Program-made: the position numbers and the translations under genes
The notes under the pieces: generated by a model
Databases searched by the model: none
What the model was told of the DNA's origin: nothing
Seen by the model: only the letters and a program-made list of their open reading frames with translations
Shown: positions 1-64,000 of the stretch, one piece after another
Layout: every line of letters starts with the position of its first letter
Position numbering within the stretch: the first letter of the stretch is position 1
Assembly: GCA_022813865.1 (NCBI GenBank)
Contig: JALDZX010000011.1
Location: 124,001-188,000, forward strand
Direction: 5' to 3'
DNA: 64,000 bases
From: Xylographa opegraphella
Lineage: Eukaryota

Positions 1-1133
1 TTGCTTGCTGAAGGCATCATTCCCTCATACGATGGTCTAGAGACTGAATGTTTGGATAGAACTGAAATCGGAGAATGAAACCGTGGGTGAACACAGGTAG
101 CGAGATCTAGGAAAAACGATAGCCTCGATCAAGCTGCTGCAGCCTACAATAATCATTGTTGTGTCTCTCCTTGATTCGAGAATCATGTCAATCGTGGCCT
201 ATGCTATGAAAAAGAGGTTTTGTGCTAGAATGAACTTCGGTAGGCCTTGTTTCCCTTCTTTCTGTTCGATTGTGTCGAGGTCTACAGATTTAGCTACGCA
301 TGTGTAACGTTGCACAAGTTACACAAGGTAGTTTATCCTAGTCATTCTAGGTCCTCTGCCGCTCCACCGCTGCTCCGCTTGCGTCTCAACCTCATTATTC
401 ACTCAAACTCGCGACTGGGCGTCCGTTCCATAGAGGTGATTGCAGTCGAAGATACATAGTGCAGAGGACGAGCTCCTTCACAACCACCGCCATCCGGTGC
501 GCTAGACTTGGTACCCACTTCTGCGTTCTCCTTGAGAACTCAGCCTCCAGTGTCCCTCACCAGGCTCCTGTATCTCTCAAACTCGATGCACTTCCCACTT
601 TCTCTACGTACAATATTTCAGCGAGTCACCGCCTCAAACGGAGGATTGTGCTTTCGTGCGCTTGGCAGTGTCACACCATTCGTGGCGGTAATACTGTTAC
701 TGCTCTCGCTCCAAGCGAGGAACAGAAGCACAGCAAGCGGAGACAGCCTCCATCAGGGGCTATGAAGAACAACGACGACGGTCTCAAAATTTGATCTACA
801 ATGGCGGCACAAGTGACTATGCAGTAGATATGAGACACAGATGTCATACCAAATGCTTTGTAGGACGAAGCGATTGTGTTTCCACGACTTCGCCTGACTG
901 CCCTAAAATGGAGTAGTATTCGCCAAGCTCTGATTGGGGCTCTTAACCTAATCTCCGTTAGCACATCCCCACCCGGCTACAAGCGCTTCGCGTCGGCCAT
1001 CCAAATCCGCATTCTTCACATCTCTCCTCTCATCCCTTGCCGGCTCTCCTCCCCCAGCTACACACTATCTTCCTCTGCTCCTCCCTCTGTCTGTATTAGC
1101 TATAGAGCACTGCTCTAACCATCCCGCTCCACA

Positions 1134-2417
1134 ATGACCGCCACTCCAGAAACGACCGCCCCCCCTGCCCACCTACCTCTCTCCACCTCCTCTACGCTTC
1201 AACTCGTCCACCCCACAGCCGCCGAGAAGGATGCCACATGGCGCATCAACGGCGCCACCTGGCGCGGCGCTCTCTCCATCGAATCCTACCTGCGCCGCGA
1301 ACACTACCTTGCCGCTCAACCCTTGACCCAAAACGGAGGCATCACATACTGGATCCTGGTCGACTCTGCGGAATCACCAGCTTCCGCTGACCCAGAAAGT
1401 AAGCTCCCCCTCCCTTTTCATCAGCACATTTCCACCCGCCGGTGCGCGCGCCCCCTGCAACGACGGATCGCCCAGCTCACAACCCTCTTTCCCGTAGGTC
1501 CCCCAACCCGCACGATCCTCTCCTCCTGCGAATCGCTCCGCAAGCGCGCTCTCGTCGCCCACCGCGCCTCCGCCCCCACCGTCAGTGCCATCACCGCGCA
1601 CGGCATCGGCTCCGTGTTCTGCGCGCCGGTGCTCCGCAAGCGCGGCTACGCCGGACGCATGATGGCGGAGCTGAACCGGGCGCTGGCGACGCACCAGCAG
1701 GCGGACGGGCAGAAGAGCCTGTTCAACGTGCTGTACAGCGATATCGGGAAGCAGTTCTACGCGCGCAGGGGCTGGCATGCGCGGGAGAGCAGACACGTGG
1801 CGCTGCCGGCTGTGCCGGAAGCAGGGGAGGAGAAGGGAACGACAGCGAGGGCGTTGTATGCGGCTGATCTGCGGGCATTGTGCGAAGCGGATGAGAGGCT
1901 TTTGAGGAGAAAGATGGGGAGGTGGGGGGAGGGAGGGCCGGATACGAGGGTGGCGTTTGTGCCGGATGTGGAGACTGTGGGGTGGCATCATGCGAGGGAA
2001 GAGTTTGCGGCCGAGGAGATGTTGGGGAGAAGGCCGGAGGTGAAGGGGGCGGTGGTGGAGACGGCGGAGGGGAGGGTGTGGGCGGTGTGGACGAGGACGT
2101 TTGGGGCGAGTGAGGAGGGGAACTTGCTTCATGTCTTGAGGATGGTGGTGGAGGGGGCCCTGGAGGAGAAGGAGGAGGGTACATGGAGCGTGGAGGCTGC
2201 GGCGGAGGTGTTGAGGGCTGCGCAGCGGGAGGCAGGGCGGTGGGCGATGAAGACGGTGGAAGTGTGGAATCCGGAGGGGGTGGTTGTGCTTGCGGCGAGG
2301 AGTATTGTGGGGGAGGTGGAGGTTGTGGATAGAGATGAGGAGAGTATAACGAGTTTGATGTGGTATGGGGAGGGAGAGGTCGAGTGGGTGGGCAATGAGA
2401 AGTATGGGTGGTGTTGA
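1134..2417 (+). CDS. GNAT-family N-acetyltransferase (LYC1-like lysine acetyltransferase)
   Basis: Motifs WRGALSIESYLRREHYL, LSSCESLRK, GIGSVFCAPVLRKRGYAGRMM (acetyl-CoA motif A), LYSDIGKQFY and C-terminal WVGNEKYGWC; probable in-frame intron 1399-1497 (GTAAGC..GCTCAC..TAG). Confidence 0.85.
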   Translation: MTATPETTAPPAHLPLSTSSTLQLVHPTAAEKDATWRINGATWRGALSIESYLRREHYLAAQPLTQNGGITYWILVDSAESPASADPESKLPLPFHQHISTRRCARPLQRRIAQLTTLFPVGPPTRTILSSCESLRKRALVAHRASAPTVSAITAHGIGSVFCAPVLRKRGYAGRMMAELNRALATHQQADGQKSLFNVLYSDIGKQFYARRGWHARESRHVALPAVPEAGEEKGTTARALYAADLRALCEADERLLRRKMGRWGEGGPDTRVAFVPDVETVGWHHAREEFAAEEMLGRRPEVKGAVVETAEGRVWAVWTRTFGASEEGNLLHVLRMVVEGALEEKEEGTWSVEAAAEVLRAAQREAGRWAMKTVEVWNPEGVVVLAARSIVGEVEVVDRDEESITSLMWYGEGEVEWVGNEKYGWC

Positions 2418-2538
2418 GGATGTAATCGCATTCCTGTGATATATAGCATATGCATTTGGAAAGAACTCATGTGAACCGTGGTGCTTGGAATAGGTGCTGT
2501 ATACTGAATCTCCGTTCATGGTGCAGAGGCCTTCTCTA

Positions 2539-3749
2539 TCAGGTCCTGGTGCGTTTGAATCTGTCGTGCCACTTGCTTTTGTTTTTGGAAGTGGTCGAGA
2601 CAGCAGGCGCTCGGACGCCCGCATTTGTGGCTGTCAATGAATGATCCTTGAACGTGATAGAGCCATGTCCCAGATCTGTGAAAAATGCCTGCAAGAACTG
2701 GTTAGTGCCCAGCTGAGTGGATCGGGACAATCAAATACTTGTAAGAGATCTAGCTTGGCATCTTCTCGCCATCGTTCTGGAAGATGGTCTTTCCATAGTT
2801 GCAGAAAATTTGGAGGAGCACGCTTACTCCCATGACATAATACTTCGAGATACACTCGCCCGACCCATTGAACACATTTAACTCGGTCAATAAGAACCCC
2901 TGATAATAAATGAGCATAGAAATTCAAGATTAAATACAAATGACTTACAGCCTTCCATAGTGTTTTCATGGTCCGAGCTGAGTCTTCGTAGTATGGCTTG
3001 AGGCATTGCCTCATCCCAACAATCTTCCTCGACCGTGAGAATCCTGTCAACGTACTGAAAGGTATTTGTCACATCAATCCCTCTAATAGTAGTGGCGGTC
3101 ATGAATGATGCCCAGATCTGCTCAAGTTGCGATGCGGATGGGCGCCAAGCTTCATCTTCGATCTCAAATGCGCATAGCTCAGTCCAAGCAGCTTCAAACT
3201 CAGCAGTTGAGAATGGCGCGTTAGTGAGTAGGACTTGCTTGCTCCTGGTTTCCGATGTCTGTTGATGGATGTCGGGTAAAAACTTCTTCTCGTTGTAAAT
3301 TGGAATAGCGTTCCTTAGGAAGTGTACTGACTGAGTTTGTACGGGTACCAATTCGAGCAGGGCTTTACATTGGCCGATAGCGGTCACGCCGGATAACGAC
3401 GAGGAATCGATTCCGTTATCTAAGCCATTTGAGGATGGCTGTAAGATATAGAGAATATTAGACGACTGGACTTGGCGGACTTCAAATGTATGGTCATGGG
3501 TGCAAATGACCGCAGTCGGCGTTGGCGCGGAAGCAGCACCAGAATTTGGTTGTTCAGATTTCAAGTAAAGACTCTACGGTTGTTAGCTTGATCCAGGAAC
3601 GGATTGAAGTTATGTATGCAATATTCTTACACTGGAGGATGTTCGGACGCAATAAGCTCGAGTAAGGACGGCGGAAGCTCAAGCAGCCGGAAATTCTGCT
3701 GATCATTGCTGATGCTGAAGGAAATACCTGAGTCGTCTTGGCTCGACAT
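2539..3749 (-). CDS. DCC1: Sister chromatid cohesion protein Dcc1 (Ctf18-RFC subunit), multi-exon
   Basis: ATG 3749 gives MSSQDDSGISFSISNDQQNFRLLELPPSLLELI; then AVICTHDHTFEVRQVQSSN, FLQLWKDHLPERWR; last exon ends KWHDRFKRTRT* at 2539. Confidence 0.88.
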
Positions 3750-4255
3750 TATGTAACCTTCAGCCTCTCAGACCCATTTTTGACAACATAGTAGCAGTTA
3801 TGTGTCCGAGTTGTTTACAAGGTGGAAGTGTCAAGGTAGATTTAGGGTTGTCGCTTATCGGATCTTCCACGCGAGCTGCAGGGATTCGCGTTTGTTGACG
3901 CGATATTTTTGTCCAGCCTGGTCCAAGCTTCAGGCTTCAAGCCACAATCGGAGCTGTCATGAATCACATCTCCAAGCTGATCCGGAACACTTTGGATTAC
4001 TCCGAGGGTTTCACATGACTTCGGCTGGCTTCCGGGGTCGCTAGATATCACTCTTGGCCTTTTCTCCATCCAATTGATTGCAGTCCAGTCTACCTATATG
4101 AAGTCGGCGTAACGACAGGCGTCATAGGGCACATCACTCGTTCGGCCTACAATGACCCACATCTAGCACATCTAGATAAATTGTCGTCTCTCACGCTCGC
4201 TTGATCGCTTCGACATCATAATCGTTTAAACATCACCTCCCATACTTTGCCAGCC

Positions 4256-7200
4256 ATGGTGATCGTACTACCGGGTCCGGCTCAGCTGGACAGCAGCATT
4301 GTGTCGCTCTATTACACCAAAGACACTCTTCTAGCGAACCTCCCTGTGATTCTCTTCTACGGTCCGTCCACTACCACAAACTCTACGCTAAACAGTTCTC
4401 GAATTCAGGCACATGTCTATACATTAGGAGGCCTTCAGTCCTATCCTCGGCTGACCATTGCTCCGACCTCTCCGCTCTACGTTGCCGTCCAACATCTTAC
4501 AGAAGAAAAACAAGGAGATGAGATATGTCGTGGGCTGGCAATGAGCTTGTTGAAATACTTTACAGAAATGCCGAAGGAGGTCAAGGCAGCTTTGAGGGAA
4601 ATGGCGGCCATTGGACAACCAGACAGTACTGCCCCAGCCATGTTTGACGAGATTCACGCAGGGCACTTAGCGTCGAAGATGGTCCGCATCGATAATACCG
4701 TGGATGTGGCCAACTACGTTGCATCAGCGCTTGCTGAGAAATCGTTGTCTTGGACAGATGTAGATGTGATTCTGCCGCCTGGGTCCATTGCCGGTATCGA
4801 GCAGTCCAACGACCCGGAAGATAAGTTTCTCTATGCTGATGATGGTCGCCCTATGGTCGATTATGGAAAGTATGAAGATTTGGTGAAACTCTTCGGATCT
4901 CCTACATTTCTACCAACATCGAAGCTTAAAAGAGCACCGTCGAGACCTACTGCCATGAGCAGAGGCCGTGTACTTGCGCAAGATCAGAAGGAGGCACTTC
5001 GTCGGGAAATGTACGAGCTGTTAAGGACAGAAGAACGCTATGTTGGCAAGCTTCATGATCTAGTACGAAGTGTCGCCGTCGAATTTTGTCGGAATGCAAA
5101 TAGCAAGCCCTACCAAAGCACTACCCCGAGTGAACGCGCTATACAAAAGCTATTTCCGGAAAGTCTGAGCCAGATTTTGGACCTGAATACTGCTTTTCTC
5201 GATGGTATCACAGAACTGATGAAGAAAACTGAGGAGCAAGCTCATGATGACATCAATGGAACGTCCGAAGACAGGGCGGTCGTGCGATCAAGACCAATGG
5301 ATCTTCTTGGGACCGACGTTTTCGCAAAACTTCTTCTTGAGTGGTTTCCGCGCTTCAGGGAACCATATCAAGCGTACCTTAAAGCGAGCTCCGAATTCCC
5401 AAGGATATTGAATGATTTTCTTAGAGATAGTGCTTCGAATTTTTCACTGAAAATCCATGCTACAGGAGAGCAAAGACTGAGATCATGGCTAATAGAGCCA
5501 GTTCAACGCCTTCCACGGTATAGTCTATTAATCGACAACATGGTCAACCAGCTGCCTGCAAGTCATCCTGCTATGGGTAGATTTCTGAAGGCAAAAGACA
5601 TTATTACTGATATCTGCGCTCTGGACAGCGATCAGTCTTCTGACTGTAACCAAACAATAGAAAGGCTGCGAGATATTGTTACTGCTTGGCCAACATCACT
5701 TGCTCCACAGGGGCGTCTTATCACTGCAGTTGACGTGACGGAATTGAAGGCGCCTTACCGGACAACAACAACAGCCAAAGATGGCCAAGCAAGTCTGATG
5801 CTTTTATTCCCCGACAGCTTCGTTGTGCTGCGAAAGGTTGCTTCGAACTCTCTGTCCGCAAGAGGATTGCTTGCAGAAACTGATCGACCGGCTACAATAT
5901 CCACGATGCTAACATCGGACATCAATGATAATTCTACAGGTTTCAAAGGGCTTACCTTTGGCTTCTCGTTCCATCTCGAAGAGACAAGATTCACCGAATG
6001 CAATAGTGGCAGGTTGATTTCAATGGCTTGTGTTCGTCGTTCTGACTATGTAGACACGAGTAGAGTCACAAACAATCGAAAGTACTACGCGATTACTAGA
6101 GTTTTTGCTCTGCTAGGGTCGTATGAGGGCAAGGCTGCAAGATGGAACGAGGAGGTCGGAAGAGCTAGGATTGAGCAGCGCTTTCCAGAGACCATGCGGG
6201 AAAGCGACAAGTGGGCGCTGAGATCCATCAGTCCATCCGCAGGGACTTTAGGGATTTTAGCAGCAGTGTTTGAGAACGATCAGCTTATGGAGGAGGGTAG
6301 GTGCAGAAGCTCTCATGGGCGTATCAAGGTCGTTGTCGACCATGAGCTGGAAGAAAGGAGAAGTTCTACTGGAGATCGACGAGAACGCACGGTTGAAATC
6401 ACAGTCCGGATCATTCCACTGGAGGGTGTCGCTTCGTCGGAAGCCTGCCATTTCAGATTGGAATTTGCAGGTTCTTTCGGAGGTTTCACTTCCACAGACA
6501 ACGTCTCAAGGCAGGATTTTATGGGTGTCTTTCTGAAACGATGTAAGCAACGCGGTGTTTTCACGCAGAGTTCACCCGCTAATGCATTATGAAGTGGGAA
6601 ATCTCCAACGTATGCATCATCTCCCTCAAACTGCTGAGGCAGTGCAGGCACATATATCATATCATCAAAAGGTTGTTGAAGGTCTCCCTATTAAAGCAAC
6701 CATCCAAGAAAGTCAGATTCGCCGATTTCGTCCAGTATCTCCTGTGAAAGCATTGTCTAATTTCCTGAATGGGTCATCAAAGGAAGTTGAGCATTCGGTC
6801 AAAGATCGAGCTGTAGGGATTTTCGATGGGCCTACCATGCCTCCACCGGTTCGTCTACCATCGAGGTCGGATAGCAAGCGGAGGCCGTCTGATGAGGTCA
6901 ATAACAAAGTTACCTTGGTTGGCGATGGTCAATCAATGCAAAGAAATTCTCTTGCTCAATTAGAAGAAACTTTGAATGCATACATGATTTCGCTCCGGTC
7001 TCGCAGCGGAAATGTCGTTGGAAAAGTTTTGAGAGGTCGAGCTGGAGCTGATGAACTGGCTGTCAACGAGCTTTACAATACACTCGTTGAAGACCCATCG
7101 AAGGTTCAAGCTGCGGCAGAAGTTTCCGTTGACGTTCTCTTTGCTGCGTTTGAAAAGTTCTTAAACAAGGCATGGAAGGATCGGATGGGCCCAATTCTTG

Positions 7201-8972
7201 GTGCTCAGATGCTCCGAGATATGCAGTCTATGTTGGACTCATCGAGTACTGGTCGGGCTCCCGAACGTTTCAAGTTGCTCTTGGGTGAGATGACACCCCA
7301 AAATAAAAGAGCATTCATTGAGATGATCAAACTGCTTTCTGATCTGCTCGATGCCTCTGGTAATGATGGTGATCGCGGTGTCCTCATTGCTACGTTTGCA
7401 GAGACTCTGGTAGTGGAAGGAAACCCATATAGCTATGTCACCTTACTGGACCATTTGGTTGATGACTTTGATATACTCTTCGATGTTACGACCTCCAATG
7501 AAGCCCTTGTTACCGGCTTGGCAGCTGATTCTCTGAAGCGTACACGATCATTCAACACTGGATCCCTAAGCTCTAATGCGTCTTCGATACGGAAAAGATT
7601 CGGATTTGGTACGCTTAGCAGGGAGAACAGTAAATCAGAAATGGAGTCGAGAGTGGGCCAAGTTTGGCGTTCATTGAGTAAGAAAAGTACTGCGGAGAGT
7701 GATTCGCAGCCATCAAGTCTGTCCAAAGCGTTCTTATCTCGGTCGAGGTCTACAGACACGGATTCGCGGAAGCCTCTGCCGGCTCGGCCGATGTCACAAG
7801 AAGGGCCGAACATTGTAAATACATCCCAAGAGACTCGACCTCGACCAGGCAGTTCACATAATACGCTCTTTGGTCTATCGACCATTGGCGAAGCAGCTTC
7901 CGAACCACACCAGCCCTCTCTCAAGAAAAAGAGACGTAGTTCGTTGTCTGATCTCCATGCTATTATGGCGTCTGGTATGACTTCTTTCGGTTCTCCTGCT
8001 CAGGCTTACAAGGGCGACGTATCTGAGGATTCCATCAAACCATTCCAAGCGGCACGGACCGCTCTTCGAACACCACCATCAAAGTCACAAAAATCTGGCT
8101 CCCAGGGTGGGTCTCCAAGCCGTTTGAGATCACCCAGTAAAATAACGGCTTTGCCAAGCAAGATTCCAGGATCTCCTGATCGAAAAGAGAATTCTCCGTC
8201 GATGAACCGAACATCTTTGACTGAGAGAGCAGTCAACAGGAAGACAAATGAGGTTGTCATTGCAAGCTTCAGTCCCAAGAAGCGAGAGAATAGTCAAACT
8301 GGTATTCCGGCTCTAAGAAGGGGTCTACAGGAAAGATCTAGTCCCACCACCCATCCTGTCACACAGTCTACTACACTCAACAGATCACCTCAGAAATTAA
8401 GAATGCAGAGTCCACAGAAGGTAAATCCTCAGTCGAGTTGAAGACTTTTCCCCTCGCTAACATTATCTCAGCTCCGTGAACGATTGCAGCAAGAAAAGAA
8501 GTTGATTGACGAGGCAGGACCCGGTCTACAAGCGGAACTGACCAAAATCGGCGAGGAGCTATCAGCACTGAACCTATCCCGCACAGGAACCAAGGCGCCT
8601 GGAATGGATATCTCGGACCTACAGATTCGTATTACCAGGCTTGAAGGCAAGATCTCTGAATCCGCAGCTGACCTGAACAAACGCTACACCTCCATCCAGG
8701 CCGACCTTGAGTCATCTCTTGTGGTCAATGAGAGGAAAGCCAAGAGTCTGGATGAGCTTTACCGAGAAGCAAACGCAGAAAATGAGGCCTTGTATGAGCG
8801 ATTCAACGAGGAGCTAAGCAAGGTGCTTAAATCAGTCAAAGGTGGACAGGGAGTAGATGAGATGAGGGCGAAGATGAAAGAAGCCCAGGACGATGCTGCG
8901 AGGCTCAAGAGGGAGAATCAGCGGCTGAAGAGGGAGAATTTGGGTTTACGGAGCCAGTTGAAGGGTGAATGA
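4256..8972 (+). CDS. BUD3: Large DH-domain Rho guanine nucleotide exchange factor (Bud3/Gef2-like), 3 exons
   Basis: DH motifs ELLRTEERYVGKLHDL and LRSWLIEPVQRLPRYSLLI; C-terminal coiled coil; introns 6543-6594 and 8421-8471 join three ORFs in frame. Confidence 0.75.
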
Positions 8973-10245
8973 ACAATCATGGGCTATGAGCGGTGGGTCT
9001 GGCTGTTGCGGTGATGAACACACAAATGTCACGCTGATGACGGCGTTCTGGCCTTGGGGCGAGGTTGTCCTCCATGTGAGGCTCGGGTTCAAAAAGCTCG
9101 GCGACGATATACGATGGGTTGCTTCTGTTTGTGCCTGGTGGTGACGGTAGCTTACTTTGCGGTCAAAAGGCTACGGAAGGAAATACTGTAGAACAATCTC
9201 TGCTTTCTGCTATCAATGCTTGCAGGAGCCTGTGTTTTGTGTACACCTCATATGCATGGAATTAAATGGAACTGGACCAGCACTTACGGTCCAATCTGCG
9301 CTTTCCAGATGAACGTCGAGTCGATCAGTCTAGACACGATTTCAATCCATCGCCCGAGCGACAGGCCTTCACGCGAAGCGTCGGTGAACGTGTTCGATTT
9401 GGCTATATCGGAGCGATTCGAGGTACAATCAGATATGTGTCGCCCTCTTCGTCTTTGGGAGCGGCATAAGCACACTGGGTCCACTTGCCGATGGGGTGAT
9501 CGACCGCAATTACAACGACTTGGAGATGGGTATTAGATCTCAATTATTAGTGGTGCATATTTTACCTCTGCTTGATTTACAACGCGAACAAGCTTTTGTC
9601 TGCTTCAGTACCAATCCCGGGGGTGTCGCGATCCTGGCTATAATGTTCAACAGTCGTTGCAACGCTACAGTATAACGGGCTGTGAGCCCCAGCGCGCAAG
9701 CCGCTTTCGCAATCGGCTGGGCGTGCGAGTGTTGCCACGGCAGCATTCATGGGTTCGTTGGCGGACGATGTGTAGCGGAAGATTATGAGTGTTTGTATGG
9801 ACAGCTTGAAGACGTGTGGTAGGTGGCAATTGGGTTTTCGGGACGGGCGTTCGTGTTGGATCTCTAAAAGAGGAGATCCCGTTGCGGACAGGGTTGAATG
9901 GGGAGTATGGGCTGAATCTGGTCGAAGGAGAGTGAGAATCAGTTGGTTGGGGTGCGGCTGTTAATATAGTGGAATAGACGATTCTGTAGTGGAGTATATA
10001 ATGACCAGGAAATCACTTCTCATATGGCAAATGTGTGATCTTAACATCCAAAGCGCGGATATTGCATCCATGAATACTAACAGGATCATGCTCGGCTATC
10101 CGCAGCAGGCTTTGCTGCCCTAAAAGCGGCAAGCCGTTGAGGCGCGTCAAACTCAGCTTTTCTGTAACTGTAAATTCTCCAAACAACGAGCTGTAACATC
10201 CACACCCTCCCTCCAACCTCACCGCATTCCAAGCCAACCGCCGAC

Positions 10246-10668
10246 ATGCCCGTCTCCAAGAAAGCCAAAGTCTGTCACCCCATTCCTCCTCCCCACCGAT
10301 CTTCATGCCTAACTCCAAGCTGACCGCCCACCTTTCTCTCCCCAGATCCAGCGCGAGCACCGCAAAGGCGACAAAGACGGCACCCGCGCCCCGGTTAAGG
10401 CTAACGGCTTGCCGGTCAAAGCACCGAAGCCGACTTCTATCGTATGTTATACTCTGTTCATTTACGAGAGTAAAGAGGGTGGGGGACAGTGGGGGTTTTT
10501 GGTATCAGCTGGGGGAGTTGCAAATTGGGCTAACAGGGACGACAGTGTGCGAATTGTCGCAAGGAGCTCGTGAATACGAACCTGGCGCAATTGGAGGCTC
10601 ACGCTCAGAGTCATGATCAGAAGGCGTGGCCGAAGGAGAAGTGTTGGCCGGAGATTTTCAAAGGGTGA
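10246..10668 (+). CDS. Small (80 aa) basic zinc-finger protein, ZNF706/DUF1909-like, 3 exons
   Basis: Exons 10246-10269, 10346-10441, 10546-10668 give MPVSKKAKIQREHRKGDKDGTRAPVKANGLPVKAPKPTSICANCRKELVNTNLAQLEAHAQSHDQKAWPKEKCWPEIFKG; CxxC..HxxxH; canonical splice and branch sites; absent from ORF track. Confidence 0.8.
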
Positions 10669-11325
10669 GCGGAGCAAGCGGAGCCTGTGAGGAGGGAGAT
10701 CGTGATGGGGCTAGGTGTAGAGGCCGTGGTTTCCTAGCTGATGGGAGGCTCGAGAGGTTTGTGCTTTAGATTTGGACGTCGGAGCATTGGAGCTATTGGG
10801 CTTGGGTTATTCTGGGCGGTGACAATGGAGCTATTTGGCTTCCATGACTGTGCTGTGCTATGGGTGATCGCGGGGCTCTGAAATGGAGAGCTGAGTCGAT
10901 TGATACTTAATGCGCTGTGGAAATCCTTTTCAATCAAGTGGTAACAAATGTGTTTTGGTCGCCCTGGAATTGTTCCTGTGACTTTCTTTCCAGCTCGATG
11001 ACATGCCTATTGCTATGATTGTCGATATGCGAAGGGGCTATACCTGTCGTAGATACAGTCGCGAACAGGATTGACTCGGAGGTGCGCCTCAAATCTTATC
11101 TCTGAATATCGACACTTTAGCCGCACTCACATTCTAGGAGAAGCGCTTACTGCCGCGCCTACGGCGGCCACTACCCCGGTCTCGGAATGACGAAATTAGC
11201 AGGGCTGTGCATCGCGGTGCGCGTCTTCCTTGGCGGGGCACTGCCACTGCTGGAAGGGCTTTACAAAGGTTTTCCCTCAACGTGCGTCCTGCAAAACGAT
11301 CTCGGAATCGAATCTGGTCGATAAG

Positions 11326-13819
11326 ATGGCACCAGGTATTGTCTGCTTCTCCAGACCTATGATACTTGTTCTCGTCTTTCTCGTTCTCCTTCATGCTTCC
11401 CCGGCCGTAGCTTTTGGCGCTGGAAACATAGGTATGGTTTCCTCTCAGAGCCCGTCGCTTTCAGCTGGTCTAATATGATATAGCATCGATTGCAAAGATC
11501 GAGGGGGTTAACTGGCGTCATGGAGATATCGAGGACGTTCTCAAGACCATTGCTTTCATCAAGGGCCACAAATGGACGACGATGATGGTCAAGAGGGTCT
11601 ACTTTGGCAATTGGCTTCGGGATTACAGCCAAGCTGTGGATGTCGGCAGTCTCAAAGGCGTGCAAGCTGATACCGTCCGGATTCTCGTTTGGGTGCTTTC
11701 GTTCTTGACCTTCGGATATGCTACTGGAGAGTTCGAGGTCACAGAGGATCGGTTGGGCGTTTACAGACCAGAGGAGCACATTGATAATCCGAAAGACTAT
11801 GCAGATAATGCGGATGCAAGACAATATGATGCCAGGCTGAGGCCGCCAGTGCAGCCGATTGAACTGCAAATTGATCCCCATACGGGTATGAAGAACTACA
11901 TTGCGAATGAGAGTTTGGGAATTGCCACAAGTTCTGGCTATATCAAGCATAGTTTTACACGAAGTATACACTTTGGGAGAGTCTATACCAGTGGGCCACA
12001 TGGAACTAGAGGTCAAGATGCGGACCTTTTTGAAGCGATGAGGTGCCTTGGCCAAGGATTGCACTGTCTGGAGGATTTTGGAGCACATACTAATTATACG
12101 GAATTGACACTGAGAGAGTTGGGCTTCAAAAATGTCTTCACGCACACAGGAACGGCGACGGAGATATACCTACATGGGAAGAGGGTATTCCCACTCGTGA
12201 CAGGTACATTTGGCGCTGTAGATTTCCTACTTTCCGTTCTAGGTGAAGCTCAAGGTAATCACCCATCTTACAAAGTTTTACTATACTTTCGAGGCTGATG
12301 TTATCCAGATCACTTTACGCAATCTGAGGTTGAAGAACTGGACTTGGCCTTGGATCAAGCTCAAATGCAGTCGCAATCTTCTGCGGAGCCGGGTTCGAGA
12401 TCTTTCGGAGAGCCTGCTGGTAGTGCTTCGTATCTTACAGGACTACTAAAACAAGTCCCCGGAGCTGGCTCTCTTTGTCAGCAAGCAGAACAACTGCAAG
12501 AGAGTTCAGAGGCACAGGAACGCTCAATTGAATCAACTGCCCGCTCGACACAGCCGGGATTTTTATTTCAAGGTCCGCCAGGATCCGTTGGAGGTCCGCC
12601 AGGTCCCGGTATTCCAGGCTTGAGTCCTGATTTCGACCCCAAGAAGACCATCGCACAAATATATCCAATCTTAGAGTTCCGCGATAAGGTCGTGAAGCTT
12701 ATAGATGCTACGATTGAGAAAATCCCTGGTCTCGAAGCCCTCGTCGAAAAGATAACCGAAACAGTTACGCTCTTCGTCATGTCGCTGCTCGCGCCATTCA
12801 TTCGACCGATTATCAACGCTGTTTCAAAGCAGCTGAAAGCCGGCAGTACCTCGGTAGTCGACTCATCTGGGAAGCATCAGTACGAACCCTGGACCGACCC
12901 ACACTGTACCGATCCGACCCATTCCCTCCTTTCGAAGGACCACTTTTCCAATATTCTCAACGAACCTGCCGGCAAAGTGGCTGCCACAATCCTCAAATAT
13001 GTAGCTCCGCGAATTCTTTACGCCTGGGAGCATCCTGACATCCCGATCGACGAAGTCCTCAACGACATTATACGTGTCTTTCATCATCCAGCTAATAGAG
13101 ACCCACACTGCGAACTCCACCGCGAAATGTTCTCAGTTGTCGAGAACTGGGCCTCCTCTCAGCCGAACCGAGGCGCTGAACTAAACAACATCCTCAGCTC
13201 CGAGGGCGTCCGCCATGGCAAGAACAACGTCGGCGGCGACGATGATGGGCATCAACACGGAAGTCTACCTTCTATGGGCAAGCTCTTCACTCCAGCATCC
13301 AAGCCCACGCAAGGCGACGGGATGAGCCGCGACACCATCGACCCAAGCTACACCGTCAAGCTGTTCAAAGAATCCTTTCCCGGAACGGAAACAGCCAACG
13401 ACGGCGCGAGCCCTTCACCAGCACCGCCTGGAAGTTATGCCTACGGCCAGCCTTCCTACCAACCGCCTGCATACGGACAGCAATCTTACCCCCCGCAGGC
13501 CCAGCCGTATGGCGCGCCGCCCGTCCAACAGCAACCGTATGGGTCATACAGCAGTCCGGCGCTGCCGCCAGGACAGGAGCAAGCATACGAGCTGTATGGG
13601 AGTGCGGACCTTCCCCACGGACGGTCGTCGGGAATGTACGGTGGCCCACCTCCGCCGCAGAACCAGTACGGTGCCCCTTACGCGCCACCGGGGTATCCGC
13701 CCGAGTCGGACTATGGCTTTGCATCCAACCCGGGGCAGTCGGCCCCGCAAAGGCCATATGGCTATGAGGATCCTGCGCCCGAGCCGGGTCGCGACTACTA
13801 TGGTGGTGGGAGATACTGA
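11326..13819 (+). CDS. het-C: Heterokaryon incompatibility Het-C family protein
   Basis: Signal peptide then AFGAGNIASIAKIEGVNWRHGDIED, RVYFGNWLRDYSQAVDVG, YRPEEHIDNPKDY, LHCLEDFGAHTNY, DPTHSLLSKDHF; G/P/Y/Q-rich tail; introns 11432-11483 and 12255-12308. Confidence 0.95.
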
Positions 13820-14895
13820 CCATGTCGCTGGCGGATGTACATAGCGTCTTCGCGGTCTTGCTTGCGGATCTGATGGGACGCAATGCTACGGAGATATACC
13901 CCGGGGCTAGAATAAGTATGAATCACGCATGCCTTGCTTTATAAACTCAAGTGCAATGTCTGAGGGTTCACGTGTATGCAACTTCATGATGTCCATTTTG
14001 TTTGAATCCTACTCCTCCGCCCCGGTGTTCACATTTTCAGAAGAGGCCGAACCGTCTCTCGCTCGCGCTGCTTTGTCCCTCGTGCACTCATCGTCTCCAT
14101 ATCGTCCTCCCCTCCCCTTGCCGCGTCGCGTTCACATCCCTTGCAGTCCAGATCCAGCATTTCCCGCACCTCCGCCTATCTTAAACCTCCACCTCCCTTC
14201 CACACACAGAACAGGGAGTTCTCAAGCATTCCCCGCCAAGACAAGCCAACGCAGCTGCGTTATTCCCACCAGCGAGGGGCTTCCCAGGAATGAATGAATG
14301 AATGGCACGAGCGACGGAGGGGGCTGGGCTGCGCGGCAACGTGGGTATCCGCAGGAGGTCGGCGGTCGGCGGTCGGAGATAGCGCTGAGGGCTGAGGGTG
14401 GGTTTGGCTATATCGGCGCTGTGCTGGATGGTCTCGACGGGTGGGAAGTTGTGTTTGGATGAGGTGAGGGCGGCTGGGCTGTGGATGTGGCGGTTTGGGG
14501 TTGGGGGCGGGGGTGGGGAGTGCTTTTGCAGTAGGGTGTGTAGGCGTGGCTGCTATTGCTGTGGGATGATATATGGCTGGGTAGCTGGCTTGGGGGAAAT
14601 GGGTGGAGGGTGTATGGTATACTGGAGTGGGAGCCAGAGCTTCAAGAGTCGGAGACGGAGGGAGGGATATTGATGCGAGGGCTCAAGGTTATTGGAACCC
14701 AATGAAGTGGCCGTCACGCCTGGCTTCCAAGACCTGTATGCACTGTGGACAATGCCTGACATCGAATTGATGAGGAAGTCGTTTCTGGAAATGGCAATGT
14801 ACCATGGTTCCCAGCGGTCTTCTCCTCAACGAGAGCGCTTTCGCGCAACCACACGGATGGAATACCAGAAGCGCTAAGCACGGACTTCACCTCCA

Positions 14896-15689
14896 TCAAA
14901 CAATCCCACCGCCGGGCAGCCGAAACACCAGATGCAGTGTTGCGTTCTATTCCTCAGTCAGCCACACCTTTCCAAGCACAGCACATACGAGTGTCCCCTT
15001 CGGGGGGAAACGTACGTTGGAAACATTGTAGTCCCGCAGCGTCATCACTAGATCCGCTCGTAACCACGCTTTCCACGCCCCCTTCGAATGCAGCTACCTA
15101 CCGCGTCTAGATCTCGCTTCGACAAACTCCTTTCCCGCATACAGTAAGCGGATGTGTTCTGGGCTGACGTCTACTCGCTTGGAAACCATCGCCTTGAAGC
15201 ACTGGATGGTGCAGTCCATAGCCACGTGTTTGAAGTTCAGGGGTCTCCTCCCTGCAATTGCAGGGCTGATGCATACGTTATCGAGGAGATCAGAGGTGGT
15301 GGCCGCGGGCGTGTGATTGGATGGAGGTTGGTCGGAAGCACTGGGAGGCGGAACATTGGGTATAAGGAGGATCACGAAGCCCTGAGTGTATCAGTAAGTA
15401 GCTTCTGGGAGATAGACCGAAGGTGGATCGAACATCCCTGATATCATATGACTGGAGGGTTCGAGTGTCTGGAAACAAGTGAGTCATTGGTTATCGGTGT
15501 ACCTCTGTGTTCCGAAGTTGCAACCTCACCTTCAAGAAACCATGCGCCGAAAAGGAGTCGCTGATCTTTGACAGCGAGTTGACGCTGTTCAAAGCCCATC
15601 TCCTTGAGGCTGGCGACTGTGACGTGCTCGTTCGGAAGCCAAAACGTGCTGCTTTCCCCAGTGGTCTCACGTACAACAACTTGCCACAT
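14896..15689 (-). CDS. Tandem two-domain ubiquitin-like protein (185 aa) ending RLPGG-GIV, 5 exons
   Basis: Exons 15689-15530, 15468-15434, 15381-15102, 15047-15016, 14946-14896 total 558 nt and splice in frame. Ubl1: QRLLFGAWFLEDTRTLQSYDIRDGFVILL; Ubl2: IRLLYAGKEF..MTLRDYNVSNNATLHLVFRLPGG (ubiquitin: [36 protein letters not shown]). Confidence 0.85.
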
Positions 15690-16452
15690 TATGAATATAT
15701 CCTCAAGTGATGCCTGAGATTGGTAAAAGCAGCAAAGCAGCCCAACAACCAGAATGCTTGGCTTGAGAGATGTGCAGAAGTAAAGTCATTTTATCGAGAC
15801 CGGAGGAATAGAATGATCACCTGAGTCATGAGACAAGGAGAAGGATCAAGGTGGTTATGGCTTGGTCGACGCGTTTGCAAAGCCGTGGTTTGAAAGTCTG
15901 CTGGCTCGCTTAAGAATCGTGAAGACTCCAAGCTGCAATACGGCATTGCAGTCCAGCCTATTCTGACCAGAGAATGGTGCACTGTCGGCCTTCTGGGCGG
16001 TTCCAGTCTTCAAGTTGGTATTGGTGGAACCATTGTCGAAGATTGTTTACCACAAACTGCGTCATGTTCTATCACCACGTATAACTATGTGGTGAAGGTG
16101 TCTGCAAAATGTTCGACCACGGACGATGTATTTCTGGTGCTTAAATTACTTGCCATGAGATTGCTATCTTTATCCGCCGGCAGGAAAGCGACGTTGCCGC
16201 GATGCCTCAAAGAATTACGTTAGGATGTTATGGTCACAGAAACGATGAAAGGAATAGAAAAGTTGCAGAATTTGGCAGAACCTGCTAGGAATCAACGCAA
16301 TCCGAACCCGATACTATTTCTGGTTTGATAGCAGTGAGTTTGACTTATCAACGTCGCGAGGGCCATCTTTGTGCCGGATGTGAAGGCGTCTTCCCGATTC
16401 AAATTGTGCTTCAAAGAGCAATGTCCTGAGATAGCTGCATCGGAACGCTACA

Positions 16453-16459
16453 TATAAAA
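16453..16459 (+). promoter_or_regulatory. Putative TATA box in the divergent Ubl/RBR intergenic region
   Basis: TATAAAA about 140 nt upstream of the RBR ATG at 16595. Confidence 0.35.
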
Positions 16460-16594
16460 TTAGTAGAAACCAAGACGAGAACAAGAAACGACTTCTTTAA
16501 GAAATACGCAGAATCGTCCACGTACTATCAAGGTTTATTTTTATTTGCGATACGTGCAACAACAGGTAGCTGTGATAGATTCCGCAACTCGACA

Positions 16595-17573
16595 ATGTCA
16601 ACAATTTTCGGGTCCAATATAAAATTGGAGTGCATTGTTTGTGGTGAGGTGCCCTGCATGGCTATCAAGTCCGCTATAAAGCAGTGCAGGCATGCAAGAA
16701 ATGTTTGTCTATATTGCCTCGCGAAGCTGATTGAGGTCGCTGTAGATAGAGGAGGATGGGATAACCTACGCTGTCCCGATCCCCAATGTCAAATGGGATT
16801 AGCATACGAAGATGTTCGACAAGCGTCCCAACAGTCGACTTTCAATCGGTATGAAATCGAACTTCTCAATAACGCGAAATAATACTGAGACTTATACTGC
16901 CAGATATGACGATTACATGACTCTACGTGCAGCAAGACGCATTCCAAATTTCATGCAGTGCAACAGGCCTATGGGGATCTGTGCTGCGTCACAGATTCAT
17001 GAAGGTGGAGGTACGTCTGACGAAAAAGTACATCAGATAGAGCAGACTCTGCTTATTTCGTGCGTTGAAGCTTCAGACAGACTGCAATGCTGATAGCTGA
17101 AGACGTGAATCCACAGATGAAATGCTATGTTTGCGGCTACTTGAGCTGCTACAGTTGCTCTGCTGCATGGCATGAAGGAAAAACCTGCTCACAGGCACAC
17201 AGTCTTCTTCCTGAAGATCCAGAAAGCGAAGCTTTCAGGCGCAAATTTTGTAAGCGGTGTCCCGGCGCTGGCTGTGGCTTACATGTCAAAAAAGACGGGT
17301 TGTGCCACGAGATGAAGTGTCCGAACGGTAAGATCCATCCAGTGCTTGGAAAATTTTTGCTGAAAGACGATCGAAGTTGCCTGCGGGGTTTTGTGGTGCT
17401 GGGAATGCAAACTCATTATGGATACAGGTGTGGTATACGAGAAACGAAACAATGATCAGCATTTAATAACATGCAACGCCCCACGAGTTCGCTCAAGCCG
17501 AGACACGGCTTGTGGAACTTCCACATGCGTGGCGAAGCCTCCAGCCAGCGACGGAAGTTATAGAAACGGTTGA
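16595..17573 (+). CDS. Compact RBR (RING1-IBR-RING2) E3 ubiquitin ligase, about 260 aa, 4 exons
   Basis: Introns 16849-16903, 17011-17102, 17328-17376 splice in frame (783 nt). RING1 CIVC..CRH..CLYC..CPDPQC; IBR C..C..CYVC..CYSC..WHEGKTC; RING2 KRCPGAGC..KKDGLCHEMKC..C..WCWEC with Cys at the catalytic position. Confidence 0.85.
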
Positions 17574-18273
17574 GATGAAGATGAAGGATTCGTGGGTGCA
17601 GGTGAAGAATATTAGCATGACCGCAAAGGAATTGGACTTGCAGCCTGGATCCCATCGACAACGAAAGAGGTTTAGGACGAATTTGTCGAAACGCTGCAGG
17701 GCAAAGGGTAGACTACCTTAGGTACTCTCATACTGCTTCATGCCAGTCCCATCAACATACTTACCATATCAATCCGGCAGCTGTTAACGCTCTGGGCCGT
17801 AACATTTTCTGTCATAAGGCAATAAAGACCAAGCGACTTCTTGAGTTATAAAGCAAGCAATGATCTGTACTGACTACTGAAATCAGAATCGAACGAAGTA
17901 AGAGACAATTTCGTAGTGCAGTGGATGTTTGATCAATCGGTTTTGTATAGCACAAGTTTCACGTAGAGCACAATATGAGTGAGACAGCCCATCAGTGTAA
18001 CCACTCCATGGTTCTAATGATCAATTTCTGGCCCGCAGACGACCGATCAGAACAACATAGATCAGTCTTCTCTCGACCGTGGTTGAAGGAGCAACAATCA
18101 GCGTTCAAAGCGCAGGAGATGAGGTCTTCGCATGGTGACTCAGCAGACGAGACCAGCGAATCGCTTTCGTCATGCTGCCCAACCGCGTGCTCCATTCATG
18201 TTGAGACGTCCACCTCTTCAGTGACCAGGCTTCTCTCCTTCGTGTCGAACATCTGTGATGATGATCGCGCAGA

Positions 18274-20060
18274 ATGTACTCGCGCAACTCCAGCCACAGC
18301 CGCAACGGCCATATCGACACCCTCGACTTCGACAGCCACCGGAAGGCTCCCTCTGCGAACGACGGCTCGAGAAGCCCAAGCCCGCATGGGCTGCTGAGAG
18401 ACAATGACAGCCTGCTCAGCGACGTGGTCGATGGTATAATAGAGAGAGATCGGCGGAAGATGCAGCGGCTTGTCACCAAGTACCTCAGCTTTGCAAGCGC
18501 CATTCTGAGCTGGTATGTCCACTTTCCTCGGCAGCAGCTTTATTATTGAGACTGACTGGATGACCATCTCCTAGTCTCTGCGCAGGCTCTATCACCGCCT
18601 TCTCCGTTTATGGACACCTCTTCCTCTCTCGCCTCATGTACACCCAATTCCAAGTCAACGCCGTTTCCATCACAGCGGAACTGGGCATGTACCTCCCGGT
18701 CCCCATCTTCGGCTACCTCTGTGACCGCTACTCGCCCCGCCCGCTTTCTGTCCTGGCCGCCTTCTTCTTTGGTTCTGGATATCTATTAGCGGCATTTACA
18801 TATCATTCAGGCGCCCCCTCTCGCGGTGGCTGGCCCTTTGGCGTTATGATCCTGGCATTTGTTGGCATTGGAATGGGTACCAGTTGCATGTACCTCAGCG
18901 CAGTGACGACCTGCGCGAAGAACTTCGGCAGGGGCAAGCACAAGGGCTTGGCGCTGGCAATGCCAATCGCGGCTTTTGGCTTGAGTGGAATGTGGCAGAG
19001 CCAGATTGGGAGCCGGGTGCTATACGAAGTGAGCGCGGACGGCGGCCAAGGCGACGTCGACGTGTTCAAATTCTTCCTCTTCCTCAGCGGGACGCTGTTC
19101 GGCGTTGGCCTCATCGGCGCCGTATTCCTCAAAGTGGTCGACGAAGACGAGCTCATCGAAGAAGGCGTCGAAGAGCTCGAGTCGAGCGGCCTCCTTGAAG
19201 AAAGCGCCTTCTTCCATCGCTCCAACCCCTACGACTCCACCAACTACGGCACCGTCGACTCATCGCACGAAGAGCGCTTCCACTCGCAGCACGACAGCGC
19301 CGCCCACAAAGCCTACGACGACGACGAAGACGAGCGCAAGAAGACCTGGCTCCTCAACGCCGAAACGCGCCGCTTCCTCGGCGACCACACAATGTGGTTC
19401 CTGGCCGGGGGCTTCTTCCTCGTGACGGGCCCTGGCGAAGCCTTCATCAACAACCTCGGCACCATCATCACCACGCTCTACCCCCCTCCCGCCACCGCCC
19501 CGGCCTCCAACTCCGCCACCACGCACGTCTCCATCATCGCCTTGACATCCACGCTCGCGCGCCTCCTCACCGGCACGCTGACGGACCTCCTCGCGCCCAG
19601 CAGCCCCCCCTCCCCACCCAAACGCCTCGCCCTCTCCCGGCTCACCTTCCTCCTCGCCTCCACCCTGCTCCTCACCCTCGCCTTCCTCCTCCTCGCCTCC
19701 CCCCTCATCGCCGCCCACCCTGCCGCCCTGCCCCTCGTCTCCGCCCTCGCCGGTACCGGCTACGGCGCCGTCTTTTCCCTCACCCCCATCATCATCAGCG
19801 TCGTCTGGGGCGTGCAGAACTTCGGCACCAACTGGGGTGTCGTCGCTATGGTCCCCGCCGCTGGCGCCACCGTCTGGAGCGCCGTCTACTCCGTCGTCTA
19901 CGAGGCGGGCGTCTGTGACGGCGAGACCTTGTGCTGGGGGAGGGCTTGCTTCGCGGGCTCCTTCTGGGCCATGGCTGCCAGTGGGGTGGTGGCGATGGGG
20001 CTGTGGGCGTGGGCGTGGAGGGGGAAGGGCGGCTGGGCCGCTAGGGGGATTGCGGTATGA
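18274..20060 (+). CDS. MCH1: MFS transporter, MCH1-like
   Basis: Intron 18513-18574 joins exon 1 to CLCAGSITAFSVYG; MYLPVPIFGYLCD, YLSAVTTCAKNF, GPGEAFINNLG, WGVQNFGTNWG; many TM segments. Confidence 0.85.
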
Positions 20061-20618
20061 TGCTGGTGGGGAAGGAAAGGAGGGGCGGGGGAGAAGAAAA
20101 GGTGACGGCGAATGTGGGTTGTAGATCTTTTGGAGGGAGAGGACGTTTATCGCGTGTGTTACGAATGACAATTCCTGGATGGGAATTTGCGTTGGGGATA
20201 AGGCTGGTTGTATAGTAGATTGCCCCCATCGATGGGCATGGCGTTCCGATATCCCGTAATCAATGGAATTGAGAGTTCCGGTTCTTTGCTTCTCCTCCTA
20301 GTAAAATTCGTTCCAAGGTCTGTTTGCTGAGTGACCCTGGGCATCGCACAATGCAGCGAACACGATATGTCCACCGTGTATGGCTAGTATCACACATCAA
20401 ACTACGCCGCAAAAGGAGTCACCTAGGAGCAAGCACGGCACAAACCACCACCCCTCGCGGTTGCGATACCCATCGATTATGTCTACCTACACGTAACTCA
20501 AGCTCTATTACAGTTACAGGCAATCATCTAGTCATCCTTTCATCACAAGCCGGATCGCAGCCCTCCCTGATCTCACAAGCCTCCACGCTATCCGTCCACT
20601 GCTGTACAGTACACCCCC

Positions 20619-23600
20619 TCAATGACCGCGGGCAGCCTGCGTGGCCATCATGCGCTGATGCCCATCCACCATCTCCACCAGACGCGTCTGCTCTAACGGC
20701 GTAAGCAGCAAGTACAAGCGCTGGAAGTGCGGGTCCATGCCAGCGTTCGCGAAGAACTCCACCAGGTATTTCTGCGTCTCGTCGTCGGCTTTCTGGGGGC
20801 CGAGGCCGCTGGAGTCGGTGCTCCAAGAGTCGACGGAACCACCGGAGCAGTGCTTGGAGTGAAGCAAGCTGTGGGATGATGGGACGGTATCGTAAGCGGG
20901 AACGAGCTCGTTGATGAGAAGTTTAATGATTTTCAGGTCCGCGGAGACGATGGTATACTTAATCGGGTCTTTCTTGGCCATGGAACGGGTCTTGATGCGT
21001 GAAGCTGTACGGTCGACGATCATGTCACCGTTGACCTGAATAGTGTCGAAACGAGGGTCATGAGCGCTATAAATAGCGACGAGCGCCATGATATTTTGAC
21101 GAATAGCCTCGAAACCGACGAAATGGGTGGAATTCTCGAGCCATTTCTTGGTGACAACCACAAGGCCGGTGGTTTCCCCAATAGGAAGCTCAGCTAGGAA
21201 ATTGAGCACATCCGAAGTGTTGAGAAGGGAGAGGCGGGCAAAGACTTTGACAAGGCTCTGTACAAGAGTGACGTGTTCGGCGCTGCAGAGACGAACAGCG
21301 CAAACTTTCAGAAGGTCACGCATCGAGTTACCGAGTAGCTCAGGACCAGCCTTCTCAACGACTTCGACTGCTAATTCTCCAACTTCGGCTGCGGACGCGT
21401 CATCGACCTGAGGACTAAGCAAATGAGCGACGACGAGAAGCAGCATTTCAAGCCCAGTCTTCTGGAATTCGGGATCAACCCAGGCAAAGACCGTGGCGGG
21501 GTCGTTGCACAAGATTTCCTTAATGACGAGGGTTGCCTGCTGAAGCAAATAGAAGTCGCCATCGGACAAGATGACACGACAGAGGCGTGGCATGGCCTCG
21601 GAAATAAAACCTTCGGGCACCGGTTCGATGGCATTGACAGCCAATAGCTTGATCAGATTCATCGAGACGTCCAAGAGAGCGGTTGCCTTCTCGTGGTCGT
21701 CGTCTGGCTTTGCGTCTAGATTAGCCACGAGAGCCGGCATGATCTTATAGCACAACTGAGCGTAACTTTCAGTGCCACTCTTAACCATAGCTTGTGCCGC
21801 ACATTCAAAAGCCTCTTCGACAAGGATGTAAGTCGACTCATCACGAGCGCCGCCCAGCTTGACCAAGGCAAGCATGACGTCGAAACCGTTGTGTTCCAAA
21901 CAAGTGGTAGGGCTAGCCATGATGGTATCACGTAGAGTCTGGAGAACGGTATCCACGAGATCCACATTGTCATCCATGTCCTCCATATCTTGAGTGTCCA
22001 GAAACTTTGCAATGCCATCAACAACCGCCATTTGCATCTCTATCGCAGCAGCATCTGGCAGTATGAGTAGGTAGGCCGACATGATGCGGATGCAAGAAGT
22101 TTTGACGATTTCACTATCATCTTCATCGAGCGCTTTGAGGGATTGGCGAGCGTAGCCGAGAACCATGTCTCGATTGCCTCCTGATCCGGCCATAGAAGAT
22201 GCCATGACTGAAGACATGACAATATGTCCGCGTGCGCGTAGGTAGTGACCAACTTGACACAGTTAGTGGCTTTCAAGTAGCTGTGCAACACATTGCACAA
22301 TTTCAACATAAATATTGCTTACCTTCGTTCATCGTAGATGCAATGTATTCGACGCATGGCCCAAGGGCATTTGCATCAAGGGGACGGCTCTCCGCCTTGT
22401 ACTCGTCCAAGATCTGCTGCAACTGAAAGAGAGCAGCCTCCTTATGACGCCAGCTGCACATGGGTATTAGTCAAGAGGTACTGAGACAAGGTGAGATGCG
22501 TACCTCGGGTTGGCATCCGCCCAAATCAGCTTCATGTATTCAACGATGCTTTTGAGTGTTTGGATTGGAAGCAATGCAGACATCCTCCACACAAAAGCTG
22601 AACATGAGCTACGCGGCGTATTGTTCGTCTCTGCAAACGTCTCTTCGCTCAGAAACACGTTGAAATCGATATCCCATAGTCCTTCGGATTCGGACGTGAT
22701 GGCGGAAAAGTTTACCAGGGATCCCACGACTTCCATCACCCATTGGGAGGTAGCATCACCTTTGCCTTGCAATTCGTCGTTGGTCATTCTATCGAGTTGC
22801 ACACGAACAGCTGGAGCATCCAACAAAGTCTGAAGGAAGTCCAGTTCCTCGATCACGAGCAAGTCAAAGGTATAAGGCAGTCCATTAGCGGTCACGAGAT
22901 TGCCCTGTTTGTCGCCATCGACGAAACAGGCGTAGTACGCTCCACCGTGAGCTTGCAAGGCGGCCCAGCAAGCACTGAATAGCTCCTGTGTTGGCAGGAT
23001 ATCCGGGTAGATGTACTGGATCCTCACAAGCGCCTATGCGAGGTTAGCACGCTCATTAGCCACAACGGCAAATTAGTACTTACTGCAAGCACTTGGATCT
23101 TCAACGCGACAACGCCGCGCCAGGTGGTTGCCACTTCATTTTCCGCCTCGTTCTCCTGTTCAGTAGTCGGTAGCGTCGGCATACGTTCATTGATGACATC
23201 CCTGAAGAAGGTGGACCAGGCATCGCAAATCCCGCGAACAAAGTGCCTAATGCCTACTTCCTCTTTATCCTTAAGAGTCTCGACCGAGTCAAAGCACATC
23301 CTGAACACACCGATAGCGTGAGCTCGGACCAAGAGCTTTTTGCTCCCGTCTGCCGCGACATCGTGAAAGAATTTGACCAGATCATTAGCAGAGGTGTAGA
23401 ACTGGTCCTCGTCCAATCCATCCTGAATGAGCTCACCAAGAACGATGAGGATAGCTTCAGTCACGGTATCGTTTGCGGTTGATTGCTGACTCAGAAGCAA
23501 GTCGAGTAAGTCGGGCCATTCTTCGGGGAATTCAGCACGCGCGATCTTGCTGACGATGACAGCAGTCTGGTTGATGACCTTGCTATCGACATTTCCATCA

Positions 23601-23896
23601 AAGACGATCGCGAGCAAACGATTCTTGAGATCCGCCTTCACGTCGTCGCCGAGTAAGACTTCATCTCCGAACTCCTCGAGCGCGGGAGACCAGCCGATTC
23701 CGACCAGCTGCTTCAACACGACGAGTGCGATGATACGTTCGGGAAGAGCGACGTCGGGATGAGCGCCTATGGTTACTAATGCCCCCGGGAACGCTTGGTC
23801 GGAATAGAGGGCCTTAAGTTGCTGTTCTGCAGCCAAGCGAGTCGGAGCATCATGGGACTGGGTCGCTGCCAGTACCGGCAGAAGTTCTTGCTCCAT
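20619..23896 (-). CDS. KAP114: Importin-9 / Kap114 (importin-beta family), multi-exon
   Basis: IBN_N-like start MEQELLPVLAATQSHDAPTRLAAEQQL, EFPEEWPDLL, DFNVFLSEET, VNGDMIV..RIKTRSMAK; several introns between 22260 and 23090. Confidence 0.85.
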
Positions 23897-24184
23897 CTCG
23901 AAGATCAGTTGTCAGAGAAGTGAGGTGATAACAAAACAAAATTGATGAAAGCTTTGCTGAGCTGAAAGAGCGTTTGGAAGAGCCTGTGGTGGGTGTGGCG
24001 AAGTGAAGAAGGTGATGTTTGGAAGACGCGGTATCTCAACAGCAGCAAGATTTGTGTGAGTGTTGGCCCTCTGGAACACGCTAGGACCTTTAGCGCAATA
24101 TCAACAGCGATTCTCTGCTTCTGGTGAGTGGGAGAGATATGTTTCGGTGTGCTGAGAGTGCTCTGGCAGTTTCGTCCAAGTCCA

Positions 24185-25604
24185 ATGCCTCCCAGTACGC
24201 TCAACCCCCCGGTTCTGGACAACTACCAGGCCGTGGTCGCCGAGTTCTGCGAGTTCCTCACCGTCGCCGTCCACACTATCCTCTACGAGCGGGACATCTA
24301 CCCTCGAACCTCATTCCTCAGCGCCAGGAAGTATAACTATCCAGTCCGCCAAAATCGACATCCGAAGGTCTGTAAGTGGATTCGGGACGCAGTCGCCGCG
24401 GTGGAGGCCGAGTTGCTCAAGGTACACCCCACTTTCCTCGTCACAAGCACCGGTTCTGCAGTCTCACGTTTGCGCCTGCTTTGGACTCGTCCTTCGATGT
24501 TGCTCCAATCTATATCAATGAATACTCGCTTCGGCGCTAGGACTATTGTTCTAATACAGCCGGGTATCCAGCCGTTAGGCGAACGGCTAATCGTGCCGCT
24601 CCGGACGCGCTAATAACCCGTCTATTCCTTCCCAATCGAGCACTTGTATAGACTTTTATGCGATGCTACCCCTAACATCCGGTGTCGCTGCTGAACGCAA
24701 TTTGTCAACTCTCAGAGCGACCTTTTTCATTATTGTTTGATCTTGTCAACAAAAAGACTCTACCATCGCTCACTTGCCAACATGTCACTGCACCTCCTTC
24801 ACTTCTCCAACACCAAAACTCGATCACCCTCTCCTCACCTCACTCCATTCACTCCAACCACCACATCCTCCACAACCCCATCTCAGCCACACTAACAACC
24901 AGCAGGGCACCATCTCCCGTACATCCCTAATAATCTACTCACCGACCACCGTCCCCCTCGAGCGCTTCGTCTTCTCGACCGCGCACTTCCCCCAAGTACC
25001 CCACAACGAAACCTTCACCACCCTCGAAGTCCCCGACCCCGACGCTCCGCAACCGACCACCACCACCACCACCACAACCACCGAACCCCTCAACAATCCC
25101 AACCCCCCCAACAACCCCACCCTCCCCCCCACCCCCCTCATCAACCTCCACTCCCAATTCCGCGCCCTCTTCGCCCGCCTCTCCACCCGCCTCTCCTCCC
25201 TCACGCCCCTCCCCCCGGACTGCACCTTCACGCTAGCGATCGAGCTGCACGACCGCAGCGTGCGCGGGCCCGACGGCGACGACTTCGCGGGCCAGCCGCC
25301 GCTGTCCGGGAACAGCCCGTGGATCGCGGCCGAGCCGGGCCTGCAGCCGCGAGAGGAGGAGGGGCCGGGGGTGAGTAGTGCGGAGAGCGGGAGTGGTGAG
25401 GTCGGGGCAGAGGGGAGTGGGGAGGGCCAGGGCACGGCGGGGACGCGGAAGGAGGGGTTTGTGAGCCAGAAGGGGAAGTTTCTCGCTGGGGCGCGGACGG
25501 TGCCGTTGCGGAGTGTGGAGGCGGGGCCGTTTGTGATGGAGGTGTGGGTGGAGGAGGGGAGGGGGAAGGCCGAGGCGGTGGGGAACGGGAGCGGGAGCTG
25601 GTGA
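24185..25604 (+). CDS. REV7: DNA polymerase zeta accessory subunit Rev7 (HORMA domain)
   Basis: EFLTVAVHTILYERDIYPRTSFLSARKYNYPVRQNRHPKVCKWI; exon 2 LERFVFS, DCTFTLAIEL, PLRSVEAGPFVMEVWVEE; long intron 24422-24905. Confidence 0.92.
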
Positions 25605-26247
25605 TGGGCGGTGGGGCGTAGGGGGACTGGGGCGATAGTAGTCGTGAGTGTGTGTCGTTGGTTGTAGTCGTGTAGATGGGCGATATGTAGCCGCTCGAGG
25701 CGAAGCAAGTTACAACGCAGCGGTCGAGCCAGACACGAACGCAGTGATTGCCGCACTCGCGAGCTACAGTACCACCACAACAGCCACGACACCTCTATAA
25801 CACCGACGATAGAGATAGTAGAACAAACAAGCCCGATGATTGGAAAATAAGATGTATTTCGTTCGTAAGCCCCCAACGCTATCTGCCCGTGCAAGAACGA
25901 CAAAGTGCCAGAAACCCCCAACGCCCGATCTGTCCTGTCCGAAAAGGGTATCTATTTACACACGCGCGCGCGCGCCCACGATCGAGGAAGATCATCCCAC
26001 CAAGCAAATCACCGGGGACACGAACGCGACCGAAAAACGTAGGAAAAGCAGGCGTGCCGGATCTTCATCTCATTGCTGCGTAACACATCGCTCACGAACT
26101 AAGAGCTCCGTATCCCCCCCCGGCGTCCCAAATGAAATGTTCCTGCAACTCCTCGATTCATGGAGATCGCAACTTCGAATTACTGCGCAATACTCTCTGC
26201 CAGCGCAGCCCCATTGTCGTGCTGTAAGGTCCACGAATTCTACCTAC

Positions 26248-28928
26248 TCAATACCGGCGTGGAATACGCGGTAGGAAACCTGGATCCTCCGGGGTCGTCT
26301 GGTTTTGCGCCAGAGGCGGCGCCATCATCATCGGGTCCAGCCAGCCTGTATATGGCTGGCCAAAATTGCCAGCATAGGGCTCGGCTGCTGGTGCGGGCAG
26401 ATAACCATAGCCGTTAGTGGCCTCGTTCACCATACCGAAATCATTATACGGCCTCAAGGGATCGAACTCGATGGGTGCAGCCCCGGCCGCGGCGCCATAC
26501 CTGTTGAGCTGTGGTGTTCCAAATTCAGGGGTTTCGAGGTTGATGAACTCTTCGAACTCGTCCTGAACGCCGGGATTGTTCCATTGTGCTTCAGTGTGCG
26601 GCCTCCGAGCCTGACGGTGAGCAGCAGTTGTGGGGACTGCAGCCAGTTCTGGAAAATGATAGGGATTCTGTGGGAGCCGATGATTCAACGGTTGGTTGGG
26701 AGGCTGGGCGAGAAGGTCGAACTCGGGTCGAAATATAGGGTCCAAATCCATCAACCTGTTATTGATGGGTCGCTGAACAGCAACAGCGTGAGCAGCCTCA
26801 TTAGCAGGGCGTACCGTAAGATTGGTGTTGGCAACCTGTTGAATTCTCCGCAACTGAACCTCACGAAGTCGCATCTGAGCGCGTAGTTGAGCTGGCGGAT
26901 TCACTGGTGGAAGATAGGGCATTCCCGCATAGAACGGAGGTACAACGGCTGCACTATTTCCATCGTTGGACACCTCAGCCGAGAATTTGATCTTCAGATC
27001 TTCTTCCGAAAGCTCAGGGTTCTCTGCTCTAACTTTTGCCATCGCTTCTCGCTCGGCTTCTGCAATTCTCTCTGCATTCCGAGCGATAGTGTTGTCTTGT
27101 GTAGGACATTTCCGCTTTCCTGACGGGTTTGAGCCAGTCCCGTTGTCGAAATGTCCGTAGCTTTCTTTGGAGATATCTTTTCCACAATAATCACACACAT
27201 ATGTTCTGCATTTGGTGCAGACCATCTTGTTGCATCCGCCATCCTTGAAAATCGGAACTCCACATTTGGGGCATGTTCGAATAATGGCATTTGTCATAGC
27301 CTCCTCCAGAACGTGACGTTCCGATACACCTTGCTCCTTTTTATACTCCAGACAAGTCAGTGGTAAATGAGAATCAGCTTTGCAAAGTCGACAGCTGACT
27401 CGCTCACAATCCGGCATCCTGCATCGAAACTCCTTATTTTCCGCCACAGGGGGATAAATTGCAGCATAATCGCAGAAGGGGCAAGATTCCAGATTCTCCA
27501 AACCTGCTGTCCGCAGTTCCGATTGTTGCTGAAGGCGATCGAGAACTTCAAGGAGCTTCGCATCAAGGAATCTATGCTTTTCTGCCATCGTGAACTCGGC
27601 TTTGCATCCGCTACTGTCGATACACTTGATCTCGTATCGCGAAAGCTCAACTTGACTCTTTGCGTTCCGTTGCGCACAGTCCAGACAGAAAAAGTGAAAG
27701 TTATTACATTGTGTTGACTTCGGTATCGGTACGTCTGAGAAACAACATTGACACTCCACCATTTCTCCGTTCTCTATACACGTCTTCTCAAGCGCAGCAT
27801 CCGCTTCTGCGATCATTTGCTCCCTCTTGAGTTTGTCTTCGAAATAGTCAGTACTCTAGATAGTACATATGAAATCATCTTGAAGTTGCGATAAGGAGTC
27901 ACAAGGAGTATTCAACCAGCAAAAGTGCGACTCACCGGCCTCTTTCTGTCGCTTTCGCTTTGCAGCTTGAAGCTCTTTCCGCAGCGCTTCCGTACTATAT
28001 CCGGTCGGCTCCGTGGAGGACATAAAGTCTCTCTCTGTATGTTTGATTTTCCGCAATTTCTGGAGTTTTCTGTAGGGTGGAAGGGGTGCTTGGTCGTACG
28101 TTCTGTCGGCATACTCAATGGCAAGGTAGGCGGGGTATAGGTTTCCACAAGTCTTTAACTGTAGGTCGATAAAAGTGAGTGGAACACTAGCAAACTCCCA
28201 GAGAAGAAGAAGACGCCTGGGCAAGCTGTTAGCGTAGATATTGGAAAGCATCGTGGTTATAAGGAGAATCTGTGAAAGATAAGAAATGCATCCATAATTG
28301 TCACCACGCGGGTGCAATAGTGTATTGATGGGCAACCAGAACAACTGTCCAGTAAGACTTACGCATCTTGGATCTCAGCAGCCGTGATTCTAGGTCTGCT
28401 TAGCCGAGTGTAGTTCTTTTCCTCTTCCTCGCTGTCGGAGCCTTCGGCACGTTTCCGCTTCAGCTTCTTCTTCTTTTCCTTCTCGGTAGGGTACTTCTCC
28501 GCGTCCAGTATTTGCACAATCACTGCCTGCGATAGCTCCTCATTCACGAGCTGGGATCTTTCTACAGGAAAAGCTGCTGCCTGGCCATCATAGAGTGTCC
28601 GCAGATAATCGCGGCACACGTCCGGGAAGACCTCGAGAACCTTATCCAGATATAGCTGATACAGGACTTCTGGATTCGTAATAAGCACCGGTTGATACGC
28701 AGCTTCGGACGCAGCTTCGGTCGCAGTGCGAAGGGGCAGCGCTGTTTGCTCCACATCGCCATTCTCATGACTGGGGTAGTCAGGAATGTCCGGGAACGCC
28801 TGGTCGATGGTTTCCAGATCGAAGAAGGCGGCAAAAGGATTTGATCTATTAAACGTATCGCTGTCTGTATCGCTGTCTATCTCGATCACTTCTCGGGGGA
28901 CAATGGTGGGCGGTGCATTGGTGTTCAT
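26248..28928 (-). CDS. RBR E3 ubiquitin ligase, RNF216/TRIAD3-like, 3 exons
   Basis: UBA-like VLEVFPDVCRDYL; RING1 CQCC..CNNFHFFCLDC; IBR CPFCDY..CRLC..HLPLTC; RING2 CPKC..KDGGCNKMVC; introns 28362-28217 and 27935-27837. Confidence 0.88.
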
Positions 28929-29862
28929 TTCAGAGACGTCAGATCACCACCCGGCACTTTTGTGCATTAACAGGAGTCTTGCCCGACTCGACTGTGGGAG
29001 GTTGACGGAAAGGTTAGGTTTTCTGGAAAGTGCTGGCGCTAACAAGTGAGTCTCAATAGCTTTGCATCGAGTCGTTTCAAGCAGTGCCCAGAATGTAACG
29101 ACGACAACACTTTGCTATAGCTGGCACATAGGATATGGAAACTTGAGGTAATGGTAGAAATGGAAAGTGAGCTCAGGTGAGTCCACCACTACCCTCTCTT
29201 CGGCACGTTCGCACAAGCAGGTGGCAGCTCCGTAGGTTTGACAAGGCTATCAAGCTCGACGTGAATTATTATATTTCGCACTACGGTCACCCAATCCAGT
29301 CTCACTGATTCACGAGGTCGCAGGCGCTTGTCGGACCGCACGAGACATCACGGAACAAGACTGCAGGCATGGGTTGCTGCCTTCCTTCGCGAGCCATTCG
29401 CTCCGGCACAGCGTCGATTCGATGGACCGACGTTTATTTCGCGACCTTCCATTAATAATTGCCTTGGAGTTGATCCTCGCTGCACTTTCCCCACACTAAG
29501 CCCAGACCTGCATCCCTGCCGGTGATGCATAAAGCGACTTGCATAACTACTAGGTAGTCTTACACAGTAAGAGACTTTACGTTCACATACACCGAGACAT
29601 ATCAGATAGATCCTCAAGCGAAACAGCAAAGACCAAGAGTGCCAGTAGTCATCTGTCACCGCGCGTGGTTTGCGAAGAACAAGTGTAGTAAAAGCATTGT
29701 ATTGTATAGTGACTTCATAACTCATCCCACTAAGATAAGAGACGCCCGCCTCATCCATCTCCTTGCCCAGCTCGACAGAACCCGGCTCCCCCGGTCCACA
29801 TCACCTCTCACCTCTACGGTCCACCCAAAAGCAACACCAACACCCCCTCAGACCCATGCCCC

Positions 29863-30603
29863 ATGGTACGCATCAAGCACCGCTACCTCCTCGCCCACAT
29901 CCTCTCCCCCTCCACCGCCCCCCTCTCCCCCACCGCCTCCGCCCTTCCCCCAACCGTGCAATTCCGGCCCCCGACCCCCAACGACCTCACGCCCCAGCTC
30001 TTCCTCCGCGCCATTCGCGAGCAAGTCGGCCTCCTGTACGGCGACTACGGCGCAGGCGTCACAGCCGCCGGCCTCAGCAGTGCGTGAGCCCCTCTCCCCT
30101 CCTTCCTAACCCCTCCTCATACGCCGCGTCCACTTTTCACGCGTCCGAGCATGGTCCCCCGATCCGCTGACACGCCGTGCCTGCATCCAGTCAAGTACCT
30201 CTCCCCCGCGACCGCGACCTTCATCTTGCGCTGCCCGCGCGCCCACTACCAGCTCGTGTGGGCGGCGCTGACGTACATGACGCACCTGCCGGCGGTCAAA
30301 GCGGCGGGCGGGGCGGACGGCGCGGCTGGGGAGAGGTATCGGAAGGCGCGGCTGGGGGGTGACGCGAGGCCGTGTGTGATACGGGTGGTGAGGGTGAGTG
30401 GGACGGTGAGGAAGGCGGAGGAGGAGGCGGTGAGGAGGGCAAGGGGGGACATACTGCGAGCGAGGAGGGGGGAGGTAGGGGGTGGGGGGTTGGAGGGGTG
30501 GTTTGGGGTTGTTGTGGATGAGGATGTGGATGGCGATGGCGGTGACGAGGACGACGGGGAGGGTGAAAGTGAAGGGAGCGATGAAGAGGAGGAGGAAGAT
30601 TGA
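29863..30603 (+). CDS. POP5: RNase P/MRP subunit Pop5 (Rpp14/Pop5 family)
   Basis: MVRIKHRYLL..LYGDYG; intron 30080-30190; IKYLSPATATFILRCPRAHYQLVWAALT, VVRVSGTVRKAEEEA. Confidence 0.92.
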
Positions 30604-30767
30604 TGGGGGGTTAGAGCAGTTGGTAGAGGAGTGGGTCTTGCTCTCCCCAGAACCTTTGACCGAGGATGTTCGCCGAAAAGAGGCAACGAGCAATACATGG
30701 CAGGATCACCGACGAACGACGAGTTCATTCACGTTTATGGAGACAGGTCATACTCTCGACCAGCGAA

Positions 30768-33016
30768 TTAGATCACTCCGCTACCTATCTGTCCCATCAG
30801 TAACGCCTCGATCTTCTCCCCGGCTCGTACGACTCCGCCACCGGCCGGCAAGCACAGCAACGCATTCGCTGCCTTCAGGCTCCCGATTCGCGAACTCCTC
30901 TGTCCACCGGTTGTTACAGCATGTAACAGTCCGTCTGTGCCGGCCGTCACAGTTCCCCTCTGATACTCTGCCCGCTTCTCGTCACACATGACCTTTTCGT
31001 CAAGCACAACCACCACCTTTGGCAGTCCTCGTTCCTTATCTCCGCTGGCCGCCTGCAAGCTAGGTAGCACGAATAAGTGGAGGGTGACCACAGCGCTGGC
31101 CGGGTTTCCAGGCAGGCTGAAGACCAGGCGTACATCATCGTTGCCGGCATTGTTCTTGAAGGGGATGGTGGCGAAAGTGCTTGGTTTGCCGGGCTTCATG
31201 GCAACTCGGCCAAAGTGGATCGTTCCACCCAAGGAACGCTCGACGGTCGGCTTGAGTAGATCGAGCTCCCCCATGGATACACCACCAGTCGTGATAATCA
31301 CGTCAACAGTGCGAAGAGCACTGCGAAGGGTCGTCTCAAGGGCGCCTGGTCTGGATACTATGTCAGTTCCTACATATACAATAGCTCTTTAGCAGAATGT
31401 ATAGCCTTACGTGTCGCTTGCGATGCCCAGATCGACCACTTCATAACCCCAGCTTTTTACGGCGGACATAACTGTTGGTCTGTTTGAGTCACGAACTTCC
31501 CCATGTCGTAGCGGACCAGGACGACTGTGCGGGATGATCTCGTCACCTGTACTCAATATTCCAACGACTGGTTTCTTGAACACTGTCACTTCGGCTCTCC
31601 CAACAGAGGCTAATAAACCTAGCTCGCCACCTACAGCAGTAATCTTTTCACCTGTCTCAAGTATAACTTCGCCAGCTCGAACATCGCTGCCAACTTCTCT
31701 GACGTTTTCGTTAGGGACGACATCGTTTGTCAGGATCTCGATTTCGTTCTCTTCTCGACCATCGTCCGTCATGCTCCTTAATAATGTATCCTCAACCATT
31801 ACCACTGACGTCGCACCTGGAGGAAGAGGCGCTCCTGTCGTAATCCTTGCAACACGACCAGCCTGTAAAGATTCAACCTGTCCGGGTGCAGCGTGAGAAA
31901 CTGAAGACACTGGAAAAACTCCTTTCGAGTCTTTCGGCTTTGTTACGATTATAGCATAGCCATCAACAATGCTGGCTCGAAATGCAGGAACGGCTTCACG
32001 GGCAGCTACATCTTCTGCCAGTACTGATCCTACAAGACTGATATCAACAATAGCTTGGATCGGCCTTGGTAATGGTGTGTGTTTCAATATTAGATCTATG
32101 GCTTGTGCGACTGGTAGCATTGGGTATGGCGACTCTCTGTAGCGACGGGTTGGGCCCGCTTGAGGATCGTTCGAAGAAGGACGATCAGCAGGCTTCGTGT
32201 GAGCCCGAGGAATATCATGGCTGCCATGTCGATGGGAATGGGAATGACTATGATCATGCCGGTGAGAAAGAGCTTCGGGATGTTTGGCGCTCAGACCAGC
32301 TTCTTCCTCTAGTTTCTTCACTCCGCCCAAATGAAGTGACCTTGAATCGCCACCAGCGGCTTGAAGGCACGCATGTGGCAATAGTTTTAATATAGCCTGA
32401 AGGTTCTCGGTTGCTCCTTTTGGCGATCCAGGTAGCGTAACGATGAGGGTGTTTTTACGAACTCCAGCCACAGGTCTTGACATCATAGCAACTGAGAGAA
32501 TAAAGGGTTCAGACTTGTCTCTTCATATAAGCCGCAAATGCAAACATCAATTCCCCGCAAAGACGAGCGTTGATGCATACATGCAGCAACAACGAAGAAA
32601 GATATCACCTACAAGGCGTAATTTGCATGGAAGCAGCCAGCATAGCATGCCTGTCACTACATAAGTCCAGGTCCGCACGCTTGATACCATACTCACTTGT
32701 GGACTTACACCAGACCTGGGGCATGTCTGTCGATGAGAGGACCGATGGCTTCGGGTGTGTGATCCTTCTGGGCGAAGCCCGTGCCACCAGAAGTAACGAT
32801 AAGATTGACATACTGAGCCTCATCACACCAGCTCTGGATCACATCTTGAATCTTGGAGACATCGTCCGGGACGATGCACAGCTCCTCCACATCCCATGCC
32901 TTGTTGCCGTCTTCGGAGAAAACTTTTGCGAGAAGAGGGCCTGCTTTATCTGATTCTGACGTGACGGATGCGGTGTCCGAGATGATAAGAATGGCAGCGC
33001 GGAGAGAATTCACCAT
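30768..33016 (-). CDS. cnxE: Gephyrin-like molybdenum cofactor biosynthesis protein (MogA G-domain + MoeA E-domain)
   Basis: G-domain LIVTSGGTGFAQKDHTPEA, LPGSPKGATENL; E-domain PAFRASIVDGYA, STGDE, TTGGVSMGELD, LPGNPAS; includes short exon HAMLAASMQITP at about 32650-32613. Confidence 0.95.
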
Positions 33017-33257
33017 CGCTGTGGCCCCGTGGTGACGAGAAAAACAACAACAGAAAGATATTATTCCAAGAGAGGATGAGAGTGATAATCTGGAGCTAAG
33101 GTATTCTACTTTGTACAATTGGACCTCTAACCGAGCCCTGTTTGAGGAATTCCGTGCCGGAACGGAGTAACTTGCCCCACTAGTTCCCGCCACTTTTCCT
33201 AAGGTAGGCAAGCTCGTATGGTAGCTTAGCCTGCTTCGTGTAGTCCTGCCCCTCAAC

Positions 33258-33271
33258 CACACGCACACACA

Positions 33272-33311
<40 letters not shown>
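33258..33311. repeat. (CA)n microsatellite, about 54 bp with two interruptions
   Basis: CACACGCACACACACTCACACACACA...; about 240 nt upstream of the cnxE start. Confidence 0.95.
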
Positions 33312-33313
<2 letters not shown>

Positions 33314-33969
33314 AGAGAAACATTATCTCTTACTCTTATCTATCAATTATTCAAGCATGCTGGCGTCCCTCATCTGTATCCTATCACTGCAGAGCCATTT
33401 GTCTTCTTTATAGTCCGGATTTCGGTCCCACGACGACTGTGAGCACTGAGCCAGAAGCAACCGGAGAGACCGATCATAAATCGCACATCCTCGCTCGTGT
33501 CACGATGTGAGGGTGAAGGTGTGCTGGCACTGGCTGCCGGCTTAGTGGAGCTTGGCATTGCAGCGACGACCACTGACCTGTTCCGCTTCTTCGCACCGCC
33601 TGCAGCCTCTGATTCCATGCGACGCCTTCGTGGTTGCCTAGCTGATGACCACCCGCTTCTCCATTAACTCACCCGGCATCGGCTATGCTTTTTGAGCCTC
33701 CAACGGCAGGGGTCGGGGGGGTTCGCACTCGGCCATGGCGATGTTGCCCAGCCTTATGCGACCGTCTGCTCGTCCGACCTATGAAGCAGTTCATCCTCTG
33801 TCGTTCTTTCTTTCTTTCTGAACCAGTATTTCATCGTCAGACGCATTAGTTTTTTGACCCCATACTCTTGCGCTTGTACTTCCTGTACAGCTCTCAGGTA
33901 TTTGCGATACCATTCCAACCACGAACGTCTGGGGTGTCCTTTAGCGAGTCAGTCGGTAAGGATTTGGTG

Positions 33970-36678
33970 ATGGAGCACCTACCATGCACATTGCGCCTGA
34001 CTGGCATTCCCCCTGGAACGGAGGCCGACGCCATCCAGAAGCATTTTGCGGATCGGATTCGGCAACTTGACATACAATGTCTACACGTTGGGTCAATCCA
34101 TCCACACGACCGCGGATACAGCTGCATCGTTACCTTCGCAACTCCGGAGCTTGCTGAAAAGGCACATAAGCTTGAAGCGCCAAGCCGAAAGCTTAGCACT
34201 CACGCTGGCCGAGGCACTCTGGAGATCGACAAGCATTTCGGGCTTCTGACCACGCTATATTCTTCTAACAATCCTCTGACTGGAAGCCCGGACGTTGAGT
34301 GAGTCTATCAGAGATGCGCCCTGCTGACATTGGCAAGTTAACGAACTAACGTATTTGCCCAGTATCGTTGTTATTCATGATCTATATGGCCACCCTTGGT
34401 ACTCTTTTGCACATTCACCTGAGCCTGGTCATGATGGTCACAGGCATGATGAGGAAAACTGGCTTCGAGACCTGTTGCCGCAGATTTTGGAAAATAACTC
34501 GCAGCGGAAGGTCTATGCTAGGATCATGACATTTGGCTACAGGCCGGACCTCTGGATTACACAACCTTTGGAAAAGATTAAGCGAACAGAGGAGGATCTG
34601 CATTCGTGTTTACAAGCTCAGAGGCAATCAGTACAGGCATCAGGGCACCTTCATTTGGTAGCTTGACTAATTGATCGCAGGATCCCCAAAGACCTCTGTT
34701 TTTCGTCGCTCATGGCCTTGGTGGCGTGTTGGCAAAACAGGTACACTCTTGTCCGATGTTTTCGGAGCTGAGAATCGATCTGTTGACGTTCCAAAGTTGT
34801 TCGTAGACCTTATAAATGAATCAATGATAAAATCCGAAGCCACGTCCATTTCTGGGGGCTGCGTCTTCTTCGGCGTCCCAAATCAAGTCAACGATTTCGC
34901 GTCTGTCCTTCATCGATTCAACTCAGCCTACGAGCAAGGCAACACTCTAATCAGGGAAGAAGAGAAGGCACAACACATTGCGAACTCTGCCCGCGAGTTC
35001 TCTACAATCCGTGACGACCACAATCTACTTATATTGTGCTTCATTGAAGCTGAGCAGTATAATTCTACCATGGTCAGTTTGTGATTGGAAAATTGTCTCT
35101 ATGATATATATGCTCGTGCTTGTTTTTTTTCCAGCAGCCTATCTTGCTAGGGCTAGTTCGCCTAAGACCAATATCTTTCGCTTCTTGCTCATCTCAAATT
35201 GCGGTCATTCTAGGTCTGAGTACAATTACTAATGATTGCATCAGGTTGTGGAAGCGGACTCGGGCACTTTTAACTATCCTGAGCGCCCTAATCCATATGT
35301 TCTACATAACAGAAATCACTCGACGATGACAAGATTTTCTGCTTCCGAACACGGAGTGTTGGCGCCGGCAGTCTCAATTCTCTGCCAGTCTGTTGATAGG
35401 GCTCTCGAGCTACAGTCGCATCGATCTGCAGAGCCAGGAACAAGTGATGTCTCATTCTGGCGTAGTCAGCTAGATTCCGGAGTGGAGGACAAGTTCTCCA
35501 TCCTTCGAGAGTATGATACTGTCTTTCTTGTTGATGATTCGGTTTCGATGCTTACAAGTCGACGGTGGGAACTCGTCCGAAGAATCTTGACAGTATCTAC
35601 GGAAATTGCTACTTACTATGATCCTGATGGCATAGAAATACGTTTTTTCAACAACAGAAAGGCTTCTGCCGACAACATCAAAGATCCTCAAACAGCACGA
35701 GCAAAAATCCAGCAGGTTACTCCCAATGGCCGTACTCCAACACGTCGTCGTATGTCCGAATATCTCCGTAGTTACGTTCATCGCCTTCGCGAGCAGCAAT
35801 ACGACCCAGATTTCTCCAAGCTCAACCTTATCATTTTAACTGATGGCGAACCGGACCCAGAATACGAAAATCCTAACGAAGTAAGTGATGCCGAGGATGC
35901 CGAGCAGAATACTGCTGCGAATAGAAAAATCCGTAAAGAAATCGTCAATATAGGTACTCAACTCGATGATATCAATGCCTCGGAAGAGCAAATTGGTATT
36001 CAATTCTGCCAAATTGGTAATGGCGATGGAGTCGCCAAGTTCTTCGACTATCTTGATAACAACTTAGGAGAAAAATATAACGTCCGTGATGTACGTAAAC
36101 CTTTTTCTTGTGCTCAATACGCATGCTAATCGTCGCAGATGGTGGACACGGTTCGTTGCATCGACGAACTTCATCTGACCCCGGAGTTCTATCTGAAGCT
36201 CTTGACGGGCGCTATAGATAGATATGAAGACAACCAGGCACAAGCAGAGAGAAATACTCGAATTCAGCCTACTCATAGACCAGGACCAACGCCTCGCGCT
36301 CCCCAGTCCTACACCCGCGACGAAACTGAATCGCCTCCTCGGACGTGGAGGGCGAGCAGAGTACCGACGATGCGTTCGGATCCAGTAGTCCCCACGTCGC
36401 ATCCCTTCCACGACCAGGATATCGTGGATGACAACTATACTCGGTTTACCCCATCTGCGGCAGCGACCGCCACGGCTGCTCGGCCTCCGCGCGTTGGGAC
36501 TTTTCAACACGGTGCCGGCCCTTCAATTCCAAATCCCCAGAATATATCAGAGCGGTCTCGTGTCCAGACACTGCCCAACCCACAGTCGGGGCCCATGACT
36601 TCATCCCCGCCACCACCAAAGCGAAGTCTAAGGTCGAAGTTGACTTTTCGGCACCATAATCGGGATGGCAGTTCCTGA
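33970..36678 (+). CDS. Fusion protein: RRM-like + SesB/DUF676-like alpha/beta-hydrolase (nucleophile lost) + von Willebrand A domain + Pro/Arg-rich tail, about 772 aa, 6 exons
   Basis: Introns 34299-34362, 34631-34680, 34741-34796, 35073-35244, 36091-36138 splice in frame. Motifs LRLTGIP..IVTF..EIDKHF; DIVVIHDLYGHP, WLRDLLP, RIMTFGY, RPLFFVAHGLGG, FFGVP, NHSTMTRF; VFLVDDSVSM, GRTPT, IILTDG, IGIQFCQIG. Confidence 0.85.
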
Positions 36679-37310
36679 AAAGATTAGTCGACAAATATTC
36701 ATGGATTGAGCCCATTCTTTCGCATTCTTGTTGTGTCCGGTATTTTGGATTGGGAAGGGGTTATCGGCAAATGCGACCGACTGGGAGGAGTAATGGCGCT
36801 AGGTGCTCGGTATCCTATATATATTATCCTCTATATAATGTTGTTGTTCGGAGTAATACAGTTGCTTGACAGAGGGCAAAGCCAGATCAATCAGAATCCA
36901 AATGCCAAATTTTACAATCGCCGGGGCCGTACTACTACCTTCGTGAATACTGTGAAGTGGTCGTAGTCCTAGAAGAAGACTTGTAACGGGTTGGTCTTGG
37001 TAAACACTGTTCCCAAGAACAGCCTGCGTACAGGCGATTTTCCCACGAGAAAGTAAATATCAACATTCTAGAGAGAGCCCACCAGTAATTCTGTCTTAAA
37101 AATTCCAATAATGCGAGTCAAATGTCCCAGGCCCTGGTATTGCTACCTCACGGCCTTTTGATCAAAGGTGCTGCGGTCCCGCCCAAGGCGGTCAAGGCGG
37201 TAAACTGGGGATCTACCTAATCAAGGTCGGATAAGGTGAACCACCTTGGATCTCCTTCCCATCAACAAACTCCTTGCACTTCCTACAGTTTTGGACCATA
37301 CCCACTCAAG

Positions 37311-38391
37311 ATGTCCGGGGCCGAAGTACTCATTATCCTTCCCATCGTTGCCGCGTTGATCTCTGCTTTCAAGGACGGTACCGACCTTGGGCAGAAAACA
37401 CGGGATTGGTGGAAGAGGCACTGGGGCAAAGAACAGAACGCTCAGAAAGCAACTGCCGAGTCAGAGCTCGCGCAATCCCTCACCGTCAATCCGGGACGCA
37501 TCTGGCGAGGCTATACGGACAATGTTCAGAGATATGGTCCACAATTCAAGATTGGCGACGGTAAGTCAGGTGCTGGTTTGGGGTGACCTCGGCAATCCAA
37601 AGTCACTACGCTGTCTTGTGGCTAACTTCTGGTTAGATGTCGCCCGCATGGAGTTGATGTGGTGCCTGCTCGACATGCATCGGGACATGCTCAGCGTCTG
37701 CAAGTTGATGCTGCAAGAGAGAATAGAGTACGACCCTTCCAGGCTGCAGCGCACCTCAGATCAGATACGAGATCGCTCCCTTGGCTCGTTCCATTCCCTG
37801 GCCCAGCGGCTGGAGATCCAAGCTCCTATCCCACCCCCTCTCGCTATCGACCCCTATCCTAATTGGAACGCTCCGCGGATCTCCAGGGTGCAGACCCTGC
37901 AAACTATATCCAGCACTGACGAAGCAAACGACGAACTCGACGAAGAAAAAGCACGGCTCAATACCTTAGCCGAGAGATACGTCGCGGCTCTCTCGCATTC
38001 GAGCAGGCCTCAAAGCCCGGCCGCCTCGCCCGCCGAACTCTCCTCGGAATTCGACGCGTTCTGTCAGGGTCCGGTCGAGGAGTGCTTCTCCTCCGGCAGC
38101 CTGTCGTTGTGGCAGTGCCGGAACTGCGGCAGCTCCATCAGCTTCGACTACAACAAGGTCGATCGCAGCCAGGGGTTCGCGAACCTCGTTTTTTCCTGCC
38201 ACCTGCCCGTCCGCAGTGAAACGGTGAAATACAAGTGCATAATTTGCCGGGCAATAGGGGAACCGCAGAATATGCTGCAAATCTACGGCGAGAAAGGGCA
38301 GCTCATCTCCCACCTTTGTACACATACGGCCCAGGATTTTGGCGAGGCGGGATTCAGCGAGTCCATTCTGGATAGCTTGTGCGACATCTGA
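37311..38391 (+). CDS. Hypothetical protein (334 aa) with hydrophobic N-terminal helix, helical domain and C-terminal Cys/His zinc-binding region
   Basis: Intron 37561-37636; MSGAEVLIILPIVAALISAFKDG..YGPQFKIGDDVARMEL..LAQRL; C-terminal CRNC..SCH..CIIC..HLCTH. Confidence 0.75.
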
Positions 38392-39864
38392 TGAAGATGT
38401 TTCAGTACGGACGACGCTCAGTGGCCTCAATGCCAACACTCTCACTCCGTCAGCTTACCAACACAACACTTCCTTCACCTGTTATCCTATTCTCCAGCGA
38501 CGAATTGGTGGGACTCCTCGTTCCACGCGAGCATTGTCACCACTCAGTACTACTCTAGCACCTGCCGTGGTTCAAGTACGGGTATGCCGAGAATAACGAT
38601 CCACAATAGTGCCACCTCGGTACCGTCGGCTTTAATCATGGACATTAGTGCCAGCATTGGCGGTACCCACATTACTGCTCGAAATGCTGCAAGGTAGCCG
38701 CTTAGGAGCATGATATCGTTGGCTCTCGGCAGGTTTCAGCAAGAACACCGATGACTGCAAGAGGTACATAGGTGAAACGGTAAGGAAGGACGCGGAGTGG
38801 GATTCAAAACGACACCGCCAAGGATATGGGTCGGATATTACGGAATACTGAGTATCAAACCCCAAATTCCACTTCGACAACCTCAATCGAATGACTTTTG
38901 GCAATAGCAGGGCAAGAAGTGCTCGGGACTCCTTTACACGAACTTCTGAGCTATGCCCTCGGACGTCTATGACATGCTGTATCTTCGTGATACGCAGTTT
39001 GGCATCTTTGTGTTCCATACAACCCTTGTTTCTAGCAGAGGTATTTTTTGCTGTCAGTACATGCGGCACTGGGAGAGCAGCAGAATGACACAGTGCGTTG
39101 AAATGTGGAGGAATGGCATGATTTTTCATGGCTGAGGAGCCGGTGTAATGAGGAAGCCGGTGCGGAGTAACGCGAAGCAGAGGGTTTGGCGGTCGCTCGG
39201 TATTGTGCGTACTGCCTGACTTTCATGAGGGTCCAGTGATAGATGGGGAGCTGCCAAAGGAACTACATTGTAAATATCACGTCGTTTGCGGCTTCGAGAT
39301 CCCTTTCATATTGGTTGGATGTCGGTTTTCCGCTTCATAAGCAAAGTAGGAGATTAATGTTGACATAAATTTCCTTTCACGGTTGAGATTAGTTGCATTG
39401 GGTTTCGATGTATTTTTTTTTTTGGGCGCGAGACTGAATTATGAATACTCTGCTCCATACACACTCAAAGGGGCTGGGTTAAGGGTATTGACGGAGCTAG
39501 GCGTAGATCGCTCTCACGTTAGCTGTTCACGACCAGAGTTTAGTAAGAGTACAATCTGGAAAGAGTCATATCTCAAGACTTGACCTTCCATTTGGCTAGG
39601 GCAGTCAGTCGCTGAATACATGGGAAAGTAATTTTTGATACAGCTTATGCTCTAGCCACGCAACTGCTACTAAATTCCACATCATCCTTTATCATGCATC
39701 CGATTTGCGGATCGATCTCTTGTGGTGCGTCGCAAATAACCCTGTTGTAGATACAGATGCCTAAACGCCAGTCCTGCCATTGCAGAATGCATTATAAACA
39801 TATCGTCAGGTCCCCCCATCTTCCCTCACTCGTCTTGATACAGTGTCTCTCTGGCGCTTCCATT

Positions 39865-40719
39865 CTAGGCAAACTCTAAGGCTTTTCCAGACACCAGAAG
39901 GCCAATGATTAGACCAAAGAGTCCGAGCACTGAACTGAAAATCTCGATGACGAGGATCTTGACAAACCTGTAGGTGACTATCAGCATTACCACTGCCAAA
40001 ATAGATTCGCATGAATCCTTACAAGCTGGGATCCGCCGCGTCTGCTAGAGCGGCACTGCTACCATTGATACCCACAGACACACCACATATCAGATTGCAC
40101 ATGCCCACAGTCAACCCAGACCAGAAGAGTGCGTATCCCGTGTAGTAGTTGTTGCCTGAGTATAGATTTTCCTCACTCACGCTGGTGATCTTTGCGGAAA
40201 AGACAATGGCCATGATGACACCGTATATCGCGACGACTTCACAGAAAATGATGGAAATGAGGTTCTTCGTTCGTATGCGCGGCGCCTTCACACCGCCACC
40301 CAGTATCGATGAGCCTGTTATAAAGATACCCCTAAGTCGAATAGTCAATGATGATCTTTGAATGAACCATGAGCCGGTAGGCAATGGAGCTTTGGTATGA
40401 TTGGTGATATGTGCTAACACTGTCCACATACCATGCTGCTCCAACCACGGAGAGACCAATGCAGAGACCTATCCCGAGGGACGCCCATGCATAAGGTGAA
40501 ATCGCAAGAAGAAATTGCCCAACCTGTAGATCATCATGAGCGCTATGTTATCTCGATCATCTGGCGGAACTCACGTTGAAGGCTTCGCCATCACCGGTAA
40601 ATAGCATATCTATCCTTCCTGTTAGCTACGACGTCCTTCATGAACGAAACTGCCATCTCACAAAGTCCCACTACTGTCAAGGCGGTGGCACCGCCACCTA
40701 AGCCATACACGAGACTCAT
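39865..40719 (-). CDS. VMA16: V-type ATPase proteolipid subunit c''
   Basis: [73 protein letters not shown]; ends [11 protein letters not shown]; multiple short introns. Confidence 0.95.
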
Positions 40720-40951
40720 CTTCACCACCTGTAGCGTTGTTTCCTGGGCTTACAGGCAAGATTCGTGGGCTGAATAGTCGAAGATCACAATGATGTTTAG
40801 CTTTGCTAACAGACCACTCCGCATCATCCACCAATCTTGAGCCGCGATTTGCTTACGTAATTTGGGCAGCCCTCATTTCACATCTTTCTTTGTCTCAGCG
40901 CCACTCTCTTTCCTCATCTGACTTTGCTCTACCTTGCCCATCATTGCAACG
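40720..40951. promoter_or_regulatory. Short bidirectional promoter region between VMA16 and TOA2
   Basis: Head-to-head start codons separated by only 232 nt. Confidence 0.6.
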
Positions 40952-41414
40952 ATGGCCAGCAAGGAATACTATGAGCTGTATAGGCAGAGCAGGTACTGCG
41001 AGACTTGCAAAGCTACGGCTTTGTTCGAGGTGTCGATGGCTAACCTGGGGAATTGTCAGCATCGGCCTAGCGCTCATTGATACGCTTGATGCTATGGTTC
41101 ACGAAGGGCGCATAGAGCCTCAGCTGGCCATGAAGATCGTATCAACGTTTGACCGAGTCATCACTGAAGTTCTAGCCGACAAAGTCAAGGCCCGACTGAC
41201 GTTCAAGGTCCTATTACCACGTGTATCATGGCTGGCTTTGGTGTAGTTGCTAACTGCTGATATTTAGGGCCACCTCGATACCTATCGCTTCTGCGACGAG
41301 GTTTGGACTTTCCTGATCAAAGACGCTACCTTTAAATTGGACAATTCCGTCAATGTACAAGCGGAGAAAGTTAAGATTGTCAGCTGCAACTCCAAGAAGC
41401 CTGGCGAGACTTAA
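40952..41414 (+). CDS. TOA2: Transcription initiation factor IIA small (gamma) subunit
   Basis: Spliced [64 protein letters not shown]; two introns. Confidence 0.96.
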
Positions 41415-43282
41415 GTTGGGGCACAAGGCTCTCGAAACGAAGTGTCTAGAGGGCACGTCGAACGTGATCATTGTGGCACTATGCATTTGGCATTATGCAG
41501 TATTGGGTCTCCGATCGCCGTCGACGGCCGGCGCATGGGACAGAGAAGATGCTTTCGTTCTTAATGATACCCGGCACGATTTGAAAATCAGCCTACAGTC
41601 TACTGTAGACACGATAGCATAACGAAGAAGTCATGATATAATGGATATGTCTTCCTGCATATATTGTGTTTGCGTATGTTTATCCAATGCAAAAGACCAT
41701 TATAGCTTTTAGCAGAATCACTTGCTATTCCAACGTTCATATGATTCACCTACTTTGCTTGTCGGCCTCGAAGCTGTAGACAACGATACTTCGGCGATCC
41801 TCATTTTGAGCACATACGTTGTCGACAAAGTATATCAATTTGGCACCAATACTTGGCCCGTCAACGAGAAAGTGAGTTGGGGCGGCTTTAGTATTAACGC
41901 AGCAGTGTACTAAGGACTCGTAGGACTATGTAGTAGTAGCCTGTCATGGCAGCTAGTTATCTGCATCGCTATGTGCACCCAGCAGTCTCGAATGCATGCC
42001 GCAGCCGTCGACATACTTCTAGTAAGTGGATTGCCCGTTGACAAAGACTTACATTTCTACCAGTTATGCAGCGAGGTCTGCTTCTGTAAAAAGCTATGGG
42101 TAGCGCCTCACACAGAGCAAAATCGTCTCTCTCTTGTTTGCAGGCCTGAGCATCAAACGCTACTTGCCCTGCCCCTGATGTCAGTGGCAATGAAGATGAA
42201 CGACAACTATGTGGCTTGGGACTTTGGGCCGCAAATCAGATCACTGTAGGAGCCGAGGGAAACGTGAGAACGATGAGGTATCTGTGAGATAGAGTTGCAG
42301 GACGGATGACTGTGCGGCTTCAAGCGTTCAATGCTCGACGCTACTTTATGAACACGGACATATGCCGAGCTCTCTAGAAACGGTACCTGACCGAGTGCAG
42401 CTTATGTTGTCAATGACTGGACATAAAGCCGGCTCATACCATAGGCACATACCTAAGACTACTTGTCGCAAGTCTCACCGTGTGTTGAGCTCTGTCAACC
42501 TACCCTGAGCAAGGGAAGATCCGAACGGATTGCATTGGGCCACTGAGATTCTCCATACCACTTTCGTCAATCAACACGGTGTATCAGGGTGTGCCTGAAG
42601 CTCCTCATTCTTGTATGTTCCTCGCTGTTGTAGTGGAAGGCACACCCTCAGTGTAGCATCAATTTAGTGTCAATAGTCGCTGTCGCTGGCATATCCAGAC
42701 GCATAGGCGATGGACGTTGTTATCAAGGATATATGATAGCTTGCCAGGGACAGCGTCATAAGTATACATGAAGTAATGGTTTGGGGGCAATGCTGGCTGA
42801 TAACTTTTTAATCCATTTATGAACCCTTGAATGGGGTATCAACAGTCAGATAGATATCTCCAAAGCAATAGCCCGCAGTTGTTAATCAGGTTACACTAAA
42901 CGCGCGATGTTTAGGTTGACTAGAGACAACTGGCACAACCACTGTATTGATGATGGAGTGCGAGAGCTGCTCACACAACGGGGTCAGTCTTTGGGGAGAG
43001 AGGCACCAAAGTAGCCTGTATTTATCGATTGGTTGCCTGCAAGCGTCTCCGGCGGTGGTATCAGAATAGTATCGCTGATCCCCCATTCATGGTATTTCAA
43101 TCGGGATATCGACTTTCGTGAGGCAACATACCAATCAACAGCGATATCTCGATCTCATTCCCCGAAGCCCTAACAGAGGCAACCCCCTGCTGCGAGGCGT
43201 GCGAGGCTAAACCCTCCGGGCGGCTTGCAGCCCTTTCATCCGCAATTAGTCCCCACCTCTCTCCTCCGCACGTTCTCCAGCC

Positions 43283-44327
43283 ATGCTGCATCGACGCGTA
43301 ACCAACAATGAGGCGGCCCACTCCCCACCTCCCGCTGCATCATTACACCATGCCGCCGAGAAAGCCGAACGCAAGTTTGCGGGCGGGCATTCTTTGCGCT
43401 CCTCGACCGCTTCTGCGTCCTATGCCTCCGTAGATTCGGATCCCAGGTCGGGATTTTTGACCATGAGTGGCAGTAGCTCGTGGATGCTGTTCGCGGTGGC
43501 GAGCGGGACGTGCGCGGCATTCAACAGCGTCTTTGCGAAACTGTGAGTTGCAGGTGTGCTATGGCTGCGGACGCATTGGTTCTCTTTCGAAAGGCGTGGG
43601 TCGGGCTGACGGGCGATATAGGACTACGACCGAGCTTACGACTTCCATCGCTGCTGCCATAGCTGGCTTGCTGCACCTTGAGGGGAGCAGGGTGGTTGAA
43701 GTTGCCGTTCGAGCTGTGTGTCTTGCACTTTCTTCGCTGCGCGATCAGAGCTCTCGTTTGCAGGAAACAATATTCGCTCACCGGCCTCGAAAAGCATTTG
43801 ATATCTAACACTCTACCCAACTACCACATACGCCACCAGACCCAATCACGCTCCCTATCAATCCCTATCAATCACACATGATTATCTACCAAACCCCTCC
43901 CACCCTGCCCCCTTCCTCCTCATCCAACCACCAACCACTAACCGCCCCTCCCCCCTCTTCTCAGATCTTCTTCCTCCTCAACCTCGCCTTCAACGCCCTG
44001 ATGTGGATCCTCTTCACCCGCGCCCTCACCCTACACACCTCCACCACCAAAGTCTCCATCCTCAACACCTCCTCCAACTTCCTCTGCACCGCCTTCCTCG
44101 GCCTGCTCGTCTTCCGCGAACACCTGCCGCCGCTGTGGTTCGCCGGCGCGTTCCTGCTCGTCATCGGGAACGTGGTGATTGGGCGGCGCGAGGAGGACGG
44201 GGGTGCGAAGCCCGTCGACGGTGGGGCGGGTGCGGGCGTGGGGGAAGAGTTGGGTCTTATGCGGGATGGGGATGGTGGGGTGGGTGAGGGAGTGGGGGAG
44301 GGGGGTGGGAGTGTGCGTTTGGATTGA
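43283..44327 (+). CDS. TMEM42-like small membrane protein (DMT/EamA-like fold)
   Basis: AVASGTCAAFNSVFAKLTTT..FNALMWILFTRAL..VSILNTSSNFLCTAFLG..EHLPPLWFAGAFLLVIGNVVIG; two introns. Confidence 0.85.
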
Positions 44328-44896
44328 GTGGTGGATGGGGAGGACGAATTGTTGAAGCCTGGACGTTTGGAGGGTTCTTGATGGGAAACCCTTTTTTTTT
44401 TCGTACCGTGATACCTATATATTGTATCTAGAGATTGGTATAGAGCTCACAAGCTGCGTCGTTAAATACTACGATTTTATAGCCGCTGCCTGCTTATTGA
44501 TTACGGAAGTCAGGTCTTCGATCAATGGGTCACGAGATCAATGCCCGATCATGCTCAGCTAAATTGAATCACATCAACAGACACATTCCGGCAGTTGCTT
44601 TAGTATGCTCAGCGTAACAACCGGCTGCCTTGTATATTTTCCACACAAAAGTGATCCTGTCTATATCGCAGCGGCGATACCACGCCTCCCGCTCAGGCAA
44701 TGCCCCATGCGAATCATGCTTTGCGCAGACACAACTGCTTCGATTTCCACTTGTAATATCACACCCTTCCCACACAAGGAGCATAGTGAGACATGTAACA
44801 ACCCAAACCTCTCCGTCGGAAAAAGGAGAGGAGAATAATGTACACCAAAGTCTCTTGGATCCATAGCAGTGCAAACCCCAACCCGGCGGCTCGCAC

Positions 44897-45586
44897 TCAA
44901 TCGTCAATACCATGTTGCGACCCCCCGTCCGAGCTTCCAAACCTGCCCACCGAGATGCTCGGGTCCGTAGCAATCATCTCCGCCAGGATGTCCAGCACAG
45001 GCTTCGGCACCGTCTTGTCGTATATCGAGATCAAATCCGACGGCTGCGGGTACACCTTCAACGCCTTGTAGAAACACAGCGCCGCTTCCACTTGATCGGA
45101 GCCTACCCGTCCTCTGTCAGCCATCCCAGTCCGCAGAAGTTACACACCGCATCTACCCATGGGCGAGTCACATACCATCCTGGCACAGCGTCTCCCCCCT
45201 CGCCACTTCGGTCATGAAGAACGCCTCCTTGTCCTCGACGTCCGTGGGGAAACCTTCTGCCTTCGCCCCGTCCACGGCCGCTTTGATGGCCTCTTTCTGC
45301 TGCGCGCCTTGGGCTTCTGCCTGCGTCCGCGCGATGCGAGCTTCGCGCCGCGATTCGCGTTTGAGGGCTTTGCGGAATTCAGGGTCTGTTTGCCGCTTGT
45401 GGTCGAAGTAGATGGCGTATGCTGGGGAGTATGGTGTTAGCGTATGGGGATGCTCTGGAAGTAATGGTTTGGAAAGTTGAGAGGGAGGAGAGATGCTAGG
45501 CTGGACGCACCTACGAAGCCTGTCACCAGTGTGCCGACGGTGGCTGCTATTATGGCGGTGGTGGATGGTCGGGCGAGCGAGGACAT
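44897..45586 (-). CDS. TOM20: Mitochondrial import receptor subunit Tom20
   Basis: TM anchor then [62 protein letters not shown]; two introns. Confidence 0.96.
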
Positions 45587-48247
45587 GGTGGGCTGGTGGT
45601 TTATATGGATTATCCCGAGTGGGGGCTATGTGTACAAGATTATGGGAATAGATATGCTGGATGATGGGAATCGTAAATATTTCTGGTCTTCGAGCTGTGA
45701 CGGCAGAATTTGGCGCTAGTTGACGGAGAACTGAGCCTTGGCAGGTTGCTAACGCTTTACGGACTAGAGCTTGACCACATTGCTACAGCTTCAACAGGAC
45801 AGCATCGAGGGAAGAATGAAAGAGTTAGTTCAGCTATTGTAGACCTGAATTGTTTTTGACTGCAAAGTACACAGGCCTGATGAAACTGAGACCGCTGATT
45901 ATATGCGGTCTATTCGAGCAAGTATATGATCCCAGCCTCTAAGCCATTGACAGTCCATAATCTTGAATTGGGCGTGAGATTCCGACAAAACCGTACCATG
46001 GTCAAGGTTGTACAAATCACCTATCTTTGTTGTTCCTCAACGCCATCTAAAATGACGCCGACGCCGGCGACAGCACTTGCGCTCGACTATGCTCCATATC
46101 TTTGTTGCCGGCCTTCTTAGAGACGTGCAGATGTCTCTCATGGAGCGGCTCCTCGTATCTATAACGCTTTATGGGTGAAGCCACGATATGCCTGCGTTCA
46201 AGGAGGAGAGGAACTAGATTTTCATCGGCAGCCACGTTTGCAGAATCCTCTGTATAAACGAATCGACTCCTCAGGATCCTCCCTGACAGTGCCGGGTTCG
46301 AAAATTGACCTTATGGCAGAAGGAGAGACCAGGGTCGTATACTCCTGTTGCGAGATTATTTATCTCAATTGGTTTGCTGGTCGATGGAACAGCTGACGCG
46401 CAACGGCATTCCGACGTAGAACTTCATATCGATGTAGGCGATCTTGTTGAATGAGCGTCTATACTAAGAGCTCGGCTCATAGAAGGCAGGTAGAAGCACC
46501 GTGTCGTTGAAGAGGTTCGTTCAAGTGATTGGATATATCAAGCACTGTTTCCTCTGTATATCAGCGTGCTTTAGTTTGCAGCCTTCTTTCCGCTATAACT
46601 ATAATCATGAAGATGTATTTCGGTCGTTTCTCATGAACAGCTAAGACGCTGGTCAGTTCAGATGTAGCATTTTAAGAGAAAACCGACCTTCTCATAGTGG
46701 ATACAACCACTTGCATTAAAATGCTCCTTCTCTTTTTGTTATTAAAATGGATCCTCGTTGAGCCTTCTTGAACTCGAAACCACAAGGAAGGAACGAGTGG
46801 AGCGATTTGCTTGATGTTCTGATTAGGAAGCAATGTCTCATTGGTTGTGTTGATACCCAGCCCTCGTAATGGCTGAGTGGTATGGGTCTCTAGATAACTC
46901 AGGTTCAAGCTCACAAGTCATTTGATGCAGGGAAGGATGACATTGCAGTCACGATGTCTGAACCGACGCGGAAATCGACAGTTACTCTGTGAAGTGGGGG
47001 AGTTGGTAAGTTGAAGCGCGTTAGGAGACCGCGATCGCCATATTGAAAGAGTGTGTCATGATCCAGAAATTCAGATTCTGTATGTGAACGGTGGGGTCAC
47101 GCGACTCGTTCTTATTCGGGAGGTATCAACGGATTTCCCAAATGCTCTCATGTTGGGGATCAATGGCACCAAGCACTCTCCTATTCAAGGATGAAAAGAG
47201 CAAAAAAGTTCAGATACTTCGGGGTATCTTATGAAACAACCTTTATTTTAGGTGGTTTGCTGTTTTGTCGGTTAATGCTGACTGATCTTTCGGAGGGAGG
47301 AATAATCGTTGGATGGAGGAGGGCGGGATTCGAACTCGGAGGGGTTTGGTGAGTGTTGTTAATGTCAGTCGAAATCGAAGGACAGGTTAACAGTTTGATC
47401 CAAGCCACCCGATGTGGCCGCCTTCTGCTAATGCTGAACAGAATAGTCTTCTTACAATATAAATAGTTTCATAATCCATACTCCTGATGAGGGACAACTA
47501 CACAACGTTCCCTCTCAACCTCGACTCTACGCTACAGTTGACTTTGCTGGTGCAAGTTCTCATTGTATTCTTTTCGCAATGAGCTCCATGGCTACAGCCT
47601 GAAGCATTGGTTTTCTGCATAGTTCTACATGCAGCTTCTTCACAACATCATCAGTGGTCTAAGCTATTAGTTTGCAAGCTTTGGTCACGAAGTACAACAG
47701 CTGCTGTTCATGAATCAGATATGGAAACGCCAGACCACTTAATCCAAAGGTCAATTCCTTGGGCGACTCTGGAGTACATGGATCGGGCCAAGCGAGAAGA
47801 AACACGGAAGGAAGGTACGCTTCATAGCCTGAGGGAGAGGCCGCTGGGCCGCTGGGGCGAGGTTGTATGTCTGAAGCATACTCTAAGCCTTCATTCTTGC
47901 ATCGATGATCCTACGTATCATGGGAAGGCATATTTATCGTGACCGTCCTTGGATATTCTCAGCAAGGCGGGCTTACGCGATAGCTGATTGTTGACGGATT
48001 ACTTCATTGCTTCATGCCTCAGCCAGCCTCATCATTTCGAGCTGTGCCTTCCTTTGATATGCCTCGTCCTGTTGTCTTTACTAACCTACCTTGCTCTTGC
48101 TTGCTGAATTTCATTTAATTCTTTGGCTGCCCATCATTGTGCTTGTCTTGTATAGAAACTTCCAATCAACTTCAATTCTCTCCACAGGCTTTCAATCAAA
48201 CTTTTAAGCATTTTTGCACAAGTAAGGTCTTCAACCTGAGAGATACC

Positions 48248-48784
48248 ATGCAACCCATGCTCTTCCTGAGCGCAGGCCTACTGTTCCTCCCATCACTGAC
48301 CTTAGCCGAAGCCATCATCATCGTATCTCCGGCTCAGGTAACCCACATCCATAATAGTATCCACTAAACACAAGAGCTGACTCCACCCAACACAGTCTTC
48401 CCATATCTCCGCCGACATTGCATCCTACCTTTCCACCTTGACCACTCAAGCCAACTGGGTGAGCGTCCAATCTGTACTTGCGACCGCGATCCCATCCAGA
48501 GTCGATTCAGAGGGGTCTTCCGCCTACCTCCAACAGATCCTCACTGAAACAGCATTGCCGGCTTGGTATACCGCGATGCCATTGGAGGTGCAGTGCATCT
48601 TTTCGAGCGTTGTCGCGGCGGAAATCAGCATTTTGACGAAGGTAGAGTGTCGAGATCGAAGAGATTGGTCTTGTGCTGAGAATGCCTGCAGGACTTGGCT
48701 GCTGCGGCACCTCACCCTACGGCTGCGCTCAAGGTGATGGGAGGGGTGTTGGCTGCTGGAGCTGCCGGGTTGGCTTTGCTGTAG
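48248..48784 (+). CDS. Small secreted, probably GPI-anchored cell-surface protein (142 aa), 3 exons
   Basis: Exons 48248-48337, 48396-48641, 48692-48784; signal peptide MQPMLFLSAGLLFLPSLTLA; LPAWYTAMPLEVQ; GPI-like tail AAAAPHPTAALKVMGGVLAAGAAGLALL*. Confidence 0.8.
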
Positions 48785-50120
48785 AAACATCATATATTGA
48801 ATGGGTGCGTGGTTGCGGGGCTGCGAGCGGATTGCATACATTCGGGACAGTATGTAGACGGTTTTGGTGTCAGTGGTTGTTCTTCTGACACTATGACCGT
48901 CGACGCATTCCATCATCACAGCGATTGTCTGATCGACAGTGTCGTGTGCTAGAGCTTTTGAAAAGAAAAATATTTCCCTACGCACGTCTTGTATGAGATA
49001 ACGACAGCTCAAGGCTCATGACCGAGTCCCCAATAACAACTGCAAAGCTAAGTACAGCTCCCTGAGCTCCGAGCCCCCTTTGAGCCAATTTGTCCGAATG
49101 TCATGTTCAACCAACTCACTATGCTTGAGTAGCACTACTCGGCCGAAGCGTTCAATATACCGATATGGATGGACAACGGCAATGACCGTGTACCGCGCAA
49201 ACTTCCTATCCACTACCCCTGGCATAACAGACTTTGTGTCATAGTCAACACTACTTGTAGCTCTATCCCAGTTCAGAGTAGAACTTCGAACGAAGCAAGC
49301 GTGAGTCAGGACAAGCGATAAAATTACTCCCATTAACGTCAATGGCTCTGTAACCAGGCCACAGTCCTGCATCCAGCAAAGCGACGACAATGATTATCAC
49401 AACGCCAGGCCTGACGTACCTATATTTACCATAGCGCGAGTACTGAGCAGTCATATCATACTATTTATCTCCAGTCTCGCTATATGGAATATGCTAGAAA
49501 GTGTCACTGAAGCCTGAGCGAACCTCCTGCCCTTAATGCAGGGACGTAACTAGTAGACCACCGAATAGACCTATATTTATGGTCCGATGTGTATTTGAGT
49601 CAAGGTGCTATGTTTGTGGGACAAACTCTCGAGAGTCGAGATGTCAAGGGTGAAGTGTCACTAAGGAAAGATCTATGGAGTACTCTGCCTCATGCCTCGC
49701 CGTTTAGCACTAGTAAAGCAAAGCTTCTAAAAGCTCCTTATGAGAAACCCACATTGGGACTAGCTAGTTTGGCTAGACTAAGGTAGACTAGACCAAGCGA
49801 GGAGGTACGGAGAGACCGTAGCTAAGGTAAGGTATTAAATACATTTCTGTGACCAGAGATTAAATACAACTCCCTTTGTGTTCCGGACCAGCATTTTTGT
49901 TGCCAGGATTTATTGGACTCACGCCGAAGGTAAGAGATAGCGCGGCGGTCACCCGATATCTCAATCGGTTGTGAGCTCGACTCAGGTTTCCGACAATTTG
50001 GCACGCATCCGCGGATGGGGAAGCTTTCCAGCAGCTGCAATCCTTGCCATTGAACTGAGCTCAAGCAAGCTTGAGACCAGTCAATTCTGAGGAAGCTGAT
50101 TCATTAGCTTAACAGGTCTG

Positions 50121-52307
50121 ATGTCCGACCTCAAAGGCTTCTCCTTACGAAAGAAGCATGGACGGCGCATTGCTCCCAAAGAGTCTGCTCAAGATGTCCC
50201 GGCACTTCCAGACGACAGATCTAGGCACGCGTTACAGGAGAAGCATGGGGTGAACGGTAACCCAGAGCCGCACAGTGCACCTCGTTCCCGCTCTCGCCCT
50301 GGTGGCAAGACGTCAGACTTTGTGAAGAAGAGATACTCTGTTAGATATGCCCAGCCCCCGGATCTCAGCCATGGCGATGCGCCGCCTATGCCCGGAATGC
50401 CCAAGCTACCATCTGGGTATGGACAGCAAAGGAGCAGAGAACCTTCTCCAGCGCAACGGGCAGCCGACTTGGGGATATTGAATGACTCTTCGTTACAGGC
50501 AGAGGATGGTCGGTTAAGCATGGTATATCATCTGGTCTTCAATGCTAACGCTGCTCTAGTTGTCACTACATTCCTTACCAAAGCTTCCGAGCAAGATATT
50601 GCCGAGTACGAGAAGAACCTGAAAAAGGTCAAGAACCGCGCCTCGACCGATCTACAGCACAATGTCTACCAGAACAGAACCCAATTCATCAAGATCAGCA
50701 AGGAAGCCGAGAAGCTCAAGACGGAAATGCAGACACTGCGAGGACTCATGTCTGAGCTGACAACTACACTTGGCCATGCGTCCATATCGGCTACATCCGG
50801 GCGGGACTCTCCCACATACGATGAAGGAGCGACCATCGCGCGAAAGCGAGCCAACAGAAGCTCCGTAGCCAACCTCGAAGCCATGTGGAACACCCAGCTG
50901 CAAGCTCTGTGGAAAAATATCGAAGGATCGCAGAAGTTCCTTCCCGCCATTCCTGGCCGGCATATCGTGCTCGAGTCCGGCTTCTGGGTCGAACTCGACG
51001 CTGCCACTTGGAAGCCTCGGCGACCTGTACATATCGTTCTATTGAACGATCACCTCTTGGTCGCCATCCGCCGGCGCAAGCGCATGGACCCCGGCACACC
51101 GGCCCAACAAGCTCCCACCAAGCTCGTCGCTGAGAAATGTTTCCAGCTGCAAGACATCGACATCACGGATCTCACTTCGGGCGCGAAGGAGATCAAAGGC
51201 CCCTTCCAAGAAACACGCGACATCTCCAACTCCATCACCATCCGTCACGGCAAAGCATCCTTCACCTACCGCAGCGACCGTCCCAACGACAAGGAGAAAA
51301 GCGACCTCCTCCTCGCCTTCAAGCGCACCCTGGACGAGCTCCGCCGCGCCGAGCGCGCCGACGTTGACGAGATGGGAAACAAGAGCAAGGAGACTATGAA
51401 CTACCTCACCACCAGCGACCCAGCCATATCCCGCGACCCCGGGCTGCTCCGCTCGCTTAGTAAGGTCAAGGACCGACCAGACGTCCTTATCGAGGTGGAC
51501 GGCAAGCAACGAAACTTGCGGTGGGTGGAAGGCCAGATCGACGAGCTGGACATCGACATCGCGCTGCAGCGCTTCGACGTGGCGGTCGACCGCGTGGAGC
51601 AGCTGCGCAACCTAGCCAAGGGCCTCAAAGGCAACACCGTGGCCCAGACCCTCATCAACGTGAAGCTCGACGAGCGGGCCAGCAAGCTCGCAGGTAAGCA
51701 CACCGATTCCCGCTTTCCTACCCCTATCGATCCTCCACGACCACCCATCCACTGGGCCCCCCTCCGACCCATTGCCCGCACGCTGACCAGCAGAGCAGAA
51801 CTCCTCACCACCCGCCTCACCCACACGGCCGCGCTCCTCACCCCGACCAAAACCCTCACGTCCCACCTCACGCGCCTGTCCTACGCGCCCCTCGCGCGCA
51901 GCACCTACCTGGCCGCCCGCACCGCGACGCTGACCACGCTGGCGCGGCGCTGCGTCTTCGAGGGCGACCTGCTCGGCCACATCACCTCGCTGTCGTACAT
52001 CTACTTCACCCTCATCAAGAACACCATCCACGTCTACCAGCAGTGCTTCGACCAGCCCAGCATGAGCGCCGTCGTCGTGTGGGCTAAGGGCCACTTGGAC
52101 GTCTTCAACGAGAGCTTGGGCCGCGGGCTGAGCTGCGTGGAGAGGGGCGGGGGCGTGTGGACGGCGAGTCTGGCGAGGGCAAGGGAGATGGCGGCTGGTA
52201 TGGGGGAGGTGGGTGTTGATTTTGCGGGGCTGGTAGGGAGGGGGGTGGAGGGCGTGGAGGAGGCGGGAGTAGGAGGGCAAGGGGTGGGAGGGGAGAGGGA
52301 GGGTTAA
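50121..52307 (+). CDS. EXO84: Exocyst complex component Exo84
   Basis: DLQHNVYQNRTQFIKISKEAEKLK, NIEGSQKFLPAIPGRHIV, PH-like HIVLLNDHLLVA, LDIDIALQRF; in-frame introns 50509-50559 and 51694-51798. Confidence 0.95.
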   Translation: MSDLKGFSLRKKHGRRIAPKESAQDVPALPDDRSRHALQEKHGVNGNPEPHSAPRSRSRPGGKTSDFVKKRYSVRYAQPPDLSHGDAPPMPGMPKLPSGYGQQRSREPSPAQRAADLGILNDSSLQAEDGRLSMVYHLVFNANAALVVTTFLTKASEQDIAEYEKNLKKVKNRASTDLQHNVYQNRTQFIKISKEAEKLKTEMQTLRGLMSELTTTLGHASISATSGRDSPTYDEGATIARKRANRSSVANLEAMWNTQLQALWKNIEGSQKFLPAIPGRHIVLESGFWVELDAATWKPRRPVHIVLLNDHLLVAIRRRKRMDPGTPAQQAPTKLVAEKCFQLQDIDITDLTSGAKEIKGPFQETRDISNSITIRHGKASFTYRSDRPNDKEKSDLLLAFKRTLDELRRAERADVDEMGNKSKETMNYLTTSDPAISRDPGLLRSLSKVKDRPDVLIEVDGKQRNLRWVEGQIDELDIDIALQRFDVAVDRVEQLRNLAKGLKGNTVAQTLINVKLDERASKLAGKHTDSRFPTPIDPPRPPIHWAPLRPIARTLTSRAELLTTRLTHTAALLTPTKTLTSHLTRLSYAPLARSTYLAARTATLTTLARRCVFEGDLLGHITSLSYIYFTLIKNTIHVYQQCFDQPSMSAVVVWAKGHLDVFNESLGRGLSCVERGGGVWTASLARAREMAAGMGEVGVDFAGLVGRGVEGVEEAGVGGQGVGGEREG

Positions 52308-54458
52308 GGCTGTGAGGTTTGATGGGCTGCTGAGAGGTTTGAGGGCGGTATTTGATCAAAGCGCTGCTTGAAAACGAAAGATCATGGTATCTAAATGGCT
52401 GTCAGACTACTCGGTCACGGCTGCTCGAGATGAGCATTTGCTGTTCGATGATGGAATCTCTCGTCGTACATGCTTCTTTTACGAGTTATGATTGCGTACG
52501 CCCCTACATCCCAACCACAACCGGAGCTGCGGATATAGCACACCCCTGTGACTAATAATCCCCTCAGTAAAAGGCTGCCACCACGGCATCCGCTGTAGGC
52601 CCAACGATGGCCTGGGCTCGAGTAGGTTCTGTAATCATTGGGCCCACACCCAGGATCAGGGCACCACAGCGAGCATTTGGCTAGCGCAATCCTATCAGGC
52701 CGACATTGTGCTCCCGTATGTCCAGCACATGACACGCTCGCTCCAATGAACTCGCTCTCCGGCCTCTCAACGACGGTGAGCCGTTGAATGAAGACGGACC
52801 AGCGACCTGGATGAGGAGCGAACGAAAGTCAATATGTGCTGCAACGAGAATAGAGAAGCAAGGTCTCATGCCGGCAGGAAATGGTGATCGTGTAGCTACC
52901 AGGCGAAGTTTTGTGGCAGCTCATGTTTCGTTGCACGCAAGGCTCGCTTAGCGTCAACGGCAGAAATGGGAACCAATCCGGCAGCAGCAGAGAAACCCCC
53001 AGGAGCAGACACGACGTAATGATTTGGCGGAAAAGCGAAAGCTTGGCACTTGAAGTCGTTATCGTAAATAAGCCTTGGTACGGAGAATGGTTCATGTGCC
53101 GTAAGATCCTCTGGCGTGGGTCGCCCAGACTAGACCTCGAAATCGTGGCCAATCATGAACCAACCAGACCCTCCAAATGAACCGATGTGGCTGCTTCAGC
53201 CGCTCGATTGCTTTACAAGCGACGTGACATCTGTTGGTGGGAGTAGGGACCCCAAACGAATTGAGGCAGGATAGGCATGGTATAACCCCTCCACAAGCTG
53301 TTGGTGACTCCATACAATTGGCGTAGGACATTCCTGGTCCGTCCTCCCTCGCCTTCCTGACTCGGAGAGATGAGCGAAATCGAGTCACTTCCAATTGGCT
53401 TGTGCCACTGACATCAGGCTTGTAATGGGGGTGAGGAACAGCGGTCAATCGGAGGGATATAATTGGGGGCGCATGATTTTGTAGACCGTATATATCTCTC
53501 GAGGCTTGCCACTTCTCTCATAACATTGCCATCTTCACCGTAAGAAGGCAGATTTGACGCATTCTTCGACAATGATTCGATGATCCTTCAATTGCATACT
53601 CTGCTGCATCAGTTCTCCACAGGTGCCGCTAGGCATGAGACCACGAGCCTTCTTGAGCAAAACCATGGATTGTGTTAGAGAGTACTCAGTTCTCTCGGTC
53701 ACCCGAGTGAGCTGCGCAAGTCGTCGTGTCATCAGACACAAACGCTGTTACTATGGTCGGCCCCCGATCTGCCTCGATCCCGTGCACAAGGCTTTCAACT
53801 TAGCTCCCTGAAGCTCGGCCTTCAACAATGACAGCAACCAAAAGAAAGACTGCCCACAACAGCCTCGGTGCTCGACGATACTATTATCCGTTTGGCGTTC
53901 CTGACGCTTGATCCAGAGTCGTCTGCTTAGGTATGCGCAATTTGGCTCCGTAGCTGACTTGCCACACCCCCCACACTCTCGGTGTCCACCCCTCCCACGT
54001 TTGAAAACCCAAACTTACTGTCTTATCCTGCCATAACATTTCTTTCTTATGGCTAACAAGTACAGCCTATGGTCAGTATTTCGCACAATCCTTTGATTGA
54101 TAGCATACCCACCCCTGACGAATCAAACTTCGCTGCCACATCGAGGGCCGATAACGTTCACCGACTCTGCAGACGTCCCTCGAGTTCTCAGCATAAGAAA
54201 GTATCCCGGATGAAGACGGTTCCTAGTCGAGTTCTCCTCTATTACAACGTATCGTTGTATTCTCGATGAGAAGGTGAGATCGCGAAAGCAGTTCACCCAG
54301 CGGAACCGCACCACTTGCTGTTGAAAAGTCGGCAGTGAACGACTGACTTCTCATTCATTGCCATCAACCCAAGACCGTCGACGTCAAGAGCAAAAACATA
54401 ACTTCAACATAGAGATCTGGACAACGTTCGATATTGAAACGCAACGCGATATATAAGC

Positions 54459-55254
54459 ATGTCCGGTCGCACCACCCCAGATGGCGAATCTCGGTTTGAA
54501 GTTGGTGACAACGACAGTCAATCGGAATGCAGTATAGATTCCGAAAGTGTGCCACCAATTACTGATCGTGTGGAGATCACCAACGATTCGTCAACGGCGC
54601 TGGCCAGCTATCGATCCGAGTCCGACCGCTGCCCCTCCGTTGATATAGAGGGCGACCTTGATTCGTTTCTCCTCTCACGTCGAGCGGGGCCTGAAGTAGC
54701 CCTCCTTCAAACTGGGACCTGGGCAGTGCAGAATCCAGGAACCGACCTACCGAGACAGGAAGGTGTAATCCCACAAGAACTCTTGTTGGATGAGGAGCCC
54801 ACTGACACGCATACACGAAGACGCCTTCGCGAAGAAGGTATGTTCATGAGCGACCTAGACCGTAGCTTTACCATAAGGTTAATCATAAACAGAAGAGCCT
54901 TGGTCACTGTTCAATCCTGCCATAATCTCCTACAATAGTATCGCCATAACATGGATCATTCGAATGTACCAACCTCGAGTGATCAGGCACACAAAGATGG
55001 CAATACAACAGTTCCTCCAGTTCGACGAGGCAGGCTGTTACGGAGACGTTGAGGGGATTTGGATAGCACAGCGAGATGCTCACCGCCATATTCGACTTGC
55101 CTGCGATACGTTCTTAGCCATGGTCGTTGCTCTTGCGGTTCTCGCCTTACTTACCTTGGGAAGCTATGGTATCGAATTATCATTCATGATCATATATGGC
55201 TTGGGTTTGCTAGCCTTCGCAGTGCTTGCTGTCATTCGAATGCTGTTCGCATGA
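54459..55254 (+). CDS. Hypothetical protein (about 246 aa) with acidic N-terminus and two C-terminal TM helices
   Basis: Intron 54838-54892 (GTATGT..TTAAT..CAG) joins two ORFs in frame; hydrophobic C-terminus FLAMVVALAVLALL..IIYGLGLLAFAVLAVI. Confidence 0.55.
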
Positions 55255-57374
55255 CCGGCCTACTCGGATTCGCTACCACCAGAGATACCACCAGACAAGT
55301 CCACTGGAGCATGCCGAACATATACCGATCCATCAAACATCCAACCCGCGGAGAAAGGGAGACAAGTGTACAAAATTGGCGAGGAAATATAATCTGCCGT
55401 CATATATACTAGCCGGATCAGCCGTATGATTATTGTGCTTGAGCTTGCTCTGTCGTTATCGATTGTTTTCTGATTGGATATCACATGTTGTATGGAATTA
55501 TGTCGTCTCAGTCTCTTCGCTGAGCAGCTTGTCTCGAAGTCGTCGAATGGTATCTGATTCCATGACTTCCGGGACGGAGTTGGGGATTTGAGCGATGATT
55601 GTCCGGAATGGTGTCTATGAAGTGAAGATATGTTGGTTATTTAAAAGTTATGTCTGTTGTTGTGTTAGTGTATGAGCTTTGCATATGACAGAAATCCTAC
55701 ATGATCCAGTACCACCCCGCACTGATAGCTGAAGCAGCTTGACCAACGAGTTTCCTTCTCATCACAGTCTATGGTGACCAAGACGACACGACGTTAGAGT
55801 AAGCTCTTGGCCCGAAGCTATTGTACGCCCTGTCTCGGAAAGATCCTTAGTAAGAGGTAAGCGGAGGTTAGATTCTAGTTCGATATAAGCTTTGGAGGTT
55901 GACAAATCTCCGTCTCCCGTATCGCCAAGCCTCGGAGTGTGAATAACTCCTTCACAATGGACTTCTCCTTCACGCAACACCCTTGCTGGCATAGGAAAAT
56001 TGCTAAATTCCATCGTGATGATAATCTCAACCTTGGATGTAAAAATCAAGTTTGATGATGGGGTGAGGTTGAGATAAGCACGCCCTTCTAGGGATGTGAT
56101 ATGTCTCAAAAGTGGACCGCAATGCAAACCCTTACTGGGTCCCACACATCGACAGTGCAGCAAGGTTGCGTTTAACGCCTGATATGTGGCTCGAACCATG
56201 CAACCTTGCATGGCATTGGGTTTTTTAATCACATATTGTCATAGGCTCATGTGCACGGGGAGCCCGAAAGTCCAACTTGTGATGGACAAGATACATAAGG
56301 ACATCATTACCGCACGCAGATATGCCTATATCCGCCAACCCACCTATTGACTCGCATGAAGGCTTTGGACTACACTGTCGACACCTACACACGACTCGCC
56401 TCAAAGGACAGCCTCTCTCGAAATACTACATAACAAATTTTGGCCGAGGCTAACTCCAGTAGCTACCACAATGCTAGGAGAATAAGCGAAGGGGGGCCTG
56501 CTATCACTGATGTATTGCCAGCTGTCTGCAGTTGACCACGGTTTCATATATGCTATTTGCTAACTCGATGTGTGTTTCTAGTGCCTCGAAACCAACCGAG
56601 TTCATGCAGTAGCTTGCCCTGAAGTCAACAATACTAGGGCCAAAAAGAAGTCTGTCATGACGCTCTCGAAGTGCATGGACTATGACACTGCATGTCAAGT
56701 GGTACGCTTGAGGGACACGGGCCTACGTTTCGCGCCATGTAGCGCATGGTCAGAGCGGAAGGCACAGACTCTACCGAGTACCGCTTCTTCAGAAGGCGAC
56801 TCAAAACTCCGCAACCATATTGACGAACAGTCCGATCTAATGGCACCGGCTTGGAAATGAAATGGAGCAAAACCTCAAGTGCTTTTGCAAAACGGACGTG
56901 TTCGGCCAATATCAGTACCAGGTCATCCTCCCATGAAGGCACATCCGCCAAGTCAGAATCCGACGATTCACACCTATACTATGTCATAGCCTAGGACGAT
57001 TTTGATGGAACTACCTGCTTTTGCACCAGTCAATAGTATGAGACTTCACTCGAACATATTGAGTACCGTTAGTCCAGACTTTTAACCGGATCATTTGGTG
57101 ACATGTCTGGCCATAATACAATATGGTCACCAGGAAAACACCTACGAATGGAACGATCGGGTATGAATTGTACCAACTGTCAAGCAAGTCGAGTATCGTA
57201 CATGCACCCACTTTAGCACCGTCGCTCGCAGAATAATGGGGATATCTCAATCGATCAATCTCGGAAAGCCAAAGCGGCTTCCCCACATCAGAACGAGCAT
57301 TAACATAGGCCTGCCATCGCCCGAAGATCGTCAATCAAAGATCCAATACCAACGTCCCAGACCACGCCTCGAAC

Positions 57375-58192
57375 CTAGAAGAGACCAAACCTCTTCCGCC
57401 TAGTGCGTGTCGTTGTCGTAGTGTTATTGTACCCGCCATTGTATCCCGCCCCATGATCATACGCATCCCCACGATTCTTGTAGCTCCCGCTCCGCCTCTT
57501 CTCCTTCCGCGCGCTGAAGCAAGTGAACAGGACGATGAACATTCCAAAGAACAGCAGCACCATGGCCGTCAAGATGGTCCACATGCCAGTCGAGTAGTAG
57601 GCGTTGCTCCCACTCCCGTCCCCATTCACATGGTCCTTGATGATCCCGAACAGCGCGAAATCAATCGCCATCGCCACGAGGGTGATGATCCACGCCAACG
57701 CCGCCACGATCGCTCCGAGCAAGGAGCCCACGATGCCGGCGCCAATGCTCAGCAGGAAGGCGATGAACGCAATTCCACAGGCGATCGGGTGCAGGATCAT
57801 GGCGTAGGTGAGCCCGTCCGCGGACGCGGAGGCGGTCCTGCTGAAGCCGGTGCCGTCGATGTCGGCCATTATGGTGGCAGGGTGATAGCCGACGGACCTG
57901 GGGTAGCAGTAGTCCTGGTCGGTAGCGGCGGGGGCGACGTCGAGCACGCAGTGGCCGAAGGTGCCGAAGGTGACCGACGAGTTGCGCAGCGCGGATTGGT
58001 TGGTCAGCATCACTTTGAGGATGGCGATATCGCCGATGACGGGAGCGGAGATGGTGGTGACGAGGAGGAGGATGGAAGCGATGAGGAGGAAGGCCACGCC
58101 GACCCTGTGGGTGAGCGGTGGGTTAGTGTGTTAAAGCGGTGATGAGAGGAACAGGGAACTGCGTACCAGTGCAGTGGAGAGGTGCGCGCCAT
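57375..58192 (-). CDS. PalI/Rim9/SUR7-family four-TM membrane protein
   Basis: MARTSPLHW / intron / VGVAFLLIASILLLVTTISAP..FGTFGHC..C..GY..ILHPIACG..IDFALF. Confidence 0.9.
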
Positions 58193-59929
58193 GGTGGAAG
58201 CAGGCTATTGATGAGATCGCTGTGTGAGATGATGAGTTGGCTATCGCAGCTGTGGTCGGACTTGCACACACACGGCGAGCAGAACGAGAGATGGGATTGA
58301 ATTGAAGAAGGAAGAAGATGGCGACAGTAAACAAAGGACGCACAGATGAAGGGCAGTTTCACGTTTAAATTGATTCACCGTGTCTCCCCCGGCCGCCCGC
58401 AGCAGGTTTGCGTGAAGCACTGAGCAATTTCCCGAAGCGAGTTTCGTCAAAACACAATTTACGTCATCGGGTGACGGGGCTCACACCACTCTCGCACCAT
58501 GCTCAGCTGTACATCCCGGCGAAAGTCAATTAAGCTTCTCCGCAAACAGGGTCTGGGCTTGGGAGATCTTGGTAGGATGACGCGCTAGAGGCAGGTGCCG
58601 AGCGGCTGAGCCACAGTCGCTGAGCTGGCTGTGGCGAAGGGCTACGTAAGGTGTGGCGCACGCGTATATTCGACCAAGGGAGGTGCGTGCATCTTTAATG
58701 GAGATATTTGTCTGTGTTGCTGATCGGTACGCTACTGTACATCCTTTGGAGACGAAGGCAAGTTCTAGAGCACCCCGTTAAATCGTATTCCTTGTCTTCT
58801 TCCTCACGGGCCCAACTATCATCTCCCCGAAGGTAATTATCGTCACATGAACATCTGGCGATCACCTCCGTTTCTGTGGTGGAGGTTTTCGTCGTCTTGG
58901 CCTTGGTGCAAGCCAATGATCTCCACCCATCTTGAACTGTCGATTGTACGCGTTAAGGCACTCTCTCCCCATTCGTCATCAGGCAGACTTGCAAACACAC
59001 ACTTGGCTACGATGTCAGCCCTGGTGGCAATCTTCATTTATCAAGTGGGGTGGTTCATGTTGCCGCGCACATGAAATTGACTCCTCTCCCGTCCCTACTC
59101 TGGATGGCCTCCTCCCAGGCTATATATTCGGTCTGGTGTCCACGAAGGAGCGAAAGGATACGCCATAATTCGATACGAAGGTGGAGATGGCAGCGATTGA
59201 AATGAAAGCCCCTTATGATTGACGAGATATATAGTTAAGAAACCGATCCGAGAAAGCGGGACCGATGACCCGGAAGTCAGGAAGGCGGATGTCCAGTCCA
59301 GAGTGAAGTCGGCGACGGAGAACATTCGAGCTTTGAAAAGTATTCGGTCTGAGAAGATCACCGCGCGTAGAGGCGGAACGTCGTCCGGTGGCAAAGCTGA
59401 ATATGCGGCATTCTCAACAGCCCAGATGTCAGACCAGCCTAACGCGAGCAACTACGCACCGGGCATATCGCCTCGGAGGGGCCTACCACCGAAAAGTCTT
59501 CATTCGACGCTTCCGATGTCATTATATGACTGCGGGTACACGTTGAAGATATCCACTTGCGATATCCACTGGTCGAGGTCGGCATCGAATCAGGAGTCAT
59601 GAGCAGTGGCGCAGACAGGCGGGAAATATGCGTCGGCCGTTCGACTCGAGAAGTTACCAACCTTTGGAAGCTAGGTTTCAAACGGTGCATGAATATCCAT
59701 GGTGATGTTTTCATTCAAGCCTGAAGTATACTTCGCAGTCATAGTTCTAGACAATAAGCAAGTCGTCTTGATAAAAACTCCGCAGTTCCCAACTCTCAAC
59801 AGCAAGGGTATCATACTATAACAAAATCACTGCCTATACACCACCCACAAATCCCAAAAGACGCCGTCCACGAACCTCCCCCCTCAATCAATACACCCAG
59901 AGAAACCCCCAGCACAGGCCCCCTCTACC

Positions 59930-60466
59930 CTATGCCCCATCCACAGGATTCCCAACGCCGTCCTCAGGCCCCTCCCTCCCAACCTCCGCCTTCCCATCCC
60001 CCTCCTCCGGCACCTCCTCCCCCTTCTCACACACCTCCTCCCCCATCAGCTCTCTCCACAAGCGCCACAGATCCCACCACATCGTCCACCAAAACGCCTT
60101 CCCGTCGTCCTTCCAGCCCTTGCAGCTGGGTACCCTCTGCCCGTTCTCATCCACCCACCGCTTCACGCTGACGGCGACCCGGACTTCCTCCCACAGGCCC
60201 AGGCCAGAAGCGATGTTGCTCCTGCCACGTGCGTTCGTAAGGCCATAGAGCGTCCATGGCGACCGCGGAACGAGGGCCGTGTCGTTGTTGGCGATGGCGT
60301 CGTTGTCGTGGTGGTGGTGGTGGTGGTGGTAGGAGTTGGCGTCGCCGGAGGGAGGGGCGAGGTGGTCGGTCAAGGGTGGTGTGCCGTATGGCAGGGCACC
60401 CGAGGTGGCGAACAAGCCGAACACGGAGAGGAGGAGGAGAAGGAGAAGGCGGTCGAAGGCGTACAT
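59930..60466 (-). CDS. Putative small secreted protein with His7 run
   Basis: Signal-peptide-like MYAFDRLLLLLLLSVFGLFATSGALP, HHHHHHH, LVPR, Trp-rich region with two Cys; single 178 aa ORF. Confidence 0.55.
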   Translation of the reverse strand: MYAFDRLLLLLLLSVFGLFATSGALPYGTPPLTDHLAPPSGDANSYHHHHHHHDNDAIANNDTALVPRSPWTLYGLTNARGRSNIASGLGLWEEVRVAVSVKRWVDENGQRVPSCKGWKDDGKAFWWTMWWDLWRLWRELMGEEVCEKGEEVPEEGDGKAEVGREGPEDGVGNPVDGA

Positions 60467-62050
60467 GTCGGAATTGGAGGAGAGTCAGTCGGGTTGGACG
60501 GGGTATTATTTAATGGTAGATGGGTTGGATAGATGGTCTTATATGGCTGGTTTTAACTATAGATAAACAGTGTAGAGAGCGATCAATTTTGCGAAAGAAA
60601 TGGGACTGTTTTGCAGGGCTTTAGATAGGGAGACAGGATGTGAAGGTGCTGAGGAAGGGGAGGGCGAGAAGCAGGTTCATATATTATTGCGAATCTTAGG
60701 TATGAATGGTACTGAAAAGTCTGCTTGGAAAAGTTCGAATCGAGACCAGAGCTCAAAGTGAAAGACCATCATACTTTTCCCAGTGGAAGAAAGCTCGATG
60801 CGTCGAGTACCAGGTTCACGGAAGAAAATCTTGTAGCTTTCATGAAGTCTGTCACATGAAAAGGAAAACCCCGAGGAATTGACTTTTGCTCAGATAAGCA
60901 TATCCATGGAATTGCTATGGAGAGCACTGAAGTATAATACATGCGCTTCCAGGCATCGATCTGGAGCATAGAGTTGATCTCACAAATTGTTGCTTGAAGG
61001 CTTCATCATTTATACGGCTATGATCCACCACGACAATATCTGGTTCCGAGAGCTTGGCAATAGTCTAGATTTTGTCGGGGGCACGCTTGTGGACGATGTT
61101 GCTCTGGTCTCAAAAGCCACGGGCAGCACCTTTTGATGCCTTGACCCACAGATTTCGTTATGACTGGGCCTCATCAGAACGTGCGATCATAAAGGTACCA
61201 CATCAAAACGCTACCCAGTGTCCCAAGGTGGTGAATGAAGAGAACTTAAAATGTGTCTTCGTGCTTTGTAATTGACCCCACGAACCCTCTGGATGAATTC
61301 TGAATTTGACTGGACAAAGTGCATGGAAAAAATGGTCAGTAGAGGCCCACCAGTTTACCGAGGGCGGAGAAACCTCCAACCAAGGTCATCAGCACTTCTA
61401 GTCGATCGATGAAGTATGGTCGTCTTGATCCAATCGGGCTCTTAACGAAGCTGAACAGCTAGCCAAGCCCAAAAGCAAGATGATCGCAAGGGAGGACTTA
61501 CAAGCAACAGCGAGAGAGACATGCATCTGCGCTGGCGTCTAGCATAATCCGATTGCGGATTGACTGAATCGCCTTCTTCGATCTTCACAGCTGTGAGGCA
61601 CAAGCAGCCGACTCTTTTTTGAACTCGATGCGCATCTATCATTTTCATACCGCTATGGTCTCATGCAGGACGACTACTTCCATTTGGGAAGAAACAAATT
61701 CGGCATCCTTGGGATTCGTCTCTCGCCGTCGAACACAAGCGAGTTTTGGACGGCCAAAGAGCTCTTGGTTATCACTCACGATTTGTGTAGTATATGCCAA
61801 ACTTATCTAAAAGTAGGCTGGCCGTCTTGATAATAACTTGATACTTCGTAGTCTCTTTTCATTGGTGAGTGTTCTATCTAAAGCTCGAATACCTAGGAAC
61901 TCTTGCAAGGTCAAAAGCATCTGCATCTGCATCTGGAGCCTTCCTCCTGATGCGCTATGGTGCGGACCCGATGGCCGTTCACCGCTTTCCATTATTTGGC
62001 AGGGTTTGTTCTTGATCCGGACGTAGCCAAATGGATAGTCCGAACAACTC

Positions 62051-63226
62051 TTAATTTTTACGAACGACCTTGACTCCGCTACTAGGGACTTGTCGCGCGA
62101 TCTCCTCGAAATCGTCCAGGTCATCGTCATCGTCATCTCCTGCATTATCCGCTTGCGTTCGCGTCTCATTTGCCTTTGCTTCCTCTTCTAAAGCCTTTCT
62201 TTCCATCTCATCAAACTCTTCTTTCCTATCTATCCACCGCTCTTGCACGTCTTGCGCCGTCATTGAGCTCATACCTTCTCTTATCGCAACCTGCCACACT
62301 GTATCGTTTGCGCCTTCGGCTCCCCCAAATGCGTATCCGCCTGCACGATCAATGGCTTGCAGGAGGTTCATCATACTCCTCTTGTCCTCCACGGCGAGAG
62401 TTTCAAAGCTGACAAGCCCGAAGTCTTCTATCAGTTCGACAATTGCTCTGTTCAGACCTTCAAACTTGGAGTTCCCCATGACCGAGGACTCCTGAGCCAT
62501 TTGCGGTAACAGATATGAGAGATCTTGGACTTCGGTATAGAAGTCAAGATTGAATGGTAAGGGAGAGTATAATGAGAGATTGTCGATCTTCGTAAGAACA
62601 TTCAGATGAGGTAGGTCCATCTGCAACATAGATCGTAGTGAAAGCAGGAGCGTGGAGATGTAGAGAGAAGGCAGTGTCAGTATGTACGAATCTGTCAGAT
62701 GAAGGGCGACTAGCTAAAGAGGACAAGAATCAGTACAGTTTCATGGCAGGAGTCGGAATGAAGGGTGGGAGCAGACTCTATACCCCAGCTTCTGTATTCG
62801 GAAAAATATGTTTCGTAACGAGGTATGGTGCGTAAATAGCTCGACCTGCCCGGGACAGTCAAACAGCACATAGTCCTCTGCCATATCCACGTATCAGTCC
62901 AGAGTATCGAGTCGTGCCCTGCTCTTGTCGACCCTACCTCCCAAGCCCTTGAGGCCCTGCTCTAACCATTCCCAGTTGTGCTCCAGCTCCTCGAGAGCAT
63001 ATAGCACAGCGCCATTTGGACCCAGTTGATCATCCTCCATGATCTCCTCGAGCTTTACCAGATCTCGAACATCCAGGGCGCACGGACACGATGTATGGTC
63101 ATTGGCGGGATCAAGGTTGACGACTGAGCACTTACGGCCTATAGCCGACATGAACTGATGCATGCCATTGCAGAAAGTAGACTTGCCCGACCCAGGCGGT
63201 CCGATGACAAGCTGCGCGAATGGCAT
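62051..63226 (-). CDS. GPN2: GPN-loop GTPase 2
   Basis: MPFAQLVIGPPGSGKST, VNLDPAN, LGPNG, FDCPGQVELFTH, LPHLNVLTKID; two introns. Confidence 0.95.
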
Positions 63227-64000
63227 TTGGAACGCAGTCGCTGAAAGCCTCGAAGATCAAAATTGCATAGGTAGATCAGGGATTCTGATTAGGGTTAGTG
63301 GATCCAGATATCACATGCAAACAGTCCAAACACATCTACGTTCCTAAAGTAAGGCAGCCTCACAGATGATGTTTCCCTCCGTATTATATGCCTATATAGA
63401 TCCACAACTGAAAGCGTTTAGAAACTGCTGATTCTGTCGATCATCTGATCGATATGATGTAGCGACATGCTTTACATCTTTACGATACAAAGTCTTCGTC
63501 ATACTTTTTCGCCTGCTTATATCTCTTCTCCCAACAATGAAATCACATAGAAGACTTTGATTCGTGGATATGGCGCATAATAACTAGACTATCGCCGGTT
63601 AATCGATAATGGAAGACAGAGAGTTCCAAACGCTTTGCTTCTTATATTCTGCTCCCTGCAAAGCGGCCTGGACCAACCCAGTATTGCAACTCTGGGCTCT
63701 GTACGAAAATATCTGCTGTTATATTGATACTACTGGATCTGCGCCTCGTGTACATGTTCTGCTGCATAGATATACAGGACCTAATTCAAACAGCCCCGAT
63801 TGCTTTCACGAGGATTGTGTAAATGGGACTATCCTCGATCAGCCAAGGCTAAGCACGGCATAAATATTTTGTAGACAGGTGTGCGAATTATCCAGATAGA
63901 CTTCATAGTGGTCAGTCAAGAGCGGGAAATATAACAATGTGAGGACAATTGTCGAATCATGGCGGGTATTATATCTGACATTAAATAAGCTCGTCAGCTT

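Follow-up and report, generated by a model that had tools for sequence, protein, structure and literature searches.

The locus described here raises the question of whether a lichen-forming fungus could possess a protein tag built of two fused ubiquitin-like (Ubl) domains, comparable to ISG15 and FAT10, together with a ligase of its own. In the window, i.e. the whole stretch of 64,000 nt of Xylographa opegraphella DNA that was analysed, a gene for a tandem Ubl (di-Ubl) protein lies head-to-head with a gene for a small RING1-IBR-RING2 (RBR) ubiquitin ligase. To our knowledge, the textbook Ubl modifiers of fungi (ubiquitin, Rub1/NEDD8, SUMO, Urm1, Atg8, Atg12 and Hub1) include no tandem-Ubl tag. 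Neither a tandem-Ubl modifier of fungi nor a Ubl-RBR gene pair came up in the accessible portions of the literature. Both genes are very probably real, with the following exon structures:

15689-15530, minus strand: di-Ubl exon 1, with the ATG at 15689-15687 and the first 53 codons plus 1 nt of Ubl1.
15468-15434, minus strand: di-Ubl exon 2, 35 nt, DTRTLQSYDIRD.
15381-15102, minus strand: di-Ubl exon 3, with the end of Ubl1, the Pro/Ser/Thr linker and most of Ubl2.
15047-15016, minus strand: di-Ubl exon 4, 32 nt, VMTLRDYNVSN, absent from the public model.
14946-14896, minus strand: di-Ubl exon 5, 51 nt, NATLHLVFRLPGG, with the tail GIV and the TGA at 14898-14896, absent from the public model.
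15690-16594, no strand: divergent intergenic region of 905 bp, which might serve as a shared promoter.
16595-16848, plus strand: RBR exon 1, with RING1 and its ligands C13, C16, C31, H33, C38, C41, C60 and C65, placed by eye.
16904-17010, plus strand: RBR exon 2, with the start of the IBR.
17103-17327, plus strand: RBR exon 3, with the rest of the IBR and the first half of RING2, including the catalytic Cys in GLCHEMKC.
17377-17573, plus strand: RBR exon 4, with the end of RING2, WCWEC, a 55-aa tail and the TGA at 17571-17573; no Pfam family.
17574-17615, plus strand: in-frame codons past the RBR stop, 13 codons (DEDEGFVGAGEEY, followed by a stop) with continued similarity to the C-terminal end of the Trapelia orthologue.

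The di-Ubl gene (14896-15689, minus strand) comprises five exons and four introns of 61, 52, 54 and 69 nt, all of the GT..AG type with a weak donor in intron 2 (GTTCGA), and its 558-nt CDS specifies a protein of 185 aa with the predicted C-terminus LHLVFRLPGGGIV, followed by the stop. The initial annotation had proposed these five small exons from the letters of the window; splicing them reproduces the 185-aa protein, and comparison with relatives supports the model. Exon 1 matches the relatives P0006, P0085 and P0086 with 43–55% identity over 53 aa (tblastn, E-values 4e-9 to 6e-12), while exons 3–5 are spanned by one gapped tblastn alignment per relative (n=3, E-values 2e-21 to 2e-20), the gaps of which coincide with introns 3 and 4, each containing an in-frame stop. 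Junctions 1, 2 and 4 are free of indels in the alignment with full-length P0006, P0085 and P0086; junction 3 adjoins a loop of variable length. In a genomic copy from a metagenome (L011), four introns agree with those of the window in position and phase (1, 0, 1, 0), and the lengths of exons 2, 4 and 5 are identical to those of the window (35, 32 and 51 nt). Another relative is represented within a single 90% cluster both by a sequence lacking introns 3 and 4 (P0090, which ends in ..RLPGG and a 16-aa tail) and by intron-read-through forms (P0087 and P0091), which is most simply interpreted as evidence of a spliced transcript.

The public 160-aa model of the window gene (P0001, corresponding to exons 1–3) has the same exons 1 and 2 and ends with ..RRGR and a stop within intron 3. 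We rejected it as truncated: Ubl2 is interrupted ahead of its last strand, and the in-frame exons for ..TLHLVFRLPGG are left out. Because the terminal exons of 32 and 51 nt are missing from public models (P0001, P0038, P0015, P0022, P0087 and P0091), the family has been hidden in annotations.

The profile search with PF00240, which had been suggested along with the claim of two ubiquitin folds, identified two stretches each in P0001 (4e-14), P0006 (3.4e-29) and P0038 (1.6e-23); the single Ubl exons of the window alone scored 13.0 and 21.9 bits, under the Pfam cut-off of 25.4. Two β-grasp units are present also in the AF2 model of P0006 (mean pLDDT 70), in which the linker (73–85) and the tail (178–183) have pLDDT below 50. 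The corresponding linker of the window protein, PNVPPPSASDQPPSNHTPAATTS, is indeed rich in Pro, Ser and Thr. A linker of about 25 residues is predicted to be disordered, and the C-terminus is predicted to be both free and disordered.

The description of this protein as ISG15/FAT10-like holds for its architecture and fails for its sequence and fold, to both of which linear di-ubiquitin is nearest. The search of PDB sequences placed the family nearest to ubiquitin and linear di-ubiquitin, retrieving di-ubiquitin with an E-value of 1.7e-15 and FAT10 with 7e-8, and no ISG15 chain occurred among the best 60 PDB sequences listed. Foldseek likewise gave 29–30% identity to di-ubiquitin (E-value 6e-16), compared with 18–21% to ISG15 and 22% to FAT10. 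The likeness to ISG15 and FAT10 is therefore architectural only. Like linear (Met1-linked) di-ubiquitin, to which it is about 32–36% identical in our own alignment, the di-Ubl has two head-to-tail folds and a C-terminal Gly-Gly, and like polyubiquitin precursors it carries an extra C-terminal tail. It differs from linear di-ubiquitin in that its first unit has lost the Gly-Gly (..GFVIRLL..), the units are separated by an inserted, disordered linker of about 25 aa, an additional loop follows GKEF in Ubl2, and the end reads L-P/L/Y-G-G instead of LRGG. ISG15 also consists of two fused Ubl domains that are not separated from each other, and both proteins diverge fast; however, the hinge of ISG15 is short, in contrast to the long linker of the di-Ubl, and its motif LRLRGG occurs in 0 of the 13 family sequences. 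FAT10 (UBD) is another tandem Ubl modifier, with a weak sequence match, which is translated with a free Gly-Gly end and needs no processing, whereas all 13 family sequences carry tails of 2–16 aa. Orthology with ISG15 or FAT10 is ruled out by the closer kinship to di-ubiquitin, the missing LRLRGG and the universal tails. According to the abstract of a review (PMC9722776), ISG15 is restricted to vertebrates. On the sequence evidence, the origin of the fungal di-Ubl is independent of ISG15 and not a matter of orthology.

The comparisons identify the di-Ubl as a member of a small, fast-diverging, ubiquitin-derived tandem-Ubl family, whose sources so far are lichen-forming fungi (Lecanoromycetes) and environmental contigs only. 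Overall identity falls to 22–33% between subgroups, and two Xylographa sequences are 45% identical over their comparable part. Public di-Ubl proteins include MMC15_006993 of Xylographa vitiligo and KY384_007897 of Bacidia gigantensis. The exhaustive search of representative sequences with di-Ubl exon 3 yielded 84 matches, among them 6 family-type clusters; the word-index search with the same exon among longer proteins yielded no match. The scan of metagenomes with the family alignment yielded 60 loci, for 10 of which the ORFs were read and the other 50 of which were judged by tblastn tables alone; 5 of them read as members of the family (L001, L002, L003, L004 and L011), and the remaining ones appear to be ordinary ubiquitin or polyubiquitin-like genes. 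Neither L001 nor L011 showed a translated match to the window beyond the di-Ubl gene.

An indication of function comes from the C-terminus. Loss of the Gly-Gly among relatives had been named as an observation that would speak against a modifier; instead, L-x-G-G is kept in all 13 family sequences whose 3' end is complete (as FRLPGG, LSLPGG, MNLPGG, FRLLGG or LRLYGG), each time with a short tail such as had been claimed for the window protein, and these tails are mutually dissimilar. Such a combination of conserved L-x-G-G with unrelated short tails is, as far as sequence can tell, what characterises ubiquitin-like precursors that are processed and conjugatable. The Gly-Gly of Ubl1, on the other hand, is kept in none of the 6 full-length members aligned, so the two halves would not be cut apart. 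Position 72, which is Arg in ubiquitin and important there for its E1, is Arg in 8, Ser in 4 and Asn in 1 of the sequences, and position 74 is Pro, Leu or Tyr, never Arg. With this variation at positions 72 and 74, a known E1 cannot be assigned to the di-Ubl.

Precursors of ISG15, NEDD8 and ubiquitin undergo trimming of the tail, activation by E1 and attachment to lysines; in ISG15, removal of the C-terminal tail is what exposes the Gly-Gly. By analogy, the most likely mechanism would be that a deubiquitinase-type protease trims the tail of the di-Ubl to expose its Gly-Gly, after which an E1 would activate the whole 20-kDa protein for attachment to lysines in its targets. We estimate the probability that the di-Ubl is such a processed, conjugatable modifier at roughly 55%.

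The second gene (16595-17573, plus strand) consists of four exons, has three GT..AG introns (55, 92 and 49 nt) and encodes a protein of 260 aa with the order RING1-IBR-RING2. It aligns with the Trapelia orthologue (P0089) through all three junctions, with 128 of 214 aligned residues identical (60%); a public RBR of Trapelia coarctata is MMC30_001477. In tblastn searches against this orthologue, whose public model begins inside RING1, the second half of exon 1 is 49% identical over 43 aa and exon 3 is 77% identical over 74 aa (E-value 8e-41). The eight ligands of RING1 were placed by eye, with a His-to-Cys spacing of x4 (usually x2-3), and no Pfam RING model matches this domain (the best being Sina_RING, E-value 0.98). 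The profile PF01485, proposed as a check by the initial annotation, matches exon 3 with 31.4 bits (cut-off 24.3), the ORF 17069-17452 with 34.6 bits and the orthologue with 57.8 bits. The RING2 motif, present in the window as KKDGLCHEMKC, aligns as GLCHEMKC (window), GACHEMHC (P0089), GGCMHMKC (parkin) and GGCNHMVC (ARIH1), the aligned Cys being the catalytic one; it is intact, as are all Cys/His ligands that could be placed. The closest relatives of known structure are parkin (E-value 4e-5, 26.7 bits) and ARIH1, i.e. HHARI (2.5e-4, 24.1 bits), both marginal matches, which have the same domain order and the IBR and RING2 motif in common with the window protein. Unlike them, the latter has just 12 residues before RING1 and a 55-aa tail after RING2; it lacks a Ubl, RING0, UBA-like or Ariadne domain, in agreement with its earlier description as a minimal RBR with a catalytic Cys and no recognisable substrate-binding or autoinhibitory domain. 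By these alignments and profile matches, it is a genuine, minimal RING1-IBR-RING2 ligase. Its TGA stands where the Trapelia orthologue has Trp, so that it ends 13 codons earlier, and 9 of the 13 codons after the stop still match the orthologue, which suggests a recent nonsense change. No identical protein was found for exon 3 in the protein database (proteins of 131–2000 aa).

The active-site Cys of an RBR is the residue that forms a thioester with the cargo. For ARIH1, ISGylation of substrates has been reported. The two genes are arranged head-to-head, as claimed, with an ATG-to-ATG distance measured at 905 bp (about 900 bp in the original proposal), and the sole stop-to-stop ORF of at least 90 aa between them (15894-16220, 109 aa) has no Pfam match. 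Since what connects the RBR to the di-Ubl is this adjacency, documented in one genome only, the default is an ordinary ubiquitin E3, and it is doubtful that the RBR acts as the E3 for the di-Ubl. The two genes are probably chance neighbours, the RBR being an ordinary E3 with substrates of its own and the head-to-head position meaningless, whether or not the di-Ubl is a modifier. A second RBR gene, RNF216-like (28% identical over 95 aa) and unrelated, lies 9 kb away in the same window (26251-27855), so such genes are not uncommon here; clusters of small proteins with an IBR only in the Atlas (97 and 63 members), in which Ascomycota are the commonest phylum among members with a record, serve as a lead only, and next to them the di-Ubl family, with its 6 family-type clusters, looks much narrower. 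Moreover, the RBR (60% identity to the Trapelia protein) is better conserved than the di-Ubl (45% between the Xylographa sequences). Against coincidence it may be argued that, with some 10–20 RBR genes among about 9,000, an RBR neighbour would be expected for well below 1% of genes (a rough estimate rather than a computed value), and that the two genes are part of one biochemical system, with a divergent region of 905 bp in common. Analysis of the surroundings revealed no E1, E2 or deubiquitinase families among 209 stop-to-stop ORFs of at least 90 aa in the 64-kb window. Searching the 60 metagenome loci by tblastn revealed no RBR, those of the family carrying at most about 250 nt of 5' flank, and the het-C and MFS neighbours found in the window had no match there either.

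Alternatively, the di-Ubl could be a regulator that is never conjugated, for instance an allosteric partner acting in trans on the RBR or a binder of the proteasome or an adaptor, in which the Gly-Gly has no role and could be a leftover of ubiquitin ancestry. The adjacent, divergent genes fit such a partnership, as does the kinship of the RBR to parkin and ARIH1; parkin carries its own regulatory Ubl, and the Ubl domains of parkin and HOIL-1 act in cis. We nevertheless consider it unlikely, given that the Gly-Gly persists in all 13 sequences amid variable neighbouring residues and tails, and that the prediction leaves the C-terminus free and disordered. In unconjugated Ubl domains the C-terminal Gly-Gly has usually been lost, as in the di-Ubl of OASL.

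The idea that both genes are lineage-specific duplicates turning into pseudogenes in this species might draw on the TGA of the RBR with its still matching downstream codons, the absence of a protein identical to its exon 3 among those of 131–2000 aa, the departure of the window di-Ubl from 8 of 31 columns invariant among the other five full-length members, the weak donor of intron 2 and the GC trough (0.42–0.50, flanks mostly 0.53–0.70) in which both genes lie, but it is very improbable, since all exons (five di-Ubl, four RBR) keep an open reading frame, with GT..AG in every intron, the placeable ligands and the catalytic Cys are intact, the RBR loses its last 13 residues only, and other members likewise depart from otherwise invariant columns (L001 in 5 of 28, P0088 in 21 of 44).

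If the link to the ligase fails, the locus would add modestly to the large number of divergent eukaryotic genes derived from ubiquitin. The most far-reaching and decidedly speculative reading, which we regard as improbable, would be that lichen-forming fungi have their own ISG15-style tag, evolved independently of vertebrates: a non-cleavable derivative of di-ubiquitin, matured at a conserved L-P-G-G site and attached to its targets by a dedicated head-to-head minimal RBR, perhaps for control of stress, symbiosis or antiviral responses. If true, this lineage-restricted, fast-evolving fungal di-Ubl, with its strictly maintained Gly-Gly, would represent an independent reinvention of the ISG15/FAT10 design, and would provide a tractable case for how new modifiers recruit their E1, E2 and E3 enzymes.

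The di-Ubl gene, which encodes two ubiquitin-like domains (Ubl1 and Ubl2), was reconstructed by joining five exons on the minus strand of region 14800-15900, yielding a spliced CDS of 558 nt and a 185-aa product whose C-terminus is LHLVFRLPGGGIV followed by the stop. The small RBR gene was modelled on the plus strand with four exons encoding 260 aa.

Exons of the di-Ubl and RBR splice models (window positions)
15689-15530, minus strand, di-Ubl exon 1
15468-15434, minus strand, di-Ubl exon 2 (35 nt)
15381-15102, minus strand, di-Ubl exon 3
15047-15016, minus strand, di-Ubl exon 4 (32 nt)
14946-14896, minus strand, di-Ubl exon 5 (51 nt)
16595-16848, plus strand, RBR exon 1
16904-17010, plus strand, RBR exon 2
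17103-17327, plus strand, RBR exon 3
17377-17573, plus strand, RBR exon 4

The coordinates, five-exon splicing and 185-aa product of di-Ubl in the initial annotation were reproduced exactly. All four introns (61, 52, 54 and 69 nt) exhibit GT..AG ends, with ordinary-looking donors (GTGAGG, GTAGGT, GTACGT) except for the weak GTTCGA of intron 2. The window's own public model (P0001, 160 aa, carrying the source name Xylographa opegraphella hypothetical protein) matches exon 3 with 100% identity. It uses exons 1-3 exactly as in this splicing, then enters intron 3 and terminates there (RRGR-stop). The full-length relatives P0006 (183 aa), P0085 and P0086, the latter two found together with P0006, show no indels against the window model at junctions 1, 2 and 4; junction 3 adjoins a loop of variable length. 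In tblastn searches against the window each of them produced a single gapped alignment across exons 3-5 (E 2e-21 to 2e-20), with the gaps falling on introns 3 and 4, both of which contain in-frame stops. The metagenome contig L011 carries a genomic copy of a di-Ubl relative, with four introns of identical positions and phases (1, 0, 1, 0) and with exons 2, 4 and 5 of the same sizes (35, 32 and 51 nt). For another relative, one 90% cluster unites P0090, which lacks introns 3 and 4 and ends with MVFRLPGG plus 16 residues, with P0087 and P0091, which read into intron 3; most simply, the cluster would combine a spliced transcript with genomic DNA, the library type not being visible. Homology thus suggests that the Xylographa opegraphella transcript is spliced as modelled, and the five-exon structure is preferable to the public model.

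An exhaustive search with di-Ubl exon 3 matched 84 proteins within an E-value limit of 1e-3, 78 of them with three or more matched stretches and six (P0001, P0006, P0015, P0022, P0038, P0047) with one or two. Nine of the 84 were inspected individually, and the three taken from the group of 78 (P0020, P0040, P0046) are poly-ubiquitin-like. The true C-terminus is lost at or near the intron-3 position in six of seven models: unrelated residues continue past it in P0001, P0038, P0015, P0087 and P0091, and P0022 ends there prematurely; the exception is P0047, in which intron 1 is also read through. Since these six models miss the terminal exons of 32 and 51 nt, the Gly-Gly end is hidden in current annotations.

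Thirteen sequences are complete at the 3' end: the window model; the proteins P0006, P0092, P0085, P0086, P0093, P0094, P0095, P0090 and P0088 (the last identical to metagenome locus L002); the ORFs of L001 and L003; and the gene model of L011. All 13 exhibit L-x-G-G at the aligned end, where x is mostly P (10), otherwise Y (2) or L (1); they include close variants and represent about 8 distinct lineages. Behind the motif come tails of 2-16 residues without a common sequence. The GG end described initially turns out to be a family trait. It persists in divergent members (overall identity to the remaining family 33-41% for L001 and 22-33% for P0088); the P0088/L003 group, with its acidic linker, may constitute a separate subfamily. 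At the end of Ubl1, by contrast with Ubl2, none of the six full-length members in the alignment has GG (GFVIRLL; DIVYRTV in P0088). Precursors of ubiquitin, NEDD8, SUMO and ISG15 strictly keep GG ahead of a variable short tail, and non-conjugated Ubl domains normally lose it. The same combination in di-Ubl is the main ground for regarding it as a putative modifier.

The Pfam ubiquitin model matches P0001, P0006 and P0038 twice each, and the AlphaFold2 model of P0006 (six-row alignment as input; mean pLDDT 70, pTM 0.52) comprises two beta-grasp units; pLDDT falls below 50 in the linker (73-85) and over the final six residues. Among solved structures, the best sequence matches of the family are poly- and di-ubiquitin (di-ubiquitin E 1.7e-15); FAT10 is weaker (E 7e-8), and no ISG15 chain was found among the 60 matches listed. 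The Foldseek ranking is likewise headed by linear di-ubiquitin (E 6e-16, 29-30% identity), followed by ISG15 (18-21%), the OASL di-Ubl (22%) and FAT10 (22%). Because both comparisons favour di-ubiquitin, the family is a ubiquitin derivative; the proposed likeness to ISG15/FAT10 holds for architecture and not for kinship.

Other metagenome loci contain different Ubl proteins. L047 (7936-10857), L049 (422-2833) and L050 (6876-9656) code for large proteins (about 800-970 aa) in which a signal-peptide-like start leads directly into one ubiquitin-like domain, with long beta-rich regions behind it. This unusual secreted Ubl fusion has no connection with the di-Ubl finding. An ORF of ~1,270 aa in L008 (130-3942) combines a coiled-coil-like N-terminus with roughly a dozen degenerate ubiquitin repeats, many without GG.

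The RBR model (introns of 55, 92 and 49 nt) shows a RING1-like Cys/His pattern from 12 residues past the Met, then IBR, RING2 with KKDGLCHEMKC..WCWEC, and a 55-aa tail. Its sole database match is P0089, labelled as a Trapelia coarctata protein (78% identity over exon 3), which spans all three junctions with 128 of 214 aligned residues identical; no protein identical to the window RBR was found among the 131-2000 aa entries of the protein collection. The Pfam IBR model matches above cut-off, while RING1, C3HC4 by eye with unusual His-to-Cys spacing, matches no Pfam RING model. Among proteins of solved structure, parkin (E 4e-5) and ARIH1 (E 2.5e-4) come nearest; their active-site motifs (GGCMHMKC and GGCNHMVC) align with GACHEMHC of P0089, corresponding to GLCHEMKC in the window. 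As described initially, the RBR core has no recognisable flanking domains. Part of the tail beyond RING2 is conserved in the Trapelia orthologue. At 17571-17615 (plus strand) the stop TGA stands where P0089 has Trp, and nine of the 13 in-frame codons past it (DEDEGFVGAGEEY, then a stop) match the P0089 C-terminus; on these grounds, the C-terminal 13 residues, which form a conserved acidic/aromatic motif, seem to have been lost recently from this copy. The TGA would be a nonsense change of recent date, or else a sequencing error or polymorphism.

The head-to-head arrangement of di-Ubl and RBR was confirmed, with 905 bp between the start codons. Both genes lie in a GC trough (15400-18200; 0.42-0.50), the flanks being mostly at 0.53-0.70. 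A het-C orthologue (heterokaryon incompatibility, PF07217; 11474-13819, plus strand) is convergent with di-Ubl and ~1.08 kb away from the di-Ubl stop codon; its Pfam match spans an in-frame stop (12296-12298), most simply explained by a short intron. In the stretch 14200-14800, which lies between the 3' end of di-Ubl and het-C, the GC skew is strongly positive (+0.39 to +0.50, plus strand). A Pfam scan of all 209 stop-to-stop ORFs of at least 90 aa in the window (20 ORFs at E 1e-3, 80 at 1e-4 and 109 at 1e-5) revealed housekeeping surroundings (LYC1-like, Dcc1, Bud3, het-C, MFS transporter, importin-9-like, MoeA/gephyrin-like, Pop5, Tom20, Exo84, SUR7 and GPN-type ATP_bind_1) and no E1, E2 or deubiquitinase among these ORFs, a scan that could miss genes composed only of short exons. 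A second RBR-type gene (26251-27855, minus strand; 535-aa ORF with IBR matches and the CPKCGVPIFKDGGCNKMVC motif) gives the impression of being RNF216-like; with 28% identity to the small RBR over 95 aa, it is not its recent duplicate.

By rough estimate, a GG-bearing Ubl would be unlikely to adjoin an RBR by chance if the pair had been chosen beforehand, but this pair was picked by eye and is one observation. No RBR was found in any of the 60 metagenome loci, among which the five family loci (L001, L002, L003, L004, L011) have too little flank. Ascomycota is the commonest recorded phylum in Atlas clusters of small IBR-only proteins, a lead only, which fits a broad minimal-RBR family rather than an RBR tied to a narrow Ubl family. 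That the small RBR is the dedicated E3 of di-Ubl appears doubtful, and a 'conjugation module' of the two is hypothetical. The di-Ubl gene itself is a candidate for a new tandem-Ubl modifier of fungi that would have arisen by convergence with ISG15/FAT10.
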